Shown here: positions 1 through 64,000 of the stretch, piece after piece
How the letters are laid out: each line of letters begins with the position of its first letter
How positions within the stretch are numbered: the stretch's first letter is position 1
NCBI RefSeq assembly: GCF_030013595.1
Contig: NZ_CP122768.1
Origin: Escherichia coli
Lineage (GTDB): Bacteria > Pseudomonadota > Gammaproteobacteria > Enterobacterales > Enterobacteriaceae
Direction: 5' to 3' (one strand)
Length of the DNA: 64,000 bases
The notes under the pieces: generated by a model
Database searches by the model: none
Seen by the model: the letters and a program-made list of their open reading frames with translations, nothing else
What the model was told of the DNA's origin: nothing
Program-made: the position numbers and the translations under genes

Positions 1-390
<390 letters not shown>

Positions 391-403
391 GCCTCAAAAC
401 AGT

Positions 404-430
404 GCCGGATGGCGATGCTGTCCGGCCTGC
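404..430 (+). terminator. GC-rich hairpin after purB (gccggatggcgatgctgtccggc), candidate terminator or REP-like element
   Basis: Inverted repeat gccgga/tccggc directly after the purB stop; no strong T-run, so weak. Confidence 0.3.
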
Positions 431-480
431 TTATTAAGATTATCCACTTTTTCTTTTTTCACTTTACCTCCCCTCCCCGC

Positions 481-499
481 TGGTTTATTTAATGTTTAC
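481..499 (+). promoter_or_regulatory. PhoP box (direct repeat GGTTTA-5nt-TGTTTA) upstream of phoP
   Basis: tGGTTTAtttaaTGTTTAc about 60 bp upstream of the phoP start, matching the PhoP-box hexamer repeat consensus. Confidence 0.7.
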
Positions 500-558
500 C
501 CCCATAACCACATAATCGCGTTACACTATTTTAATAATTAAGACAGGGAGAAATAAAA

Positions 559-1230
559 ATGCGCGTACTGGTTGTTGAAGACAATGCGTTGTTACGTCAC
601 CACCTTAAAGTTCAGATTCAGGATGCTGGTCATCAGGTCGATGACGCAGAAGATGCCAAAGAAGCCGATTATTATCTCAATGAACATTTACCGGATATTG
701 CGATTGTCGATCTGGGATTGCCAGACGAGGACGGTCTGTCACTGATTCGCCGCTGGCGTAGCAATGATGTTTCACTGCCGATTCTGGTATTAACCGCCCG
801 TGAAAGCTGGCAGGACAAAGTCGAAGTATTAAGTGCTGGCGCTGATGATTACGTGACTAAACCATTTCATATTGAAGAGGTGATGGCGCGAATGCAGGCA
901 TTAATGCGGCGTAATAGCGGTCTGGCTTCACAGGTCATTTCGCTACCCCCGTTTCAGGTTGATCTCTCTCGCCGTGAATTATCTATTAATGACGAAGTGA
1001 TCAAACTGACCGCGTTCGAATACACCATTATGGAAACGTTGATACGCAATAATGGCAAAGTGGTGAGCAAAGATTCGTTAATGCTCCAACTCTATCCGGA
1101 TGCGGAGCTGCGGGAAAGCCATACCATTGATGTACTGATGGGACGTCTGCGCAAAAAAATTCAGGCACAATATCCGCAAGAAGTGATTACCACCGTTCGC
1201 GGCCAGGGCTATCTGTTCGAATTGCGCTGA
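559..1230 (+). CDS. phoP: two-component response regulator PhoP
   Basis: 223-aa ORF with receiver domain and OmpR-type winged helix; overlaps phoQ start (ATGA); synteny. Confidence 0.95.
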
Positions 1231-2690
1231 TGAAAAAATTACTGCGTCTTTTTTTCCCGCTCTCGCTGCGGGTACGTTTTCTGTTAGCAACGGCAGCAGT
1301 AGTATTGGTGCTTTCGCTTGCCTACGGAATGGTTGCGCTGATCGGTTATAGCGTCAGTTTCGATAAAACCACGTTTCGGCTGTTACGTGGCGAGAGCAAT
1401 CTGTTCTATACCCTTGCGAAGTGGGAAAACAATAAGTTGCATGTCGAGTTACCCGAAAATATCGACAAGCAAAGCCCCACTATGACGCTAATTTATGATG
1501 AGAACGGGCAGCTTTTATGGGCGCAACGTGACGTGCCCTGGCTGATGAAGATGATCCAGCCTGACTGGCTGAAATCGAATGGTTTTCATGAAATTGAAGC
1601 GGATGTTAACGATACCAGCCTCTTGCTGAGTGGAGATCATTCGATACAGCAACAGTTGCAGGAAGTGCGGGAAGATGATGACGACGCGGAGATGACCCAC
1701 TCGGTGGCGGTAAACGTCTACCCGGCAACATCGCGGATGCCAAAGTTGACCATTGTGGTGGTGGATACCATTCCGGTGGAGCTAAAAAGTTCCTATATGG
1801 TCTGGAGCTGGTTTATCTATGTGCTCTCAGCCAATCTGCTGTTAGTGATCCCGCTGCTGTGGGTCGCCGCCTGGTGGAGTTTACGCCCCATCGAAGCCCT
1901 GGCAAAAGAAGTCCGCGAACTGGAAGAACATAACCGCGAATTGCTCAATCCAGCCACAACGCGAGAACTGACCAGTCTGGTACGAAACCTGAACCGATTG
2001 TTAAAAAGTGAACGCGAACGTTACGACAAATATCGTACGACGCTCACCGACCTGACCCATAGTCTGAAAACGCCACTGGCGGTGCTGCAAAGTACGCTGC
2101 GTTCTCTGCGTAGTGAGAAGATGAGCGTCAGTGATGCTGAACCGGTAATGCTGGAGCAAATCAGCCGCATTTCACAGCAAATTGGCTACTACCTGCATCG
2201 TGCCAGTATGCGCGGCGGGACATTGCTCAGCCGCGAGCTGCATCCGGTCGCCCCACTGCTGGACAATCTCACCTCGGCGCTGAACAAAGTGTATCAACGC
2301 AAAGGGGTCAATATCTCTCTCGATATTTCGCCAGAGATCAGCTTTGTCGGTGAGCAGAACGATTTTGTCGAGGTGATAGGCAACGTGCTGGATAATGCCT
2401 GTAAATATTGCCTCGAGTTTGTCGAAATATCTGCAAGGCAAACAGACGAGCATCTCTATATTGTGGTCGAGGATGATGGCCCCGGTATTCCATTAAGCAA
2501 GCGAGAGGTCATTTTCGACCGTGGTCAACGGGTTGATACTTTACGCCCTGGGCAAGGTGTAGGGCTGGCGGTAGCCCGCGAAATCACCGAGCAATATGAG
2601 GGTAAAATCGTCGCCGGAGAGAGCATGCTGGGCGGTGCGCGGATGGAGGTGATTTTTGGTCGCCAGCATTCTGCGCCGAAAGATGAATAA
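1230..2690 (+). CDS. phoQ: sensor histidine kinase PhoQ
   Basis: 486-aa ORF with two TM segments, periplasmic acidic patch (EDDDDAE), H-box and ATPase motifs. Confidence 0.95.
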
Positions 2691-2765
2691 ATATGTCCAT
2701 ACTTCACGCATTACGTTAAGCATCCGTTATAATCGGTTGCAGATACCAGCCTGTGGATGCTTAAC

Positions 2766-3887
2766 ATGGAATACCAACTCACTCTTAACTGGCCCGATTT
2801 TCTTGAACGTCACTGGCAGAAACGCCCGGTGGTGTTAAAACGCGGCTTTAATAATTTTATTGACCCAATCTCTCCAGACGAGTTGGCGGGTCTGGCGATG
2901 GAAAGCGAAGTCGACAGTCGACTGGTCAGTCATCAGGATGACAAATGGCAGGTCAGCCACGGTCCATTCGAAAGCTACGATCATCTCGGTGAAACTAACT
3001 GGTCATTGTTAGTGCAAGCAGTGAACCACTGGCATGAGCCGACCGCCGCGCTGATGCGACCGTTCCGTGAACTACCGGACTGGCGTATTGATGATCTGAT
3101 GATCTCTTTTTCCGTACCTGGCGGCGGCGTCGGCCCGCATCTCGATCAGTACGACGTGTTTATCATTCAGGGTACCGGACGTCGTCGCTGGCGAGTGGGC
3201 GAAAAGCTGCAAATGAAACAGCACTGCCCGCACCCGGATCTGTTACAGGTTGATCCGTTCGAAGCCATCATTGATGAAGAACTGGAGCCAGGCGATATTC
3301 TTTATATTCCGCCAGGATTCCCCCATGAAGGCTACGCGCTGGAAAATGCGATGAACTATTCCGTCGGTTTTCGCGCACCAAATACGCGGGAACTGATTAG
3401 CGGATTTGCCGATTATGTGCTGCAACGTGAACTGGGCGGCAACTACTACAGCGATCCGGATGTCCCACCTCGCGCTCATCCTGCGGACGTTCTACCGCAA
3501 GAAATGGATAAACTGCGTGAGATGATGCTTGAATTGATCAACCAGCCGGAACACTTTAAACAGTGGTTTGGCGAGTTTATATCCCAGTCACGTCATGAAC
3601 TGGATATCGCGCCACCAGAGCCGCCTTATCAGCCGGATGAAATCTACGATGCGCTAAAACAAGGTGATGTGCTGGTGCGCCTGGGTGGTCTGCGCGTATT
3701 GCGCATTGGCGACGACGTGTATGCCAATGGTGAGAAGATCGATTCCCCGCACCGTCCGGCACTGGATGCGCTCGCCAGCAACATTGCGCTGACCGCGGAG
3801 AATTTTGGTGATGCATTGGAAGATCCGTCATTCCTCGCGATGCTCGCAGCGCTGGTCAATAGCGGGTATTGGTTCTTCGAAGGGTAA
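2766..3887 (+). CDS. roxA: ribosomal protein-arginine oxygenase (JmjC/cupin family, YcfD/RoxA)
   Basis: ORF 2757-3887; start placed at the internal Met of MEYQLTLNW; synteny between phoQ and pepT. Confidence 0.85.
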   Translation: MEYQLTLNWPDFLERHWQKRPVVLKRGFNNFIDPISPDELAGLAMESEVDSRLVSHQDDKWQVSHGPFESYDHLGETNWSLLVQAVNHWHEPTAALMRPFRELPDWRIDDLMISFSVPGGGVGPHLDQYDVFIIQGTGRRRWRVGEKLQMKQHCPHPDLLQVDPFEAIIDEELEPGDILYIPPGFPHEGYALENAMNYSVGFRAPNTRELISGFADYVLQRELGGNYYSDPDVPPRAHPADVLPQEMDKLREMMLELINQPEHFKQWFGEFISQSRHELDIAPPEPPYQPDEIYDALKQGDVLVRLGGLRVLRIGDDVYANGEKIDSPHRPALDALASNIALTAENFGDALEDPSFLAMLAALVNSGYWFFEG

Positions 3888-3935
3888 GTTTGGATTTAAG
3901 CCGGATGCGGCATCACATGCCGCATCCCTTTTCGC

Positions 3936-5162
3936 TTACTTCCGTTGCGCCGTCAACTCGGCAATACGGACGATCACCTGCACCGCTTTTTCCATACCTT
4001 CCAGAGTCACAAACTCATGCTTACCATGATAGTTGTAACCGCCAGTGAACAGGTTCGGGCACGGTAATCCCATAAACGACAACTGCGCGCCGTCGGTACC
4101 GCCGCGGATCGGTTTCAGTTCCGGTTCAATATCGCAGTCACGCATCGCCTGCTGGGCGATATCGAGAATATGCGGATGCTCAACCACTTTCTCGCGCATA
4201 TTGTAGTAACTGTCTTCAATCACCAGTTCAATGTAGCAATCAGGGTGTAACCCTTTGCCCACTTTTTTGGCGATCTCCATCATTTTGCGTTTACGCGCTT
4301 CAAACTGCTTACGATCAAAATCACGAATGATGTAGTGCATATCGGCCCGTTCAACGGTGCCTTTCATGCTCGCCAGGTGATAGAAACCTTCATAGCCTTC
4401 TGTCATTTCCGGGCTTTCATTTGCCGGAACTTCCGCATGAATACGTGCCGCCAGCGAAAGCGCATTTACCATCACTCCTTTCGCCGTGCCCGGGTGAACA
4501 TTGTTACCGACAATTTTGATATTGACCGACGCGGCGTTGAAGTTTTCAAACTCCAGTTCGCCTACGCCACCACCATCAACGGTGTAAGCCCAGCGGGCAT
4601 CGAAGGCGTCAACATCAAAATGTTTCGCCCCTTTGCCCACTTCTTCATCCGGGGTAAAGGCGACGCGAATATCACCATGCGGAATGTTTTTTTGTTGTAA
4701 TACCGCCAGCGCGGTCATGATTTCTGCAATACCTGCTTTGTCATCGGCACCTAACAAGGTTTTACCATCGGTGGTAATCAGCGTCTGACCCAGTAGCTGA
4801 TGCAGCACCGGGAACATAACCGGTGATAAAACTTCATCGCCGATACCCAGCGCAATATCGCCACCGCGATAGTTTTCAACAATTTGCGGATTCACATTTT
4901 TGCCGCTGCAATCCGGTGAGGTATCCACATGAGAAATAAAGCCAATCGCCGGGATATCGCCAGGGACGTTAGCCGGTAACGTCGCCATCAAAGTGCCCTT
5001 CTCACTTAAGGTCACATTGATAAGCCCCATCTCTTCGAGCTGCTCTTTCAGCAGATGCAATAACTTCCATTGGCCTTCCGTGCTGGGAACCTGTCTCACC
5101 CCTGCCTTTGATTGGGTATCCAGAGACACGTAGTTCAAAAATCGCTCAAGTAGTTTATCCAT
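3936..5162 (-). CDS. pepT: peptidase T (tripeptide aminopeptidase, M20 family)
   Basis: ORF 3936-5204; start placed at MDKLLERFL; M20 metal-binding motifs; synteny. Confidence 0.9.
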
Positions 5163-5411
5163 GTAGTCACCCTCACTTTTTGTGACAACATTATTAAGAA
5201 GCAAGAAAAGACAAACATTGCGTCAGGTCACTTTTACCCCTGCAAGCGGGAATATTTATCAGCATTACCTTAATGAATATAAAGCTAAGCCAGTAATTCA
5301 CAACAAAGATTGGCGATTCAAGCGGTTTGCCGTAGAATTACCGCCCTCATTAAGAGTCACCAAGGTGGTTAACCACAAACCCCGCATCGGTAAGCCATCC
5401 GTTGCGTTTAC

Positions 5412-6548
5412 ATGGGACAGAGTAAAAAATTGAATAAACAACCGAGTTCGCTTTCACCGCTGGTGCAATTGGCGGGAATTCGCAAATGCTTTGATGGTAA
5501 AGAGGTCATTCCCCAGCTGGATCTGACTATCAACAATGGCGAGTTCCTCACGCTGCTTGGCCCTTCTGGCTGCGGTAAAACAACCGTTCTTCGCCTGATT
5601 GCAGGTCTGGAAACTGTTGATTCCGGACGCATCATGCTGGATAACGAGGACATCACCCACGTTCCGGCGGAAAACCGCTATGTGAACACTGTTTTCCAAA
5701 GCTACGCACTTTTCCCCCACATGACCGTGTTCGAAAATGTGGCCTTTGGGTTACGCATGCAAAAAACCCCCGCTGCTGAAATTACGCCCCGCGTGATGGA
5801 AGCCCTGCGGATGGTGCAGCTGGAAACCTTCGCTCAACGCAAACCGCATCAGCTCTCTGGTGGTCAACAGCAACGCGTCGCCATTGCCCGCGCGGTGGTT
5901 AACAAGCCTCGTCTGTTGTTGCTGGATGAGTCGCTCTCAGCGCTGGATTACAAACTGCGCAAGCAAATGCAGAACGAGCTGAAAGCGTTACAGCGTAAGC
6001 TTGGCATTACATTCGTCTTCGTGACTCACGACCAGGAAGAAGCACTCACCATGTCGGACAGGATTGTGGTGATGCGCGATGGTCGCATTGAGCAAGACGG
6101 CACGCCGCGTGAAATCTATGAAGAGCCGAAAAACCTGTTTGTTGCTGGGTTTATTGGCGAAATCAATATGTTTAACGCCACTGTCATCGAACGTCTAGAC
6201 GAGCAGCGCGTACGCGCCAACGTTGAAGGCCGCGAATGTAATATCTACGTTAACTTCGCCGTTGAACCGGGGCAAAAACTGCATGTTCTGCTGCGCCCGG
6301 AAGACTTACGTGTTGAAGAGATTAACGACGACAACCACGCTGAAGGGCTGATTGGTTACGTTCGCGAGCGTAACTACAAAGGCATGACGCTGGAGTCGGT
6401 TGTTGAACTGGAAAATGGCAAGATGGTGATGGTCAGCGAATTCTTCAATGAAGACGATCCTGACTTTGACCACTCTCTCGACCAAAAAATGGCCATTAAT
6501 TGGGTAGAAAGCTGGGAGGTCGTACTGGCTGATGAAGAACACAAGTAA
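5412..6548 (+). CDS. potA: spermidine/putrescine ABC transporter ATP-binding protein
   Basis: 378-aa ORF with Walker [10 protein letters not shown] and ABC signature LSGGQQQR. Confidence 0.95.
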
Positions 6549-7395
6549 GTTCCAGAATGTAGTGATTGTCACTATTGTCGGTTGGCTTGTGTTGTTTGTC
6601 TTTCTGCCCAACCTGATGATCATTGGCACCAGCTTTTTGACCCGCGACGACGCCAGTTTCGTCAAAATGGTCTTTACGCTGGATAACTACACGCGTCTGC
6701 TCGATCCGCTCTATTTTGAAGTGCTATTGCACTCGCTGAATATGGCGCTGATCGCCACCCTCGCCTGCCTGGTGCTGGGCTATCCTTTTGCCTGCTTTCT
6801 GGCGAAGCTGCCACACAAGGTGCGTCCGCTGCTGCTGTTTCTGCTGATTGTTCCGTTCTGGACCAACTCATTGATTCGTATCTACGGGCTGAAAATTTTC
6901 CTCAGCACCAAAGGCTATCTCAACGAGTTTTTGCTCTGGCTGGGCGTTATTGATACACCAATTCGCATCATGTTCACGCCCAGTGCGGTGATTATCGGTC
7001 TGGTTTACATTCTGCTACCGTTTATGGTGATGCCGCTGTACTCCAGTATCGAAAAACTGGATAAGCCGTTGCTGGAGGCGGCGCGCGATCTCGGTGCCAG
7101 CAAGTTGCAGACCTTTATCCGCATCATTATCCCACTGACGATGCCGGGAATTATTGCCGGATGTTTGCTGGTGATGCTGCCAGCGATGGGCCTGTTCTAT
7201 GTGTCCGACCTGATGGGCGGTGCGAAAAACCTGCTGATCGGTAACGTCATCAAAGTACAGTTCCTCAATATTCGTGACTGGCCGTTTGGTGCAGCCACCA
7301 GCATTACGCTGACTATCGTAATGGGCCTGATGTTGCTGGTTTACTGGCGCGCTTCTCGTTTGCTGAATAAGAAGGTGAGCGATATAGATAATTAA
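6532..7395 (+). CDS. potB: spermidine/putrescine ABC transporter permease with a prophage-derived altered C-terminus
   Basis: Polytopic permease ORF; the last codons (…KKVSDIDN) lie inside the prophage junction, whereas the native end (…KKVELE-stop, overlapping the potC start) is found at attR near 48670-48690. Confidence 0.85.
7364..7377. repeat. attL core: 14-bp direct repeat tgaataagaaggtg
   Basis: Identical 14-mer at 48665-48678 next to the integrase; lies within potB 3' codons. Confidence 0.75.
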
Positions 7396-7622
7396 TCCTT
7401 TATATTCAATGAAATAAGTTGGTTTTTAAAGGGTTTTATTGTTGAAGGCAACCGCGTTGTGTCTTTCACCAAAATCAATCAGTTGCGTTCTGGTTTTGGA
7501 GAATGTTTTTTGAGGCTTTTTGTTAAAGCCTGTTATGCATTGCCTCAATTAATAACCGTTTCCCCAGCCCTCCCAACCTTCAAAAGTCGGGAGGGTTCTA
7601 AACACCAGTTGCGATTGATTTA

Positions 7623-8195
7623 TTAGCCAATACCAAACGCTCGGATTGAACCCAAATCCTCCAGATTGTTCAGATCCTCTTTCATTTCACGCTGACGGCG
7701 ATAAATCTCGTCATTGCGATCGACCTGAGCCTGCGCCATTGCTGCCGCCAGCTCCTGAAGCTGTGCCATTGTCAGAGTGACAAGGTTATTTGCTGCATCC
7801 CCCCATCCCAGCGTTGACCGCGTACCTGCAACCTTTGTCGCCATTGCCACGGGCGCAATACGACTTATTGAGTCTGCACCACCATTCCAGGTACGACCGT
7901 TCCATTCGAACGTGAACGGCTGCGCCTCCTGTTCTGTGCGCCATGCTTCGATTTCCTGGCGTTTGGCGGCTTTTGCTGCTTCCAGCATTTCAGGTGATAC
8001 AGTGAACGGGGCTATATCCCCCCATTTACCGCTTTGCAGCTCCTGCCAAATTTGCTGGCCTGTTGTTGCTGTGTCTTCTGGTGTAGATGTGTAGGGGATG
8101 AAATCTTTCATCCCCTCAAATAACACTTCACAGTCAATTGCGCCATTCTCCAGCCTGCGGGCGTTTTTGATTTCTTTTATTTTTATCCCATTCAT
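7623..8195 (-). CDS. tail fibre assembly protein (Tfa)
   Basis: 190-aa ORF directly downstream of a fibre gene; Tfa/gpG-like architecture. Confidence 0.7.
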   Translation of the reverse strand: MNGIKIKEIKNARRLENGAIDCEVLFEGMKDFIPYTSTPEDTATTGQQIWQELQSGKWGDIAPFTVSPEMLEAAKAAKRQEIEAWRTEQEAQPFTFEWNGRTWNGGADSISRIAPVAMATKVAGTRSTLGWGDAANNLVTLTMAQLQELAAAMAQAQVDRNDEIYRRQREMKEDLNNLEDLGSIRAFGIG

Positions 8196-9598
8196 CAGGA
8201 AACTCTCACAAACAGACCGAAAATAAAATCGCTGGTCGCCTGAGTGCTGTTGCCCAGAGAGACATAGGCTCCCGAAAAGTGGCGTCCAGTATCCAGCACA
8301 TACCGTGGTGCTCCGTCATTCGACACTATAACAGCGCAGGGAATCAGAGTGCTGCCGCTTACGCTGTCACCACGTTTTATCGTATATTCATCAGTATTTG
8401 CTGCACGGTACGCGGCCTGAGTTAAGCCGCCAACTGCCACATCTCTGAATGGTACGTCGTACCACGGGCCAGCTATGTTATACAGCCATCTCGCACCATC
8501 TATCGCGGTTAAGTTTTGACTCAGGCATGTCCAGCGTATGTTCGTACTGTCCGCCCTGACCTCACAACAATACACGTCCTGATTAACCCCGTTAAAAATG
8601 ACAAACTTATCGCGCCTGTTTTGATTTTCATGCGTTGCTGTTTCCAGCATTTTTATCTCTACCTCTCCGCTAAAAACAACCCCTTCTATAATGTCCTTGG
8701 AATATGGGCCACCATATTGAACGACAAGATAGCGCCCCGGGGGAGTGGTCTGTACCCAAGAAGCAAATGTTGCTGATGTCGCGTATTTATCAAACTCCTT
8801 ACGTTGTGTGGGATACGCGCCATAACCGAAAGCTCCCGGAAGTGCCACACAACCTTCAGTTCGGTTGTAAATGTCTGTTTGTACATCCATCGTTGCAGCA
8901 CTTTTCAACCCCAGATTGTCTCGGGATTCCTGCTGAGCATCTTCCCCCTCTGCTGCAATTTCTGACAGGTGATTCGCCGTTTTCAGCGTTGCAGATAACG
9001 CAACATCAATATCATCTCTGGCCTGCTCTGCATCGGATGCGGCCTGTTTGGCGGCTTCAGCATCCTGCCTGACTTCTTCGGCGGTATCCTCAACCTGCGA
9101 GGCCAGCTGTTCAACGCGCTGCGTGTTTTCCTCCACAGCATTTGTATTCTGCTGAACATTATCTGCCAGCGTTTCAACCTGCTCTTTTATCAGAGCTGCC
9201 GCTTCAGCATGTTGCCCTGCCTGTCGTTCGCTTTCCGCTGCCGCTTCCGCGCTCTGCTGCGCCTGCACCACCAGTTCTTCGAACCGCTTAACAACATCTG
9301 GCTTCAGGTCGCCTTCATCGAGAGCGGTCAGGAAGTCGTTCAGCGTGCCGTGCTTTGAATCGTCGTAAACCGAAATATCACCGACACAATATTCTCTTTC
9401 AATACATGACCGAAGATAAACGTCATATCTTCCGGTCTGAGCCTCAAATGCATATTCTCCTGCCGGCCCCGTCACCACTGTTGCCACCGTTCTCATGACC
9501 ACTGCGGATGTATTCTGTCGGGCTTTCAGAATAATATGGTATCCGGACATGGGGAGTCCCGCACCATCCGTCAGCACACCCGAAATTAATACAGACAT
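8195..9598 (-). CDS. side tail fibre protein, lambda Stf-like N-terminus
   Basis: N-terminus (ISGVL.DG.G.P…LKAR.N.S…VY.DS.HGTLNDFL) resembles the lambda Stf N-terminal domain; acidic coiled-coil middle; followed by Tfa. Confidence 0.75.
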   Translation of the reverse strand: MSVLISGVLTDGAGLPMSGYHIILKARQNTSAVVMRTVATVVTGPAGEYAFEAQTGRYDVYLRSCIEREYCVGDISVYDDSKHGTLNDFLTALDEGDLKPDVVKRFEELVVQAQQSAEAAAESERQAGQHAEAAALIKEQVETLADNVQQNTNAVEENTQRVEQLASQVEDTAEEVRQDAEAAKQAASDAEQARDDIDVALSATLKTANHLSEIAAEGEDAQQESRDNLGLKSAATMDVQTDIYNRTEGCVALPGAFGYGAYPTQRKEFDKYATSATFASWVQTTPPGRYLVVQYGGPYSKDIIEGVVFSGEVEIKMLETATHENQNRRDKFVIFNGVNQDVYCCEVRADSTNIRWTCLSQNLTAIDGARWLYNIAGPWYDVPFRDVAVGGLTQAAYRAANTDEYTIKRGDSVSGSTLIPCAVIVSNDGAPRYVLDTGRHFSGAYVSLGNSTQATSDFIFGLFVRVS

Positions 9599-9622
9599 GT
9601 TTATTTCCTGATTCAGAAAACA

Positions 9623-10711
9623 TTAACCAAAATAATTGACGCCTTTTTTCTTGCCACTGGCTTTCCCCTTTGCAGAAATATCCGTGGTCAGTGACAGATT
9701 CAGCGTAAATCCCTGTCCCGGTACCAGTGAAAACTCCACAGACTCAGCCTGCCAGTGATGGTCCTCACGCACACCAAATCCCTGCGTGACAAAACGCATC
9801 TCCGCCCCTGCTTTCAGCAGTTCCGGCCTGCAGGGCAACGTTATCGTCATCTGGCGTCCGACTTTCTGCACACGTTTAACCTTCGACTCTGCACAGTGTT
9901 TTGCGGTGCCCTGGTCAGGCTGGGTAAACGGATGCCGCTTATCTGTTGACTCCACGTCAACTTTAACTTCACGTGTGCGTCCGTCACGGGCATCAAAATA
10001 CCGGACCCCAACTTTCCCGCTCTTTTTATCCCCCTTCGCACCACCCGCAGCGCCCTGTCGCTCACCTTCACGATAATCCCAGTCTGATACCATACCCGGT
10101 GTAATGGTTATCTCAGGCGCATTTCTGCCCCCCGTACTCTGTGATGCCCCGTATTCCAGAAATAACCAGTAGCCATTGGTCGGTTTACTGGTGGCGCCGT
10201 ACATACCTGCAATGCGGGACAAGAGGGCAGCATCAGATTCTGATGACTGCATCACCCACGGGATATGAATATCAGCAAGCACCGATGAGACGCGCGCCAC
10301 CAGATTATTTTCAGTGGCGATGGTGTTCACCAGGTCGCCCAGTGTGATATCGCTGAAAGCCCGGGTTTTCAGTGCGGTCACGTCTGCGCCATGTTTTGAC
10401 GCATTCATGGGGGCTGCGGTGGCATAAATGGTGAGCCGGCGGGGAGGACCACCGCTTGCCACCTGACAGACGGTAAAACTGCCTTTATTGACCAGATTTC
10501 CGTTGAACCCCAGTCCCAGCGTTAGCACCGCGCCTTTCGGTGGTAACGCCAGCGTCTCGCTGAACAGCGTTATCATCAGTTCATCGGACCGCTTTGTGGC
10601 TGCACCATTATCGGTATATCGCAGTTCAGCCAGCCCCCGTTTCAGGGCCTTCGTGATATCCTGGCCTTCCGCTGTCAGGCTGAAATCCGGCTGATATTCA
10701 TTCAGTCCCAT
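9623..10711 (-). CDS. tail protein D-like (P2 gpD / late control D family)
   Basis: 362-aa ORF in the P2 gene-order position after U and X. Confidence 0.6.
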   Translation of the reverse strand: MGLNEYQPDFSLTAEGQDITKALKRGLAELRYTDNGAATKRSDELMITLFSETLALPPKGAVLTLGLGFNGNLVNKGSFTVCQVASGGPPRRLTIYATAAPMNASKHGADVTALKTRAFSDITLGDLVNTIATENNLVARVSSVLADIHIPWVMQSSESDAALLSRIAGMYGATSKPTNGYWLFLEYGASQSTGGRNAPEITITPGMVSDWDYREGERQGAAGGAKGDKKSGKVGVRYFDARDGRTREVKVDVESTDKRHPFTQPDQGTAKHCAESKVKRVQKVGRQMTITLPCRPELLKAGAEMRFVTQGFGVREDHHWQAESVEFSLVPGQGFTLNLSLTTDISAKGKASGKKKGVNYFG

Positions 10712-10920
10712 AACTGAAACGTCTCCTTCACTTCCGGTTCATATACCCAGTCCGGCAACACGATTTCCACTCCCGACGGATAGACCGGACCAAGGTCAGC
10801 CAGCCCGGGATTGGCTTCCAGTACCGCCGCCAGTGACTGGTTAAGCCCGGCACTGCCATAGTGTCTCTGACAGATGTCATCCAGCATATCGCCGTCAGTG
10901 GTCCGCCAGTTTTTCGCCAT
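10702..10920 (-). CDS. tail protein X-like (LysM-like)
   Basis: 72-aa ORF between U-like and D-like genes; size and position. Confidence 0.6.
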   Translation of the reverse strand: MAKNWRTTDGDMLDDICQRHYGSAGLNQSLAAVLEANPGLADLGPVYPSGVEIVLPDWVYEPEVKETFQLWD

Positions 10921-11389
10921 AGTATTTCAGCTCCAGTGTGAACGTTTTGTTCTTTGGCGCCCCGCCGGGAAGAAAGGACGTGGTGTTATCTGAATAGGCG
11001 GTTGCCACGAAATACCCCATCACATCGCCTGTACTTGAGACCAGTAACTGCGGGGCCGGATTGTCATCCACCATCTGAACCAGCGTATCAAGGGCATCCA
11101 TTCCCACACCGTCACGAAATCCCGCATGCACCATGCCTTCAAGGGTTATTGTTCTGGCCCCCTTACCGGTATACTGCAGCAGGTCGTTTTTTCCGATAAG
11201 CTGCTGTTCATCCCATCGCCATTCCATAGTGCGCTTCATGGCGTTATAGGCTGCCGTATCAATACTGAATTCAAACTCACCAAACGACAGCATGACGCGG
11301 GAGGCGACATCCGTTAATGAACCCACCGCATCCCATGCTTCACGTTCAAGCCGGTTTACGCCCCAGCCCAGCAAATCCACCATGTTCAC
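10895..11389 (-). CDS. tail protein U-like
   Basis: 164-aa ORF immediately downstream of the tape measure gene, as in P2. Confidence 0.6.
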   Translation of the reverse strand: MNMVDLLGWGVNRLEREAWDAVGSLTDVASRVMLSFGEFEFSIDTAAYNAMKRTMEWRWDEQQLIGKNDLLQYTGKGARTITLEGMVHAGFRDGVGMDALDTLVQMVDDNPAPQLLVSSTGDVMGYFVATAYSDNTTSFLPGGAPKNKTFTLELKYYGEKLADH

Positions 11390-13044
11390 CCCCAGAATGC
11401 ATCACCATCGGTCATGCGGGAACGCTGACCAAAATTAATATCTCCCAGATTTTTCGTTACCCTGTCTGCCAGTTGTCCGGCATCCTCGCCGGGCTTCTGG
11501 GTGATGTTAAATTCCGCCCGTATCTGATACGTGGGTTTTACTTCCACCCGGCTGATACTGCCGGGGGTATGCTGAAGCGCTGAAAGGCGGTCAGCCTCCC
11601 CCGATGCGGGTTCCTGACGAGTTTTCTGTAGTTGATCGCGGGCAGCGCGAACACGCTCCCTCGCCCCATCAAAATCAGGTTCTTCCTTCGGTCCCAGCAA
11701 AGGATCGAGAAATGCATCAAACTTTTTATCGTCATGGTTCCAGGGGAGATAACCGCGGGTGTCTTTATAAGCCTGTACAACCTGTTTCGTCAGCTCCGGA
11801 TTTTTCCTGAGCAGTTCATCAAACCATTCACCCTGACCGTTTTTCTGCGCCACCGCTCTCGCCAGCTCAGGCGAACCCATTTTTGCCAGATATTCCAGCA
11901 CCTCTCGCCGGTCCTCCCGCGAATCATCCGCCAGCCCCCACTCAATGGCTTTCTGCGTTATTCCTGCAAGAACTTTTCCGAATTTCCACATCCACTCGGA
12001 CAAATCGATCAACGCCGGCAGGGCATCATCAAGGATAAATGCCTGAATCTTCTCAAGGCCACCCTCCTTAAACCAAGCCGCAAGATCATCCGTCACCTGT
12101 TGGATACGTGGCGCAAGCTCATTACCCAGTTGTCCGCTGATTTCATCAATGGAAGAACTCAAAACATTACGGAGATTTGACAGCGCCACATGCCCCTGAA
12201 CTGCGCCATCAGCCCCTTCTTTTGTCACCAGGTTATAGCGTTTCTGCTCACTGATAAGCTCCCGGAAGGTTTTTCCTGACAGACGCATCCAGGTCAGAAT
12301 TTTATTGGCCTCCCCCCCAAACAGCGCATCTGCCATCCCCGCCGCCTGCTGCTCATTCTCCACCTGCAGTAAGCGATCAAACAAAAATTCGACCTGTTCC
12401 TGGTTGTTTTTTCCGGCCATTACGCCCGCTTTCAGCCCCAGTTTACCGAATACCTCCTGAATGGCTCCTTTGTCCGTGGCACCATTATCATCGTCAAAAA
12501 CCTTGTTCCGGTATTCCTCAAACAGATCACCAATGTTTTCGCCGTTTAACCCCATCTGACGGCCCAGTGAATCCCACGCCGCATAGGTTTCGTAATCCAC
12601 CCCATAACTCCGGGCTATCCCTGCCCGCTCTGCCGTTTCCGAATTCCGGTTCAGTACCGCGCTGGCACCTGCTGCCAGCGTCAGCCCGGAACCAACAGAG
12701 AGCCCGAGTCCGGTTTTAAGAAATGTCCCTGCCCGTCCTTTCCAGCGTTCCAGGCGCTCTGCCCGTTCAAGCTGGCGATTAAATCGCTCCTGCTCCGCTG
12801 CAGCATCATTGATTTTCCGTTTCAGCTTTTCATACTGCTTTCGCAGATCGGTAATATCCTGCCCTGCCAGTACGCCAGCCTGAATTTTTCGCTTCAGTAC
12901 ATCCTGCTGACGCGTCAGGCGTGCCACTTCCTGTGTCGCACCAGCCAGACCTCGCTTCAGCCCCTCTGTCGATTTTTTCCACGACGGGTCAATAGTGCCG
13001 CCGATCCGGATATTCGCTCTGAGGTTATCGCCCACCGTTGCCAT
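11386..13044 (-). CDS. tail tape measure protein
   Basis: 552-aa ORF, coiled-coil-rich, positioned after the E/E' chaperone. Confidence 0.8.
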   Translation of the reverse strand: MATVGDNLRANIRIGGTIDPSWKKSTEGLKRGLAGATQEVARLTRQQDVLKRKIQAGVLAGQDITDLRKQYEKLKRKINDAAAEQERFNRQLERAERLERWKGRAGTFLKTGLGLSVGSGLTLAAGASAVLNRNSETAERAGIARSYGVDYETYAAWDSLGRQMGLNGENIGDLFEEYRNKVFDDDNGATDKGAIQEVFGKLGLKAGVMAGKNNQEQVEFLFDRLLQVENEQQAAGMADALFGGEANKILTWMRLSGKTFRELISEQKRYNLVTKEGADGAVQGHVALSNLRNVLSSSIDEISGQLGNELAPRIQQVTDDLAAWFKEGGLEKIQAFILDDALPALIDLSEWMWKFGKVLAGITQKAIEWGLADDSREDRREVLEYLAKMGSPELARAVAQKNGQGEWFDELLRKNPELTKQVVQAYKDTRGYLPWNHDDKKFDAFLDPLLGPKEEPDFDGARERVRAARDQLQKTRQEPASGEADRLSALQHTPGSISRVEVKPTYQIRAEFNITQKPGEDAGQLADRVTKNLGDINFGQRSRMTDGDAFWG

Positions 13045-13470
13045 AACACTGCTTCCTCTCTTCCGCCTCTGCCAGCATTATTGCCACAAAATCCTCATAC
13101 GGCAGTGCCATCACATCTCCGGGTGACCACCCGAACCATACTCCGGCACGCCGTATCGCCATCAGGATGTTTTCTTCTTCCGCCGGACCGGCGGCAGCAA
13201 AAAAACATTAAACTGCCGCTCCAGGGCCAGGTAATCACACGCTTCCATGTTCATCATGTCTGCCGCGTCCATCCCGCACAGACCGGCAATCATATCCAGA
13301 TCAGCCTCTGCTTCCGGTTTGGTACTCCGGCGATGCAACAGACGATCGCGGACGGTGGGCGCACGCATGGTGACGTGCGTGATCGTCTGTCCTGATGCGG
13401 TGACATACGGCACGGATAACACAATTTCCACGCAGCTGGCAGGAACACTGTTTTTTTCCGACATAAGCAT
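13025..13470 (-). CDS. predicted E+E' tail chaperone fusion via programmed -1 frameshift
   Basis: Minus-strand heptamer t-ttt-ttg at about 13198-13204; the -1 frame stays open for ~57 codons to a stop at about 13025, overlapping the tape-measure start as in P2 E/E'. Confidence 0.45.
13162..13470 (-). CDS. tail assembly chaperone E-like
   Basis: 102-aa ORF between tube and tape measure genes; contains slippery T_TTT_TTG near its 3' end. Confidence 0.65.
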   Translation of the reverse strand: MLMSEKNSVPASCVEIVLSVPYVTASGQTITHVTMRAPTVRDRLLHRRSTKPEAEADLDMIAGLCGMDAADMMNMEACDYLALERQFNVFLLPPVRRKKKTS

Positions 13471-13522
13471 CTCCTAAAAAAAGAAAAGGCGGCCTGAGCC
13501 GCCTGAATGGCAGATCCCCGGA

Positions 13523-14041
13523 TTAAACCCGGATGATTTTTTTCAGATCCGACAGAACATTAACGCCGTTAATACGACGTACAAATTCCTCCGGAATAAT
13601 GCAGATGGTTTCCAGGCCATCGACAGCCTGACGGTAATAACTCAGTGACATTTCCACTGTCACCGAAGCCTCTGCCTGTGATGTTGCCGGACGTGCATCC
13701 GGCGTGATACTGGTGATCATCCCCTGCAGGGTTTCCACCTGTCCGCTGGTCGCATTTCCCACCCGATAAGCCTGGCGCACAACAATCTCCGGCGAATAAA
13801 GCCCGGCCTGCAATCCCAGCAGCGTAAGCATGGCAACATCATAACCATAAATCTTAAACGAACAGGTCAGCGCTTCCATGCCGTCATCCACTGCCACCGG
13901 TGCATCCATTGCGCCGGTTTTGATATCCACTGTCGTGATATTAATGGCAGGCGGCGTGTATTCATGCGCACCCTGAAGGCGGATCCCGCCAGGAAGAAAT
14001 AACGCCCATGCACGCAACAGTTTTTTTTCACCCGTAATCAT
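13523..14041 (-). CDS. tail tube protein (FII-like)
   Basis: 172-aa ORF directly downstream of the sheath gene. Confidence 0.75.
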   Translation of the reverse strand: MITGEKKLLRAWALFLPGGIRLQGAHEYTPPAINITTVDIKTGAMDAPVAVDDGMEALTCSFKIYGYDVAMLTLLGLQAGLYSPEIVVRQAYRVGNATSGQVETLQGMITSITPDARPATSQAEASVTVEMSLSYYRQAVDGLETICIIPEEFVRRINGVNVLSDLKKIIRV

Positions 14042-15513
14042 ACCGTCAGTTCCTCCAGCGCCAGTTTATTGTTAATCATTGCCCGCAGTGTCAGGCGCTC
14101 CAGTGGTGACTTCGGCCCAAAGTCATAATCGATATACAACTGCCCTGCCGCCAGGGTTTCTGCTGTATTCAGTTCATCATTCAGCCAGGCGCTGCCACCG
14201 TGGATCGCACCCAGATTTTTAAGCTGACGCATATAGGCATTAATGCTGCCAAGAATGTCGTCTGCCACATCCCGATCAAGCGGGCGATCGACATAAGGCA
14301 ACATGGCCTCCTGGATACTGTCCTCAATCACATCTGCAGTGCGACGTACCGGTTCAAAGCGCCACTGACTGTGGGATGTGCACAGACGGTTACCCCAGTG
14401 TTTAAAACCGTCATGGCGAATAATGGTGGAGATATTTTCCATGTTCAGCAGGTTTGCCGTGCAGTTCTGCTCCCCGAGAATAAACGTATCCACCTGCTCC
14501 AGACCGGTGATATTCATCACGTCCTGGTTTGATTTGGACCACCACCACCCTTTTTCATAATCAATACGGGCACGCAGCCCGGCAGCACGAGCCGAATATG
14601 GACGAAATACCGTTTGCCCGCTGTCATCCGTCACTGACACGCGCGGACGCAGCAGCTCCACACGTCCGCCAAATGACGCGCGCCGCTGAACCACATCCTG
14701 CGGCGTTGCCATTGAGGGCGAGTCAATATAGGCCACAGCCCGCAACTTCGCGGCATACGTTTCCAGCGCCTTTGCCACGCCATCATCCTCACTGTACCCC
14801 GTGGCAATGAGGATGCGCGGTTGATAGCCTGTCACGCCCTTACTTTCTGTCAGCGCCTCCATGGCCTGAATCACCGCCGCACGCTGTTCGGCCTCTTTCG
14901 CCTTTGCTTTACTTTCTGCGCGCACCACAATCACCAGCGCACCAGTCTGGTCAAAAATATCACGCAGGGCCGGGTATAATGTTCCGGCTGTGCCCAGTTT
15001 CCCCGCCTGAGTAATGGCCCCTGCCACCACCACCGGTGTGTTGACCGGGAACGCCTCATCTTCCCCGCCGGATAACGTCAGGCTGAACGGCGACACCACT
15101 TTATTTTCAGCGCCTCCTGCATTCAGGGTGCTGGCAGCCGCCGTCACAGGCGAATCCCCCAGCGCATTCACCACTTCAGTCACACAATCCACCGTGGCGT
15201 TAACCTGGCTGTGTTCGTCCGTCCCCAGTGTTATCGTCAGGGTCGTACCTTTCAGCGAGGCCACTGTCTGCGCGTTTTGTTCCGTGGCAGCCACGGCAAC
15301 AACCGAAATCTTATTACCGACCCGACCTTCCTGTTTCGCCGTGAAATCCAGCGCCGTTCCCAGCAGCCAGGAACCGGCTGTGCCGGAAGCGCACACACCA
15401 CCAGAGGCGTCCGGCGCTGTCCCCACCAGGCCAATCACTGCCGTGGAGATGGTTTGCACGGCAACCGTGCCTGTCGTCAGTTCAATGGTTTCAACACCAT
15501 GTAATCCGGACAT
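14038..15513 (-). CDS. contractile tail sheath protein (FI-like)
   Basis: 491-aa ORF preceding the tube gene; sheath size class. Confidence 0.8.
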   Translation of the reverse strand: MSGLHGVETIELTTGTVAVQTISTAVIGLVGTAPDASGGVCASGTAGSWLLGTALDFTAKQEGRVGNKISVVAVAATEQNAQTVASLKGTTLTITLGTDEHSQVNATVDCVTEVVNALGDSPVTAAASTLNAGGAENKVVSPFSLTLSGGEDEAFPVNTPVVVAGAITQAGKLGTAGTLYPALRDIFDQTGALVIVVRAESKAKAKEAEQRAAVIQAMEALTESKGVTGYQPRILIATGYSEDDGVAKALETYAAKLRAVAYIDSPSMATPQDVVQRRASFGGRVELLRPRVSVTDDSGQTVFRPYSARAAGLRARIDYEKGWWWSKSNQDVMNITGLEQVDTFILGEQNCTANLLNMENISTIIRHDGFKHWGNRLCTSHSQWRFEPVRRTADVIEDSIQEAMLPYVDRPLDRDVADDILGSINAYMRQLKNLGAIHGGSAWLNDELNTAETLAAGQLYIDYDFGPKSPLERLTLRAMINNKLALEELTV

Positions 15514-15567
15514 ACATTTCTCCCATAAAAAAACCGCCCTCAGGCGGTCAGATGATTAACTTCTTTT

Positions 15568-16113
15568 TCAGGTATTTTGTGGCTGCTCAGGCCAGCTAAT
15601 ATTGTTGTAAGTGGTCTTATCCGTAATAGCGCTGAAATCCATCGCCTGCAGCGATTTCGCGTAAATGCGGTACGCTTTGAGCTTTTCCCTGTCTTCGTCA
15701 CTGATTAATCCCAGCAGCAGGTCTTTTTCCCATTCGCTGGTCATGATGCTGACCTGTTTTAACAGTGCATCACGCTCATCTTCCGCTTTAAGTTTGTAGT
15801 CAAAAACAAATTCATCATTGCGGTAGAACCAGTATCCCGACGCCTCAATGCGACGATTAGCGGTAATATCCGGCAACTCAATCACACTTTTATTTTCCGG
15901 GCAGATTGAGGTGATGTCTTTTCCGACCCAGACCACTTCGCCAGTTTCAACATAAATAACTTTCAGAGTGTCTGGCTGAAATTTTTCCTGGGCTTCGTGC
16001 CATTCCTGACCATCATCGGAGAACAGCCACAATAAAAATTTATGCTGTCGTGCCAGCTGGTATTGCTCAATTGTTTTAGGGTTTTGTGCCGTAAGATTTT
16101 TTAAGTGCATCAT
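15568..16113 (-). CDS. tail fibre assembly protein (gpG-like)
   Basis: 181-aa ORF downstream of fibre gene H. Confidence 0.65.
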   Translation of the reverse strand: MMHLKNLTAQNPKTIEQYQLARQHKFLLWLFSDDGQEWHEAQEKFQPDTLKVIYVETGEVVWVGKDITSICPENKSVIELPDITANRRIEASGYWFYRNDEFVFDYKLKAEDERDALLKQVSIMTSEWEKDLLLGLISDEDREKLKAYRIYAKSLQAMDFSAITDKTTYNNISWPEQPQNT

Positions 16114-16115
16114 GA

Positions 16116-17465
16116 TTACAAACTCGCTACATTTCGCCAGACACCATTAATCAGAACCTGCACCGGGCGTGCATTGGCCCAGTCCACACTTTCACCGCCA
16201 TCAACACCACTCAGTAAATGACCTGATGGCGCATTTCCTCCGCGTCCAATACCAATGGCACCTCCCAGACGCACATCCTGCACACCACCTGTTCTGGTCT
16301 GGTAACGGGCATCAAAATTTCCGTAGTTTGATGGAACCATCTGCCCGTTTACGGCAAACGTTATGCTGTTATCCGTATTCCTCTGACTGTAAAAATGCCA
16401 GCCAGAATCATCACCAAGCTCTGCAACAACAGGCCTTGAGGAATTTCCCCATAGACTAAATCTTGCACTCTTCGTGGAAGAACTGTCACACGACAGCGTG
16501 AACTTTCTTAAATTGCCGGTCGAGAGATTTTCTAATGCCAGCACACCGTTTTTTGTAAAACGAAAGGCGTTGTGTCCCTCTGCAAACACATTAATAACAC
16601 CGCGTCCGCCCCACTTAAAACCGGTATTGCTATCACAGAGCGTGAGTGATTTTTCACCCAGATTGTTCTCATTACCGATGCCAATCCTGTCACCAATAAC
16701 CACATCGCCCTGGCGCAGGTTAATGGAAATGGGCCGCAGTGGGCCAATATCACCATTTTCTCCATGGTCTTCCTGCGTGGGAATGAAGTGCAGGTAATCT
16801 TCTGAACGACGAAAAATCAGGCCAAAAGCCTCGTTGAAAATCCTCAGCGCATTAACACCACGGATTTTCAGTTCCCCGGTCATGGTGTCACCATCACGCT
16901 GAACGGCATTTTTTGCCTTGTCCACCGTGGGTTTTAATCCGAGGTTTTCAACAGCCTCATCCTTGTCTTCCACATCCGAAAGATTCTTTTTTCGTTGCAG
17001 ATAGCGTCTGTCTCCGATTTCCTGAGTAATAATGGCCCTGTCCGGATCAACTTCCAGCACCACGTTTTGTGCGTGCGTCAACCCAAGAACCAGCGTCAGA
17101 ATAACTTCCTTGATAACGGAGTCCGTCTGGTCTGGTAAAAAGGTGTCGGGATAACGTCCGTACGCGATAAGCGTACCTCTGTCGCTGATCATCCCCAGTT
17201 CACGAAGGGTTTTACCGGGGTATGATTTACAGTCAATCACAATATCCCCGCTGATGAAGCCCTCCTCCACCGCACCGTCGGAAAAGGGTTCCTGCCCGAA
17301 TTCGCCGTACAACGATGTCATTGCTGCCATTTCATCCGGCGTGGATGGCAATGCACGCCCGCCCCCGTCACCAAGCAGAACATGCCGGACGGTCACGGTT
17401 TGCCCGTTCTGATATGCTGCTTCAATTTCTGCAGCGCCGGACGTTGTCAGAATCAGTCCATTCAT
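16116..17465 (-). CDS. tail fibre protein (gpH-like)
   Basis: 449-aa ORF after baseplate I, Gly-rich C-terminal region. Confidence 0.7.
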   Translation of the reverse strand: MNGLILTTSGAAEIEAAYQNGQTVTVRHVLLGDGGGRALPSTPDEMAAMTSLYGEFGQEPFSDGAVEEGFISGDIVIDCKSYPGKTLRELGMISDRGTLIAYGRYPDTFLPDQTDSVIKEVILTLVLGLTHAQNVVLEVDPDRAIITQEIGDRRYLQRKKNLSDVEDKDEAVENLGLKPTVDKAKNAVQRDGDTMTGELKIRGVNALRIFNEAFGLIFRRSEDYLHFIPTQEDHGENGDIGPLRPISINLRQGDVVIGDRIGIGNENNLGEKSLTLCDSNTGFKWGGRGVINVFAEGHNAFRFTKNGVLALENLSTGNLRKFTLSCDSSSTKSARFSLWGNSSRPVVAELGDDSGWHFYSQRNTDNSITFAVNGQMVPSNYGNFDARYQTRTGGVQDVRLGGAIGIGRGGNAPSGHLLSGVDGGESVDWANARPVQVLINGVWRNVASL

Positions 17466-18052
17466 ACACCTGCCTCACTCTGCCCGCCTGTGGGCACTGT
17501 CTTTGTTGTCACACCGGTACTTCTGATTTTTTCTGTCGCCATCACATAGCCGTAACCAAATCCACGCCCTGTGCTGTTCCCGTAAACGTGAATACTGAAC
17601 CAGCTGCGCAGATTTTTGGCACGGAGCACCGCATGCTTCAGATCCTGATGATCATTCATCAGCACCGGTAAATCTTTCTGCTCCACGTTCAGACGGAAGG
17701 TATACGGCTCCCCGGGTGGGGTCTGCTCATACCACTCAACAATCTGCGACCGGAAGGGACTGTCAGCCAGCGATGCCATCAGCGCCGCTTTAGTCCCTCT
17801 GTGGCGGTGGATGTATGCAGCACGTTTTATCGCAGACCGTTTTTCCGCCTCCGTCCAGTGTTCATTCCAGGTGTCCACCGCCATTTCCCAGGCCAGCCAT
17901 GGCAGCAATTCAGCAGGACATAAATCGGGATTTTTGACATAGCGGATCAGACATACTGCGATTTCCGCCAGCATATCACCGGCGGTACTGTCCACCACCC
18001 GCTCTGCCCGGCTGGCACTGACCGGCAGTATGCTCCTGATATCGTCATTCAT
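17462..18052 (-). CDS. baseplate protein I-like
   Basis: 196-aa ORF in P2 V-W-J-I order. Confidence 0.65.
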   Translation of the reverse strand: MNDDIRSILPVSASRAERVVDSTAGDMLAEIAVCLIRYVKNPDLCPAELLPWLAWEMAVDTWNEHWTEAEKRSAIKRAAYIHRHRGTKAALMASLADSPFRSQIVEWYEQTPPGEPYTFRLNVEQKDLPVLMNDHQDLKHAVLRAKNLRSWFSIHVYGNSTGRGFGYGYVMATEKIRSTGVTTKTVPTGGQSEAGV

Positions 18053-18959
18053 CAGTTGTCTCCACCTTATTCAGCGTTACCTTGCGGCACCACGGTGCCT
18101 GCCCCATCGCAGGAACGATATCACTGCCCGGAGAGGTCAGATTCACCGTAATCACCCCGGTCTGGTGAAGGGCACCATCCATGCCAGAACGGGATGCCAC
18201 CGAGCCAATCAGGTGGACGCTGTCAGTGTATGACTGCAGCGCCTTGCGGGCATTTGCCATAACCAGTTCACCATCCAGTCCGTAGGGAATATGAATATCC
18301 GCCACCACATCGTAGGGAATAATTTCTGCCGTCCGGACACTGACAAAATCCGTCAGGGGACGGGTTTCATCATCACAGACTGATGCTGCCACCTTATCCA
18401 GCAGGGGTTGTGATGCAGTGCCATTTCCGGACCGGGATAACACATAAAGAAAAACACGCCCTTCCTGTGAATGCGTTTCCGGCCCGTAAGCCTTCACATC
18501 CAGCACATCAGGATCAGCACTTTGCGCAAAATAGTGGTACGCATTTTTCGCGCCGGCGGTGCTCAGCCGTGCCCATGACAACTGGATACGTTCGCGAAAA
18601 GCGTCATCATCTTCATACACCGCAGGCGTGGGCGGAATGGTGCTGTCATCTGCCGGGGTAATCACCAGACGCTGCACCTGAAAATTCGCACCAATCTGAT
18701 CCAGGTCGTTCCTCCGGGCACTCGCAAGCAATACACCCCGGACAGCATCATTGACCTGCTGGCGCATCAGCGCCACGCGAAAAGCCAGCGCCTCTGCCCA
18801 TTTATACGCCGGATCGGATTCCACCAGGGCCGAAAACAACGTGTCCAGCTCCTGATACTTCGTCACTATCTGAGTGACCAGCACAGCAGTGTCCGGCACC
18901 TCCACCGCATCCGGTACCGGTATCGCAGACAGATCAATAATTGCCTGAGACGTTGCCAA
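18045..18959 (-). CDS. baseplate J-like protein
   Basis: 304-aa ORF, position between W and I. Confidence 0.7.
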   Translation of the reverse strand: MATSQAIIDLSAIPVPDAVEVPDTAVLVTQIVTKYQELDTLFSALVESDPAYKWAEALAFRVALMRQQVNDAVRGVLLASARRNDLDQIGANFQVQRLVITPADDSTIPPTPAVYEDDDAFRERIQLSWARLSTAGAKNAYHYFAQSADPDVLDVKAYGPETHSQEGRVFLYVLSRSGNGTASQPLLDKVAASVCDDETRPLTDFVSVRTAEIIPYDVVADIHIPYGLDGELVMANARKALQSYTDSVHLIGSVASRSGMDGALHQTGVITVNLTSPGSDIVPAMGQAPWCRKVTLNKVETTDE

Positions 18960-19290
18960 TTTTTATCTCCTCGAGTCGAATCGTATCCTGAGTTTCGTTA
19001 TTCACCCCGACAAGCGTCAGCCACGCGCTTCCTTCTCCTGTCCACGTCACTTCCACCCGCCGGAGAGTCAGGCGGGGTTCCCAGCGTTCAAGGGCGGTTA
19101 CCGTTTCGCGAACAATTCTCACCCGCGTGAAATCATCCTGTGGGTTATCAAGCAGACTGAAAAGTCTGCTGCCGTATTCCCTGAGCAGGACCCGGCTGCC
19201 GGCCGGTGTTGACAAAATATCAGTGACGGACTGGCGCAGATGTTCGTTACCGTGCAGATATCTGCCGGTGGCTGAATCAATACCAATCAT
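18934..19290 (-). CDS. baseplate wedge W-like (GPW/gp25 family)
   Basis: 118-aa ORF, position between V and J. Confidence 0.65.
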   Translation of the reverse strand: MIGIDSATGRYLHGNEHLRQSVTDILSTPAGSRVLLREYGSRLFSLLDNPQDDFTRVRIVRETVTALERWEPRLTLRRVEVTWTGEGSAWLTLVGVNNETQDTIRLEEIKIGNVSGNY

Positions 19291-19323
19291 GTTGTTTATT
19301 CCGGAAAAAGAACTGAAAGGAGA

Positions 19324-19947
19324 TTACATTTGCTGACCAGGCTGTCCGGTGCTGCCACCACTGTCGCCCCGGTGATTGTGACCGTTATAGACAATTCTGA
19401 TTTGACTCATCGTTCCGTGATAATCAGAAACCTCACCACCGACCATCAGATCCGCCTTAACCACCGCCTCAGCATTCATGGTTGCTTTACCCTGTACGGT
19501 CAGGGTATCTGTGATTTCTACCGGACCGTCCAGGGTTCCCCTGCCGGTAATTTTATAGCTGCCGCCTTCAGCCAGCGTGATGGACAGGGCATTAGCCTGA
19601 CGGTCGTAACGGATTTCCGTTCCGGTATCAAACAAAATAACATGTTCGTATTCACTGCCCTCAGGGACAGGAATGGCGTCAATATTGGCCCCCGGATACA
19701 CCCGACCGTTACGCAAATCGCCCGCCTCCGATATCACTGTAACGGCATCTCCGGGAGCCGGGTAATTACTGACCTGCATGTAGCGCCCGGACTGTACCTG
19801 AATCCAGGGCAACGGAGGCGAAAGCACATCCCCGATATCCACCCGAACCATCACCGGGCTACCCGGGATCACCTCGTCCACCACGCCGCGACGGACCATG
19901 TCCGCCACCCTGCGGCGTAACTCTGCCACTTCATCTGCCAGACTCAT
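19324..19947 (-). CDS. baseplate spike / assembly protein V-like
   Basis: Track ORF 19324-20241 trimmed to the internal Met (MSLADEV…), giving ~207 aa like P2 gpV. Confidence 0.6.
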   Translation of the reverse strand: MSLADEVAELRRRVADMVRRGVVDEVIPGSPVMVRVDIGDVLSPPLPWIQVQSGRYMQVSNYPAPGDAVTVISEAGDLRNGRVYPGANIDAIPVPEGSEYEHVILFDTGTEIRYDRQANALSITLAEGGSYKITGRGTLDGPVEITDTLTVQGKATMNAEAVVKADLMVGGEVSDYHGTMSQIRIVYNGHNHRGDSGGSTGQPGQQM

Positions 19948-20497
19948 CACCGGTGCCCTCTGTTTTCCAGATAAGACGATAATCCCGCTCATGTTTCTTG
20001 CCGGTTTCCGGAGCTTTCCCCAGCCAGACTTCCTGTAAAGGCGCACCAGCCGGAACCTCGAACGGATCTTCTCCGACAGGAATATCCTGTTCAAAAGAAA
20101 CGCGGAAAACGATGTAGTCATCCAGAAGCCGGTCGAAGGTATCCACCTCAGCATCAATAAAAACAGCCGGATCAACGTTATCCAGCCCGAACGTGGCCCC
20201 CTCAATCCAGTCAGATAAATCCATCGCCAGACAACGGGCAAAAATCTGCGGTTTTGGCACGTTTTCCGTCTTCCCGGCCCGGTCTGTCACCACAAACAGA
20301 TCACATTTCAGCGTGACCCGCGTCTGCCCGTCGGCAAACTGAGCCTTGTCCCAGCCCGGTACATCCACAAACACGGCAGGCGTCACCAGTTGCGTCACTT
20401 TTTCCGGATACTCATCGGCATCTTCCACCCAGGGAATTTGTTTCAGACTGTCAATCACCGCCTGATGCCAGGCGCCCATCATCAATGGCTCCATCAC
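19931..20497 (-). CDS. virion morphogenesis / head-tail joining protein (unassigned)
   Basis: 188-aa ORF between head and baseplate modules. Confidence 0.4.
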   Translation of the reverse strand: MMEPLMMGAWHQAVIDSLKQIPWVEDADEYPEKVTQLVTPAVFVDVPGWDKAQFADGQTRVTLKCDLFVVTDRAGKTENVPKPQIFARCLAMDLSDWIEGATFGLDNVDPAVFIDAEVDTFDRLLDDYIVFRVSFEQDIPVGEDPFEVPAGAPLQEVWLGKAPETGKKHERDYRLIWKTEGTGDESGR

Positions 20498-21216
20498 TCC
20501 AGCCCCTTAAATACCCGGAATTTCAGTTCATGCTCAAAATTTTTCAGGATCAGTGCTTCCGCATCCGGAAAAACAAAATCCTCTATACGGTTCAGCATGG
20601 CTTCATAAATATCAATTTCCGCTTCACGCACCCTCCGTCGTCCGGATGCCTGTCGGATCAGTATCGTTTTCCTTTTTGATATACGTCCGTTACGATTTTC
20701 CGCTTCGAACTGGTTGATAAAGGCATCATCCGTTGACCAGGTGGTGACAGGCAGGGATTCCCCGGCAGGTTTAAAACTGATCTCCCGAGCCTTCCTGCGG
20801 CTGGAAGCTGGTGCAAAACGCCCCCGCTCATCGCGCAACTGATGGCGTTCGCCGCGTCGTCCCCCACTGATGCGTCCGCGCAGATCGCGTACTTTGATGG
20901 CGTTCAGACCGAACCATACCTTCGCCTCATCAAACTCATCACCGTTACGACGAATGATAAAATTATGCAGAACACGCTTTTTGATCATTTTCTGACTGCG
21001 TGGCGCAACCTGTTTTTTAAACTCTGCCAGGGCCTTCATCCGCAGTGCAGACGCGGCTCTTTTCAGCGCCACGCCCCAGGCTTTACGGATCTGACTTTTT
21101 GACCCACCCAGTTTAGCGATAATTTTCAGCACCTCATCTTCATCAATATCGACAACGAGGTTTCGTGCCAGCCGTCGCTGCCGGGCACTGCTTCGTTCAT
21201 GCTCTCTGACTGCCAT
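20494..21216 (-). CDS. virion morphogenesis protein (unassigned)
   Basis: Track ORF 20494-21276; start placed at internal Met MAVREHER; basic, Arg-rich. Confidence 0.4.
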   Translation of the reverse strand: MAVREHERSSARQRRLARNLVVDIDEDEVLKIIAKLGGSKSQIRKAWGVALKRAASALRMKALAEFKKQVAPRSQKMIKKRVLHNFIIRRNGDEFDEAKVWFGLNAIKVRDLRGRISGGRRGERHQLRDERGRFAPASSRRKAREISFKPAGESLPVTTWSTDDAFINQFEAENRNGRISKRKTILIRQASGRRRVREAEIDIYEAMLNRIEDFVFPDAEALILKNFEHELKFRVFKGLE

Positions 21217-21604
21217 AACGTTTACTCGGTCGTTCCGGTGCAGCAGGTGTATTTCTCCCGGGCTCTCCACGCGCAAGGGTGATGGTAATCACCCCCTGAC
21301 CCGCAGCGCCTGACTCATCCCAGCCGGGATCGACTACCTGATAGGGTTCGCCGTGGATCATGACCCTGTCATATTTTTTCAGACCGGCGGCCCATGCGCT
21401 CCGGGTAAATAACACGGGCGCAGTATCACGAATTTCGCCGCTGCCAGTGTTCATCCCGGTGTTATCTGCCGGGGCATCAAAAACGGCACGGATTTTTCTT
21501 TCCGTGCCGCCCGGATATATGCTGATTTCCGTCCCCATCGTATCCAGGATGATGTCATCCGCATCACTCATGGCCTGATCGAACAGATTATCGAACATCA
21601 TCAC
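21197..21604 (-). CDS. head-tail adaptor / head completion protein (unassigned)
   Basis: 135-aa ORF in the head-tail joining block. Confidence 0.4.
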   Translation of the reverse strand: MMMFDNLFDQAMSDADDIILDTMGTEISIYPGGTERKIRAVFDAPADNTGMNTGSGEIRDTAPVLFTRSAWAAGLKKYDRVMIHGEPYQVVDPGWDESGAAGQGVITITLARGEPGRNTPAAPERPSKRYGSQRA

Positions 21605-21966
21605 TCCCGGATTTTTTCTGCCAGACCGTCTGCCAGCAACGCGGGAACTGTGGCTTCATTAACCAGCACAACACTGGAGGCCCGGGCAAACATCAACATT
21701 TTTCCCGTCACAGCATCACAGGCTGGCATATGCGCCGTTTTCAGCATACGCACCCGGGCGAGTCCCTGCTCAGAATGCATTCCGTCGCCGGATGCATCGT
21801 TGCCCACCTCTTCCTTCCCCGTCTCCTCCCCATCGAATCCAGCGGCCTCCTCCTCCCATTCCGCCAGACGCTGCTCAAGATCGGCTTTTGAACCTGAAAT
21901 ATCTGCTTCACGCCCCAGAATCACTGCCAGTTCCTGCAAACGTTCAGTCATCTGCTCTTTTGTCAT
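21601..21966 (-). CDS. hypothetical head-associated protein
   Basis: Track ORF 21601-22098 trimmed to internal Met MTKEQM to avoid overlap with the capsid gene; acidic. Confidence 0.35.
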   Translation of the reverse strand: MTKEQMTERLQELAVILGREADISGSKADLEQRLAEWEEEAAGFDGEETGKEEVGNDASGDGMHSEQGLARVRMLKTAHMPACDAVTGKMLMFARASSVVLVNEATVPALLADGLAEKIRE

Positions 21967-22016
21967 CACATCTCTCCCGTGCGCTAAAGAAAAAGGCGGG
22001 AATATCCCGCCCTGTC

Positions 22017-23045
22017 TTATTTCACCTGAACCACCACAAACGCATCCGGATCCGGCAGCACCATCAACGGCGCAGACTGCGTCATTGTATATTCGCAACC
22101 AGGATCCCCCACTTCCTCCCAGTGTTTCGGATAACGAATCGCAGAGGTGATCCCTTCACTCAGCGCCTGATTATCCTGGATTGCGCCATAGCAACGGACG
22201 CCCTCCGCCTGAGTGTTTCCCAGAATCAGTGTACCTTCCGGCAGATAACGCTGTTCATCCCCGTTTTCGTCAACATACGTTGTCTTCGCCACCACGACAG
22301 CCAGATCGCCGTACCAGCCCTTAAAGGAAACCACGGAACCCAGGTCTTTCAGTGCGGTTTCCAGCTCAGATTTGGAGCCACGGCGGGTATCCAGTTTTTC
22401 ACGGAACAGTTTAAAACCGTTCAGCATACGCCAGACCGTGCCGTCCATAATCGCGATATTGATGGTACCGGAAGCAAAATCGCAGTACGCATCAAGATCA
22501 TGCGTCGGATCAAAGGTGTCAGCATTCTGCTTTGACCATTCGCGTCCGCCAGCCTGCGTAATGTTATTGGCGGCAGAACGCCCAAAATCCACTTCCACCG
22601 TCTCAAACTGCTCGCCGCTCATAGTGTATTTACCCTGCAGAACAGCACTGACTGCCTGCATTTCTTCCACCTGCACAATCGCCTGCTCTTCCTGTTTCAG
22701 GTTGTCCGTCAGAATACGCAGACGGCGGTAAGCCGGGTCATTAAGGCGGGCCGGATCTTCCCCCGGAAGACGTTCTACAGCCTGCTGATAATCAAAGCGG
22801 TGTTTTGGTTTTACATAACCGGGACGTAACACGCGGGTTTCACCACCACGGCTGCGCAGCACTTTGCCTGACACCACCGGAGACACATACGCCGCAACCG
22901 GTGTTTTGCCGGTAATTTTATCCAGCATGACTTCCTGAGTATGGAAAGTGATCGTGCGACGAAAGAACAGCTCAAGAAACAGCGCACGAAATTTCACTTT
23001 CTGCTCGGTGTACCCGAGTAACTGACGCGTGGTAAATAACCCCAT
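22017..23045 (-). CDS. major capsid protein (lambda gpE family)
   Basis: 342-aa ORF following the decoration gene; size and position as lambda E. Confidence 0.8.
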   Translation of the reverse strand: MGLFTTRQLLGYTEQKVKFRALFLELFFRRTITFHTQEVMLDKITGKTPVAAYVSPVVSGKVLRSRGGETRVLRPGYVKPKHRFDYQQAVERLPGEDPARLNDPAYRRLRILTDNLKQEEQAIVQVEEMQAVSAVLQGKYTMSGEQFETVEVDFGRSAANNITQAGGREWSKQNADTFDPTHDLDAYCDFASGTINIAIMDGTVWRMLNGFKLFREKLDTRRGSKSELETALKDLGSVVSFKGWYGDLAVVVAKTTYVDENGDEQRYLPEGTLILGNTQAEGVRCYGAIQDNQALSEGITSAIRYPKHWEEVGDPGCEYTMTQSAPLMVLPDPDAFVVVQVK

Positions 23046-23114
23046 AATTTATATTCCTTCAGAAACACAAACGGGCCGCATCGCGACCCGTTTTTTCAGT
23101 TAATCACTTCACCA

Positions 23115-23450
23115 TCAGGCGTGGCTGATGGCACTTCCCACAAATGCGTTGGCTTTTTTCACCGCATCCACCGAACCAGGCCAGACCAGCGACTCAGTGG
23201 CAAACGTACCGCTTTTGTAGTACGTCAGCATGGGCTCGGTCCCGGCAAGCGCCAGAGCCAGCACACCCACAGCCGTTCCGGCTTTCTGACCATCCCAGAC
23301 AACCAGTTTTCCGGTGGCGTCATCCACCATCAGTGGCGTCAGTGCAGGTGTGGCAGCACTGATACCACTGGTGGCTGTTGCGGTATGCGCCGGATCGCTT
23401 CCGGCAAAAATGCGCGCATCTGCACGCTTTTCCGTGGTGGTTTTAATCAT
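23115..23450 (-). CDS. head decoration protein (lambda gpD-like)
   Basis: 111-aa ORF between protease/scaffold and capsid genes. Confidence 0.7.
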   Translation of the reverse strand: MIKTTTEKRADARIFAGSDPAHTATATSGISAATPALTPLMVDDATGKLVVWDGQKAGTAVGVLALALAGTEPMLTYYKSGTFATESLVWPGSVDAVKKANAFVGSAISHA

Positions 23451-23488
23451 TTTTCAGCCTCCTGATTTATCTGAATTCCGGATATCGC

Positions 23489-25105
23489 TTACGGCATACT
23501 CATCAGCAGGTCTTCCTCACCGCGCCCGGCAGTTCCGCCACCGGAAACCGCACTGGCAGCATGCTGTGCCATAAAGCGATCAAAAAGTGTTTCCTGTGAC
23601 GGTTGCGATGCCGCCGGCGCGGCTGCCAGCAGCGTTTTCGCCTGCGCCACCGTCATTCCCGGTTGTTCTGTCAGTGCCTGTGCAAGTTGCTCGCGCCCTT
23701 TTGCCTCCGGCAGCGCCATAATCTGATCGCCGACACTTGCAGAACCAGCAACCGGTGCCGCCGCCAGTAACGTTTTGGCCTGGTCAACGGTCATTCCCGG
23801 CTGTTCAGCCAGCGCCTGCGCGAGTTGTTCACGCCCTTTTGCTTCCGGTAACGCCATAATCTGATCGCCTGTGCCTGCAGCACCAGCAGCAGGGGCTGCC
23901 GCCAGAAACGCTTTCGCCTGCTCCACCGTCATCCCCGGCTGACCTGCCAGCATCTGTGCCAGTTGCTCACGCCCCTTTGCTTCCGGCAGCCCCATAATCT
24001 GATCGCCCGTGCTGTCAGTACCGGCAACCGGCGCAGCTGCAAGCAACGTTTTCGCCTGCTCAACCGTCATTCCTGGCTGACCTGCCAGCATTTGCGCCAG
24101 TTGCTCGCGCCCTTTCGCCTCCTGACAATTCAGGATCCCCATCACGCGCTGATTTTCCTGGGCCACCGCTTCAGCAACGGTGAGATTTTTAACAGTCATT
24201 GCATTCTCCTTCGTAACAGAGTCATTCAGTACAGAAACCATCACTTCAACGGCATCTGCAGCATTAATCAGTTGATCAGCCAGGCCTGCATCAATGCCTG
24301 CCTGACCGTCATAAACGGCAGCCTCGGTATTCATCACCGCCTCTGAACTCAGCCCCGTATAAAGCGCCACCTTGTCGACAAACATCCGGCGGGCCTCATC
24401 AATACGGCGCTGAAAATCTGCACGCACACCTGCCGGCAATGCCTGAATACTGTTGCCGTCAACCTTATGCTGCCCGGAGTAAATCAGCGTGATGTCCACC
24501 CCTTCCTGTGCCAGTTGTTTCTCGTAACTGGTGTGCGCCATCATCACGCCAATCGAACCAATTTTTGCCGTCTGCGTGACCAGCCGACGGGTACAGGCTG
24601 CCGCCAGCAACATGGCGGCTGAACAGGCCATGTCATTACACAGCGCCCACACGGGCTTCTGTTCCCGCAGACGGTAAATCATGTCAGCACAGTCAAACGC
24701 CCCGGCAGCCTGACCGCCCGGGCTGTCGATATCCAGCAAAATGCCGCGCACATCCGGATCATTCACCGCCATCTGAAGGCGGGCCGTCAGGCCGTCATAG
24801 CCAGTCATGCCGGAGTAAGGCCGCAGGGTACCCAGTTTATGCACCAGCGTGCCGCTCACCGGAAGAATGGCGATGCCATTCTTCACCTGGTAACTCTTTG
24901 CCGGACGCTGACCGCCCGCCATATAGTCAGTCACAGCCAGTTGCATACCATCAGCATCAAGCTGAACAGCCTGCTGAGGAACGGCAAGGCTGCCGGCACC
25001 CATCTCTTTACCCAGCGCGCAAAAGAAAACCCGCGCATAGGCGGGTTCCAGTAAAAGCGGCTCATTAAATGCCATGGCGGCAATATGCGATAAATTACGA
25101 CGCAT
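23489..25105 (-). CDS. prohead protease fused to scaffold (lambda C/Nu3-like, S49 peptidase) with C-terminal ~46-aa repeats
   Basis: N-terminus MRRNLSHIAAMAFNEPLLLEPAYARVFF resembles lambda C; C-terminal repeats PEAKGREQLAQ.LA.QPGMTV.QAK.LLAAAP occur about 3.5 times. Confidence 0.85.
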   Translation of the reverse strand: MRRNLSHIAAMAFNEPLLLEPAYARVFFCALGKEMGAGSLAVPQQAVQLDADGMQLAVTDYMAGGQRPAKSYQVKNGIAILPVSGTLVHKLGTLRPYSGMTGYDGLTARLQMAVNDPDVRGILLDIDSPGGQAAGAFDCADMIYRLREQKPVWALCNDMACSAAMLLAAACTRRLVTQTAKIGSIGVMMAHTSYEKQLAQEGVDITLIYSGQHKVDGNSIQALPAGVRADFQRRIDEARRMFVDKVALYTGLSSEAVMNTEAAVYDGQAGIDAGLADQLINAADAVEVMVSVLNDSVTKENAMTVKNLTVAEAVAQENQRVMGILNCQEAKGREQLAQMLAGQPGMTVEQAKTLLAAAPVAGTDSTGDQIMGLPEAKGREQLAQMLAGQPGMTVEQAKAFLAAAPAAGAAGTGDQIMALPEAKGREQLAQALAEQPGMTVDQAKTLLAAAPVAGSASVGDQIMALPEAKGREQLAQALTEQPGMTVAQAKTLLAAAPAASQPSQETLFDRFMAQHAASAVSGGGTAGRGEEDLLMSMP

Positions 25106-26666
25106 CGACTTTTTCTCCCGTTGTCTGTCGGATCTGCTGCTGAAACGTGTCCTTTATCCAGATGGGGCGGGGAAGACCCGCTGCCTGTCGCTCCTGGCTT
25201 TCACGCAGTTGCTGGCGGAAAATCTCCTGATAGTCATCGCCCATCAGGGCCAGCTCTTTCTCATACGTGCTTAAACCACCTTCAATACGCATCACCGCTT
25301 CCTGCACTTCCTTAAGGCCATCAATCGCCATGCGACCGGCACCAATCCACTCGGCACGACACCATCCGGAACGGGCCTCCCAGAATGAAAAACGGGATTT
25401 CGGCGGGCGGATCACACCGCGAATAAGTGCTTCCTCCAGCCAGCAGGCAAACATCTGTGATGCCAGTCGACTGGCCACAAATTTTCGTTTGCCCATAAAA
25501 TACCGCCACGACTCATTGGCGGATGCCCTGGCACTGGAATAACTGACCTGTGAATAATCACGGGAAAGCTGTTCATAGGACACCCCCAGTCCGGCAGCGA
25601 TGTAACGTAACAGCGCCTTTTCCAGTTCAGAGAAACCATTATCTGCATTCTGCGCTGTCTGCAGATTCAGTGAATCCCCCGGATAAAGATGCGGAATACG
25701 GACCCCGCCCAGCTTTACCGTATTGGTGGCGTAATAACGCGCGTAGCCTTTCATGATGGTGTTCAGGGGATTTTTACCGCCATCTCCCACCCCGGCGATA
25801 TATTCAAATGCTTTTTCCGAATCCAGCGTGGATTCAATCGTCGCGGCATACATCGCCCGCACCACCGCCGACTGCAGTTGCGTGGCCTGCAGTGTGTCGA
25901 GCATCTTGAGGCGCTCCATGACAGAATAAAACTGGTTGGCCCCGCGCGTCTGTCCGTCCTCCTGCGGCTGAAACACATGGATCATTCCCGGTCGCCCGGA
26001 GGGCAGCGTCGCCGCAATCCGCGTCCAGTTGCTGACACCGTAACCGGGCCAGTCATCTTCCTGAACATGGTAGGCCAGTGCTTTTCCGTACCGGTTGATT
26101 TCCACCCCGGCACGCATAAAACGATCGCCGGTACCATAACCGGGTGTACTGACACGTTTCGGGCTGATGGTTTTGAATTTCGTCCGGAATAATGACGTGG
26201 ATTCCGTATCCCATACGGGCTGGACAAAAATTTCACCGTTAAATGTATGAACGCCCACCCCTTCACGAATAAATTCGGTAAACGAGCGACGCCCCTCCAC
26301 ATCCATCGAACCAAACACCGGATCGCAGAATTCCATCCACGCCGCCTCCACATCTTCAATAAAGGCATGTGAATCGGCTTCCGACATCCCCAGCCAGCGC
26401 CAGTTGGGCCGGTAACTCAGACGAAACATGTGTCCGACGATATGGTCTTTATGAATTTCAACGGCGTTTGCGGCAATACCGTTATTGCGGACCAGATCAT
26501 CCGCACGGGCGTTACCCAGCTGAATGGAAGGTAAGAGCGCCACGTCGGCACTTTCCGGTGCAGGCAGCCATTCCGCAAGCTGCCCGCCAAATCCGGTACC
26601 CCCTCCGGAATACCCCATACTCTGCCGCAGTGGCTGCCCGTGAAGATCCACCAGTTCCCCGTTCAC
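25095..26666 (-). CDS. portal protein (lambda gpB-like)
   Basis: 523-aa ORF between W and C homologues. Confidence 0.85.
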   Translation of the reverse strand: MNGELVDLHGQPLRQSMGYSGGGTGFGGQLAEWLPAPESADVALLPSIQLGNARADDLVRNNGIAANAVEIHKDHIVGHMFRLSYRPNWRWLGMSEADSHAFIEDVEAAWMEFCDPVFGSMDVEGRRSFTEFIREGVGVHTFNGEIFVQPVWDTESTSLFRTKFKTISPKRVSTPGYGTGDRFMRAGVEINRYGKALAYHVQEDDWPGYGVSNWTRIAATLPSGRPGMIHVFQPQEDGQTRGANQFYSVMERLKMLDTLQATQLQSAVVRAMYAATIESTLDSEKAFEYIAGVGDGGKNPLNTIMKGYARYYATNTVKLGGVRIPHLYPGDSLNLQTAQNADNGFSELEKALLRYIAAGLGVSYEQLSRDYSQVSYSSARASANESWRYFMGKRKFVASRLASQMFACWLEEALIRGVIRPPKSRFSFWEARSGWCRAEWIGAGRMAIDGLKEVQEAVMRIEGGLSTYEKELALMGDDYQEIFRQQLRESQERQAAGLPRPIWIKDTFQQQIRQTTGEKVDAS

Positions 26667-26872
26667 AGCCCCACTCCTGCCGGGCCGCGACGCCGTCCGG
26701 ATACGCCCAGCGCACTTTCCAGCTCTTCAATATACTGACGCAGTTCACCAATCGTCGCCCGCGAATACTGAACCTGACGCCCGTCCTTGCTGACGGAAAC
26801 CACAGCACGTCCGATCATCAGTTCATGTAATGCCCGGCGGGCATCACAAAGCATTTCATGCGTATAAACCAT
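26663..26872 (-). CDS. head-tail joining protein W (lambda gpW-like)
   Basis: 69-aa ORF; …RRRGPAG C-terminus like lambda W. Confidence 0.8.
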   Translation of the reverse strand: MVYTHEMLCDARRALHELMIGRAVVSVSKDGRQVQYSRATIGELRQYIEELESALGVSGRRRGPAGVGL

Positions 26873-26875
26873 TCT

Positions 26876-28792
26876 TTATCCTCCACTCAGTGCAGCCGCG
26901 ATTTCTTCCAGACTCATCTCATCGTCGTCCTGCTCATCTCTTCTGGCACGGGCCAGTGCTTCAAGATCCAGCTGCCACCGCTGAACTGAAATACGCAGGG
27001 CAGCATAGGCATATACCAGGCAGTCGAGGGCTTCGTTGCGTCGCCCTTTTTTATCCCACAGCAGTTTCACCCTGCCATTAACCACCTTCTCCACCAGCTC
27101 TTCCGCCACGATCTGACGCGCCTCTTCTTCCGAAAAAATGTCGGGGTTATCAGGAAAACGGAAGGTGTACGGGGCGGCTTCACTGGCAGAGACCACTGGC
27201 AGGGCAAAACGGGCGTACAGCATTTCCTTGACGGTATCGGAGCCCACCTCACACAAAAACACACCACGCTGGTTGCGCTTTTTGGGCATGGTGATCACCG
27301 GCTTGCCGTACACCGATGCCCCTTTTATGGGAAGCACAAAAAAAGTGCCGTGTTTCCTTGAACGCTGATACACAATGTCCTGGTCGATACCACCGGTATC
27401 CCAGCAGACACGGGAAATGGAAATTTCAGTACCGTCAGCATGACGATATTTTTTCCGGATCACCGTATCAACACGTTTAAGGGTGTCCTCGTCTTCCGGT
27501 CGCCCCATGATAATTTGCTTATCAATCAGAAAGGCTTCTTCGCCGGGAGCCCAGCCCCAGACATAAATTTCATAGCGATCTTTCTGGGAGTCGATCCCGG
27601 CGGTCAGGTAAACCACCCGCAGGGGAACCTGCGCACCATAGTGGCAGACCTTTTCCAGTAACAACTCAAAACTCAGCTTTTCTGCCACAGCCTCTTCATA
27701 GGGCTCCCCGAGCGTGGTGTTAATAAACGTCTTGACGCCGTTCGGATCCTTCAGCGCATCCAGCCAGTCATAAACAATCTGTACCCAGGTGGTGAACGGA
27801 CTATACGCCGTCCAGATGTGGAAAGTGACGGAGCGCGGCGGTGGCATCTCCTCATCGCCGGCGCTGTAAAATGCCAGGCCGTCGCGCGTCCACATCCCGG
27901 TATTGTCACAAATCCAGCGCCCGTCGGTCTGGTCAAGTTCCGACTGCCGGATCACACAGCCATTATGTTCACACAGGTAATACACCGTTTCCGGTTTACC
28001 CTTCTCCCATTTCAGGCCAAATGGCGTCGCATCATCGCCAAACTTCAGATACTGGGCCTCCCCGCAATGAGGGCAAGGGACATAAAACCGCATGAAATGC
28101 GCTGATTCATTTGCGGCTTTCTCAATCTGGCAGGAGCCTTTAATTTTTGGCGTTGAGCCACGTATGGATTTAGGCCATACCGAGCCTTCGATACGCTTAT
28201 CGCCAAGCAGCGTCGGCGAACCTTCTTTTTCCACATCCGGTTCAAACGAGGAGAGTTCGTCATAGCAGACCACATCCACAGATTTTTCACGGTAGTTTTT
28301 AGCAGCGGCGCCGCCAAGGCACCAGAAACCCACACCGGAGGAAAAACGCTTCAGGGTGAGTGTATTATCGCGGTGCTTTCTTCCGAACCATGGAGCCAGC
28401 TCCAGCAATGCAGGAACATCCCTGATCGTTGGCTCAACATGAGATTTCATGAAATCTTCTGCAGCAGAATCTGTTGGCTGAAAAAGCAGACTGTTACGGG
28501 ATTTATGCTCAATAAAATAAGCCTCCACCCCCAACAGCATTTTGGTGTAACCAACGCGCGCCGATTTAATCAGATTAACGGTGCGGATCCGGTCATTTCC
28601 CATGCTGTTCATAATGGCAACCTGAAACGGCAGGGTTTCCCATTGTCCGGGAGTGTATGAAGATTCTTTCGGCAGATAATAATGTTGATCAGCCCACTGA
28701 ACCGTCGTCAGTGGAACCGGAATATTGAGAGATAAAAGCCCTGTAGCTATCGCACCGGCTGCATTAGCTGCCTTCTGTGCGTCTGAAATCAT
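26876..28792 (-). CDS. terminase large subunit (lambda gpA-like)
   Basis: Track ORF 26876-28834; strong resemblance to lambda A (YYLPKES, KSARVGY.KMLLGV.AYFIEHK, Walker-like motifs); start placed at MISDAQ. Confidence 0.9.
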
Positions 28793-29312
28793 CAATCCAC
28801 CTGCCCACGTTTTCACCGGCTTTAGCTGCAACATTGGAGGCTTTCGCGATTTCAGTTTTCACCACATCAAGGTGTGACGGTGAAATATCCGGATATTTAC
28901 GCTGTAATGTCAGCGGCACACGTACAAGTATCCCCGAAATCTCCTGTGCCACACGTTGCAGAATGAAGGTAAACAATTCTGTTTCCAGCACCAGCCCTTC
29001 TTCACGGGCATTTTTCAGCTCCTGTGCGTCAGCCTGTGCTTTGGTTAACCGGTAGCGTTCATAGTCAATGGTGCCGGGTTGTAAATCTGATTCTGCAGTC
29101 GCACGCAAATCTTCCAGTTCTTTGCGGAGCTTTTCGTTTTCGATATCTTTTTCCCGCTGCGCATACCACTCAATGGCTTCTGCAGTATTGAACATGGCTT
29201 CGATACCTTTGCCTCCCCCCGACAAAACTCTCAGCCCCTGACTTTGCCAGCCAGTGATTGTTCTGACATCGCACTCAAAAATTTCCGCCAGTTTCTTTTT
29301 GTTAACCTTCAC
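28764..29312 (-). CDS. terminase small subunit (lambda Nu1-like)
   Basis: 182-aa ORF; N-terminus [12 protein letters not shown]…GGGKG resembles lambda Nu1 HTH and ATP-reactive region. Confidence 0.85.
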
Positions 29313-29612
29313 GGCACATATTCCTCACAAAAAGAAGAAAGGATCTCAAAACGCTTTTTTCAGCGAAAAATCACCGCTGCCAGATCCTTTCTTTTTTTAA
29401 GAAAACTCTATTAAACAACAGGTTAGCCAGAAGAAGAACGGATCTGCTTTTTCCCTGAAAATTTTCATAAATAGCGCGTTTTTGCGCGTCCCCAGACCCT
29501 CGGTGTTTCAGGTTCCAGAAAGGACCCGTTGAAATGGGAGTAATTATCATTTACACGCTCTAACACCTGCATTATCGCAACCCCTCACACAGAAGGGCTG
29601 CTGTAATGCCTG

Positions 29613-30011
29613 TTACTCACGAATCAGGCGAGCACTCTTACCATTCATTTCAATACGCGAATACTGCGGTTTACCATCAATGATGTCTGTCATCACGAAC
29701 ATCTCACCCGGCTGCAGTTCAACTACTGCGCCTTCCGGCAATTTCATGCAGGCAAATACCGGACAACCAGGATGACGATCATCTTCTGTTGCTTCCAGCA
29801 TTGACTCACCAAACCACTCCGTCGTGGCGCGACCATCAGCTGCTTTGTAGTGGATCAAGTACTGGTTTTCGCCATCCGCATACTGCGCGCGGGCTTTAAC
29901 CTCACCCCATTCATCACTGATGCGCATCTCCACCAGTTGAGACAACTCAAACTTAAACGGAGCAGCATCAGCACCAATTACAATCGGTTTGCTTTCTGTT
30001 TTTTCCATCAT
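29613..30011 (-). CDS. hypothetical protein (moron between cos region and lysis genes)
   Basis: 132-aa ORF with no family assignable by eye. Confidence 0.4.
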   Translation of the reverse strand: MMEKTESKPIVIGADAAPFKFELSQLVEMRISDEWGEVKARAQYADGENQYLIHYKAADGRATTEWFGESMLEATEDDRHPGCPVFACMKLPEGAVVELQPGEMFVMTDIIDGKPQYSRIEMNGKSARLIRE

Positions 30012-30180
30012 CGTCTCCTGATATCAAAGCCCGTCGCCGCACCGGGCACTGATCAACATTTGAGTATTCGCGGCGACAGAAAGAATTTATTTTATTGAGT
30101 AGCCACAAACACAGAATTTCATGCTTTCCGGACGCTGGCGCACTCTTCATTTTTCAGCAAAATATTCTGCTCTTACAGGC

Positions 30181-30360
30181 GATCAGTTCTGCAGACACTG
30201 CCGAACACCGTCGACAATTTCACAGACCAGAGAAGCGGTATCGAAAAGCTGGCGCGCTTTATCCAGGCTGACGCATCCCACCAATAAAAAAGGCACCAGT
30301 ATCGCTACCCATTTCGCCGCCGTTCGCGGCATTCTGTGTGTCCAGTGTTTTCGCGTCATA
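30181..30360 (-). CDS. putative small lipoprotein (59 aa; lipobox LVGC), not on the ORF track
   Basis: Hand translation of the minus strand: MTRKHWTHRMPRTAAKWVAILVPFLLVGCVSLDK…; ATG overlaps the stop of an upstream 37-codon ORF. Confidence 0.3.
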
Positions 30361-30605
30361 TCACCACCAACGCACAGCCCAAATCAGAACAGCGACCGCC
30401 ACAAGGCGAATTGCAAAGGCCGCAGCCCTTGTCAAATCAAGGCTCGCGGGAGTTTCCACTTCAATACCTTTCATAATGGACAACCTCAAAAAGAATCTTT
30501 TATACTTTCCCACGAGGATTTTCTCCGTACTCACTACTCACAATTTCCTCTCTGACGTGAAAACTCAAAACCCCGGACTGTTCCAGCAGCCGGGGTTTTG
30601 TTTTT

Positions 30606-30956
30606 TTATTTACTGCCCTGGGTGCGGCATCTGGCTATTTCACCCCTGGCTTTACTGTCACCGCGACAGATACAACGCACCGTGTCTCCGGTCAACGTGG
30701 TAATGTAAGCCTCATCCTCTTTTTCTACCGGAATACATGGAATATCCCCGCCCCGGCAATACTCAATTTTTGCTGCAAGATGAGTGTCACGCGGATAGAA
30801 CTCCAGACGATACATATCTCCCAGGACATGCACTTCCTCAACCTGGCGACCATCCTCAGTTACGGTAATTTTTTTCAGTGCGTACATACGTACCTCCGTT
30901 CTTTCGTTTTTTGAGCAATAAAAAAGCCGCTCATGGCGGCCCTGTATGTTTTGCAA
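30606..30956 (-). CDS. hypothetical Cys-rich protein downstream of the endolysin
   Basis: Track ORF 116 aa (true start may be the internal MYALKK); no TM segment, so not a canonical spanin. Confidence 0.4.
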   Translation of the reverse strand: MQNIQGRHERLFYCSKNERTEVRMYALKKITVTEDGRQVEEVHVLGDMYRLEFYPRDTHLAAKIEYCRGGDIPCIPVEKEDEAYITTLTGDTVRCICRGDSKARGEIARCRTQGSK

Positions 30957-30957
30957 G

Positions 30958-31341
30958 CTATCGCTTCAATTGAAAATGAGGCCCGTCTTTCAGTGTTTTC
31001 CAGTCCCCGCCCCATTCGATGGCAGTTCCCAGCTCTGCGGCAGCCTGCTTAAATGCCTGCGCGATTTTCTCGTACAGAGGCCAGTCCCATGACACCTGGC
31101 TGCCAACCCAGGCCACAACATCCACCGCATCACCGGTCAGGTGGCGGCTGTTCATGGTCTGGCTCTTACCTTCTGCAACCAGCTGTTTCTGGCGTTCTTT
31201 CGTGCGCAGGCCCTCCGTAATACCGAAATCAACCTCCGACAGTTCAAGGGCGCGGCGAACTACAGCAACCAGCTGTGGTTTGACGCCTTCCAGATTTTTC
31301 TCGCTCCGGCGGCTGAATCTGAATTTACCCGACATATTCAC
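30958..31341 (-). CDS. endolysin, peptidase M15 family (L-alanyl-D-glutamate peptidase type)
   Basis: 127-aa ORF with H…D…H zinc-peptidase-like spacing (SRHLTGDAVDV…) as in T5-type endolysins. Confidence 0.7.
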   Translation of the reverse strand: MNMSGKFRFSRRSEKNLEGVKPQLVAVVRRALELSEVDFGITEGLRTKERQKQLVAEGKSQTMNSRHLTGDAVDVVAWVGSQVSWDWPLYEKIAQAFKQAAAELGTAIEWGGDWKTLKDGPHFQLKR

Positions 31342-31574
31342 CTCAACAATGGAAAGATTCTTGTGACGTTCCCGCGTGCGCGTATCACCAGCACGCAGAA
31401 CAGCAGATTAAAAAACACATCCAGCCAGCCCGTTGCTAACGGGCGACCACACAGATAGCTGAGAGGCGAAAAGGCATACAGCAGCGTCAGCAGCCAGGCC
31501 AGCCATGACATCAGCGGTTTATGCCTGGAATCGCGACGACGATAAAAAAGAGCGTCAGCACGATAACCGTGCAT
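31338..31574 (-). CDS. small membrane protein in the lysis cassette (holin/antiholin-like)
   Basis: 78-aa hydrophobic ORF overlapping the endolysin start. Confidence 0.45.
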   Translation of the reverse strand: MHGYRADALFYRRRDSRHKPLMSWLAWLLTLLYAFSPLSYLCGRPLATGWLDVFFNLLFCVLVIRARGNVTRIFPLLR

Positions 31575-31601
31575 AACGCCACATTCAGTAATCCGGGAAG
31601 G

Positions 31602-31994
31602 TTACTTAACATTACCGCCTCCTCCGCCTCGCAGGCGGGAGAACCGTCCTGACACCAGCGATGCGATATCCTGCTGGTGGATGAACGACAGAATCTTCAC
31701 CGACACCACAGACACCAGCACTGCACACAGCGCGTCGACAGATTTACTGTGAAGCCCCAGTTTTTCGACCAGATAAGACGCCATCACATCCGCCCCCAGT
31801 ACGCCGATAATAAACGACACCAGAAAATGCGCCGCCACCCGCCAGACAGAAAGCGCCTGCGGCATCGTTGCCACAAACAACGCCCCCGCGAACGCACCAA
31901 ACACAATCCCGAAATCCGTTCCGGTGAACAGCCCGAATACCGTCGCCCCTCCGAGCGCAGCCGCCGTGCCGGAACCGGATAAGGGTTCAGACAT
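31602..31994 (-). CDS. putative holin
   Basis: Track ORF 31602-32027 trimmed to MSEPLSG; multiple Gly/Ala-rich TM segments, first gene of the late lysis block. Confidence 0.55.
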   Translation of the reverse strand: MSEPLSGSGTAAALGGATVFGLFTGTDFGIVFGAFAGALFVATMPQALSVWRVAAHFLVSFIIGVLGADVMASYLVEKLGLHSKSVDALCAVLVSVVSVKILSFIHQQDIASLVSGRFSRLRGGGGGNVK

Positions 31995-32015
31995 ACTTTT
32001 TTTCTCCTGTAAATA

Positions 32016-32045
32016 AAAAAGGGCCACCAGCGGCCCGTAAAAAAC
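32016..32045 (-). terminator. intrinsic terminator-like hairpin (gggccgctggtggccc + T-run on the minus strand)
   Basis: Perfect GC stem followed by ttttttattt on the minus strand just upstream of the holin; candidate tR'-like site. Confidence 0.5.
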
Positions 32046-32159
32046 AACACCCCGTCAAAGGCACCCGCAGATACCTTTTGTGTGGTGTATTCAGATTTGA
32101 CATACGCTGAGCAGGGCGAAGAAATGAAAAAGGCCCGCAGTAGCGAGCCATGAAGAAAC

Positions 32160-32195
32160 TGAATAAAAAAAAACCGCCTGGTACGGCGGTTAAGA
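32160..32195 (-). terminator. intrinsic terminator-like hairpin (ccgccgtaccaggcgg + T9 on the minus strand)
   Basis: Stem-loop followed by nine T residues on the minus strand, downstream of the tRNA cluster. Confidence 0.55.
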
Positions 32196-32453
32196 TGAAT
32201 TTCCAGGTTTTGCTTAATACGTGATTAATCTCAACGTTTTTTATAGATGTTAACAACATCGGAATGATGCATCACCGGCCCTGTCAGGAAATACAACATC
32301 TCCACCGATAATGCACCATTACGCTGTTGTAAAAAGACAGCACTGGGCTGTAACCGATATCACGTATTACAGAACAGGATGTGGATAAAGATTCAGGAAA
32401 ACATCCCACATATAATATGTCAGTGCCCAAAACAACCTGGTATCGTCTACTGC

Positions 32454-32528
<75 letters not shown>

Positions 32529-32531
32529 ATA

Positions 32532-32607
<76 letters not shown>

Positions 32608-32609
32608 AC

Positions 32610-32686
32610 TGGACCGCCACCGGGGACTCGAACCTCGCACACTCAACTTAAAGGGTTGACGCTCTTTCCCGATGAGCTAGTGGCGG
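32610..32686 (-). tRNA. tRNA with nominal anticodon UUU (Lys) but atypical anticodon loop (C at position 33)
   Basis: Acceptor ccgccac/gtggcgg, GGTTCGAGTCC T-loop, anticodon arm tcaac-CCTTTAA-gttga; one mismatch in the T-stem. Confidence 0.45.
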
Positions 32687-32687
32687 T

Positions 32688-32763
32688 TGGTGGCCCTTGC
32701 TGGATTTGAACCAGCGACCTGGCGATTATGAGTCGCTCGCTCTCACCACTGAGCTAAAGGGCC
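32688..32763 (-). tRNA. tRNA-Ile2 (anticodon CAU, ileX/ileZ-like)
   Basis: Sequence closely resembles E. coli minor tRNA-Ile (GGCCC.TTAGCTCAGTGGT.AGAGC…GACTCATAATCGC…GGTTCAA.TCC…GGGCCACCA). Confidence 0.7.
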
Positions 32764-32973
32764 GGGCGCAGGATAATAACGTTACAAAATCAATGTTGCA
32801 AGCATTCAAAAATCACCTGGTTAAAAATCACCCTTACTTCCTCCACCAGCGCATTCACCATGTCTATCCGAGATAAGTGGCACAAAAAAAACCACATTTG
32901 GGCGGGTTTTGTTTGCTTTTGCCATCACGTACAAAATCGGCAAAATATCAGATTTGCATAAAATATATGCCTT

Positions 32974-33669
32974 TCAATCTACTTTTGCAACACTTTGCTT
33001 TGAAAATGCCGCCTTTTGTTTTGAACGCGTTCTCATTACAAACAATAAAGCCCCACTATCCAGTCGGTAAAAAATGTGTTTCATTGCAACCCAGTGACGA
33101 GTAAATGTTTTGGACCAGTTTTTAGTTGTCACTCCCGCCAGTAATGCCAGCTCCTGGTATTCATAACCTTCCCCACCAAAAAGTTCTGCTTTTACTGCCT
33201 GCGCCGCCAGCCAGATTAATTTTTTCAGGCGTTCCTGCGTTTTCCCTGCAATTTTTCTGGTACCGGATTGAGTATTAAATTCGTTCCACGCCCACTGTGT
33301 TATCGCGATCTGATGCTCCCAGCAAATGTTTCCGCCGTAACACCACAACAACCAGGCTTTATGATGCTCTTCAAGAGACAGCACAGCCCGCCGCCATGAT
33401 GATGTCGAAAACTCAACCGGGCTGACCAGGGCAATTGATGAGCCTTTCGCCAGTGATTGTTTTCCCGGGATTGGTGGATTATCCCGCGTTATCATTTTTC
33501 CAGTCACTTCATCGCGGTACCGGATTTTTTTACGCCTGTAACGCCCTGTATCAAACATGGCATTCTCCTGCCAGGCTTCAAGCTGACCTTTTGTTGCCCC
33601 ACTCAAATCAGCGGTGGCGATAATGAGCTGCTCGCGCACAAACTGTAAATACTGGTTATTCATGCGCAC
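32974..33669 (-). CDS. putative late-gene antiterminator (Q-like)
   Basis: 231-aa ORF immediately upstream of the tRNA/lysis block and downstream of rusA. Confidence 0.5.
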   Translation of the reverse strand: MRMNNQYLQFVREQLIIATADLSGATKGQLEAWQENAMFDTGRYRRKKIRYRDEVTGKMITRDNPPIPGKQSLAKGSSIALVSPVEFSTSSWRRAVLSLEEHHKAWLLWCYGGNICWEHQIAITQWAWNEFNTQSGTRKIAGKTQERLKKLIWLAAQAVKAELFGGEGYEYQELALLAGVTTKNWSKTFTRHWVAMKHIFYRLDSGALLFVMRTRSKQKAAFSKQSVAKVD

Positions 33670-34025
33670 TCCAATTCTGTGATTTTTATCCCCAGCCGCC
33701 CACCAGGAACGAGCTGACCGCGCACAATATTGATTTCATCAAGCTGCTCGTCGTCTATGAGTAGTCCGGCATGCGTCAGCGCATCCAGTGGTGCTTTCAG
33801 GATATTGTCCAGGTCACGACGACGTTTATCCGGTGGCTCTGCAATCACCTTTATCGCCAGCCTTCCGGACAGGTTTAATTTCAGTCGCTGCTGGCGAACA
33901 ATTAGCGCCACATCCCGGCGATAACGCTCGCCGGCTTTTGATACAAAATATGTGCTGCCACGACGTCGCCAGTAGGTGTTCACCGTCGGCGGGTAAGGCA
34001 AAACAAATTCTATGCGTTCAGTCAT
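33660..34025 (-). CDS. rusA: Holliday junction resolvase RusA
   Basis: 121-aa ORF with RusA motifs (PPTVNTYW…, DLDNILKAPLDALT, GRL.I.I.E). Confidence 0.85.
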   Translation of the reverse strand: MTERIEFVLPYPPTVNTYWRRRGSTYFVSKAGERYRRDVALIVRQQRLKLNLSGRLAIKVIAEPPDKRRRDLDNILKAPLDALTHAGLLIDDEQLDEINIVRGQLVPGGRLGIKITELECA

Positions 34026-34026
34026 T

Positions 34027-35085
34027 TCATGCTTTCCACTTCAGGACACCCGAATTTTTCGCGTGCATTAAAAAACGAATCAGCAACAACAGCTGGCTGC
34101 CGTGTTTTTCTTCAAAATCTTTTACCCCAGCATGCAGTTCGTTATGGCATTTGCGGCACAGCGGAATAACAAACAAATCGTCAGCCTTTGTTCCCATCCC
34201 TCCCAGCCCATGACCAATGATGTGGTGCGGATCATCTGCCTGATTGCCACACGTCACGCATTTCTGCGTTTTTACCCAGCGCGTGTATACGGGCATCTCT
34301 TCCCGTTGTGGTTTCTGGCGCTGGAGATACTGAGCCGGAGACTCCGGATCAACGGCAATGCTGACCACCGTCTTTTCCTGTGGCAGGCTCTGTTGCTGGT
34401 GGACGTGAGGCGGTAGCACAATATTTTTTGTGCGCTGCTTCAGTATGCTGGTGGCTGTCTGCTCTCCAGGTACGATGTCGCTGTCGCGGTACACTGAGAG
34501 GATTTTTTCCGTACGTAATCCCAACGAACGACGTAATACTGCCTCCGGTAGCGCGTCCGCCACCTGATTGCAGACCGCCCACCAGGATAACTCAGCCAGC
34601 GATAATTCCCGCTCCTGCGCACCGCTTATTGCGTGACGGATGACGTCAATCATCCATGCTGTCAGGTTTTGTTGAGCAAGTTGCTCAAGTGATTCTGAGG
34701 TCTGGTCACGCAGCTGGTTGTCGCAGTGCCAGCACAACACCATCGCGCCGGTGCCGTAACGATGTATGACGGTTTCGCTGTGGTGATAGTCACCATGAGG
34801 CCACTGGCAGGATTTAACATGACGCAGGAGCCAGTCAGACAGTGCACCAGCGCCGCCGGCAGCACGAATCACCCGTTCGTCGCTGAAAAATGGCAGTAAT
34901 GATTTATCTTCCGCCAGCGGCTGGCGAACGGCAGGAACAACTCCGGACGGCAGACCACGCATGCTTTTCGGTTCCGGCTCCACCAGCACTCGAGGGTTAT
35001 GAAATACCTGCATGGATTCACGGCCCGGCTTTAGCACCACCAGCCCAAGTTCCGGTACCGGAACAGGTCGAAGCAATACCCGCAC
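34027..35085 (-). CDS. DUF968-family phage protein (YdfU-like) with C-terminal HNH-like Cys/His cluster
   Basis: 352-aa ORF (start may be the internal MQVFHN); C-terminus CVTCGN…HHIIGHG…CRKCHNELH. Confidence 0.6.
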   Translation of the reverse strand: MRVLLRPVPVPELGLVVLKPGRESMQVFHNPRVLVEPEPKSMRGLPSGVVPAVRQPLAEDKSLLPFFSDERVIRAAGGAGALSDWLLRHVKSCQWPHGDYHHSETVIHRYGTGAMVLCWHCDNQLRDQTSESLEQLAQQNLTAWMIDVIRHAISGAQERELSLAELSWWAVCNQVADALPEAVLRRSLGLRTEKILSVYRDSDIVPGEQTATSILKQRTKNIVLPPHVHQQQSLPQEKTVVSIAVDPESPAQYLQRQKPQREEMPVYTRWVKTQKCVTCGNQADDPHHIIGHGLGGMGTKADDLFVIPLCRKCHNELHAGVKDFEEKHGSQLLLLIRFLMHAKNSGVLKWKA

Positions 35086-35086
35086 G

Positions 35087-35365
35087 TTACCTCCAGATGC
35101 GTTGCTGGAATGTGCGGGACGGACGCGGTGGGCGTTCGGAATAAGGGAGTCTGACGTAGATTATCCAGTGACGATAATCGAGGCTGAGGGCTTTCCTAAA
35201 CTCATACCCACGTCTGCGGTAGTTCTGAATCAGCCATTCGGCCTGTTCTTCAGTGCAGGGGTCATGCTGATGCCAGTCATATTTGAATGTGTGAGAACAC
35301 CGCCCGTGCCTGCTGGCAAGGTCGGTTGAATCATCAGAATTGTGATGTTGGGTATAGCGTGCCAT
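35087..35365 (-). CDS. hypothetical protein
   Basis: 92-aa ORF in the nin-like region. Confidence 0.4.
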   Translation of the reverse strand: MARYTQHHNSDDSTDLASRHGRCSHTFKYDWHQHDPCTEEQAEWLIQNYRRRGYEFRKALSLDYRHWIIYVRLPYSERPPRPSRTFQQRIWR

Positions 35366-35431
35366 CGGTTTTCTCCGGTGGCACGGTGTTACTCAGCAGG
35401 AGTTCAATCCTGTTCTGGATTGTAGATGAGT

Positions 35432-35692
35432 TTATTCTTCTGCAAAAGCAGAAAATCCAGCCTTAAGACCAATCTCTTTCAGAACCTGTAATGATGTTAC
35501 AAATTCATCTTCACGCAAAATAAAACCGTCCGTCATAAGCTCATCAACAAAATAAATTAACACAGCTCCGCTCTTCCTTTGTTGAGATTGCAAACATTTA
35601 ATTCGGCAGTGACTGGCTATAACTCCATTCTCAACGCGTACAGCATAGAGGCCATTTTCACTAAAAATTTCACAAAATTCTTCGATTTTCAT
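35432..35692 (-). CDS. hypothetical protein
   Basis: 86-aa ORF; no recognisable motif. Confidence 0.35.
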   Translation of the reverse strand: MKIEEFCEIFSENGLYAVRVENGVIASHCRIKCLQSQQRKSGAVLIYFVDELMTDGFILREDEFVTSLQVLKEIGLKAGFSAFAEE

Positions 35693-35834
35693 CTTCAGAA
35701 TCCTTCCAGATAAATAGCTCTCCCCTTCTCAGGGTCCATCCCTCTTGTCCCTGCGCGCTACTCAAAACAGGAGGATTCTAATTAATCTTTATTTCTAAGC
35801 AACGCAAAAAACAAACCAAAAAAAAGACAAAACC

Positions 35835-35933
35835 ACAAACAATACAAACAATACAAACAATACAAACAATACAAACAATACAAACAATACAAACAATACA
35901 AACAATACAAACAATACAAACAATACAAACAAT
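35835..35933. repeat. tandem repeat, 11 perfect copies of the 9-mer acaaacaat
   Basis: Read directly from the sequence; intergenic, about 170 bp from the hok 3' end. Confidence 0.95.
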
Positions 35934-36015
35934 ACAGGCGCATCGATAATTAATTAACTTATCGGGTTACAAGGTAATATAACTTCAGTTAAAATTATTA
36001 ATCTCTTATTCGTGA

Positions 36016-36044
36016 AAAACAAAACCCGCCGAAGCGGGTTAAGT
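36016..36044 (-). terminator. intrinsic terminator of the hok transcript (aacccgcttcggcgggtttt on the minus strand)
   Basis: GC hairpin with tetraloop and T-run downstream of the hok stop. Confidence 0.6.
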
Positions 36045-36108
36045 GCGGGTGCTTTGAGGATGCCTGACACATCAGAGGTGGCGAGGGATTTCTCCCTCGC
36101 CTGGTCTC

Positions 36109-36264
36109 TTACTCCTCAGGTTCGTAAGCTGTGAAGACAGCGACCTCCGTCTGGCCGGTTCGGATTCGTACCTCGCAGAGGTCTTTCCTCGTTACCAGTG
36201 CCGTCACTATGACGGTTAAACAGATGACGATCAGGGCGATTAACATCGCCTTTTGCTGCTTCAT
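36109..36264 (-). CDS. hok: Hok/Gef-family type I toxin (51 aa), absent from the ORF track
   Basis: Hand translation: MKQQKAMLIALIVICLTVIVTALVTRKDLCEVRIRTGQTEVAVFTAYEPEE; SD aggag upstream; overlapping short mok-like frame; hallmark Hok TM domain and conserved Cys. Confidence 0.85.
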   Translation of the reverse strand: MKQQKAMLIALIVICLTVIVTALVTRKDLCEVRIRTGQTEVAVFTAYEPEE

Positions 36265-36554
36265 AGCCTGCTTCTCCTTGACCTTTCGGTCCGTAAGAGG
36301 CTAATCTCTATGTGTCGCATAGATATGGCCTCAGATTAATGTTAAGCGTCTTGCAGGACGCGTAATGTTAACTGGGGCTTTTCTCTATCTGCCTTTTGGT
36401 GTTCATGCCTGAGGCAGATAGCCTCAAGCACCCGCAGCAATTCTACTTAACTCTCCTTTTCCCGCAAACCGTTTTTATCCCCATCGGCAAATCGAATACA
36501 CCACCAACGCCACCGCCATCGCAATTCCTACTGTAGTGAATGCCTCAGGCCAGG

Positions 36555-36950
36555 TCATCGATTCACCTCCTGCTCAATATTTTTAAGGTCATTTTCCGCA
36601 TACAGTATTGCTGTCCTGGCTGCTCGTAACCGGGCTTTGGCGTTTTTCTCTTCACGTTCAAGTTTTGCCACAGCTTCACGAAGAGCATCCCGCTTTGCAT
36701 AGAGTGATTTTATCTCAGACACTATGTTTTCACCGTTTCTCGCACGCTCGAGAACAAGCTCGAACGGATCTAAAGCCAATCCGCATCGGTTACAGGTAAT
36801 CGTACGATTCACTTCTGAAATTGTTGTACGGATATGCTGACAGCATTTTTGCTCGCCGCTTTTTCTGTCGGTTATCACAACGTTGAGGAGTCCTTCCTCC
36901 TCTGATTTTGGCTGTACCAGGGTGATAACATTGTCGACTTCATTTTTCAT
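36555..36950 (-). CDS. hypothetical protein with Cys cluster and C-terminal coiled coil
   Basis: 131-aa ORF; CCQH…CNRCG motif. Confidence 0.4.
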   Translation of the reverse strand: MKNEVDNVITLVQPKSEEEGLLNVVITDRKSGEQKCCQHIRTTISEVNRTITCNRCGLALDPFELVLERARNGENIVSEIKSLYAKRDALREAVAKLEREEKNAKARLRAARTAILYAENDLKNIEQEVNR

Positions 36951-37483
36951 CAGTTCACCTCCTGCGGTGGTTCTGGTAGCGGCATCCAGTGAGTTGCCTG
37001 CTCAATATCATTACCCGGCTTAATCGTTGCATCCCCTCTCCGGAATGTACTTCCGGTATAGCGTGCGGAGCATATTAGCGGTTCAACCAGAGAGCTATCG
37101 AAATTCACCGAAATGATCACGTTCTGATTCTTCTCAGGCATTCGCTCACTACAGCTTATCCAGTCATTTTTAATGCCACTATCCTGACTCTGAAGCATAG
37201 TGGCGCGGTGACACCAGATAATCCAGCCAAGCGCCATATCCCATGCCATGTATTCGCTATCGCCATTTTTTGCCCTGCGACGATCTACAGATTCCCCGAA
37301 ACGCTTCTCCATAAATAATTCATAGGCTGCCCGTTCATCCGATACTGCTTCCAGCGATGCCAGTGCGATACGAAACACATCAGCAAGTAGGCTGTTTGAA
37401 GATTGGTTATCGTGCGCCGGATCGCTCAGGAAACCAGTGATGAATGATTTAATCTCCGCGTTTTCTCTGGTAATAGTGGTCAT
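36950..37483 (-). CDS. DUF551-domain phage protein
   Basis: Track ORF trimmed to MTTITREN; C-terminal HWMPLPEPP typical of DUF551. Confidence 0.55.
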   Translation of the reverse strand: MTTITRENAEIKSFITGFLSDPAHDNQSSNSLLADVFRIALASLEAVSDERAAYELFMEKRFGESVDRRRAKNGDSEYMAWDMALGWIIWCHRATMLQSQDSGIKNDWISCSERMPEKNQNVIISVNFDSSLVEPLICSARYTGSTFRRGDATIKPGNDIEQATHWMPLPEPPQEVN

Positions 37484-37484
37484 A

Positions 37485-37703
37485 TCAGTTCTCCTTATAC
37501 GGATTAATTTTATTGTGCAGTGTGTTGAACGACGCCCATACCACGTCGTTATACAATTCAATAACGGGCTCAATTACTTTTCCGATTATCCAGGCCAGTA
37601 ATAGCGGGAATATCGGTATCATCAATACGATAAACAGAATGAGAAACAGAAATTCTGTCGCTCTACTTTTTCGCGGATATTCTTTTCTGAATAATGTAGT
37701 CAT
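37485..37703 (-). CDS. small membrane protein
   Basis: 72-aa ORF with one hydrophobic helix. Confidence 0.35.
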   Translation of the reverse strand: MTTLFRKEYPRKSRATEFLFLILFIVLMIPIFPLLLAWIIGKVIEPVIELYNDVVWASFNTLHNKINPYKEN

Positions 37704-37830
37704 TTCTTACCGCCCTTTCGGGCGGCCTCCGGATGATTTGAGGGTGCAGGAATCCCTCCGGTTAAGGATTTAATAAAAACCACTTCTGATTTAAATTTTC
37801 AGTGTTTTGTTGTCAGGTGGTTTATCGCCT

Positions 37831-38412
37831 TTATGCTTCAGCCTTATTTCTCAGCCATACACAAACAGGGCCGTCTTCGGTGTCATGTATTGAACCAATA
37901 AACCAACCATCGCCCTCTGGTCGTTCCGGTTCCCATGCAGAAATATCAGCATCACACGCATCAAGGTCAGCACATCCTTCGTCTCTGAAGCAGAGGACGT
38001 ATTGAAGATTATTTTCCTCCATCCAGGCGTTAAACTCTTCCGTTGAAATATACTCCCGACCACCACAGAATTTTTCATATTCAGGATGCGTCCAGCAGCC
38101 ATATTCATCACGCATTACTGGTATTTCTTTAATTACGTTCATCAGTATCACTCCTAATGCTTTGTTAATTGCAGAATGGGCCATTTCGAATTCATCAGTT
38201 TTTCTGTCAGCAACACGAACCACCGCTTGCAGGGCTTCAAGTAATTCTGGTGCTGCCGCTAAAAGCTGAAAATTAGCTTTCTGCATCTGCCAGTCATTGT
38301 TGTATTTTGTCACCTTAGCAATTGCCTTATCGCGTTCACTATCCACTACCCAGCAATTAGCTGAACCGTGGAAACTTACATGCCATGGACCTGGTGTTCC
38401 TTTAAATTTCAT
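37831..38412 (-). CDS. Ead/Ea22-like early-region protein
   Basis: Track ORF trimmed to MKFKGTPGPW; GTPGPW motif common in lambdoid ead-region proteins. Confidence 0.45.
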   Translation of the reverse strand: MKFKGTPGPWHVSFHGSANCWVVDSERDKAIAKVTKYNNDWQMQKANFQLLAAAPELLEALQAVVRVADRKTDEFEMAHSAINKALGVILMNVIKEIPVMRDEYGCWTHPEYEKFCGGREYISTEEFNAWMEENNLQYVLCFRDEGCADLDACDADISAWEPERPEGDGWFIGSIHDTEDGPVCVWLRNKAEA

Positions 38413-38683
38413 GCCATGATTTTTTGTATTGCTCACTCGCTTCCTCCCACGTTTTAATGCTTTCACCACAGAACGGGCAAAATGAAACCCGAACTGGTAA
38501 TTTAGAAAATTCACCGGATCGCAACATCACCAAATCAGGGCCGCGAGTTAAACTCTCATTCCAGATTTTGTATATCAGCAGGCCTTTTCGCGTCGTGTAT
38601 TCAGCATCATGCTCAAGGGATTTTGTCAGTGCCGTACACGGTTCTATCTGATTGCCCTTAACCTGGCATTTTGATTCACTCAC
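38402..38683 (-). CDS. hypothetical protein
   Basis: 93-aa ORF with C-terminal CPFCG motif. Confidence 0.35.
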   Translation of the reverse strand: MSESKCQVKGNQIEPCTALTKSLEHDAEYTTRKGLLIYKIWNESLTRGPDLVMLRSGEFSKLPVRVSFCPFCGESIKTWEEASEQYKKSWHEI

Positions 38684-38957
38684 TGGTTGCTGTCTCCTGT
38701 CGGAACATCACGATCATCAGGCCATCTTTTGTTGCTACCCTGGCTGTTGTACCAGGCTCTATGCTGCTAAGGTCAAATGCATCACAGAACTCCTCTAACA
38801 CTTTCTGGCGTCTCTCCTGTTTGCGGCGCTTTTCCCACTGCTTCAGAAAAACAGAGGTCACCCACTTCCCCGCGCTGAACATGATGTAAAACCAACCAAG
38901 CAGAGCCAACCCCGTGTTGAGGGCTGTATCAATCGTTATTGTTGTGTCGATATTCAC
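38676..38957 (-). CDS. hypothetical membrane protein
   Basis: 93-aa ORF with N-terminal TM helix. Confidence 0.35.
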   Translation of the reverse strand: MNIDTTITIDTALNTGLALLGWFYIMFSAGKWVTSVFLKQWEKRRKQERRQKVLEEFCDAFDLSSIEPGTTARVATKDGLMIVMFRQETATSE

Positions 38958-39250
38958 TGTGTCTTCTCCTGGAAAATAACCGCATGCCCCAGTTTCTCCG
39001 CCAGTGCCAATTCTGCCTTAGCACCTGCTGACCGCTGCCAGCCTTTCAGCATGTAAATCGCATCCACACAACGAATCATTGCCATGCAAATATCCATGTA
39101 GTGTGGCTGTGTCAGCCCGTCTGGAAGTACTGCCGGGTTTAAGACTGTATGCCCTTCCCGTTTCAGTTCCTCTTCCGCCTTGTGGAACGCCTCACGGTTG
39201 AAATTTTTATACCCGGTCATCGGACCAGCGATATAAACCCTCACCCTCAC
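38954..39250 (-). CDS. DUF4406-like protein (nucleoside deoxyribosyltransferase-like fold)
   Basis: 98-aa ORF; VYIAGPM…G N-terminal motif. Confidence 0.45.
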   Translation of the reverse strand: MRVRVYIAGPMTGYKNFNREAFHKAEEELKREGHTVLNPAVLPDGLTQPHYMDICMAMIRCVDAIYMLKGWQRSAGAKAELALAEKLGHAVIFQEKTQ

Positions 39251-39642
39251 GCCATCACCTCCTGAAAATTACCCTGATAAAACGCCAGCACTCGCTGCAT
39301 AACCTCACTCTTCCGGCACTCGCGGCAGATTATGTTCTGGCTCCTGTCGTAGCGGCGTATCTCTCCGTCTGGTAACTTTCGAATCAGCGTCTGGTCAGTT
39401 GTTTTCTCCGGCGTCTTACGCCATTCGCGATACGTCTGCTCTGACGTAAAAACACCGTATTTACCGGACATGTATAAATCGCCACAAGCCAGTACATCCA
39501 CAAGGCAGCGTCGGACCGAATGCCAGCCTGCTCCCGTCGCTCTCTCCAGTTGCGACATCGTCATGCGTCCATTTTTGCGTACCAATCCGATAATTCGTGC
39601 CTTCAGCTCTTCCCGCTGTTCGGGTGTAAAAGGTTTCGCCAT
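39247..39642 (-). CDS. hypothetical protein
   Basis: 131-aa ORF upstream of the replication genes. Confidence 0.35.
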   Translation of the reverse strand: MAKPFTPEQREELKARIIGLVRKNGRMTMSQLERATGAGWHSVRRCLVDVLACGDLYMSGKYGVFTSEQTYREWRKTPEKTTDQTLIRKLPDGEIRRYDRSQNIICRECRKSEVMQRVLAFYQGNFQEVMA

Positions 39643-39671
39643 AAACCCTCCCGGTAAAATTACTTATCAAC

Positions 39672-40337
39672 TCAAACAAAACCTGCCGCTTTCCTGCGTT
39701 CATATTCCTGTTTCAGCAACTCAATTGGAGTTGGCCCCGACGGGCGTTCTGGTGCTGCCAGTTGCCTACGGACGGGTGGAACACTCAGTCCGTTACCAAC
39801 ATGCTTTGCCCATTTCGCTAGTTGCCGTTCTGCAAGCCGTTTTAACTCCCCTTCGGTCATCTGGCGCTCAATCCCCTTTGAACGCAGCTCGAGACAAATG
39901 TGATACAGCACAGGCTGAGACCACGGGTATTTATCGCTTCCGTCGTATCGCCAGGACTCGTTGCGCCAGCGTCGGTACTCCTCCATCACGTTATCCACCG
40001 TCAGACCAAATGGATTTGCCCCGCTCTCCGAAATCAGCGCCACAAACTCAGCCAGGTCCGGAGGCCATGTTTCACCCGCCCGGCAGCGGTCCATGCACTG
40101 GCGGCAGACCTGCCGGATTTGCTGCTCAGTCATCGCGCCAATCTGTGCAATCCAGAGCTTCGAAGGTGCGGCCCCGTTCTTCTGGGTCCAGCGGTTCGAA
40201 TAAACCTCCCCCATGAGTTCCCACAGCTTCCAGGCCGTTTCCGTCGCTGATAAATCCGTTTTCACGTTCCCACTGCTCACGTGCTGCCCGAATTTCCTGA
40301 ACTGCCCGTGATGCGGTGCCACCTGGTGCTGCTGCAT
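39672..40337 (-). CDS. replication protein P-like (helicase loader)
   Basis: Central and C-terminal region resembles lambda P (FVA…, YPWS…, RINRGE-like region); start uncertain because of overlap with the O ORF. Confidence 0.65.
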   Translation of the reverse strand: MQQHQVAPHHGQFRKFGQHVSSGNVKTDLSATETAWKLWELMGEVYSNRWTQKNGAAPSKLWIAQIGAMTEQQIRQVCRQCMDRCRAGETWPPDLAEFVALISESGANPFGLTVDNVMEEYRRWRNESWRYDGSDKYPWSQPVLYHICLELRSKGIERQMTEGELKRLAERQLAKWAKHVGNGLSVPPVRRQLAAPERPSGPTPIELLKQEYERRKAAGFV

Positions 40338-41166
40338 GGTTTACCCCCTTGCTGACTGGTTTAACCTGTGCCCTGACGTGATTTACGTGACGGGCGAATT
40401 TCTGCTCCCACTGAACCTGCGTGAACACTTTGCCCTCATCGCTCCAGTAATCCCGGAATGCGGCAAGTTCAGCAGGTGTAAATTCCGGCTCCGGCAAAGC
40501 CATCCCCCACAACGCAGCCCGTCGTCGAAAATCCCGTGACGGATGCCAGCTATCGGTCATCGGAAATTTTCCGATGGGTTCGCTCAGGCCATCCAGGAAT
40601 ACGGGTGGCACTGCCTGTAACGACAAAACTTCCTGCTCACTGGTCGGAGCACTCTCGCGTGCGTTATGTGTGGGGTTTAGATCTTTGGGTTCCTTTGGGT
40701 TCCGTGATCCGTTTTTGGGTGTCTTTGATGGAAAATTTGGGTGTCTTTGGTTATTTTCCATGCAGCTAAGAGTTCCGTTTTTGGGTCTGTTTTGTGCTGA
40801 AACATAACCATTTTCGGTACTGTTTTTATTAACAGTACCAATTTTACCCACCTTTAAAGACTCCCGTTTTTGGGTGTATTCAGGCTCGGCAACACTTTCT
40901 TCTACACCGATAAGTCGGTACACCACAATTTGCTTTGTTCTGCCTTTTCTCTCACCGGTATCAACAATTAACCCAATCTCCATCAGGTGTCGTAAGCTGT
41001 CCTGCACAGTCTTTTTGTTCAGTTCCGTTACTTCTGCCAGTGCAGATACAGACGGGTATGCACACAAATCGGCACCGCACATATCAGCAAGCCAGGTCAA
41101 TACTGACTTACTGGATGAACTGCCGGTTTTCACCTTTTTAGCCCATCGTAGTGCATCGATACTCAT
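40126..41166 (-). CDS. replication initiator O-like (N-terminal HTH origin-binding domain)
   Basis: Track ORF 40126-41241; start placed at MSIDALRWAKK; iteron array lies inside the gene. Confidence 0.65.
   Translation of the reverse strand: MSIDALRWAKKVKTGSSSSKSVLTWLADMCGADLCAYPSVSALAEVTELNKKTVQDSLRHLMEIGLIVDTGERKGRTKQIVVYRLIGVEESVAEPEYTQKRESLKVGKIGTVNKNSTENGYVSAQNRPKNGTLSCMENNQRHPNFPSKTPKNGSRNPKEPKDLNPTHNARESAPTSEQEVLSLQAVPPVFLDGLSEPIGKFPMTDSWHPSRDFRRRAALWGMALPEPEFTPAELAAFRDYWSDEGKVFTQVQWEQKFARHVNHVRAQVKPVSKGVNHAAAPGGTASRAVQEIRAAREQWERENGFISDGNGLEAVGTHGGGLFEPLDPEERGRTFEALDCTDWRDD
40670..40880. repeat. candidate replication origin: iterons (tttgggt-type repeats) plus AT-rich inverted repeat inside the O-like gene
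   Basis: Repeated …ctttgggttcc/gtttttgggtgtc… motifs and palindrome ggtactgtttttattaacagtacc; lambda ori lies inside O in the same manner. Confidence 0.55.
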
Positions 41167-41689
41167 ACGAACCCCTGGCAGACATTTGTTTATCTGCAAA
41201 GTAATATTGGTATTGCTGACGATACGCGTGCTTGAAAGCAATAGCTTTTTCTATAAGCTCGTCAGTCTCACGTTCCACAACAGCTGGATCCGCAAAAAGC
41301 AGCCCGGACTCCACCACATCGCCATATTCTTTGTTTAACCCGGCGATCATGTACGTAATGCTTTTTCCGTCAGTAATTTCACAATACAACCTGAAATCGC
41401 TGATCCGGATAGCCTCCATAATTGCCGGAATCAGCGCCGTGAATTTTTCCCGCTTATCCCTGGTGTCGATAGCTTTCCAGCGTTCGAATATCTTCACCCG
41501 GTTAACGCCCAGCGCCCGTTGATCAACCGCGCCATCATCAAACGTGACGCGTTGAACATCGATGTTCGGGCGTTCTTTCAGAGCCCAGAAGGCTTCCGTG
41601 ATTAATATCGTCGCCTGCTCCTGTGTCATTCCTGGTCGGCACACCCAGGCATCCAGAGCCTCACAAACCTGTTCAGGGGTGATTTTCAT
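41138..41689 (-). CDS. hypothetical early protein (YdaT/cII-position)
   Basis: 183-aa ORF between the cro-like and O-like genes. Confidence 0.4.
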   Translation of the reverse strand: MKITPEQVCEALDAWVCRPGMTQEQATILITEAFWALKERPNIDVQRVTFDDGAVDQRALGVNRVKIFERWKAIDTRDKREKFTALIPAIMEAIRISDFRLYCEITDGKSITYMIAGLNKEYGDVVESGLLFADPAVVERETDELIEKAIAFKHAYRQQYQYYFADKQMSARGSYEYRCTTMG

Positions 41690-41900
41690 TGTTCAACCGC
41701 CCCGCCCGCTTTGCCTTACGATATTCGTCATAAACTTTGGGGTCGTACTGAAGTTCCCCGCCGGATGCCTCTTGCAGGCGCATCGCGCGACCTTCAGGAA
41801 CCAGTTCCCCCCATGCAGCAATGCTTGCCAGCCTAACTCCTGCGGCATTGGCAAGCTTTGTTTTGCTGCCAAAAAACGCTATAGCATCAATTTTCAACAT
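41673..41900 (-). CDS. Cro/YdaS-like HTH regulator
   Basis: 75-aa ORF divergent from the repressor gene. Confidence 0.6.
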   Translation of the reverse strand: MLKIDAIAFFGSKTKLANAAGVRLASIAAWGELVPEGRAMRLQEASGGELQYDPKVYDEYRKAKRAGRLNNENHP

Positions 41901-41976
41901 ATCGAGCTCCTTAGATTTTCCTAAGGAAACTAGATCGTAGAGAAACCTAAGTCAAGAAAAATTAGAATTCCCTAAT
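41901..41976. promoter_or_regulatory. divergent promoter/operator region with cttagg/cctaag palindromes
   Basis: ccttagATTTTCctaagg palindrome and a further aacctaag half-site between the divergent repressor and cro-like genes. Confidence 0.55.
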
Positions 41977-42384
41977 ATGAAAAACGAAACCTTCGGTGCT
42001 CGCCTCTTACATAGGCGTAAAAAATTAAAACTGTCTCAGGCCGCATTAGGTAAGCTGGTCAAAGTGGCTCACGTAACAATTTCTCAATGGGAAAGAGATG
42101 AAACACAGCCGGCGGGGAAAAGATTATTCGCACTGAGCCAAGCGCTTCAGTGCTCACCGACTTGGCTTCTTTTTGGGGATGAAGATAAACAACCAGGCGA
42201 ACCGATCCCGGATAATCAGCCAGCCATTCTGACAGAAGATCAAAAAGAGTTACTTCAACTGTTCGACGCACTGCCTGAGTCAGAGCAAAAGGCCCTGTTG
42301 TCAGAGATGCGTGCTCGAGTTGAAAATTTCAACAAACTTTTTGAAGAACTACTCAAAGCTCGCAAAAGAAGCGCAAACAAATAA
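41977..42384 (+). CDS. prophage repressor (XRE-family HTH, cI/DicA-like)
   Basis: 135-aa ORF with N-terminal HTH (LSQAALGKLVKVAHVTISQWER); flanked by related operator motifs. Confidence 0.75.
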   Translation: MKNETFGARLLHRRKKLKLSQAALGKLVKVAHVTISQWERDETQPAGKRLFALSQALQCSPTWLLFGDEDKQPGEPIPDNQPAILTEDQKELLQLFDALPESEQKALLSEMRARVENFNKLFEELLKARKRSANK

Positions 42385-42429
42385 TCCCCTTTTTTCTCCA
42401 CACCCTGTAATAAAAAGCACAAACTTTCA

Positions 42430-42520
42430 AACACTTGTGTTTTTTACATCAAAAAACTTAGGTTTTTCTACATAAAAATCTTGACCACCAGCCTTAGGTT
42501 ATTCTAAATTTCATTCATCA
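42430..42520 (+). promoter_or_regulatory. candidate repressor-controlled early-left promoter (TTGACC -35) with two cttaggtt operator half-sites
   Basis: aacttaggttttt and gccttaggttatt flank ttgacc; same half-site as in 41901-41976. Confidence 0.5.
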
Positions 42521-42586
42521 AGACACCGCACGGTGTTCTCAGCAAACAGTTCCGCCACCCCGGCGTTAAGGGGAAATGAGGTCAAC

Positions 42587-42739
42587 ATGGATACTATCGA
42601 TCTTGGCAACAACGAATCTCTGGTATACGGCGTGTTTCCCAACCAGGACGGCACATTCACCGCGATGACGTATACCAAAAGCAAAACGTTTAAAACCGAA
42701 ACTGGCGCTCGTCGCTGGTTAGCCAGAAACACTGACTGA
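42587..42739 (+). CDS. YdfA-like small protein (DUF1391-like)
   Basis: Internal Met of track ORF 42533-42739 gives MDTIDLGNNESLVYGVFPNQDGTF… (~50 aa), first gene of the early-left operon. Confidence 0.5.
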   Translation: MDTIDLGNNESLVYGVFPNQDGTFTAMTYTKSKTFKTETGARRWLARNTD

Positions 42740-43389
42740 TGAGGCTGACGATGGAATTTAAAGATTTACCAATATCAATACAGGAAATGGCCGCTGATGT
42801 GATTCGCTCGCAACTGGCGCGGAACCCAATGATATTAGTAGATAAAGTGTTCATCAGAAATTTATCAAATCATGTCCGCAATTCTTTTACCGGACTGTAT
42901 TCATATTCGTTCACAAACAATCATTGTGTAGAAAATAAAGCAAAGCCCATTGCAGAAACGATAACGCAAAACATCAATACGAAACAAACCGAAGAAGAAA
43001 TTGACCAGTTTACCCGTGATGCTGGCTTAAAATGCAGGAAAGAAAAATCGCCATATGCGGGAAATATGTTTGTTTATGACAACCTTATCCGAATTCGTGG
43101 CGAAATTCCGACTGAATACCTGGCAAGAATTCACCAGGCATTACTTAAAAATCTGGAAACGGAAGTATTTGATGGCAATACCAACGGCTCCTTCGTGGTG
43201 TCAACTCTCGCAAAAGAGTGGGATACAGATAATCGCTGGAATGTTGCTACATGGTTATTCAGCAACAAAGCTGCTGCCCTGGAAGCTGCGGCCTGTATTT
43301 GCGACCTGCTAAGGACAGACCGCAAATACAACCTGGATGTGTATAGCTATATTTATGCTGAACACTATCCGCTATGGATTAACTGGTAA
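42739..43389 (+). CDS. hypothetical protein (moron, no recognisable family)
   Basis: 216-aa ORF; start may be 42751 (MEFKDL). Confidence 0.45.
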   Translation: MRLTMEFKDLPISIQEMAADVIRSQLARNPMILVDKVFIRNLSNHVRNSFTGLYSYSFTNNHCVENKAKPIAETITQNINTKQTEEEIDQFTRDAGLKCRKEKSPYAGNMFVYDNLIRIRGEIPTEYLARIHQALLKNLETEVFDGNTNGSFVVSTLAKEWDTDNRWNVATWLFSNKAAALEAAACICDLLRTDRKYNLDVYSYIYAEHYPLWINW

Positions 43390-43671
43390 TTACAAAGCTG
43401 TACCAGCAGGGCCACGGCGACCAGCGCCACGATTGTAATCAATGATGCCATTATAAAGCGCATTATTTAATTTATCGTCGAATGCCGATTCTGTGAGCCC
43501 TAGATCTGAATGAGTTTTTAATAACCCTGATTGCCTGAGTTGATTAACCAGGCATTCAATCTGTTTTTCAATAAGCGGATGTATTGGCTTGTTTGGCATT
43601 TTATCCTCCATTGAAGTTACTGGTTGAGAATGGAGACCACACGTGACAGCGTGTTGTCGTGCACCGGACAC
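43390..43671 (-). CDS. hypothetical small protein, convergent with the upstream gene
   Basis: Track ORF 93 aa; probable start at internal MEDKMPNK (~73 aa). Confidence 0.4.
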   Translation of the reverse strand: MSGARQHAVTCGLHSQPVTSMEDKMPNKPIHPLIEKQIECLVNQLRQSGLLKTHSDLGLTESAFDDKLNNALYNGIIDYNRGAGRRGPAGTAL

Positions 43672-43929
43672 GGATAAGAATCCGGCACTGACAGTTTACT
43701 GAAAGGATATATCCCTGAAAAGTCAGGGCATAACGCGAAAGCGCACGGCGGAGGTGTCTTTTCCTTAGAAGGCTTGTCGTTAGATTTCTTCGATTGTGCG
43801 CTTCCGGTTGTAGCACTCCGCGAAATGGCGCGGCGGTAAGTATGGCGGGGTTATTCCTTCCCCGTTGAGGACACCGGGTTGTCAGGTTGACCATACGCTT
43901 AAGTGACAACCCCGCTGCAACAACCCATG

Positions 43930-43988
43930 TTGATTACCTTTTGGTGGGTATCCGTTTTTTGTTTTCCCTTGTGATACCCGCCCTTTTT
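43930..43988 (+). ncRNA. DicF-like small RNA (terminator-ended)
   Basis: Hairpin ggtgggtatc…gatacccgcc plus T5 at 43943-43988, about 185 bp upstream of the DicB homologue; Qin-like gene order. Confidence 0.45.
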
Positions 43989-44173
43989 AAAGTGAATTTT
44001 GTGATGCGGTGAATGCGGCTCAGCGCACGCGGAACAGTTAAAAAAGTGATCGGTACTCTGTATTTGTTTTATGGAGTTGGTTTCCCTGTATTCCGGCGTT
44101 AATTGTTAACTGGTTAACGTCACCTGGAGGCACCAGGCACCGCATCACAAAATTCATTGTTGAGGACGCGATA

Positions 44174-44362
44174 ATGGAAACGTTATTACCAAACGTCAAT
44201 ACGTCTGAAGGTTGTTTTGAAATTGGTGTCAGAATCAGTAACCCTGTATTTACTGAAGATGCCATTAATAAGAGAAAACACGAACGGGAGCTATTAAATC
44301 AAATATGCATTGTTTCAATGCTGGCCCGTTTACGCCTGATGCAAAAAGGACGCTGCCAATGA
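44174..44362 (+). CDS. dicB: cell division inhibitor DicB homologue
   Basis: 62-aa ORF METLLPNVNTSEGCFEIGV.ISNPVFTEDAINKRK…ICIVSMLARLRLM, matching my recollection of Qin DicB. Confidence 0.75.
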   Translation: METLLPNVNTSEGCFEIGVRISNPVFTEDAINKRKHERELLNQICIVSMLARLRLMQKGRCQ

Positions 44363-44562
44363 ATACAGCATTTGCACTCGTTCTGACAGTTTTTCTTAAT
44401 ACAGGCGAACCAGTCGATCTTGTTATTGGTATACATGACTCAATGAAAGAATGCATGGCTGCCGCAGCGGAACAGAAAATTCCCGGCAACTGTTATCCGG
44501 TTGATAAAGTTATTCGCATGGACAATAACGAAATCCCGGCAGGACTTAAAACAGCACCGTAA
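44359..44562 (+). CDS. YdfD-like small protein
   Basis: Internal Met of track ORF 44305-44562 (MNTAFALVLTVFLNTGEPVD…), ~67 aa, immediately after dicB as in Qin. Confidence 0.5.
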   Translation: MNTAFALVLTVFLNTGEPVDLVIGIHDSMKECMAAAAEQKIPGNCYPVDKVIRMDNNEIPAGLKTAP

Positions 44563-44639
44563 TTAATATCCGGTTTCATTTTTATATGCCAGCAATGGCA
44601 GGGATTTGTTCACCCTAAAAATAGTTACGAGGTTTATCA

Positions 44640-47102
44640 ATGAGCGCTGATAAAGAAGAAATTGCACTATATTACGAAGCCAAAAATGACAAAGTCAGAA
44701 AACGCCTTGGGATTAAAGGCGGTTTTTACTGGCGCACAGCAAAAAAATTATCGATTGCAATATCACGCGGTGTTGTCGCAATGGACGATGCCGGATTTGA
44801 CGAAGAGGATTTTAAAAAACCTGTTCGCGTCCATTTACCCGTTGTGAATGACCTTCCTCCGGAAGGCGTGTTTGATACCGAATTCTGCAACCGATACGAA
44901 AAAGGCGGGGAAGATGGTATCACAATGGTACTTATCGCGCCCTCTGTTCAGGACAAACCAGCCAGCACTGACAATACCAACGTCAACGGTGAAGACATGA
45001 CTGAGATTGAGGAGAATATGCTCCTGCCAGTTTCAGGTCAGATTCTGCCTGTTCGATGGCTGGCGCAACACAACAGCGAAAAACCGATCACGCACGTTTC
45101 GCGGGACGAACTGCGCGCATTACATAACGCACAGGATGAAAAACTTCCCGCCGTTACCGCGCTGGCCATCTCAAATAAAGCAGCGCAACTCGAACCACTG
45201 GAAATTCGCGATCTCCACAAACTGGTACGCGACACTGACAAAGTTTTCCCTAATCCTGGTAATTCAGACCTGGGACTGATGACCGCTTTTTTCGAAGCAT
45301 ACCTGGGCGCTAACTACACCGATCGCGGTCTGCTTACAAAAGAGTGGATGAAGGGAAATCGTGTTTCACGTATCACCCGCACGGCTTCCGGCGCTAATGC
45401 TGGCGGCGGGAACAAAACCGATCGCAATCCGAATTTAGTACACACCTTCGATACGCTGGATGTGGAGATTGCAGCAGCCACACTTCCGATGGATTTTAAT
45501 ATTTATGAAATTCCGGGCAGCGTTTATCGTCGCGCAAAAGAAGTCGTCCGGAAGAAAGAAAGTCCGTTCAAAGAATGGTCCGCAGCACTTCGCGCAATCC
45601 CGGGTATCCTGGATTATTCCCGTGCCGCTATTTTTGCACTTATCCGGAGCGCCCACCCTGAACTTTACCTCTACAGGGTACGCCTTCAGGTGTATATCAA
45701 CGCCCACTTAACGGAGACTGATCACGAGAATCCTACCGAGGAAACTCTCGCTGCTGCACGACATACACCGGAAAAAGATATCCTGGAAGAAGTTAACCGC
45801 GAACTGGCTGCTGCTAAACACGAAACAGAAGAAGAAAAAAATAATGAGGAAAAATCACAACCGTCTGACGCAATGGCAGATGAACAGGCAACGACTGAAA
45901 CAATGGAGCCGGATACAACTGAACATCGCCAGGACACGCAATCGCTGGATACTCAGGCGCAGATAGATCCGGTTAATCAGGTAAAAGTTACCGCTGACGA
46001 AGTAAACAAAATTATGCAGGCAGCCAATATCAACCAGCCTGACGCCAATCAGTTGCTTGCTGTATCACGTGGTGAATTTGTTGCAGGGATTAGCGACCCG
46101 AATGATCCGAAATGGGTGAAGGGGATTGAAACCCGCGATTCAGTGAATCAGAACCAGCAAGAAATGGAACAGAACGACCAGAAAGCGGAAAAAAACAGCC
46201 CAAATGCGTTACAAAACGAGCCAGAAACGAAACAACCTGAGCCAGTAGCGCAACAGGAATCGGAAAAAGTCTGCACCGCCTGCGGTCAGAGCGGTGGCGG
46301 CAGCTGCCCTGATTGTGGCGCGGTGATGGGCGACGCAACATACCAGGAAACATTCGATGAAGAGAATCAGGTTGAAGTTCAGGAAAATGATCCGGAGGAA
46401 ATGGAAGGCGCTGAACATCCACACAAGGAGAATGCTGGCAGCGCTCAGGACCACGCCAGCGATAATGAAACTGGCGAGACGGCAGATCCCTTAATTGCGG
46501 TGAACGGTCATCACGTTATCACATCCACCAGCAGAGTGTGGTACCACCTGATGATCGACCTTGAAACAATGGGAACCAACACCAATGCGCCCATCGTGGT
46601 TATTGGTGCGGTTTTCTTCGACCCACAAACAGGGGAAATCGGGCCAGTATTTTATATCGTTATCAGTCTGACTGACGCAATGAATACAGGGGCTGTTCCT
46701 GACGGTGGAACCATCGAATGGTGGCTGAAGCAGTCCAGTGAAGCCAGAGCTGCCATTTTAACAGACCAGGTAAAACTGAAGGATGCCCTTTCGCGGTTTC
46801 GGGAGTTCATCAACGAATACTCAGATGAAAAATTCGTTCAGGTATGGGGTAATGGTGCAACTTTCGATAACGCAATTTTGCGCACCTCATACGAACGTCT
46901 GGACATCCCCTGCCCGTGGCGCTACTACAACGATCGCGATGTACGCACAATCGTTGAGCTGGGAAAAACCATCGGTTTTGATGCCAGAACAGCTATCCCG
47001 TTCGAAGGTGTACCCCACAATGCACTGGATGATGCCCGTCACCAGGCGAAATACGTTTCAGTAATCTGGCAAAAACTGATCCCGAGTCAGGCTGATTTTT
47101 AA
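44640..47102 (+). CDS. large multidomain protein: N-terminal domain of unknown function, acidic linker, CxxC-x-CxxC zinc ribbon, C-terminal DnaQ-like (DEDDh) 3'-5' exonuclease domain
   Basis: 820-aa ORF; C-terminus has DLET…, FDNAIL and HNALDDA motifs in exonuclease order; zinc ribbon CTACGQSGGGSCPDCG; long E/Q/D-rich linker. Confidence 0.6.
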   Translation: MSADKEEIALYYEAKNDKVRKRLGIKGGFYWRTAKKLSIAISRGVVAMDDAGFDEEDFKKPVRVHLPVVNDLPPEGVFDTEFCNRYEKGGEDGITMVLIAPSVQDKPASTDNTNVNGEDMTEIEENMLLPVSGQILPVRWLAQHNSEKPITHVSRDELRALHNAQDEKLPAVTALAISNKAAQLEPLEIRDLHKLVRDTDKVFPNPGNSDLGLMTAFFEAYLGANYTDRGLLTKEWMKGNRVSRITRTASGANAGGGNKTDRNPNLVHTFDTLDVEIAAATLPMDFNIYEIPGSVYRRAKEVVRKKESPFKEWSAALRAIPGILDYSRAAIFALIRSAHPELYLYRVRLQVYINAHLTETDHENPTEETLAAARHTPEKDILEEVNRELAAAKHETEEEKNNEEKSQPSDAMADEQATTETMEPDTTEHRQDTQSLDTQAQIDPVNQVKVTADEVNKIMQAANINQPDANQLLAVSRGEFVAGISDPNDPKWVKGIETRDSVNQNQQEMEQNDQKAEKNSPNALQNEPETKQPEPVAQQESEKVCTACGQSGGGSCPDCGAVMGDATYQETFDEENQVEVQENDPEEMEGAEHPHKENAGSAQDHASDNETGETADPLIAVNGHHVITSTSRVWYHLMIDLETMGTNTNAPIVVIGAVFFDPQTGEIGPVFYIVISLTDAMNTGAVPDGGTIEWWLKQSSEARAAILTDQVKLKDALSRFREFINEYSDEKFVQVWGNGATFDNAILRTSYERLDIPCPWRYYNDRDVRTIVELGKTIGFDARTAIPFEGVPHNALDDARHQAKYVSVIWQKLIPSQADF

Positions 47103-47163
47103 TGTTCAACCGTCGCCAGTTGTCGTTGGTATTCTGCAACTGGCGCGTTCCGGAGTGATAACC

Positions 47164-47433
47164 ATGAGCGAACAGTACCTGATAACGCTCGACGAGTGGA
47201 AACCAAAACGGTTCAGTCTCCCAATAACAAACACCACCCTGGTGAAATACGGAAAACTAGGATACATCGTTCCAAGACCACAAAAAATTCGTGGGCGTTG
47301 GCTGATAGATCGCCGGGCAGTATTTGTTGGACCTGGTGAAACAGGAATTGCGCCGGAAATTCATACTGGCGATGATGATGCACTGAAGGAGATTTTAACT
47401 CATGTCACCGAGGCCACGAAAAAACAGCACTGA
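47164..47433 (+). CDS. xis: excisionase (Xis-like)
   Basis: Small ORF just upstream of int, overlapping its start; winged-helix-like segment resembling lambda Xis. Confidence 0.6.
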   Translation: MSEQYLITLDEWKPKRFSLPITNTTLVKYGKLGYIVPRPQKIRGRWLIDRRAVFVGPGETGIAPEIHTGDDDALKEILTHVTEATKKQH

Positions 47434-48520
47434 CGTAGCCGGTCTTTACGAAAAGTTTGATCGCAGAACTGGCAGGGTTTACTACCAGTATAAAAACCCT
47501 GTGACTGGAAAATTTCACGGACTCGGAACAGACAAAGGTAAGGCAGAAAAAATCGCTTCCACAGCCAATCAGCGAATAGCTGCAGCAGAGGCTGAATATT
47601 TCATGCGCAAAATTGATGAAAGTCCGTCAGCAACAAAACGTCGGGGTATCAGATTAAAGGCATGGGTTGATCGATATCTGAAAATACAGGACGCGCGACT
47701 GAAAAATGGAGATATTGCAGCTACAACTCACAAAGAAAAAGCCCGAATGGCTGCATACCTGGTTTCCCGTCTGGGAAACCACCCATTGAAAGAACTGGAA
47801 GTAAGAGACTTTGCATTAATACTGGATGAGTGGCTGGATAAAGACATGGTCAGCACAGCGAGAGTAAATCGCGGATTATGGGTTGATATTTATAAAGAAG
47901 CACAGCATGCAGGGGAAGTTCCTCCTGGATGGAATCCTCCGGAGGCTACCCGTAAACCGATCCCTAAAGTAACCAGAGCCAGGCTCACCATGGAAGACTG
48001 GCAAAAAATTTACAATGCAACGCCTGAAAAACACTTTATCCGTAACGCAATGCTTCTTGCGATTGTTACTGGTCAGCGCCGTGATGACATTTGCCACATG
48101 CGTTTTTCAGATGTGTGGAACGAACACTTGCATATCACCCAGGGAAAAACCGGAATGCGTCTGGCGTTACCGCTTACACTACGCTGTGATGCCATTGGGA
48201 TAACGTTAAAAGAAGTTATTGATGGGTGCCGAGACAGAATATTAAGTCCATATCTAATCCATAGTCGGCACCAGAAACAACCGAAGCCGATGAGTAAAGA
48301 CAACCTGAGCGACTACTTTGCCAAAGCACGGGATCTGGCTGGGATAATTCCACCAGCAGGAAAAACTCCGCCAACATTTCATGAACAACGCTCTCTATCA
48401 GAACGGCTGTACCGTGCACAGGGTATCGATACAAAAACATTACTAGGACATAAAGTCCAGGCAACCACCGATCGCTATAACGATACTCGAGGTCAGGAAT
48501 GGGTTAAGTTGGTTATTTGA
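47402..48520 (+). CDS. int: tyrosine integrase (lambda Int family)
   Basis: 372-aa ORF with catalytic-domain motifs (R…, HxxR-like LLGH, C-terminal Y in TDRYND) next to attR. Confidence 0.9.
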   Translation: MSPRPRKNSTDVAGLYEKFDRRTGRVYYQYKNPVTGKFHGLGTDKGKAEKIASTANQRIAAAEAEYFMRKIDESPSATKRRGIRLKAWVDRYLKIQDARLKNGDIAATTHKEKARMAAYLVSRLGNHPLKELEVRDFALILDEWLDKDMVSTARVNRGLWVDIYKEAQHAGEVPPGWNPPEATRKPIPKVTRARLTMEDWQKIYNATPEKHFIRNAMLLAIVTGQRRDDICHMRFSDVWNEHLHITQGKTGMRLALPLTLRCDAIGITLKEVIDGCRDRILSPYLIHSRHQKQPKPMSKDNLSDYFAKARDLAGIIPPAGKTPPTFHEQRSLSERLYRAQGIDTKTLLGHKVQATTDRYNDTRGQEWVKLVI

Positions 48521-48559
48521 CAAACACCATATGGAATATCCGTCACCATCTCAGGAAAA

Positions 48560-48620
48560 AAGTGTTGTAAAATGCGTGGCCTAGTTTTGGGGAAACGTTT
48601 TGGAGAGATTTTGGAGAAAG
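48560..48620. promoter_or_regulatory. candidate integrase arm-type binding repeats (ttttggRga x3)
   Basis: gttttggggaaac gttttggagagat tttggagaaagg between int and attR; similar ggttttggagaat on the attL arm near 7470-7500. Confidence 0.4.
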
Positions 48621-48664
48621 GAAAAAATTGAATAAATTCAAAATCCTGAAAGTGTCCCGCCTTA

Positions 48665-48678
48665 TGAATAAGAAGGTG
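48665..48678. repeat. attR core: 14-bp direct repeat tgaataagaaggtg
   Basis: Identical to 7364-7377; followed by the native potB 3' end (gtggaactcgaatga). Confidence 0.75.
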
Positions 48679-48686
48679 GAACTCGA

Positions 48687-49481
48687 ATGATCGGTCGACT
48701 GCTTCGCGGCGGTTTTATGACCGCTATCTACGCGTACCTGTATATTCCAATCATTATTTTGATTGTGAACTCTTTCAACAGCTCGCGCTTTGGCATCAAC
48801 TGGCAGGGTTTTACCACTAAATGGTATAGCCTGCTGATGAACAACGACAGTCTGTTGCAGGCAGCTCAGCATTCATTGACGATGGCGGTGTTTTCAGCGA
48901 CGTTTGCTACGCTTATCGGTTCACTGACGGCAGTTGCGCTGTACCGTTATCGCTTTCGCGGTAAACCGTTCGTTAGCGGAATGCTGTTCGTGGTGATGAT
49001 GTCGCCAGATATTGTGATGGCGATTTCTCTGCTGGTGCTGTTTATGCTGCTGGGTATTCAGCTTGGCTTCTGGTCGCTGCTGTTCTCGCATATCACCTTC
49101 TGCCTGCCGTTTGTGGTGGTGACGGTGTATTCGCGCCTGAAAGGTTTTGACGTGCGAATGCTGGAAGCGGCGAAAGATCTCGGTGCCAGCGAATTTACCA
49201 TTCTGCGAAAAATCATTCTGCCACTGGCAATGCCAGCGGTAGCGGCGGGCTGGGTGTTAAGCTTTACCCTGTCGATGGACGATGTAGTAGTTTCTTCGTT
49301 CGTCACCGGACCAAGCTATGAAATTCTGCCGTTAAAAATTTATTCGATGGTCAAAGTCGGCGTATCGCCGGAAGTTAACGCGCTGGCAACCATATTACTG
49401 GTGCTGTCGCTGGTGATGGTAATTGCCAGCCAGCTTATTGCTCGTGATAAAACGAAAGGTAACACAGGGGACGTTAAATGA
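48687..49481 (+). CDS. potC: spermidine/putrescine ABC transporter permease
   Basis: 264-aa polytopic permease ORF; start overlaps the native potB stop. Confidence 0.95.
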   Translation: MIGRLLRGGFMTAIYAYLYIPIIILIVNSFNSSRFGINWQGFTTKWYSLLMNNDSLLQAAQHSLTMAVFSATFATLIGSLTAVALYRYRFRGKPFVSGMLFVVMMSPDIVMAISLLVLFMLLGIQLGFWSLLFSHITFCLPFVVVTVYSRLKGFDVRMLEAAKDLGASEFTILRKIILPLAMPAVAAGWVLSFTLSMDDVVVSSFVTGPSYEILPLKIYSMVKVGVSPEVNALATILLVLSLVMVIASQLIARDKTKGNTGDVK

Positions 49482-50524
49482 AAAAATGGTCACGCCACCT
49501 GCTCGCGGCGGGTGCTCTGGCACTGGGCATGAGCGCCGCTCACGCCGATGACAACAACACGCTGTATTTCTACAACTGGACCGAGTACGTGCCGCCAGGA
49601 CTGCTTGAACAGTTCACCAAAGAAACCGGTATTAAGGTTATCTATTCGACTTACGAGTCGAACGAAACCATGTACGCGAAGCTGAAAACGTACAAAGACG
49701 GTGCCTATGACCTGGTGGTTCCTTCAACCTATTACGTCGATAAAATGCGTAAAGAAGGGATGATCCAGAAGATCGACAAGTCGAAGTTAAGCAATTTCAG
49801 CAACCTCGATCCAGACATGCTCAACAAGCCGTTTGACCCGAATAACGACTATTCCATTCCGTATATCTGGGGTGCGACGGCGATTGGCGTTAACGGTGAT
49901 GCGGTAGATCCGAAATCCGTTACCAGCTGGGCCGATCTGTGGAAGCCTGAGTACAAAGGCAGCCTGCTGCTGACCGACGATGCCCGTGAAGTGTTCCAGA
50001 TGGCGCTGCGCAAACTGGGCTACTCCGGTAACACTACCGATCCGAAAGAGATTGAAGCTGCATATAACGAGCTAAAAAAACTGATGCCAAACGTAGCAGC
50101 GTTTAACTCCGATAACCCGGCTAACCCGTACATGGAAGGCGAAGTTAACCTCGGCATGATCTGGAACGGTTCTGCTTTCGTTGCACGCCAGGCGGGTACG
50201 CCTATTGACGTGGTGTGGCCGAAAGAAGGCGGTATTTTCTGGATGGACAGCCTGGCGATCCCAGCAAATGCCAAAAACAAAGAAGGCGCGCTGAAATTGA
50301 TCAACTTCCTGCTGCGCCCAGATGTGGCAAAACAGGTTGCAGAAACTATCGGTTATCCAACGCCAAACCTTGCGGCGCGTAAGCTGTTAAGTCCGGAAGT
50401 GGCGAACGATAAAACGCTCTACCCGGATGCTGAAACCATTAAAAATGGTGAATGGCAGAATGACGTTGGCGCAGCCAGCAGCATTTATGAAGAGTATTAT
50501 CAGAAGCTGAAAGCAGGACGTTAA
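49478..50524 (+). CDS. potD: spermidine/putrescine periplasmic binding protein
   Basis: 348-aa ORF with signal peptide, solute-binding fold. Confidence 0.95.
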   Translation: MKKWSRHLLAAGALALGMSAAHADDNNTLYFYNWTEYVPPGLLEQFTKETGIKVIYSTYESNETMYAKLKTYKDGAYDLVVPSTYYVDKMRKEGMIQKIDKSKLSNFSNLDPDMLNKPFDPNNDYSIPYIWGATAIGVNGDAVDPKSVTSWADLWKPEYKGSLLLTDDAREVFQMALRKLGYSGNTTDPKEIEAAYNELKKLMPNVAAFNSDNPANPYMEGEVNLGMIWNGSAFVARQAGTPIDVVWPKEGGIFWMDSLAIPANAKNKEGALKLINFLLRPDVAKQVAETIGYPTPNLAARKLLSPEVANDKTLYPDAETIKNGEWQNDVGAASSIYEEYYQKLKAGR

Positions 50525-50530
50525 TTCAGC

Positions 50531-50560
50531 AAGCGGGCGGTGGTATTACCGCCCGTTTTT
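50531..50560 (+). terminator. intrinsic terminator after potD (gcgggcggtggtattaccgcccg + T-run)
   Basis: GC stem-loop followed by tttttt. Confidence 0.75.
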
Positions 50561-50581
50561 TATTTAGCAAGGATGTGGCTA

Positions 50582-51043
50582 ATGAGTCAGGACAGTAGAG
50601 TTTTCTTTCATATATTCCTCGGTATCGGTCTGGTACTGATCCTCATTTCTGTTGTTGTCTTTTATAACCAGTTCACCTATAGCAAAGATGCGATTCATAC
50701 TGAAGGCGTCATTGTTGATACCGTCTGGCACTCCAGTCATTCTCATCGCACGGGTAAAAATGGTTCGTGGTATCCCGTCGTTGCCTTTCGACCGACGCCT
50801 GATTACACGCTAATTTTCAATTCGAGTATTGGCAGCGATTTTTATGAAGACAGCGAAGGCGATAAAGTTAATGTTTATTATTCTCCAGGACATCCTGAAA
50901 AGGCTGAGATAAATAACCCGTGGGTTAATTTTTTTAAATGGGGGTTTATCGGCATTATGGGCGTTATTTTTATCTCCGTCGGTTTATTAATCAGTATGCC
51001 CTCCTCTAAAAAGACACGCAGGAAACGGAAGTCCCGCCCATGA
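50582..51043 (+). CDS. ymfA: inner membrane protein YmfA
   Basis: Track ORF 50540-51043 trimmed to MSQDSRVFF (~153 aa); two TM helices; synteny. Confidence 0.8.
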
Positions 51044-51825
51044 AAAAAATCATAATATTGCTCAGTTTACTGATACTCCTGCCTCTGACGGCAACCAGTA
51101 ATCCATTGATTCCAATAATGAAGACTCTTTTTACAGATGTTACAGGTACTGTACCGGATGCTGAAGAGATCGCGCATAAAGCCGAGCTTTTTCGCCAACA
51201 AACCGGGATTGCGCCGTTTATCGTGGTTGTACCTGGCGTTAATGAAGCAAGCTTCAGGCAAAATGGCAAAGCGATGCTGGCGCATGCGTCATCTTCATTG
51301 AGTGATGTAAAAGGCAGCGTCCTGTTACTTTTTACCACCCGCGAGCCACGGTTAATTATGATAACCAACGGCCAGGTTGAAAGCGGTCTGGACGATAAAC
51401 ATCTCGGCCTTCTGGTAGAAAATCACACTCAGGCTTATTTACATGCGGACCTCTGGTATCAGGGAATCAATAATGCATTGGCTGTTTTACAAGCACAGAT
51501 ATTAAAACAACCGACGCCGCCACTGACATATTATCCGCATCCCGGACAACAGCAGGAGAATGATCCTCCCGGCAGTACCACGATATTAGGTCTTTTTGCC
51601 TGGGCAGTTGCATTCATCGTCTTTACTGCATTTTTTTACTACACGACGCGCCTTAATTATGCATTAAAGTTTGCAGTGGCGATGACTATTGCCAATATGG
51701 GTTATCAGGCTTTATGTTTGTACATCGATAATAGCTTGGCGATTACCAGAATATCGCCGCTCTGGGCAGGGCTGATTGGTGTCTGTACGTTTATTGCCGC
51801 GTTGTTATTGACGAGTAAACGGTAA
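51040..51825 (+). CDS. ycfZ: inner membrane protein YcfZ
   Basis: 261-aa ORF with signal/TM segments; synteny. Confidence 0.8.
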
Positions 51826-51849
51826 AAGAGGCAGTAAAGTGTGCGTTTA

Positions 51850-51950
51850 TTATGCCGGATGCGGCGCGAACGCCTTATCTGGCCCACAAAACCCGCAAAT
51901 TCAATTAATTGCGTCCCCTTGTAGGCCTGATAAGCGTAGCACATCAGGCA
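51850..51950. repeat. REP-type extragenic palindromes
   Basis: gccggatgcggcgcgaacgccttatc and taggcctgataagcgtagc motifs between ycfZ and cobB. Confidence 0.6.
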
Positions 51951-51962
51951 ATGCTTCCTGCT

Positions 51963-52784
51963 TTATAAGCCCTTCAGCAACTTTTCAACAAACTCTGGCA
52001 CCACCTGGCTTGCCGGGCCGTAATATTTCTCGGCAAATTCATTACCGACCTGGCTTGGTTCAAGATTCAGTTCCACGGTGTGTGCGCCATGCAGTTTCGC
52101 TTCGTGAACAAACCCAGCCGCCGGATAAACATGCCCTGATGTACCAATGGCAATGAAAATATCGGCCATTGACAACGCCATATAAATTTCATCCATGCCG
52201 AGTGGCATTTCGCCAAACCAAACGACGTGCGGGCGCAAGGGTGCCGGGAACTGGCAACAATGGCATTTATCTTCTGGCGTAACGTCTTCGGTCCAGTCGA
52301 GAACCTGACCACTTTGCGAACAACGAACTTTTAGCAGTTCCCCATGCATATGAATGACATTGGTATTACCTGCGCGTTCATGCAGGTTGTCTATATTCTG
52401 CGTTACCAGCAAAAAGCGATCGCCGAGGGCGTCTTGCAGTTTAGCCAGCGCAAGATGCGCGGCGTTAGGCTGAATTTCTGGCTGCTGCAGCTGTCGGCGA
52501 CGGGCGTTATAAAACGCTTGCACCAGTTCAGGATCGCGATCGAAACCTTCCGGCGTTGCCACATCTTCAACCCGATGTTCTTCCCACAGGCCATCTGCGG
52601 CGCGAAAGGTACGAATACCTGATTCCGCAGAAATACCTGCCCCTGTCAGTACGAGTACTCTTGGTTTTTCCATTGCTTCCGGCACCACTTTATCTCTGAA
52701 AAAAATACGCTGACGCAAACGCTCGCGCAGACGGCGTTTATTTTTACGAAAACGACTTAACCGATGACCCCGACGCGACAGCAT
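51963..52784 (-). CDS. cobB: NAD-dependent protein deacylase (sirtuin), long isoform
   Basis: 273-aa ORF with Rossmann GAGISAESG motif and Zn-binding Cys pairs. Confidence 0.9.
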
Positions 52785-52799
52785 AGCAACCTCTGTTGT

Positions 52800-53711
52800 T
52801 TAATCGGTTAGATGTAGGAAGGCCGCACCACGCATTCCTCCCGCATCACCGTGGCGCGCGCGTTCAATGCGCGGAACACGAGCTACAGGTAAGAGATGAC
52901 GAGGCAGCCTGTCCGCCAGTTGCGTTGTGATTGCCGGGAAATTCGATAAGCCACCACCAATGACGACCAGGTCAGGGTCAACAATGGTCAGGATATTTCC
53001 CAGACAAACCGCTAATAAATCCAGATAACGCTCAACGTGCGCCCTTGCCTGCTCATCACCTTGATCATAAAGCGCAATAATTTCGGGAGCCTGCAACGGT
53101 TGATGATAATAGTGTTGATACAGCCACGCAAAACCGCGACCAGACAGATAATTTTCAATGCAGCCATGCTGACCACAGCCGCAGCGGCGTAACGGGAAAT
53201 CCAGCCCCATCATGGTTAACGCATCAACCGGCAGACGCATATGGCCAAACTCGCCGGTAATATAGCTTTTACCGGTAATTGGTTTACCGTTGAAAATCAG
53301 CCCGCCGCCAACGCCGGTGCCGAGAATCAACCCCATCACCAGTGGATATTGAGTAAATTCATCATCCCAGGCTTCTGAAAGGGCAAAACAGTTGGCATCG
53401 TTATCAAGGCGGACATCGCGATCAAGACGTGCGCTCAGGTCGGCACGCAGCGGTTTACCGCTGGCAGCGGGGACATTGGCGGCATACAGCGTACCATCTT
53501 CTGTTTCCGGCATTCCCGGAATACCGATGCCGACAGAGCCTTTACAGCCAAAACGTTGGTCAGCTTCAGCTACCAGCTCACACACTGCATCTAAAAATGC
53601 GTCATAGCTGTCACGCGGTGTCGGCACCCGCTTTTCCCACTGCAACTGCCGACCGCTATCAAACACGCCAAGCGCAATTTTTGTTCCACCAATATCAAAC
53701 CCGTAATACAT
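52800..53711 (-). CDS. nagK: N-acetyl-D-glucosamine kinase
   Basis: Track ORF trimmed to [11 protein letters not shown] (ROK-family ATP-binding start). Confidence 0.9.
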
Positions 53712-53739
53712 TGCCGCTCCTTGTTTTAATGTACTGCCT

Positions 53740-56988
<3,249 letters not shown>

Positions 56989-57137
56989 TCAATCGGCTAA
57001 AGGGCCTCATTTTCTCATCGGCCTTGTAGCCTGATCTTTATCTGAAAAATAACCAAATACAGACAGATACGCATTACACCACGCGACTGGCCCCTCAGGA
57101 TCAACAGCATGTTAAATAAAAAGAGCGTGTTGTCCTG

Positions 57138-58211
57138 ATGAAACAAAAAGAGCTATGGATTAACCAGATCAAAGGGTTATGTATTTGTCTGGTGGTGATT
57201 TATCACTCGGTTATTACCTTTTATCCGCATCTGACCACTTTCCAGCATCAGTTATCGGAAGTCCTGAGCAAATGCTGGATCTATTTCAATCTTTACCTTG
57301 CACCCTTTCGTATGCCGGTTTTTTTCTTTATATCCGGCTATTTGATTCGCCGCTATATCGACAGCGTACCGTGGGGAAATTGTCTCGATAAACGGATCTG
57401 GAACATCTTCTGGGTGCTGGCGCTTTGGGGCGTGGTGCAGTGGCTGGCGTTAAGTGCGCTGAACCAGTGGCTGGCACCTGAGCGCGATTTAAGCAATGCC
57501 TCCAATGCCGCTTATGCCGATTCCACCGGTGAGTTCCTGCACGGGATGATCACCGCCAGCACCAGCTTGTGGTATCTGTATGCGTTAATTGTCTATTTCG
57601 TGGTATGTAAAATTTTTAGCCGTCTGGCGCTGCCACTATTCGCCTTGTTTGTACTGCTGAGTGTGGCGGTTAATTTCGTTCCCACGCCGTGGTGGGGATT
57701 GAACAGTGTGATCCGCAATTTGCCTTATTACAGCCTTGGCGCATGGTTTGGCGCAACATTAATGACCTGTGTTAAAGAGGTGCCGTTGCGCCGCCATCTG
57801 CTGATGGCTTCTTTGCTGGCTGTTCTGGCGGTCGGTGCCTGGTTGTTTACTATCTCGCTGCTGTTGTCGCTGGTATCGATTGTGGTGATCATGAAACTGT
57901 TTTATCAGTACGAGCAACGTTTCGGTATGCGCTCCACCAGCCTGCTGAATGTGATTGGCTCCAACACCATTGCTATCTACACCACCCATCGCATTCTGGT
58001 AGAAATATTCAGCTTAACTCTGCTTGCGCAAATGAACGCGGCACACTGGTCGCCGCAAGTCGAACTGACACTCCTGCTGGTTTATCCCTTTGTCAGTTTG
58101 TTCATCTGTACTGTTGCGGGCTTGCTGGTAAGAAAACTTTCACAGCGTGCATTCAGCGATCTGTTGTTCTCCCCGCCTTCACTGCCCGCTGCCGTCAGTT
58201 ACTCCCGCTAA
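57138..58211 (+). CDS. ycfT: inner membrane acyltransferase-family protein YcfT
   Basis: 357-aa polytopic ORF; synteny between lolC and mfd. Confidence 0.8.
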   Translation: MKQKELWINQIKGLCICLVVIYHSVITFYPHLTTFQHQLSEVLSKCWIYFNLYLAPFRMPVFFFISGYLIRRYIDSVPWGNCLDKRIWNIFWVLALWGVVQWLALSALNQWLAPERDLSNASNAAYADSTGEFLHGMITASTSLWYLYALIVYFVVCKIFSRLALPLFALFVLLSVAVNFVPTPWWGLNSVIRNLPYYSLGAWFGATLMTCVKEVPLRRHLLMASLLAVLAVGAWLFTISLLLSLVSIVVIMKLFYQYEQRFGMRSTSLLNVIGSNTIAIYTTHRILVEIFSLTLLAQMNAAHWSPQVELTLLLVYPFVSLFICTVAGLLVRKLSQRAFSDLLFSPPSLPAAVSYSR

Positions 58212-58338
58212 GCCATCGCCCCAGCCGGGGCGATTCAATTTGCTAAACCATGTCGATTACGGATAATGAACAGCATTGCTTATCAGAGATATGCCCCCAT
58301 ATGTTGAGGCATATCCTAACGAGAATCTGACAACCGTT

Positions 58339-61300
58339 ATGCCTGAACAATATCGTTATACGCTGCCCGTCAAAGCGGGTGAGCAGCGTCTGCTGGGCGA
58401 GTTAACCGGCGCTGCCTGCGCGACGCTGGTAGCGGAAATTGCCGAACGTCACGCCGGTCCGGTGGTACTCATTGCACCAGATATGCAAAATGCTCTGCGT
58501 TTGCATGATGAAATCAGCCAGTTTACCGATCAAATGGTGATGAATCTGGCGGACTGGGAAACTCTTCCCTACGACAGTTTTTCGCCTCATCAGGACATTA
58601 TCTCCTCGCGCCTTTCCACCCTTTACCAGCTACCGACGATGCAGCGTGGCGTACTGATTGTTCCGGTGAATACGCTTATGCAGCGCGTTTGCCCGCACAG
58701 TTTTCTCCACGGTCATGCGCTGGTGATGAAAAAAGGTCAGCGCCTGTCACGAGATGCATTACGAACCCAACTGGACAGCGCCGGTTATCGCCATGTTGAC
58801 CAGGTGATGGAGCACGGCGAATACGCCACGCGCGGCGCGTTGCTGGATCTCTTCCCGATGGGGAGTGAGCTGCCTTATCGTCTTGATTTCTTTGATGATG
58901 AAATCGACAGCCTGCGGGTGTTTGACGTCGATAGCCAGCGCACGCTGGAGGAAGTAGAAGAGATCAATCTGCTGCCCGCGCACGAATTTCCGACCGATAA
59001 AGCGGCAATTGAACTGTTCCGCAGCCAGTGGCGTGATACCTTCGAAGTGAAGCGCGATCCAGAACATATTTATCAGCAAGTGAGTAAAGGCACATTACCT
59101 GCCGGGATCGAGTACTGGCAGCCATTGTTCTTCAGCGAACCACTGCCGCCGCTGTTCAGTTATTTCCCTGCCAATACCTTGCTGGTGAATACTGGCGATC
59201 TGGAAAACAGTGCCGAACGTTTCCAGGCTGACACGCTGGCGCGTTTTGAGAATCGCGGCGTCGATCCGATGCGTCCACTGTTGCCACCACAATCGCTCTG
59301 GCTGCGGGTAGACGAGCTCTTTTCAGAGCTGAAAAACTGGCCGCGTGTGCAGCTAAAAACTGAACATTTACCGACAAAAGCCGCGAATGCCAATTTAGGT
59401 TTCCAGAAACTGCCAGACCTGGCCGTTCAGGCACAACAAAAAGCGCCGCTGGATGCGCTACGTAAGTTCCTCGAGACTTTCGACGGTCCGGTGGTGTTCT
59501 CGGTAGAAAGTGAAGGTCGCCGTGAAGCGCTGGGTGAACTGCTCGCACGAATTAAAATTGCTCCGCAACGCATTATGCGTCTTGATGAAGCCAGCGACCG
59601 TGGGCGTTATCTGATGATTGGCGCTGCCGAACATGGTTTTGTCGATAAGGTGCGTAACCTGGCGCTGATTTGCGAAAGCGATCTGCTCGGTGAACGTGTT
59701 GCCCGCCGTCGTCAGGATTCTCGCCGCACCATCAACCCCGATACACTGATCCGCAACCTCGCGGAGCTGCATATTGGCCAGCCGGTGGTCCATCTGGAGC
59801 ACGGCGTCGGTCGCTATGCCGGAATGACCACGCTGGAAGCGGGCGGCATTACTGGCGAGTATTTGATGCTCACCTATGCCAACGACGCCAAACTGTATGT
59901 TCCGGTGTCGTCACTGCATCTGATTAGCCGTTACGCCGGTGGCGCGGAAGAAAACGCCCCGCTGCATAAACTTGGCGGCGATGCGTGGTCACGCGCGCGG
60001 CAGAAAGCGGCGGAAAAAGTGCGTGATGTGGCGGCAGAATTGCTGGATATCTACGCGCAACGCGCCGCCAAAGAGGGCTACGCGTTTAAACACGATCGTG
60101 AGCAGTATCAGTTGTTCTGCGACAGCTTCCCGTTTGAAACCACGCCGGATCAGGCGCAGGCCATTAATGCGGTGCTTAGCGACATGTGTCAGCCGCTGGC
60201 AATGGATCGTCTGGTGTGTGGCGATGTTGGCTTTGGGAAAACTGAAGTCGCGATGCGCGCCGCTTTCCTGGCAGTAGATAACCACAAGCAGGTGGCGGTG
60301 CTGGTGCCTACCACCCTTCTCGCGCAGCAGCATTACGACAACTTCCGCGACCGTTTCGCCAACTGGCCAGTACGCATCGAAATGATCTCCCGTTTCCGCA
60401 GTGCCAAAGAACAGACGCAAATCCTTGCGGAAGTGGCGGAAGGGAAAATCGATATTCTGATCGGTACGCACAAACTGCTGCAAAATGACGTCAAGTTTAA
60501 AGATTTAGGCCTGCTGATTGTCGATGAAGAACACCGCTTCGGGGTACGTCATAAAGAGCGCATTAAAGCGATGCGTGCGAACGTGGATATTCTGACGCTT
60601 ACCGCTACGCCGATCCCACGTACGCTGAATATGGCGATGAGCGGAATGCGCGATCTGTCGATTATTGCCACGCCGCCCGCCCGTCGTCTGGCGGTCAAAA
60701 CGTTTGTCCGCGAGTATGACAGTCTGGTGGTCCGGGAGGCGATCCTGCGTGAAATTTTGCGCGGAGGACAGGTTTATTATCTCTACAATGATGTGGAAAA
60801 CATTCAGAAAGCCGCCGAACGGCTGGCAGAACTGGTGCCAGAAGCGCGGATCGCCATCGGTCACGGGCAGATGCGCGAGCGCGAACTGGAGCGGGTGATG
60901 AATGATTTCCATCATCAACGTTTCAACGTGCTGGTTTGTACAACCATTATCGAAACCGGGATCGACATCCCGACAGCCAACACCATTATTATTGAACGCG
61001 CGGATCACTTCGGTCTGGCGCAGCTGCACCAGTTGCGCGGTCGCGTCGGGCGTTCGCATCATCAGGCATATGCATGGTTGCTGACACCGCATCCAAAAGC
61101 GATGACTACCGATGCACAAAAACGTCTTGAAGCGATTGCCTCGCTGGAAGATCTCGGGGCAGGTTTTGCGCTGGCAACGCACGATCTGGAGATTCGCGGC
61201 GCGGGTGAATTGCTTGGCGAAGAACAAAGCGGCTCAATGGAAACTATCGGTTTCTCGCTGTATATGGAGTTGCTGGAAAACGCCGTCGATGCGCTGAAAG

Positions 61301-61785
61301 CCGGACGCGAGCCGTCGCTGGAAGATCTCACCAGTCAACAAACAGAAGTCGAGCTGCGGATGCCGTCGCTGTTGCCGGATGATTTCATTCCTGACGTGAA
61401 TACGCGTTTGTCGTTCTATAAACGTATTGCCAGCGCCAAAACGGAAAACGAACTGGAAGAGATCAAAGTTGAGCTTATCGATCGCTTCGGCCTGCTGCCG
61501 GATCCGGCGCGTACCCTGCTGGATATTGCCCGTCTGCGCCAGCAAGCGCAGAAACTGGGGATCAGGAAGCTGGAAGGTAATGAGAAAGGCGGCGTGATCG
61601 AATTTGCCGAGAAGAATCACGTTAATCCGGCATGGCTGATTGGTTTGCTGCAAAAACAGCCGCAGCATTACCGCCTTGATGGTCCGACGCGCCTGAAGTT
61701 TATTCAGGATTTGAGTGAGCGGAAAACGCGTATCGAATGGGTACGCCAGTTTATGCGTGAACTGGAAGAGAACGCCATCGCTTGA
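58339..61785 (+). CDS. mfd: transcription-repair coupling factor Mfd
   Basis: Track ORF 58276-61785 trimmed to MPEQYRYTLP; helicase motifs (GDVGFGKTE, DEEHRFG), UvrB-homology N-terminus. Confidence 0.95.
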   Translation: MPEQYRYTLPVKAGEQRLLGELTGAACATLVAEIAERHAGPVVLIAPDMQNALRLHDEISQFTDQMVMNLADWETLPYDSFSPHQDIISSRLSTLYQLPTMQRGVLIVPVNTLMQRVCPHSFLHGHALVMKKGQRLSRDALRTQLDSAGYRHVDQVMEHGEYATRGALLDLFPMGSELPYRLDFFDDEIDSLRVFDVDSQRTLEEVEEINLLPAHEFPTDKAAIELFRSQWRDTFEVKRDPEHIYQQVSKGTLPAGIEYWQPLFFSEPLPPLFSYFPANTLLVNTGDLENSAERFQADTLARFENRGVDPMRPLLPPQSLWLRVDELFSELKNWPRVQLKTEHLPTKAANANLGFQKLPDLAVQAQQKAPLDALRKFLETFDGPVVFSVESEGRREALGELLARIKIAPQRIMRLDEASDRGRYLMIGAAEHGFVDKVRNLALICESDLLGERVARRRQDSRRTINPDTLIRNLAELHIGQPVVHLEHGVGRYAGMTTLEAGGITGEYLMLTYANDAKLYVPVSSLHLISRYAGGAEENAPLHKLGGDAWSRARQKAAEKVRDVAAELLDIYAQRAAKEGYAFKHDREQYQLFCDSFPFETTPDQAQAINAVLSDMCQPLAMDRLVCGDVGFGKTEVAMRAAFLAVDNHKQVAVLVPTTLLAQQHYDNFRDRFANWPVRIEMISRFRSAKEQTQILAEVAEGKIDILIGTHKLLQNDVKFKDLGLLIVDEEHRFGVRHKERIKAMRANVDILTLTATPIPRTLNMAMSGMRDLSIIATPPARRLAVKTFVREYDSLVVREAILREILRGGQVYYLYNDVENIQKAAERLAELVPEARIAIGHGQMRERELERVMNDFHHQRFNVLVCTTIIETGIDIPTANTIIIERADHFGLAQLHQLRGRVGRSHHQAYAWLLTPHPKAMTTDAQKRLEAIASLEDLGAGFALATHDLEIRGAGELLGEEQSGSMETIGFSLYMELLENAVDALKAGREPSLEDLTSQQTEVELRMPSLLPDDFIPDVNTRLSFYKRIASAKTENELEEIKVELIDRFGLLPDPARTLLDIARLRQQAQKLGIRKLEGNEKGGVIEFAEKNHVNPAWLIGLLQKQPQHYRLDGPTRLKFIQDLSERKTRIEWVRQFMRELEENAIA

Positions 61786-61932
61786 TGGTTAGATTGGGGG
61801 CGTTTCTGCGCCCCCATCTGCAACATTTACAAATTCTTTGCACTTCCCTGCACTATCCGACACTGTCACCATCCATAATTCAGGCTTATCTGTTTATTAC
61901 AATAACCTTATATTTATTATGGATTTTTGGTG

Positions 61933-62892
61933 ATGATCAAAACGCGTTTTTCTCGCTGGCTAACGTTTTTTACGTTCGCCGCTGCCGTGGCGCTGGCGCT
62001 ACCGGCAAAAGCCAACACCTGGCCGCTGCCGCCAGCGGGCAGTCGTCTGGTTGGCGAAAACAAATTTCATGTGGTGGAAAATGACGGTGGTTCTCTGGAA
62101 GCCATCGCCAAAAAATATAATGTCGGCTTTCTCGCTCTGTTACAGGCTAACCCCGGCGTTGATCCTTACGTGCCGCGCGCGGGTAGCGTGTTAACGATCC
62201 CGTTGCAAACCCTACTTCCAGATGCGCCGCGCGAAGGCATTGTGATCAATATTGCGGAACTGCGTCTCTATTACTACCCGCCGGGTAAAAATTCGGTAAC
62301 CGTGTATCCCATCGGCATTGGTCAGTTGGGTGGTGACACGCTGACGCCAACGATGGTGACTACCGTTTCGGACAAGCGTGCAAACCCAACCTGGACGCCA
62401 ACAGCGAATATTCGCGCCCGTTATAAAGCTCAGGGGATTGAGCTACCTGCAGTGGTTCCGGCAGGACCGGATAACCCAATGGGGCATCATGCGATTCGTC
62501 TGGCGGCCTATGGTGGCGTTTATTTGCTTCACGGTACGAACGCCGATTTCGGCATCGGCATGCGGGTAAGTTCTGGCTGTATTCGTCTGCGTGATGACGA
62601 TATCAAAACACTCTTTAGCCAGGTCACCCCAGGCACCAAAGTGAATATCATCAACACTCCGATAAAAGTCTCTGCCGAACCAAACGGTGCGCGTCTGGTT
62701 GAAGTACATCAGCCGCTGTCAGAGAAGATTGATGACGATCCGCAGCTGCTGCCAATTACGCTGAATAGCGCAATGCAATCATTTAAAGATGCAGCACAAA
62801 CTGACGCTGAAGTGATGCAACATGTGATGGATGTCCGTTCCGGGATGCCGGTGGATGTCCGCCGTCATCAAGTGAGCCCACAAACTCTGTAA
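61933..62892 (+). CDS. ldtC: L,D-transpeptidase (YcfS/LdtC)
   Basis: ~320-aa ORF with signal peptide, LysM-like segment and YkuD catalytic motif (HGT…SSGCIRL). Confidence 0.85.
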   Translation: MIKTRFSRWLTFFTFAAAVALALPAKANTWPLPPAGSRLVGENKFHVVENDGGSLEAIAKKYNVGFLALLQANPGVDPYVPRAGSVLTIPLQTLLPDAPREGIVINIAELRLYYYPPGKNSVTVYPIGIGQLGGDTLTPTMVTTVSDKRANPTWTPTANIRARYKAQGIELPAVVPAGPDNPMGHHAIRLAAYGGVYLLHGTNADFGIGMRVSSGCIRLRDDDIKTLFSQVTPGTKVNIINTPIKVSAEPNGARLVEVHQPLSEKIDDDPQLLPITLNSAMQSFKDAAQTDAEVMQHVMDVRSGMPVDVRRHQVSPQTL

Positions 62893-62973
62893 ATCCTGGA
62901 TAAAAAAATCCCCGCGACACGGCATGTCGCGGGGAAAAAATCAGCAGTAGCAGGCATTAATGAGGGTTAATGC

Positions 62974-63231
62974 TTATTTATAAATTACTGCTGTTCCATG
63001 GAGGGTATTTGGACCGGTTACAGAAGTAATACGGAATGATTTTGCGCCCATCTCATCCGCTTTTTGCGCCAGCTGCTCTTCCAGCGATCCCAGATTTGTC
63101 CCCGCGTTAGCACTGATAGTACCGACTTTTTGTTGGCCTTCTGGCGTTGACTGAACTTCGACAGCCGCAAAGCTGGCAAATGACATGGAGCTTAAAATCG
63201 CCGCAGCGATGAGGGTTTTTACGTTTTTCAT
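62974..63231 (-). CDS. bhsA: multiple stress resistance protein BhsA (YcfR)
   Basis: 85-aa ORF with signal peptide, YdgH/BhsA/McbA family. Confidence 0.85.
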   Translation of the reverse strand: MKNVKTLIAAAILSSMSFASFAAVEVQSTPEGQQKVGTISANAGTNLGSLEEQLAQKADEMGAKSFRITSVTGPNTLHGTAVIYK

Positions 63232-63471
63232 AATAGTGGCCTTATGCAGATGAATGACGTCGCAAGCAATTACTTAACGATCGATAACTAAATGATAGAT
63301 GTGATCTGGATCACATACAAGATATTTTTTATAACAATCATTAATTAATTTAAAAATCTTTAAATTTCAGTTAAATAGAAAGCAATTATTTTTATGGTTT
63401 GTGGACTGGTGAACGGAGGTGATTATTTTTATAATAACCTTTCAATCACAGTCACCAGGTACAACGGCATC

Positions 63472-64000
63472 ATGGCAACTGACTCAACACAATGTGTAAA
63501 AAAAAGCCGTGGCCGCCCAAAAGTGTTCGACAGGGATGCCGCGCTTGATAAGGCCATGAAATTGTTCTGGCAGCACGGTTATGAAGCGACTTCTCTTGCG
63601 GACCTCGTCGAAGCGACCGGAGCCAAAGCGCCCACGCTATACGCGGAATTTACCAACAAAGAGGGGTTATTTCGCGCCGTACTCGACCGCTATATCGATC
63701 GTTTTGCCGCTAAGCATGAAGCACAGCTGTTTTGTGAAGAGAAAAGCGTGGAGACTGCGCTGGCTGACTATTTTGCTGCCGTCGCCAACTGCTTTACCAG
63801 CAAAGACACCCCGGCTGGCTGCTTTATGATCAACAACTGCACCACCCTCTCCCCGGATTCCGGAGATATCGGCAATACGCTGAAATCACGCCATGCGATG
63901 CAAGAGCGCACTTTGCAGCAGTTTTTATGTCAACGACAAGCGCGCGGGGAAATCCCGACCCACTGTGACGTGACGCATCTGGCAGAATTCCTTAATTGTA
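63472..64000 (+). CDS. comR: TetR-family repressor ComR (YcfQ), 5' portion (runs off the window end)
   Basis: ATG at about 63472; N-terminal TetR HTH (RGRPKVFDRDAALDKAMKLFWQHGYEATSLADL); no stop before the window end. Confidence 0.75.
   Translation, partial: MATDSTQCVKKSRGRPKVFDRDAALDKAMKLFWQHGYEATSLADLVEATGAKAPTLYAEFTNKEGLFRAVLDRYIDRFAAKHEAQLFCEEKSVETALADYFAAVANCFTSKDTPAGCFMINNCTTLSPDSGDIGNTLKSRHAMQERTLQQFLCQRQARGEIPTHCDVTHLAEFLNC

Follow-up and report, generated by a model that had tools for sequence, protein, structure and literature searches.

RecE (exonuclease VIII) is encoded in the Rac prophage as the partner of RecT and carries a PD-(D/E)XK nuclease of 5'-3' polarity at its C-terminus. 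No function is known for the N-terminal part of RecE (PMC11611040). A DEDDh sub-family of 3'-5' exonucleases includes T4 DexA (PDB 8kel/8ken), a single-domain protein of 227 aa, and EcD, whose residue numbering suggests that it is single-domain too. Rv2179c of Mycobacterium tuberculosis, which gave its name to the Pfam family PF16473, is a chromosomal single-domain exoribonuclease. DexA homologues are reported to be most frequent in Escherichia; the E. coli homologue EcD (HAK9828821.1) degrades T4 DNA but spares unmodified dsDNA, and its plasmid-borne expression protects cells against T4 (PMC12153337). The same paper gives DexA an established role in host DNA scavenging. DnaQ-like nucleases are reported in lambdoid Rec modules and near int (PMC12315714). 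The stand-alone exonuclease of lambdoid and P22-like Rec modules is represented by mEp235 gp30 and by the epsilon34 type, the latter mentioned in PMC12315714. The last relatives to be considered are YdfE of the Qin prophage, a pseudogene in K-12, and the intact 823-aa 'exonuclease' WP_000048360.

The stretch of Escherichia coli DNA analyzed here (64,000 nucleotides, hereafter the window) contains a gene that combines features of these systems. A complete coding sequence on the plus strand (44640..47102, ATG start, present in the ORF list) encodes an 820-aa protein with the Pfam architecture PF06630 + PF16473, in which the N-terminal part of RecE is joined to a DEDDh domain of the 3'-5' exonuclease type. 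A Shine-Dalgarno GAGG (44629..44632, plus strand) could be read directly from the sequence 7 nt 5' of the ATG. The protein is a RecE-family member that joins the non-catalytic front 75% of RecE to a predicted 3'-to-5' exonuclease of the DnaQ/DexA type. The identical 820-aa sequence is already present in NCBI under the name 'exonuclease [Escherichia coli]', and the gene is a genuine and very common E. coli prophage gene that is already catalogued in databases. A frameshift or fusion artefact, or a pseudogene, was ruled out because intact ORFs exist in other genomes and dN/dS is low. An earlier sequence-only reading had described the ORF of 820 aa correctly, and all the sequence features that it named are there. 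Its interpretation held in part. The C-terminal exonuclease domain and the lack of a RecT partner stood; the N-terminal ~380 aa, which it had treated as an orphan region, turned out to be of RecE type, a kinship that it had overlooked.

The relation to RecE extends over most of the protein. Residues 1-620 align with positions 1-603 of the 877 positions of the NCBIfam RecE model NF007259, with a score of 890 bits, which is below the cut-off of 1269. BLASTP against K-12 RecE identified aa 58-619 (44811..46496, plus strand) as homologous to residues 50-591 of Rac RecE with 56% identity, and tblastn returned the same coordinates; the zinc ribbon and the acidic linkers are included in these ~600 homologous residues. 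The Exonuc_VIII family PF06630 matches aa 56-187 (E 1.9e-26), inside a folded N-terminal region of aa 1-400 (44640..45839, plus strand). In the AF2 model, aa 1-400 and 635-815 are predicted with high confidence, and the region between them is disordered. A structure search with the confident model of the N-terminal 400 aa found no structural relatives outside the RecE family. The RecE homology breaks off where the 5'-3' PD-(D/E)XK nuclease of RecE (DUF3799-type) starts, with the BLASTP alignment ending at RecE residue 591, and the protein has no PDDEXK match in Pfam. Activity as a 5'-3' dsDNA exonuclease is not expected, because the PD-(D/E)XK domain is absent. YdfE and WP_000048360 share with the window's protein the middle region, for which newer Pfam has a family named YdfE_C, the zinc ribbon and the DEDDh domain. 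They have nothing in common with it over the first ~245 aa, however, and only a distant similarity over aa 245-470. Judged by these comparisons, the gene family is mosaic, and the N-terminus of the window's protein is of the Rac RecE type.

An acidic, flexible tether of ~230 aa would join the conserved RecE N-terminal platform to the exonuclease. The sequence-only reading had proposed an acidic low-complexity linker, and DE-rich blocks are indeed found at aa 361-440 and 561-620, with modelled disorder at aa 404-449, 494-540 and 563-630. The first acidic linker (aa 404-449, 45849..45986, plus strand) is DE-rich with pLDDT <50, and it is followed inside the tether by a short helical pair (aa 452-476, 45993..46067, plus strand; helices 452-464 and 469-476, pLDDT ~58-78) that is conserved with RecE. 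The zinc ribbon (aa 541-562, 46260..46325, plus strand, pLDDT ~64) contains Cys 545, 548, 556 and 559 in a CxxC-x7-CxxC arrangement, in agreement with the CxxC-x-CxxC ribbon noticed earlier. It is kept in Rac RecE too according to the BLASTP alignment, and its match to the Pfam double-zinc-ribbon family (DZR) is marginal (E 0.12). The ribbon as a family-defining feature was ruled out, since only 6-8 of the 78 family representatives have one. The second acidic linker (aa 563-630, 46326..46529, plus strand, pLDDT <50) harbors the fusion junction, with RecE homology stopping at aa 619 and exonuclease homology starting at aa 636. A pattern search located a Chi octamer, GCTGGTGG, in the domain junction on the minus strand (46525..46532), and its complement, CCACCAGC, is kept in all four DEDDh-type fusions aligned. 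This Chi site may have had a role in making the fusion.

The C-terminal DEDDh 3'-5' exonuclease domain (aa 636-810, 46545..47069, plus strand) covers model positions 2-177 of the 177 positions of PF16473 (Rv2179c/DexA-type, E 1.4e-69), besides a weak RNase_T match. This full-length match confirms the DnaQ-like assignment made from the motifs DLET, FDNAIL and HNALDDA, which lie at aa 640-643, 742-747 and 793-799. The Exo I DxE, Exo II D and Exo III H-x4-D residues are complete. The predicted catalytic D640, E642, D743, H793 and D798 align with D7, E9, D119, H186 and D191 of DexA, all invariant, and the five are conserved across the DEDDh-type representatives. The domain was modelled with pLDDT ~90 as an RNase H-like DEDD fold, and Foldseek identified DexA 8kel as the closest fold in the PDB (TM 0.65-0.72), followed by RNase T, Orn and ERI, with REXO2 and the CBASS-associated Cap18 as further neighbors. 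T4-type DexA is the nearest solved structure by sequence as well as by fold, but the identity is only ~28%, and the fusion protein carries 620 additional RecE-like residues. A closer relative in sequence is gp30 of phage mEp235, with 58% identity to aa 636-813. Like the fusion gene, gp30 is encoded in an early-left recombination region; in contrast, it is a stand-alone protein of 182 aa located between SSB and Abc2 beside the Erf annealase (Erf-SSB-exo-Abc2), whereas here the domain is fused to the RecE N-terminal region with no annealase, SSB or Abc2. Rv2179c, compared via the Pfam profile alone, belongs to the same Pfam family. We infer that the protein would attack DNA from its 3' ends as an active, metal-dependent exonuclease of 3'-5' polarity; polarity and substrate (DNA versus RNA) are read from membership in a Pfam family whose name derives from a mycobacterial exoribonuclease.

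The gene is the last one of the early-left operon in a ~41-kb lambdoid prophage at the potB/potC junction. The gene order runs from a cI-like gene starting at 41977 through dicB-like and ydfD-like ORFs to the fusion gene, xis and int. The dicB-like ORF (44174-44362, plus strand, phrog_1251) and the ydfD-like ORF (44305-44562, plus strand, phrog_1092) are the upstream neighbors, and the order dicB-ydfD-exonuclease is annotated likewise in loci L001, L002 and L006 and in K-12 Qin, where YdfE occupies the same slot between dicB-ydfD and xis/int, as does WP_000048360. A consensus scan identified a promoter-like site (42481..42510, plus strand) 3' of the cI/dicA-like repressor gene (41977-42384); by analogy with dicBp of Qin, which has the corresponding position, it is a candidate early-left promoter of the operon. 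The same scan found no promoter-like site directly upstream of the fusion gene. Downstream, the excisionase gene xis (47155-47433, plus strand, phrog_629) begins 53 nt past the stop codon and is followed by the integrase gene int (47402-48520, plus strand, phrog_7244/phrog_1). Four divergent DEDDh-type relatives (33-45% identity) have the same gene order, with xis/int likewise directly downstream. Rac recE resembles the fusion gene in this slot, being the last early-left gene before xis/int, but here no recT, ralR or rcbA lies downstream.

The observation made earlier, that xis and int rather than an annealase gene follow, was borne out by the searches. PHROGs profiles identified no annealase among the 5 early-left and 10 early-right ORFs tested, and tblastn gave no match to RecT (two types), Erf, phage SSB, Abc2, RalR or RcbA within the 64-kb window; Beta, Sak and Sak4 were covered only by the PHROGs profiles on the tested early-operon ORFs. 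Pfam and PHROGs applied to the protein itself revealed no annealase. Among the early-operon ORFs tested, no recognized anti-RecBCD gene was found, and a RusA resolvase is encoded in the early-right region. In the window, Chi occurs 14 times where 2.15 sites would be expected; the prophage holds 11 of these sites, a host-like density. No Rfam RNA element was detected in 41500-48800 at the gathering threshold, and PADLOC matched no known defence system.

The gene is widespread and maintained. Of 5426 complete E. coli genomes, 3371 have its DEDDh segment, frequently more than once, with ~7000 copies in E. coli altogether; EHEC prophages such as CP-933R are among the carriers. The Rac recE nuclease together with recT is present in 1727 of the genomes. 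All DEDDh copies were prophage-borne in the loci inspected. Among 78 representatives of the N-terminal region, PDDEXK is present in 20, DEDDh in 15 and RecT directly in 3, and fragments are common. Intact ORFs of 791-835 aa were found in at least 120 database clusters, counting the best 120 listed. Both folded ends are under purifying selection at a dN/dS of ~0.2 (~0.16-0.31 in both folded parts, 0.37-0.39 across aa 361-470 and 0.4-1.0 in the linkers). Naming is inconsistent, as relatives are called 'exodeoxyribonuclease VIII', 'exonuclease' or '3'-5' exoribonuclease', or are split into a pseudogene and a CDS. In locus L001, PGAP annotated 'RecE family (incomplete)' and '3'-5' exoribonuclease domain-containing protein' over one ORF of 821 aa, a split that is an artefact because the ORF is uninterrupted. 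A literature search turned up no publication that describes a protein with the N-terminal part of RecE joined to a DEDDh domain.

Taken as a whole, these features make it moderately likely that the protein is an active 3'-5' DNA exonuclease, as predicted from its sequence, mounted on a RecE platform, and that its Chi-rich phage depends on RecBCD/RecA of the host. The DexA/Rv2179c-type DEDDh domain takes the place of the 5'-3' PD-(D/E)XK nuclease of RecE and, with it, of the downstream recT. The platform would presumably deliver any attached enzyme to one place, e.g. DNA ends or a host partner. By analogy with the Qin dicBF operon, the repressor-controlled early-left promoter probably drives the gene together with dicB/ydfD, and the protein would thus be made upon induction or infection and not in the quiet lysogen. 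By itself, the protein cannot carry out RecET-type recombination by exonuclease plus annealase. The host-like Chi density, RusA and the lack of a recognized RecBCD inhibitor indicate that strand exchange is most likely left to host RecBCD/RecA. In that case, the exonuclease may have an accessory part in end processing, trimming or degrading the 3' ends of linear phage, host or competitor DNA. Homologous recombination is usually inhibited, not promoted, by 3'-5' exonucleases (PMC12315714), and a positive role in recombination is therefore not obvious.

Among the alternatives, a DexA/EcD-like ('HREX') role in anti-phage defence or superinfection exclusion appears rather unlikely but is, with the scavenging role below, the main rival; the nuclease would selectively degrade the modified (5hmC-type) DNA of incoming T-even phages and so shield the lysogen. 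It is favored by the closeness to T4-type DexA in sequence and fold, by the T4 DNA degradation and T4 protection described for EcD (PMC12153337), and by the concentration of DexA homologues in Escherichia together with the prophage-borne spread of the domain given above. However, the EcD signature is not cleanly present. The counterpart of the DexA tetramer Asp D90, an Ala in EcD, is a retained Asp here (D715; D in 12 and E in 5 relatives). Of the 5hmC-recognition residues of DexA, W152 corresponds to Tyr763, and D169 to Phe780 with an Asp one residue on (D781); both positions vary in the family, and the alignment may be off by a single residue. PADLOC had no match, and the evidence on EcD comes from plasmid expression in a single study. 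Furthermore, the gene ends a repressor-controlled early operon and lacks its own promoter, which makes expression in the lysogen improbable, and the conserved 620-aa RecE part would be left unexplained.

Lytic-phase scavenging, in which phage DNA synthesis would be supplied by 3'-end degradation of oligonucleotides or fragments of host DNA, in the manner of DexA, is quite improbable. The domain family is the same, the scavenging role of DexA is established (PMC12153337), and expression is probably early and lytic. Against this, no host-DNA-degrading endonuclease was recognized among the 20 early-operon ORFs tested, a scavenger would need neither the large conserved RecE platform nor the Rec-module slot, and the stand-alone homologues are found in recombination modules, flanked by SSB and Abc2. 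A 3'-5' exoribonuclease acting on host or phage transcripts, sRNAs or signalling oligonucleotides is equally doubtful. The exoribonuclease Rv2179c behind the family name, the fold neighbors RNase T, Orn/REXO2, ERI and Cap18, and the PGAP name '3'-5' exoribonuclease domain-containing protein' for relatives speak for RNA; yet DexA, the nearest characterized relative, is a DNA exonuclease, the fusion partner and the genomic slot are related to DNA recombination, and RNase T itself also acts on DNA (ssDNA complexes are among the fold matches). A functionless relic, i.e. a recE that decayed after its nuclease domain and recT were lost by deletion or recombination, is highly improbable and already disfavoured. 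In its favor, the slot is occupied in K-12 by the ydfE pseudogene, which IS2 has disrupted, some genomes have the 5' part annotated by PGAP as 'RecE family, incomplete', and fragments are numerous among the family representatives. Against it, the long ORFs are intact in the many clusters noted above, both folded parts show a dN/dS well below 1, relatives at 33-45% identity keep the catalytic residues and the gene order, and the L001 split is artefactual.

Since the gene is already catalogued, no new entity results from this work; what it offers is a pointer to a prophage protein that is present in roughly 60% of complete E. coli genomes with a predicted function only. The conservation of the RecE N-terminal region without the RecE nuclease or RecT argues for an independent function of this region. 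It could be a portable targeting platform to which phages freely attach an annealase or a nuclease of either polarity, 5'-3' or 3'-5'; the DEDDh version, which in E. coli is about two times more common than Rac-type RecET, would then define an annealase-independent pathway that could work with host RecBCD/Chi or destroy competitor or modified phage DNA. We give this broader proposal a low probability, and the targeting idea is a conjecture, since the structure search found no relative of the region outside the family. If the DexA/EcD type of defence were true, T-even phages would face a very common immunity factor in these prophage genes. If the portable platform were true, its partner would explain the N-terminal two-thirds of RecE, which boosts linear-linear recombineering.

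The uninterrupted 820-codon ORF at 44640-47102 (+), with a GAGG Shine-Dalgarno sequence 7 nt 5' of its start, carries the DLET (aa 640-643), FDNAIL (aa 742-747) and HNALDDA (aa 793-799) motifs and the CxxC-x7-CxxC zinc ribbon (Cys545/548/556/559; marginal Pfam match, E 0.12) where the sequence-only reading had placed them. That observation is confirmed, and the interpretation attached to it was correct in part. The N-terminal ~380 aa, described there as of unknown function, fall within a region (aa 1-620) that corresponds to positions 1-603 of the 877 in NF007259, the NCBIfam model for RecE, with a score of 890 bits against a cut-off of 1269 bits because the final third of the RecE model is missing. 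Pfam places PF06630 (Exonuc_VIII) at aa 56-187 (E 1.9e-26). Residues 50-591 of K-12 Rac RecE align with aa 58-619 at 56% identity (BLASTP); the aligned part includes the two acidic stretches as well as the zinc ribbon, and homology goes no further. Since homology to RecE ends before the catalytic domain, the protein is a RecE with an exchanged catalytic domain. At the DNA level, the Rac homology stops near nt 46497 and homology to stand-alone phage exonucleases begins near nt 46545. A Chi octamer on the minus strand falls exactly within this junction, the 16 codons that separate the RecE-homologous part from the DEDDh domain; its complement CCACCAGC was located by pattern search at 46525-46532 and is kept in 4/4 aligned fusion genes.

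The proposed C-terminal DEDDh exonuclease was borne out by the domain search, in which PF16473 (Rv2179c-like DEDDh) matches end to end at aa 636-810 (E 1.4e-69). Among solved proteins, T4 DexA (PDB 8kel/8ken), a 227-aa exodeoxyribonuclease, is nearest in sequence. In an alignment of T4-type DexA, the stand-alone mEp235 exonuclease, a second E. coli fusion and the window protein, DexA D7, E9, D119, H186 and D191 are invariant and correspond to D640, E642, D743, H793 and D798, whose equivalents are also kept in family representatives of the DEDDh type. AlphaFold models the domain confidently, and its best PDB fold match is DexA (TM 0.65-0.72), followed by RNase T, Orn/REXO2 and the ERI nucleases. 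We infer, straightforwardly, an active 3'-5' exonuclease.

A cI/dicA-like repressor gene (41977) stands first in the gene order, followed by small ORFs, a dicB-like ORF, a ydfD-like ORF, the fusion gene, xis (47155) and int (47402), the two neighbours already named from the sequence, and then potC and potD. The dicB-ydfD-exonuclease-xis-int order is annotated alike in three other records and matches that of Qin in K-12, where the corresponding gene, ydfE (3579-4499 of comparison locus L007), is an IS2-disrupted pseudogene. The absence of a RecT partner was also correctly noted. In tblastn, the whole window gave no match to RecT (Rac, Gifsy-2), Erf, phage SSB, Abc2, RalR or RcbA, and only the expected RecE and exonuclease matches. 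Among the 5 early-left and 10 early-right ORFs tested, PHROGs identified no annealase or recognised RecBCD inhibitor; the assignments were O-like, P-like, Ren, RusA, an HNH/DUF968-type protein and Q. On the right strand, the scan gave a single promoter-like site, just 3' of the repressor gene (42481-42510), and none directly 5' of the fusion gene, so co-transcription with the early-left operon is likely. The 14-bp direct repeat TGAATAAGAAGGTG, present at the potB 3' end (7364-7377) and again just 5' of potC (48665-48678), probably represents the att cores of a prophage of ~41.3 kb that inserted where potB meets potC. Phage record ON470619 has the same integrase-potC junction. The Qin ydfC-dicF-dicB intergenic region is matched at 43658-44174 (83% overall), with the DicF sRNA core segment (about 43922-43977) divergent and no DicF found by Rfam in this region. 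Directly after a 216-aa phrog_2151 ORF (42739-43389), a 93-aa ORF of phrog_4274 (unknown function; 43390-43671, -) is antisense in the otherwise rightward early-left operon.

The protein has long been catalogued as a prophage protein and is very abundant. An identical protein is named 'exonuclease [Escherichia coli]' in NCBI, AFDB descriptions include 'Exodeoxyribonuclease VIII of prophage CP-933R', and the PF06630 + PF16473 architecture occurs in all of the best 120 database clusters. The whole fusion gene (coverage of at least 80%) is present in 1199/5426 complete E. coli genomes, the DEDDh segment alone in 3371/5426 (up to six copies per genome), and the nuclease domain of Rac recE together with recT in 1727/5426. 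In NZ_CP182374.1, PGAP splits an intact 821-aa ORF (6001-8466 of locus L001) into an incomplete pseudogene named 'RecE family exodeoxyribonuclease' and a product of 606 aa called '3'-5' exoribonuclease domain-containing protein'. Because the ORF is uninterrupted, the split appears to be an annotation artefact, and one that recurs across several E. coli genomes of RefSeq. Searching exhaustively with aa 1-620, without a profile, returned only 261 representatives at 50% clustering. Among the 78 of at least 450 aa, the C-terminal domain is PDDEXK (DUF3799) in 20, DEDDh in 15 and a directly joined RecT in 3; in about 40, many of them fragments, no C-terminal domain was recognised. In representatives P0125, P0181 and P0256, the RecE N-terminal region runs straight into a RecT domain and the intervening nuclease domain is absent, which may reflect natural recE-recT deletion fusions or gene-calling read-through. 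Four representatives of the DEDDh type, 35-45% identical to the window protein, each have xis or int as the very next gene, so the arrangement without an annealase is old and stable. The common Qin-type 823-aa 'exonuclease' (WP_000048360; L006 3123-5594) has its middle region, zinc ribbon and DEDDh domain in common with the window protein, whereas its first ~245 aa are unrelated, so that the gene is a mosaic in which at least two types of N-terminus occur.

The main rival reading, which we regard as improbable, draws on EcD ('HREX'), an E. coli DexA homologue reported to degrade T4 DNA, to spare DNA that is unmodified and, expressed from a plasmid, to protect cells (PMC12153337); by analogy, the fusion protein might degrade T4 DNA and protect the cell. 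DexA D90, an Asp missing from EcD, is retained as D715, while W152 aligns with Tyr763 and D169 with Phe780, Asp781 adjoining, in an alignment uncertain by one residue; the window protein thus does not cleanly show the proposed EcD signature. Moreover, PADLOC gave no match, and the operon position suggests that the fusion gene is silent in the lysogen. The EcD numbering, in which Ala78 aligns with DexA D90 (PMC12153337), gives the same spacing as that between Met638 ('MIDLETMG') and D715 (nt 46551-46784), so EcD may begin at the counterpart of Met638, either as a stand-alone protein or as a fragment.

For aa 1-400, AlphaFold with an alignment of 78 sequences reached pLDDT 92.6. The full-length model is confident at 1-400 and 635-815. 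Between these parts lie disordered acidic segments (404-449, 494-540 and 563-630), broken up by a short pair of helices (452-476) and by the zinc ribbon (about 541-562; moderate confidence). Nei-Gojobori dN/dS estimates for the window gene against relatives are 0.16-0.21 for aa 58-360, 0.13-0.15 for aa 471-530, 0.16-0.31 for the DEDDh domain and 0.4-1.0 for the acidic linkers. Selection maintains both folded ends, which argues against a dead relic; this reading is less likely than the EcD-like one, as are a scavenging and an RNA-directed role.

Stand-alone homologues of the DEDDh domain (58% identity) sit inside recombination modules, for example Erf-SSB-exo-Abc2 in mEp235. A 2025 survey of lambdoid phages described DnaQ-like 3'-5' nucleases in Rec modules and sporadically 'very near int', RecE-like proteins without a nuclease domain, recombination usually inhibited by such 3'-5' exonucleases, and an annealase missing in only 9/246 phages with Rec genes (PMC12315714). 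The window holds 14 Chi sites (GCTGGTGG; 7295-48357) against 2.15 expected, 11 of which lie in the prophage (one every 3.7 kb or so over about 41 kb); four cluster within 650 bp (34395-35044) inside a 352-aa HNH/DUF968-like ORF (34027-35085, -). This richness resembles Chi-rich lambdoid phages without a Rec module (PMC12315714), and the Chi density and RusA fit the phage class leaving recombination to host RecBCD/RecA. Collectively, we think it rather probable that the protein is an active exonuclease degrading DNA 3'-5' from a tether on the RecE platform, that it is made from the early-left operon, and that it serves as an accessory DNA-end-processing enzyme incapable by itself of RecET-type annealing recombination.

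Follow-up and report, generated by a model that had tools for sequence, protein, structure and literature searches.

Two clusters of short T-rich repeats flank the ends of a lambdoid prophage of ~41 kb that sits between potB and potC in a 64-kb stretch of E. coli DNA (hereafter the window). Do these repeats serve as the arm-type sites at which the prophage's own integrase (Int) engages its attachment DNA, as the first-pass annotation had proposed, or do they serve another protein, or none at all? To place the repeats, we first need the borders of the element; int, xis and the att-arm features given below are on the plus strand unless stated otherwise. potA (5412–6548) and potB (6532–7395) lie on one side of the prophage, and potC (48687–49481), followed by potD, on the other. 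The element has the same 14 bp, TGAATAAGAAGGTG, in direct orientation at either end, at 7364–7377 in the 3′ end of potB (attL) and at 48665–48678 (attR), where it makes up the attR core (48660–48678) together with the phage-side half-site CCTTA (48660–48664). Host flanks joined across one copy of the core yield a 200-nt attB that is found uninterrupted and with 100% identity in other E. coli genomes, which argues for exact, site-specific insertion at the potB/potC junction. The uninterrupted site is present in 3800 of 5426 complete E. coli genomes, and int with its int-side arm in 1634 of the same 5426, including O157:H7, ATCC 25922 and E2348/69. According to papers on STEC, potC is an Stx phage site as well.

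Within the attR core, CCTT and AAGG form an inverted repeat with 9 bp between the two halves, which matches the core geometry of phage lambda. By analogy with the lambda CAGCTT and AAGTTG elements, this arrangement suggests a 7-bp overlap, for which we propose TGAATAA (48665–48671) as the probable sequence. In an alignment of ten lineages, the core-type CCTT (CCTTNTGA) occupies the same column in relatives inserted at potC and in relatives inserted at yeeE. The insertion has consequences for the host genes as well. The 3′ end of potB is rewritten (7364–7395 and 48660–48700 of the window), so that the PotB C-terminus is encoded by codons of the phage P arm, and potC and potD now lie 41 kb away from potAB. 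The int gene is co-oriented with potC and we find no terminator-like site between the two; potCD may, therefore, depend on read-through from the prophage.

The integrase itself gives reason to look for arm-type sites. The int gene (47402–48520) reads toward attR and encodes a predicted heterobivalent tyrosine integrase of 372 amino acids. Its residues 1–64 match the lambda arm-DNA-binding domain (PF09003, Arm-DNA-bind_1; E 3.7e-21), the Phage_integrase catalytic domain (PF00589) is matched too, and alignment finds the catalytic RKHRHY set intact (R226, K249, H327, R330, H350 and Y359). Full-length lambda Int–DNA complexes are the closest solved structures (1Z1B, 1Z1G and 5J0N; E ~1e-54). The protein shares 35% identity with lambda Int and 44% with phage 21 Int, and the top non-self match in the phage collection reaches 49.7%. 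As Int is of the heterobivalent lambda type, arm-type sites are expected. The start of int is overlapped by an xis-like gene of 92 codons (47155–47433); its product scores 23.0 bits against the Pfam family Exc (PF07825), exactly the cutoff, and the gene carries an excisionase annotation in RefSeq relatives. Upstream of xis, at 44640–47102, the window encodes an 820-aa protein with an N-terminal region of the Exonuclease VIII (RecE-like) type and an Rv2179c-like 3′–5′ exoribonuclease domain, and the gene order exonuclease, xis, int is kept in most relatives.

All three closely spaced copies that the first-pass annotation had quoted between the int stop (48520) and the attR core identity are indeed present: gttttggggaaac at 48584–48596, gttttggagagat at 48597–48609 and (t)tttggagaaagg at 48609–48621. 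They amount to three direct copies of RTTTTGGRGAAR that start at 48584, 48597 and 48608, with a spacing of 13 and 11 bp. The similar copy reported for the attL arm near 7470–7500 exists (ggttttggagaat), but its position has to be corrected to 7492–7504. The same arm holds an inverted copy that had been overlooked, ATTTTGGTGAAA at 7464–7475, and in a repeat search the direct attL-arm copy pairs as an inverted repeat with TTCACCAAAATCA at 7465–7477. A motif distinct from the core sequence, then, occurs in both arms of attP, with three copies at 48584–48619 and one or two at 7464–7504.

How unusual is such a distribution? The exact string TTTTGGRGA occurs five times in the window (at 48585, 48598, 48609, 7494 and 42171) against 1.5 expected, and four of these five copies fall in the two att arms. 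At a background rate of ~2.4e-5 per bp, a cluster of three copies in 35 bp should arise by chance about 1e-6 times in a window of this size. We also scored both strands with a 12-column weight matrix that was built from the sites of relatives only, leaving out the window's own sites. The five highest scores in the 64 kb are the five candidate sites: 48608 (19.7), 48597 (19.3), 7464–7475 on the minus strand (18.0), 7493–7504 (17.3) and 48584 (15.5). The sixth-best site reaches 14.7, and the number of hits scoring at least 16 in simulated windows is 0.475. The exact copy at 42171 has a low matrix score and lies far from att, and we take it as a chance occurrence.

The annotation had tied its proposal to the fate of the repeats in related phages, and there they turn out to be the most conserved part of both arms. 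Relatives inserted at potB/potC were found in Citrobacter (Int identity 76%), Raoultella (75%) and Enterobacter (74%), as well as on a metagenome contig (78%) and a further contig (81%). C. koseri and two metagenome lineages (Int 64–65%) adjoin a sulfur-transport gene instead (PF04143, Sulf_transp; 'yeeE') together with TusA, and a Buttiauxella relative (Int 65%) adjoins a HAD hydrolase gene. All of these carry three repeats spaced by 13 and 11 bp. Searching genome contigs with Int contributed one usable relative, from Citrobacter, and a search of viral contigs with an Int alignment returned only E. coli copies of 98–100% identity, most of which end 3 bp past int. One 422-bp contig (coverage 0.83), assigned to Pseudomonas khazarica, shares 99% identity with this E. 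coli int and probably reflects contamination of the assembly.

As the P′ arm is almost invariant within E. coli, the conservation footprint rests on the relatives from other genera. We aligned ten lineages without gaps on the middle repeat; their Int proteins are 64–100% identical and they represent at least three att sites. In this alignment 23 of the 27 columns of the three 9-mers are invariant as compared to 12 of 103 columns outside, and mean conservation is 0.967 in the 9-mers vs 0.628 elsewhere. Both the spacing of the repeats and their distance to the core are constant throughout. The Buttiauxella relative has ~900 bp of inserted genes after int, and its triple repeat is found downstream of them, beside the host junction; this indicates that the repeats are a part of att rather than of the int 3′ end. 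In relatives that use other att sites, the arm domain of Int is 81% and 77% identical to ours while the core-binding domain is 62% and 57% identical, a pattern expected if arm recognition is kept while core specificity shifts.

Going through the P′ arm from int toward the core, conservation begins with a block at 48558–48583 (AAAAGTGTTGTAAAATGCG...), which we take as the outward edge of the conserved att module. Some E. coli loci have unrelated genes between int and att, and in these, homology restarts at ~48558, 26 bp outside the distal repeat; the genes placed between int and the AAAAGTGTTGTAAAATGCG block in some of these strains include DUF2335 and others. Relatives at the potC site (Citrobacter, Raoultella and Enterobacter) retain the block, whereas those at the yeeE site do not. 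Next come the three candidate arm-type sites, which we compare with lambda P′3, P′2 and P′1, respectively. The distal one, GTTTTGGGGAAA (48584–48595), keeps its position and 13-bp spacing in the ten lineages, with G, A, T or C at position 8. The middle one, GTTTTGGAGAGA (48597–48608), is near-invariant over the same lineages, and in the core-proximal one, ATTTTGGAGAAA (48608–48619), TTTTGGAGAA is invariant. The remainder of the arm (48620–48659) consists of an A-tract and an AT-rich spacer with the palindrome TTGAATAAATTCAA. The GAAAAA tract is conserved and the length of the spacer is fixed, free of gaps, across lineages. We detect no IHF consensus within one mismatch in the P′ arm and no clear H′ site there; the region 48620–48659 is nevertheless a candidate for H′-like DNA bending.

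The P arm on the attL side can be followed among the E. coli prophages at potB/potC, whose P arms are only 78–80% identical over 7377–7511, after which homology stops. This outer limit, ~7511, lies about 7 bp past the direct candidate arm-type copy GTTTTGGAGAAT (7493–7504), which we refer to as P1-like. Compared across nine E. coli P-arm variants, and within this species only, 11 of the 12 columns of the P1-like copy are invariant vs 74 of 122 (61%) in the rest of the arm. The inverted copy, at 7464–7475 on the minus strand, is poorly conserved: invariance is limited to 5 of its 12 columns, the majority of E. coli P arms have GATTTTGATAGG there, and a full match to the motif is seen in the window and in one relative. 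The same 12-mer, ATTTTGGTGAAA, is also the distal P′ site of three relatives. We consider 7464–7475 a candidate P2-like site that varies between lineages. Between the two lies a perfect IHF consensus, AATCAATCAGTTG (WATCAANNNNTTR), at 7473–7485, an H1-like element; there are only five perfect IHF matches on both strands of the whole window, and the consensus positions of this one are kept in most relatives.

Closer to the core, the block TAATTAATCCTTTATATTCAAT (7389–7410) has 20 of 22 columns invariant over the nine E. coli P arms and contains a one-mismatch IHF consensus at 7390–7402, which makes it a candidate H2-like bend site. At 7418–7441 the sequence shows a pair of direct GGTTTT(T)A repeats with a spacing of 11 bp. 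They sit between the core and the P2-like site, just as X1 and X2 do in lambda, and might conceivably be Xis sites; relatives have TGTTTTTG and GGTTTTGC where the window has the GGTTTT repeats. Just past the P arm, at 7566–7597, lies a GC-rich hairpin (z -3.9 on the plus and -4.2 on the minus strand), and relatives have a hairpin of other sequence in the equivalent spot (at ~585–615 of one such locus, L003). It could be the terminator of the tail-fibre operon or a sib-like retroregulator of int that is read across attP. One P arm, in E. coli O84:H7 Trh52, adjoins cdtA, with the core cut to AGAAGGTG and a 4-bp deletion in the IHF site; this junction looks like a decayed or rearranged part of a CDT-I prophage region.

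With distances here taken from the centre of the 14-bp identity, and those of lambda given relative to its own core, the layout follows that of lambda attP closely. The P1 site of lambda is at -136.5 and the P1-like site here at 128 bp, in both cases co-oriented with the P′ sites. H1, bound by IHF in lambda, is at -119 as compared to 108.5 for the H1-like element, and the inverted P2 is at -106.5 as compared to 99 for the P2-like copy, which is likewise inverted. On the other side, lambda P′1–P′3 are at +59.5, +69.5 and +79.5, and the three repeats here are at 58, 69 and 82. Site orientations are equal after a strand flip, as is the polarity of the IHF site relative to its neighbours; the Int architecture is alike, and so is a total attP length of ~250 bp. 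There are differences, too. The lambda arm motif, CAGTCACTAT, is unrelated to RTTTTGGRGAAR, P′ spacing is 10/10 bp in lambda and 13/11 bp here, and the arm domains of the two Int proteins are only 30% identical. Counterparts of the lambda H′, Fis and Xis sites cannot be identified with confidence.

The motif itself has its counterpart in phage 21, whose integrase is the closest characterised one (44% identity overall, 47% in the arm domain and 29% in the core-binding domain). Directly after the int stop, the phage 21 sequence (M61865) reads GTTTTGGGGAAG, GTTTTGGGGAAA and GTTTTGGGGAAG with 13/12 bp spacing, and a co-oriented ATTTTGGGGAAAG follows beyond the segment of icd homology. The four copies start at 2109, 2122, 2134 and ~2494 and span ~397 bp. 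Phage 21 (GTTTTGGGGAAG) and this element (GTTTTGGAGAAR) thus share a motif family; at position 8, phage 21 has G and this element mostly A, and both carry a CCAAAATCAA element ahead of the far-arm copy. The attachment sites differ: phage 21 uses icd, with a long icd-replacement segment and an attP of ~400 bp, whereas our element inserts at the potB/potC junction, with an attP of ~255 bp, and lacks the phage 21/e14 trait of integration at the icd 3′ end with a replacement icd segment. By sequence, this element would have the arm system of phage 21 without its att specificity. Our literature search returned nothing on the anatomy of a potB/potC attP or on arm sites of phage 21. Wang et al. in 1997 reportedly delimited the minimal phage 21 attP to 366–418 bp, with the outermost 'repeated dodecamers' included, and S. 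J. Schneider is said, via the same authors, to have proposed these dodecamers as arm recognition sites.

Triple repeats with the same 13/11 spacing are found further afield. PPompW IntE, which uses the ompW site, has the motif GTTTTGCAGAG with a 3′ half of GCAGA(G); Klebsiella phages at the icd site (Kp4865-4) have TTTTGATAA with a 3′ half of GATAA; Klebsiella ST13-OXA48phi12.4 has TTTTGGGGA and TTTTGGAGG; and the yeeE-site C. koseri prophages carry their three direct repeats at the int-side arm. The 5′ half, RTTTTG, is invariant in the PPompW IntE, Klebsiella and C. koseri members and in the element studied here. Clades whose Int is 43–50% identical to ours have a 3′ half of their own (GCAGAG or GATAA), and those of 64–83% identity have GGAGA, as here, even where core and host target are not the same. 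A constant 5′ half combined with a 3′ half that varies with the Int clade suggests that the motif is read by a phage protein and not by a shared host factor.

The arm-type-site reading has to be weighed against other phage and host ligands. The repeats could be sites of the excisionase, the directionality factor, instead of Int: an xis-like gene is present, Xis proteins do bind direct repeats, and the T-rich GGTTTT repeats at 7418–7441 are a further set of this kind. However, lambda Xis sites are confined to one arm, between P2 and the core, whereas the motif discussed here occurs in both arms, has its main cluster on the int-proximal side at the positions of P′1–P′3, and tracks the conservation of the Int arm domain. 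We therefore judge an excisionase role of the repeats to be very improbable. Much the same weight goes to the idea that they are sites for host proteins such as IHF or Fis, or a promoter or operator for int or potCD. The co-orientation of int and potC with no terminator-like site between them would fit it, as would the A-tract and palindrome that come after the repeats, but no IHF consensus within one mismatch is found inside the repeats and no sigma-70-like promoter in either arm. Moreover, the 3′ half of the motif differs between Int clades of the same hosts, the repeats persist at att sites beside unrelated host genes, and the P′ arm gives no RNA structure signal (z = +0.94). We have likewise discarded promoter or terminator functions for the arms in general, with neither a consensus promoter nor a terminator detected in them, and, on the same z value, an RNA structure in the P′ arm.

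Finally, the motif is short and has an extra exact copy at 42171, as would be seen if the repeats were chance occurrences or decaying tandem duplications devoid of function. The expected frequency of the cluster, ~1e-6 per window, the 23 invariant columns out of 27 in ten lineages with diverged flanks, and the equivalent architecture in phage 21, PPompW and the Klebsiella phages all speak against this, and Int identities of 64–83% exclude that the relatives are recent copies of one sequence; we consider this explanation next to negligible. The repeats are, with a probability of about 0.85 in our estimate, arm-type binding sites of the prophage's lambda-family Int. The original proposal to that effect is supported by comparison, namely by the Int arm domain, conservation in both arms, the lambda layout and the phage 21 motif. 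A search of the accessible literature found no binding, footprinting or recombination data for this Int.

If the repeats are arm-type sites of Int, each Int protomer would use its N-terminal domain (residues 1–64) to contact a single RTTTTGGRGAAR element, with the C-terminal domains holding on to the core at TGAATAAGAAGGTG. The three tandem P′ sites, ~58, 69 and 82 bp from the core, would act together with one co-oriented P site at ~128 bp, and an IHF-induced bend at 7473–7485 would help to fold the ~255 bp of attP into an intasome capable of capturing attB between potB and potC. Integration would then split the sites, leaving three in attR and one or two in attL, and excision would reassemble them with the aid of Xis. 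Int binding of these sites, and the roles of each in integration vs excision, are what we infer from the comparisons above. The functional attP likely comprises ~255 bp, 48558–48678 joined to 7378–7511, as judged from the sequence conservation of the two arms.

Junctions of the attP type, with the order int, P′ arm, core, P arm and tail-fibre genes, exist in nature: we found them in E. coli 10205 and on four IMG/VR contigs. Such junctions represent tandem prophages or circular forms and imply that members of the family recombine at these att sites. Along with the intact int, xis and both arms, these junctions in other strains lend indirect support to the notion that the prophage is excision-competent. 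Two 'phage' records that are 99% identical over int and att (ON470612.1 and ON470619.1) include the potC flank; these are, therefore, prophage extractions and uninformative as to excision.

The variation of the motif among relatives raises a more speculative possibility, one that we put forward tentatively and would sooner bet against than for: a two-part arm code in the Int subfamily that comprises phage 21, e14 and the potC, yeeE and Klebsiella elements. The RTTTTG half, together with the fixed 13/11-bp layout of the triple repeat, might set the geometry of the intasome, while the other half (GGAGA, GGGGA, GCAGA or GATAA) might co-vary with a few residues of the arm domain. Under such a code, co-resident prophages would be kept from excising each other.

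Arm-type sites in this element would not go beyond known principles: they are an expected feature of a lambda-family attP, with an architecture like that of lambda and a motif that is essentially the one of phage 21. The most useful results are a ~255-bp attP for an integration module that is very common in E. coli, and a set of arm-motif variants that occur naturally across the subfamily. A defined attP helps to draw precise prophage boundaries, to design PCR assays of excision (attB/attP) and to build integration vectors for potB/potC. Should the two-part code prove true, these variants could serve to decipher and redesign the specificity of the arm domain, and the subfamily would offer orthogonal IHF-dependent integration modules, of which ~30% of E. 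coli genomes already carry one.
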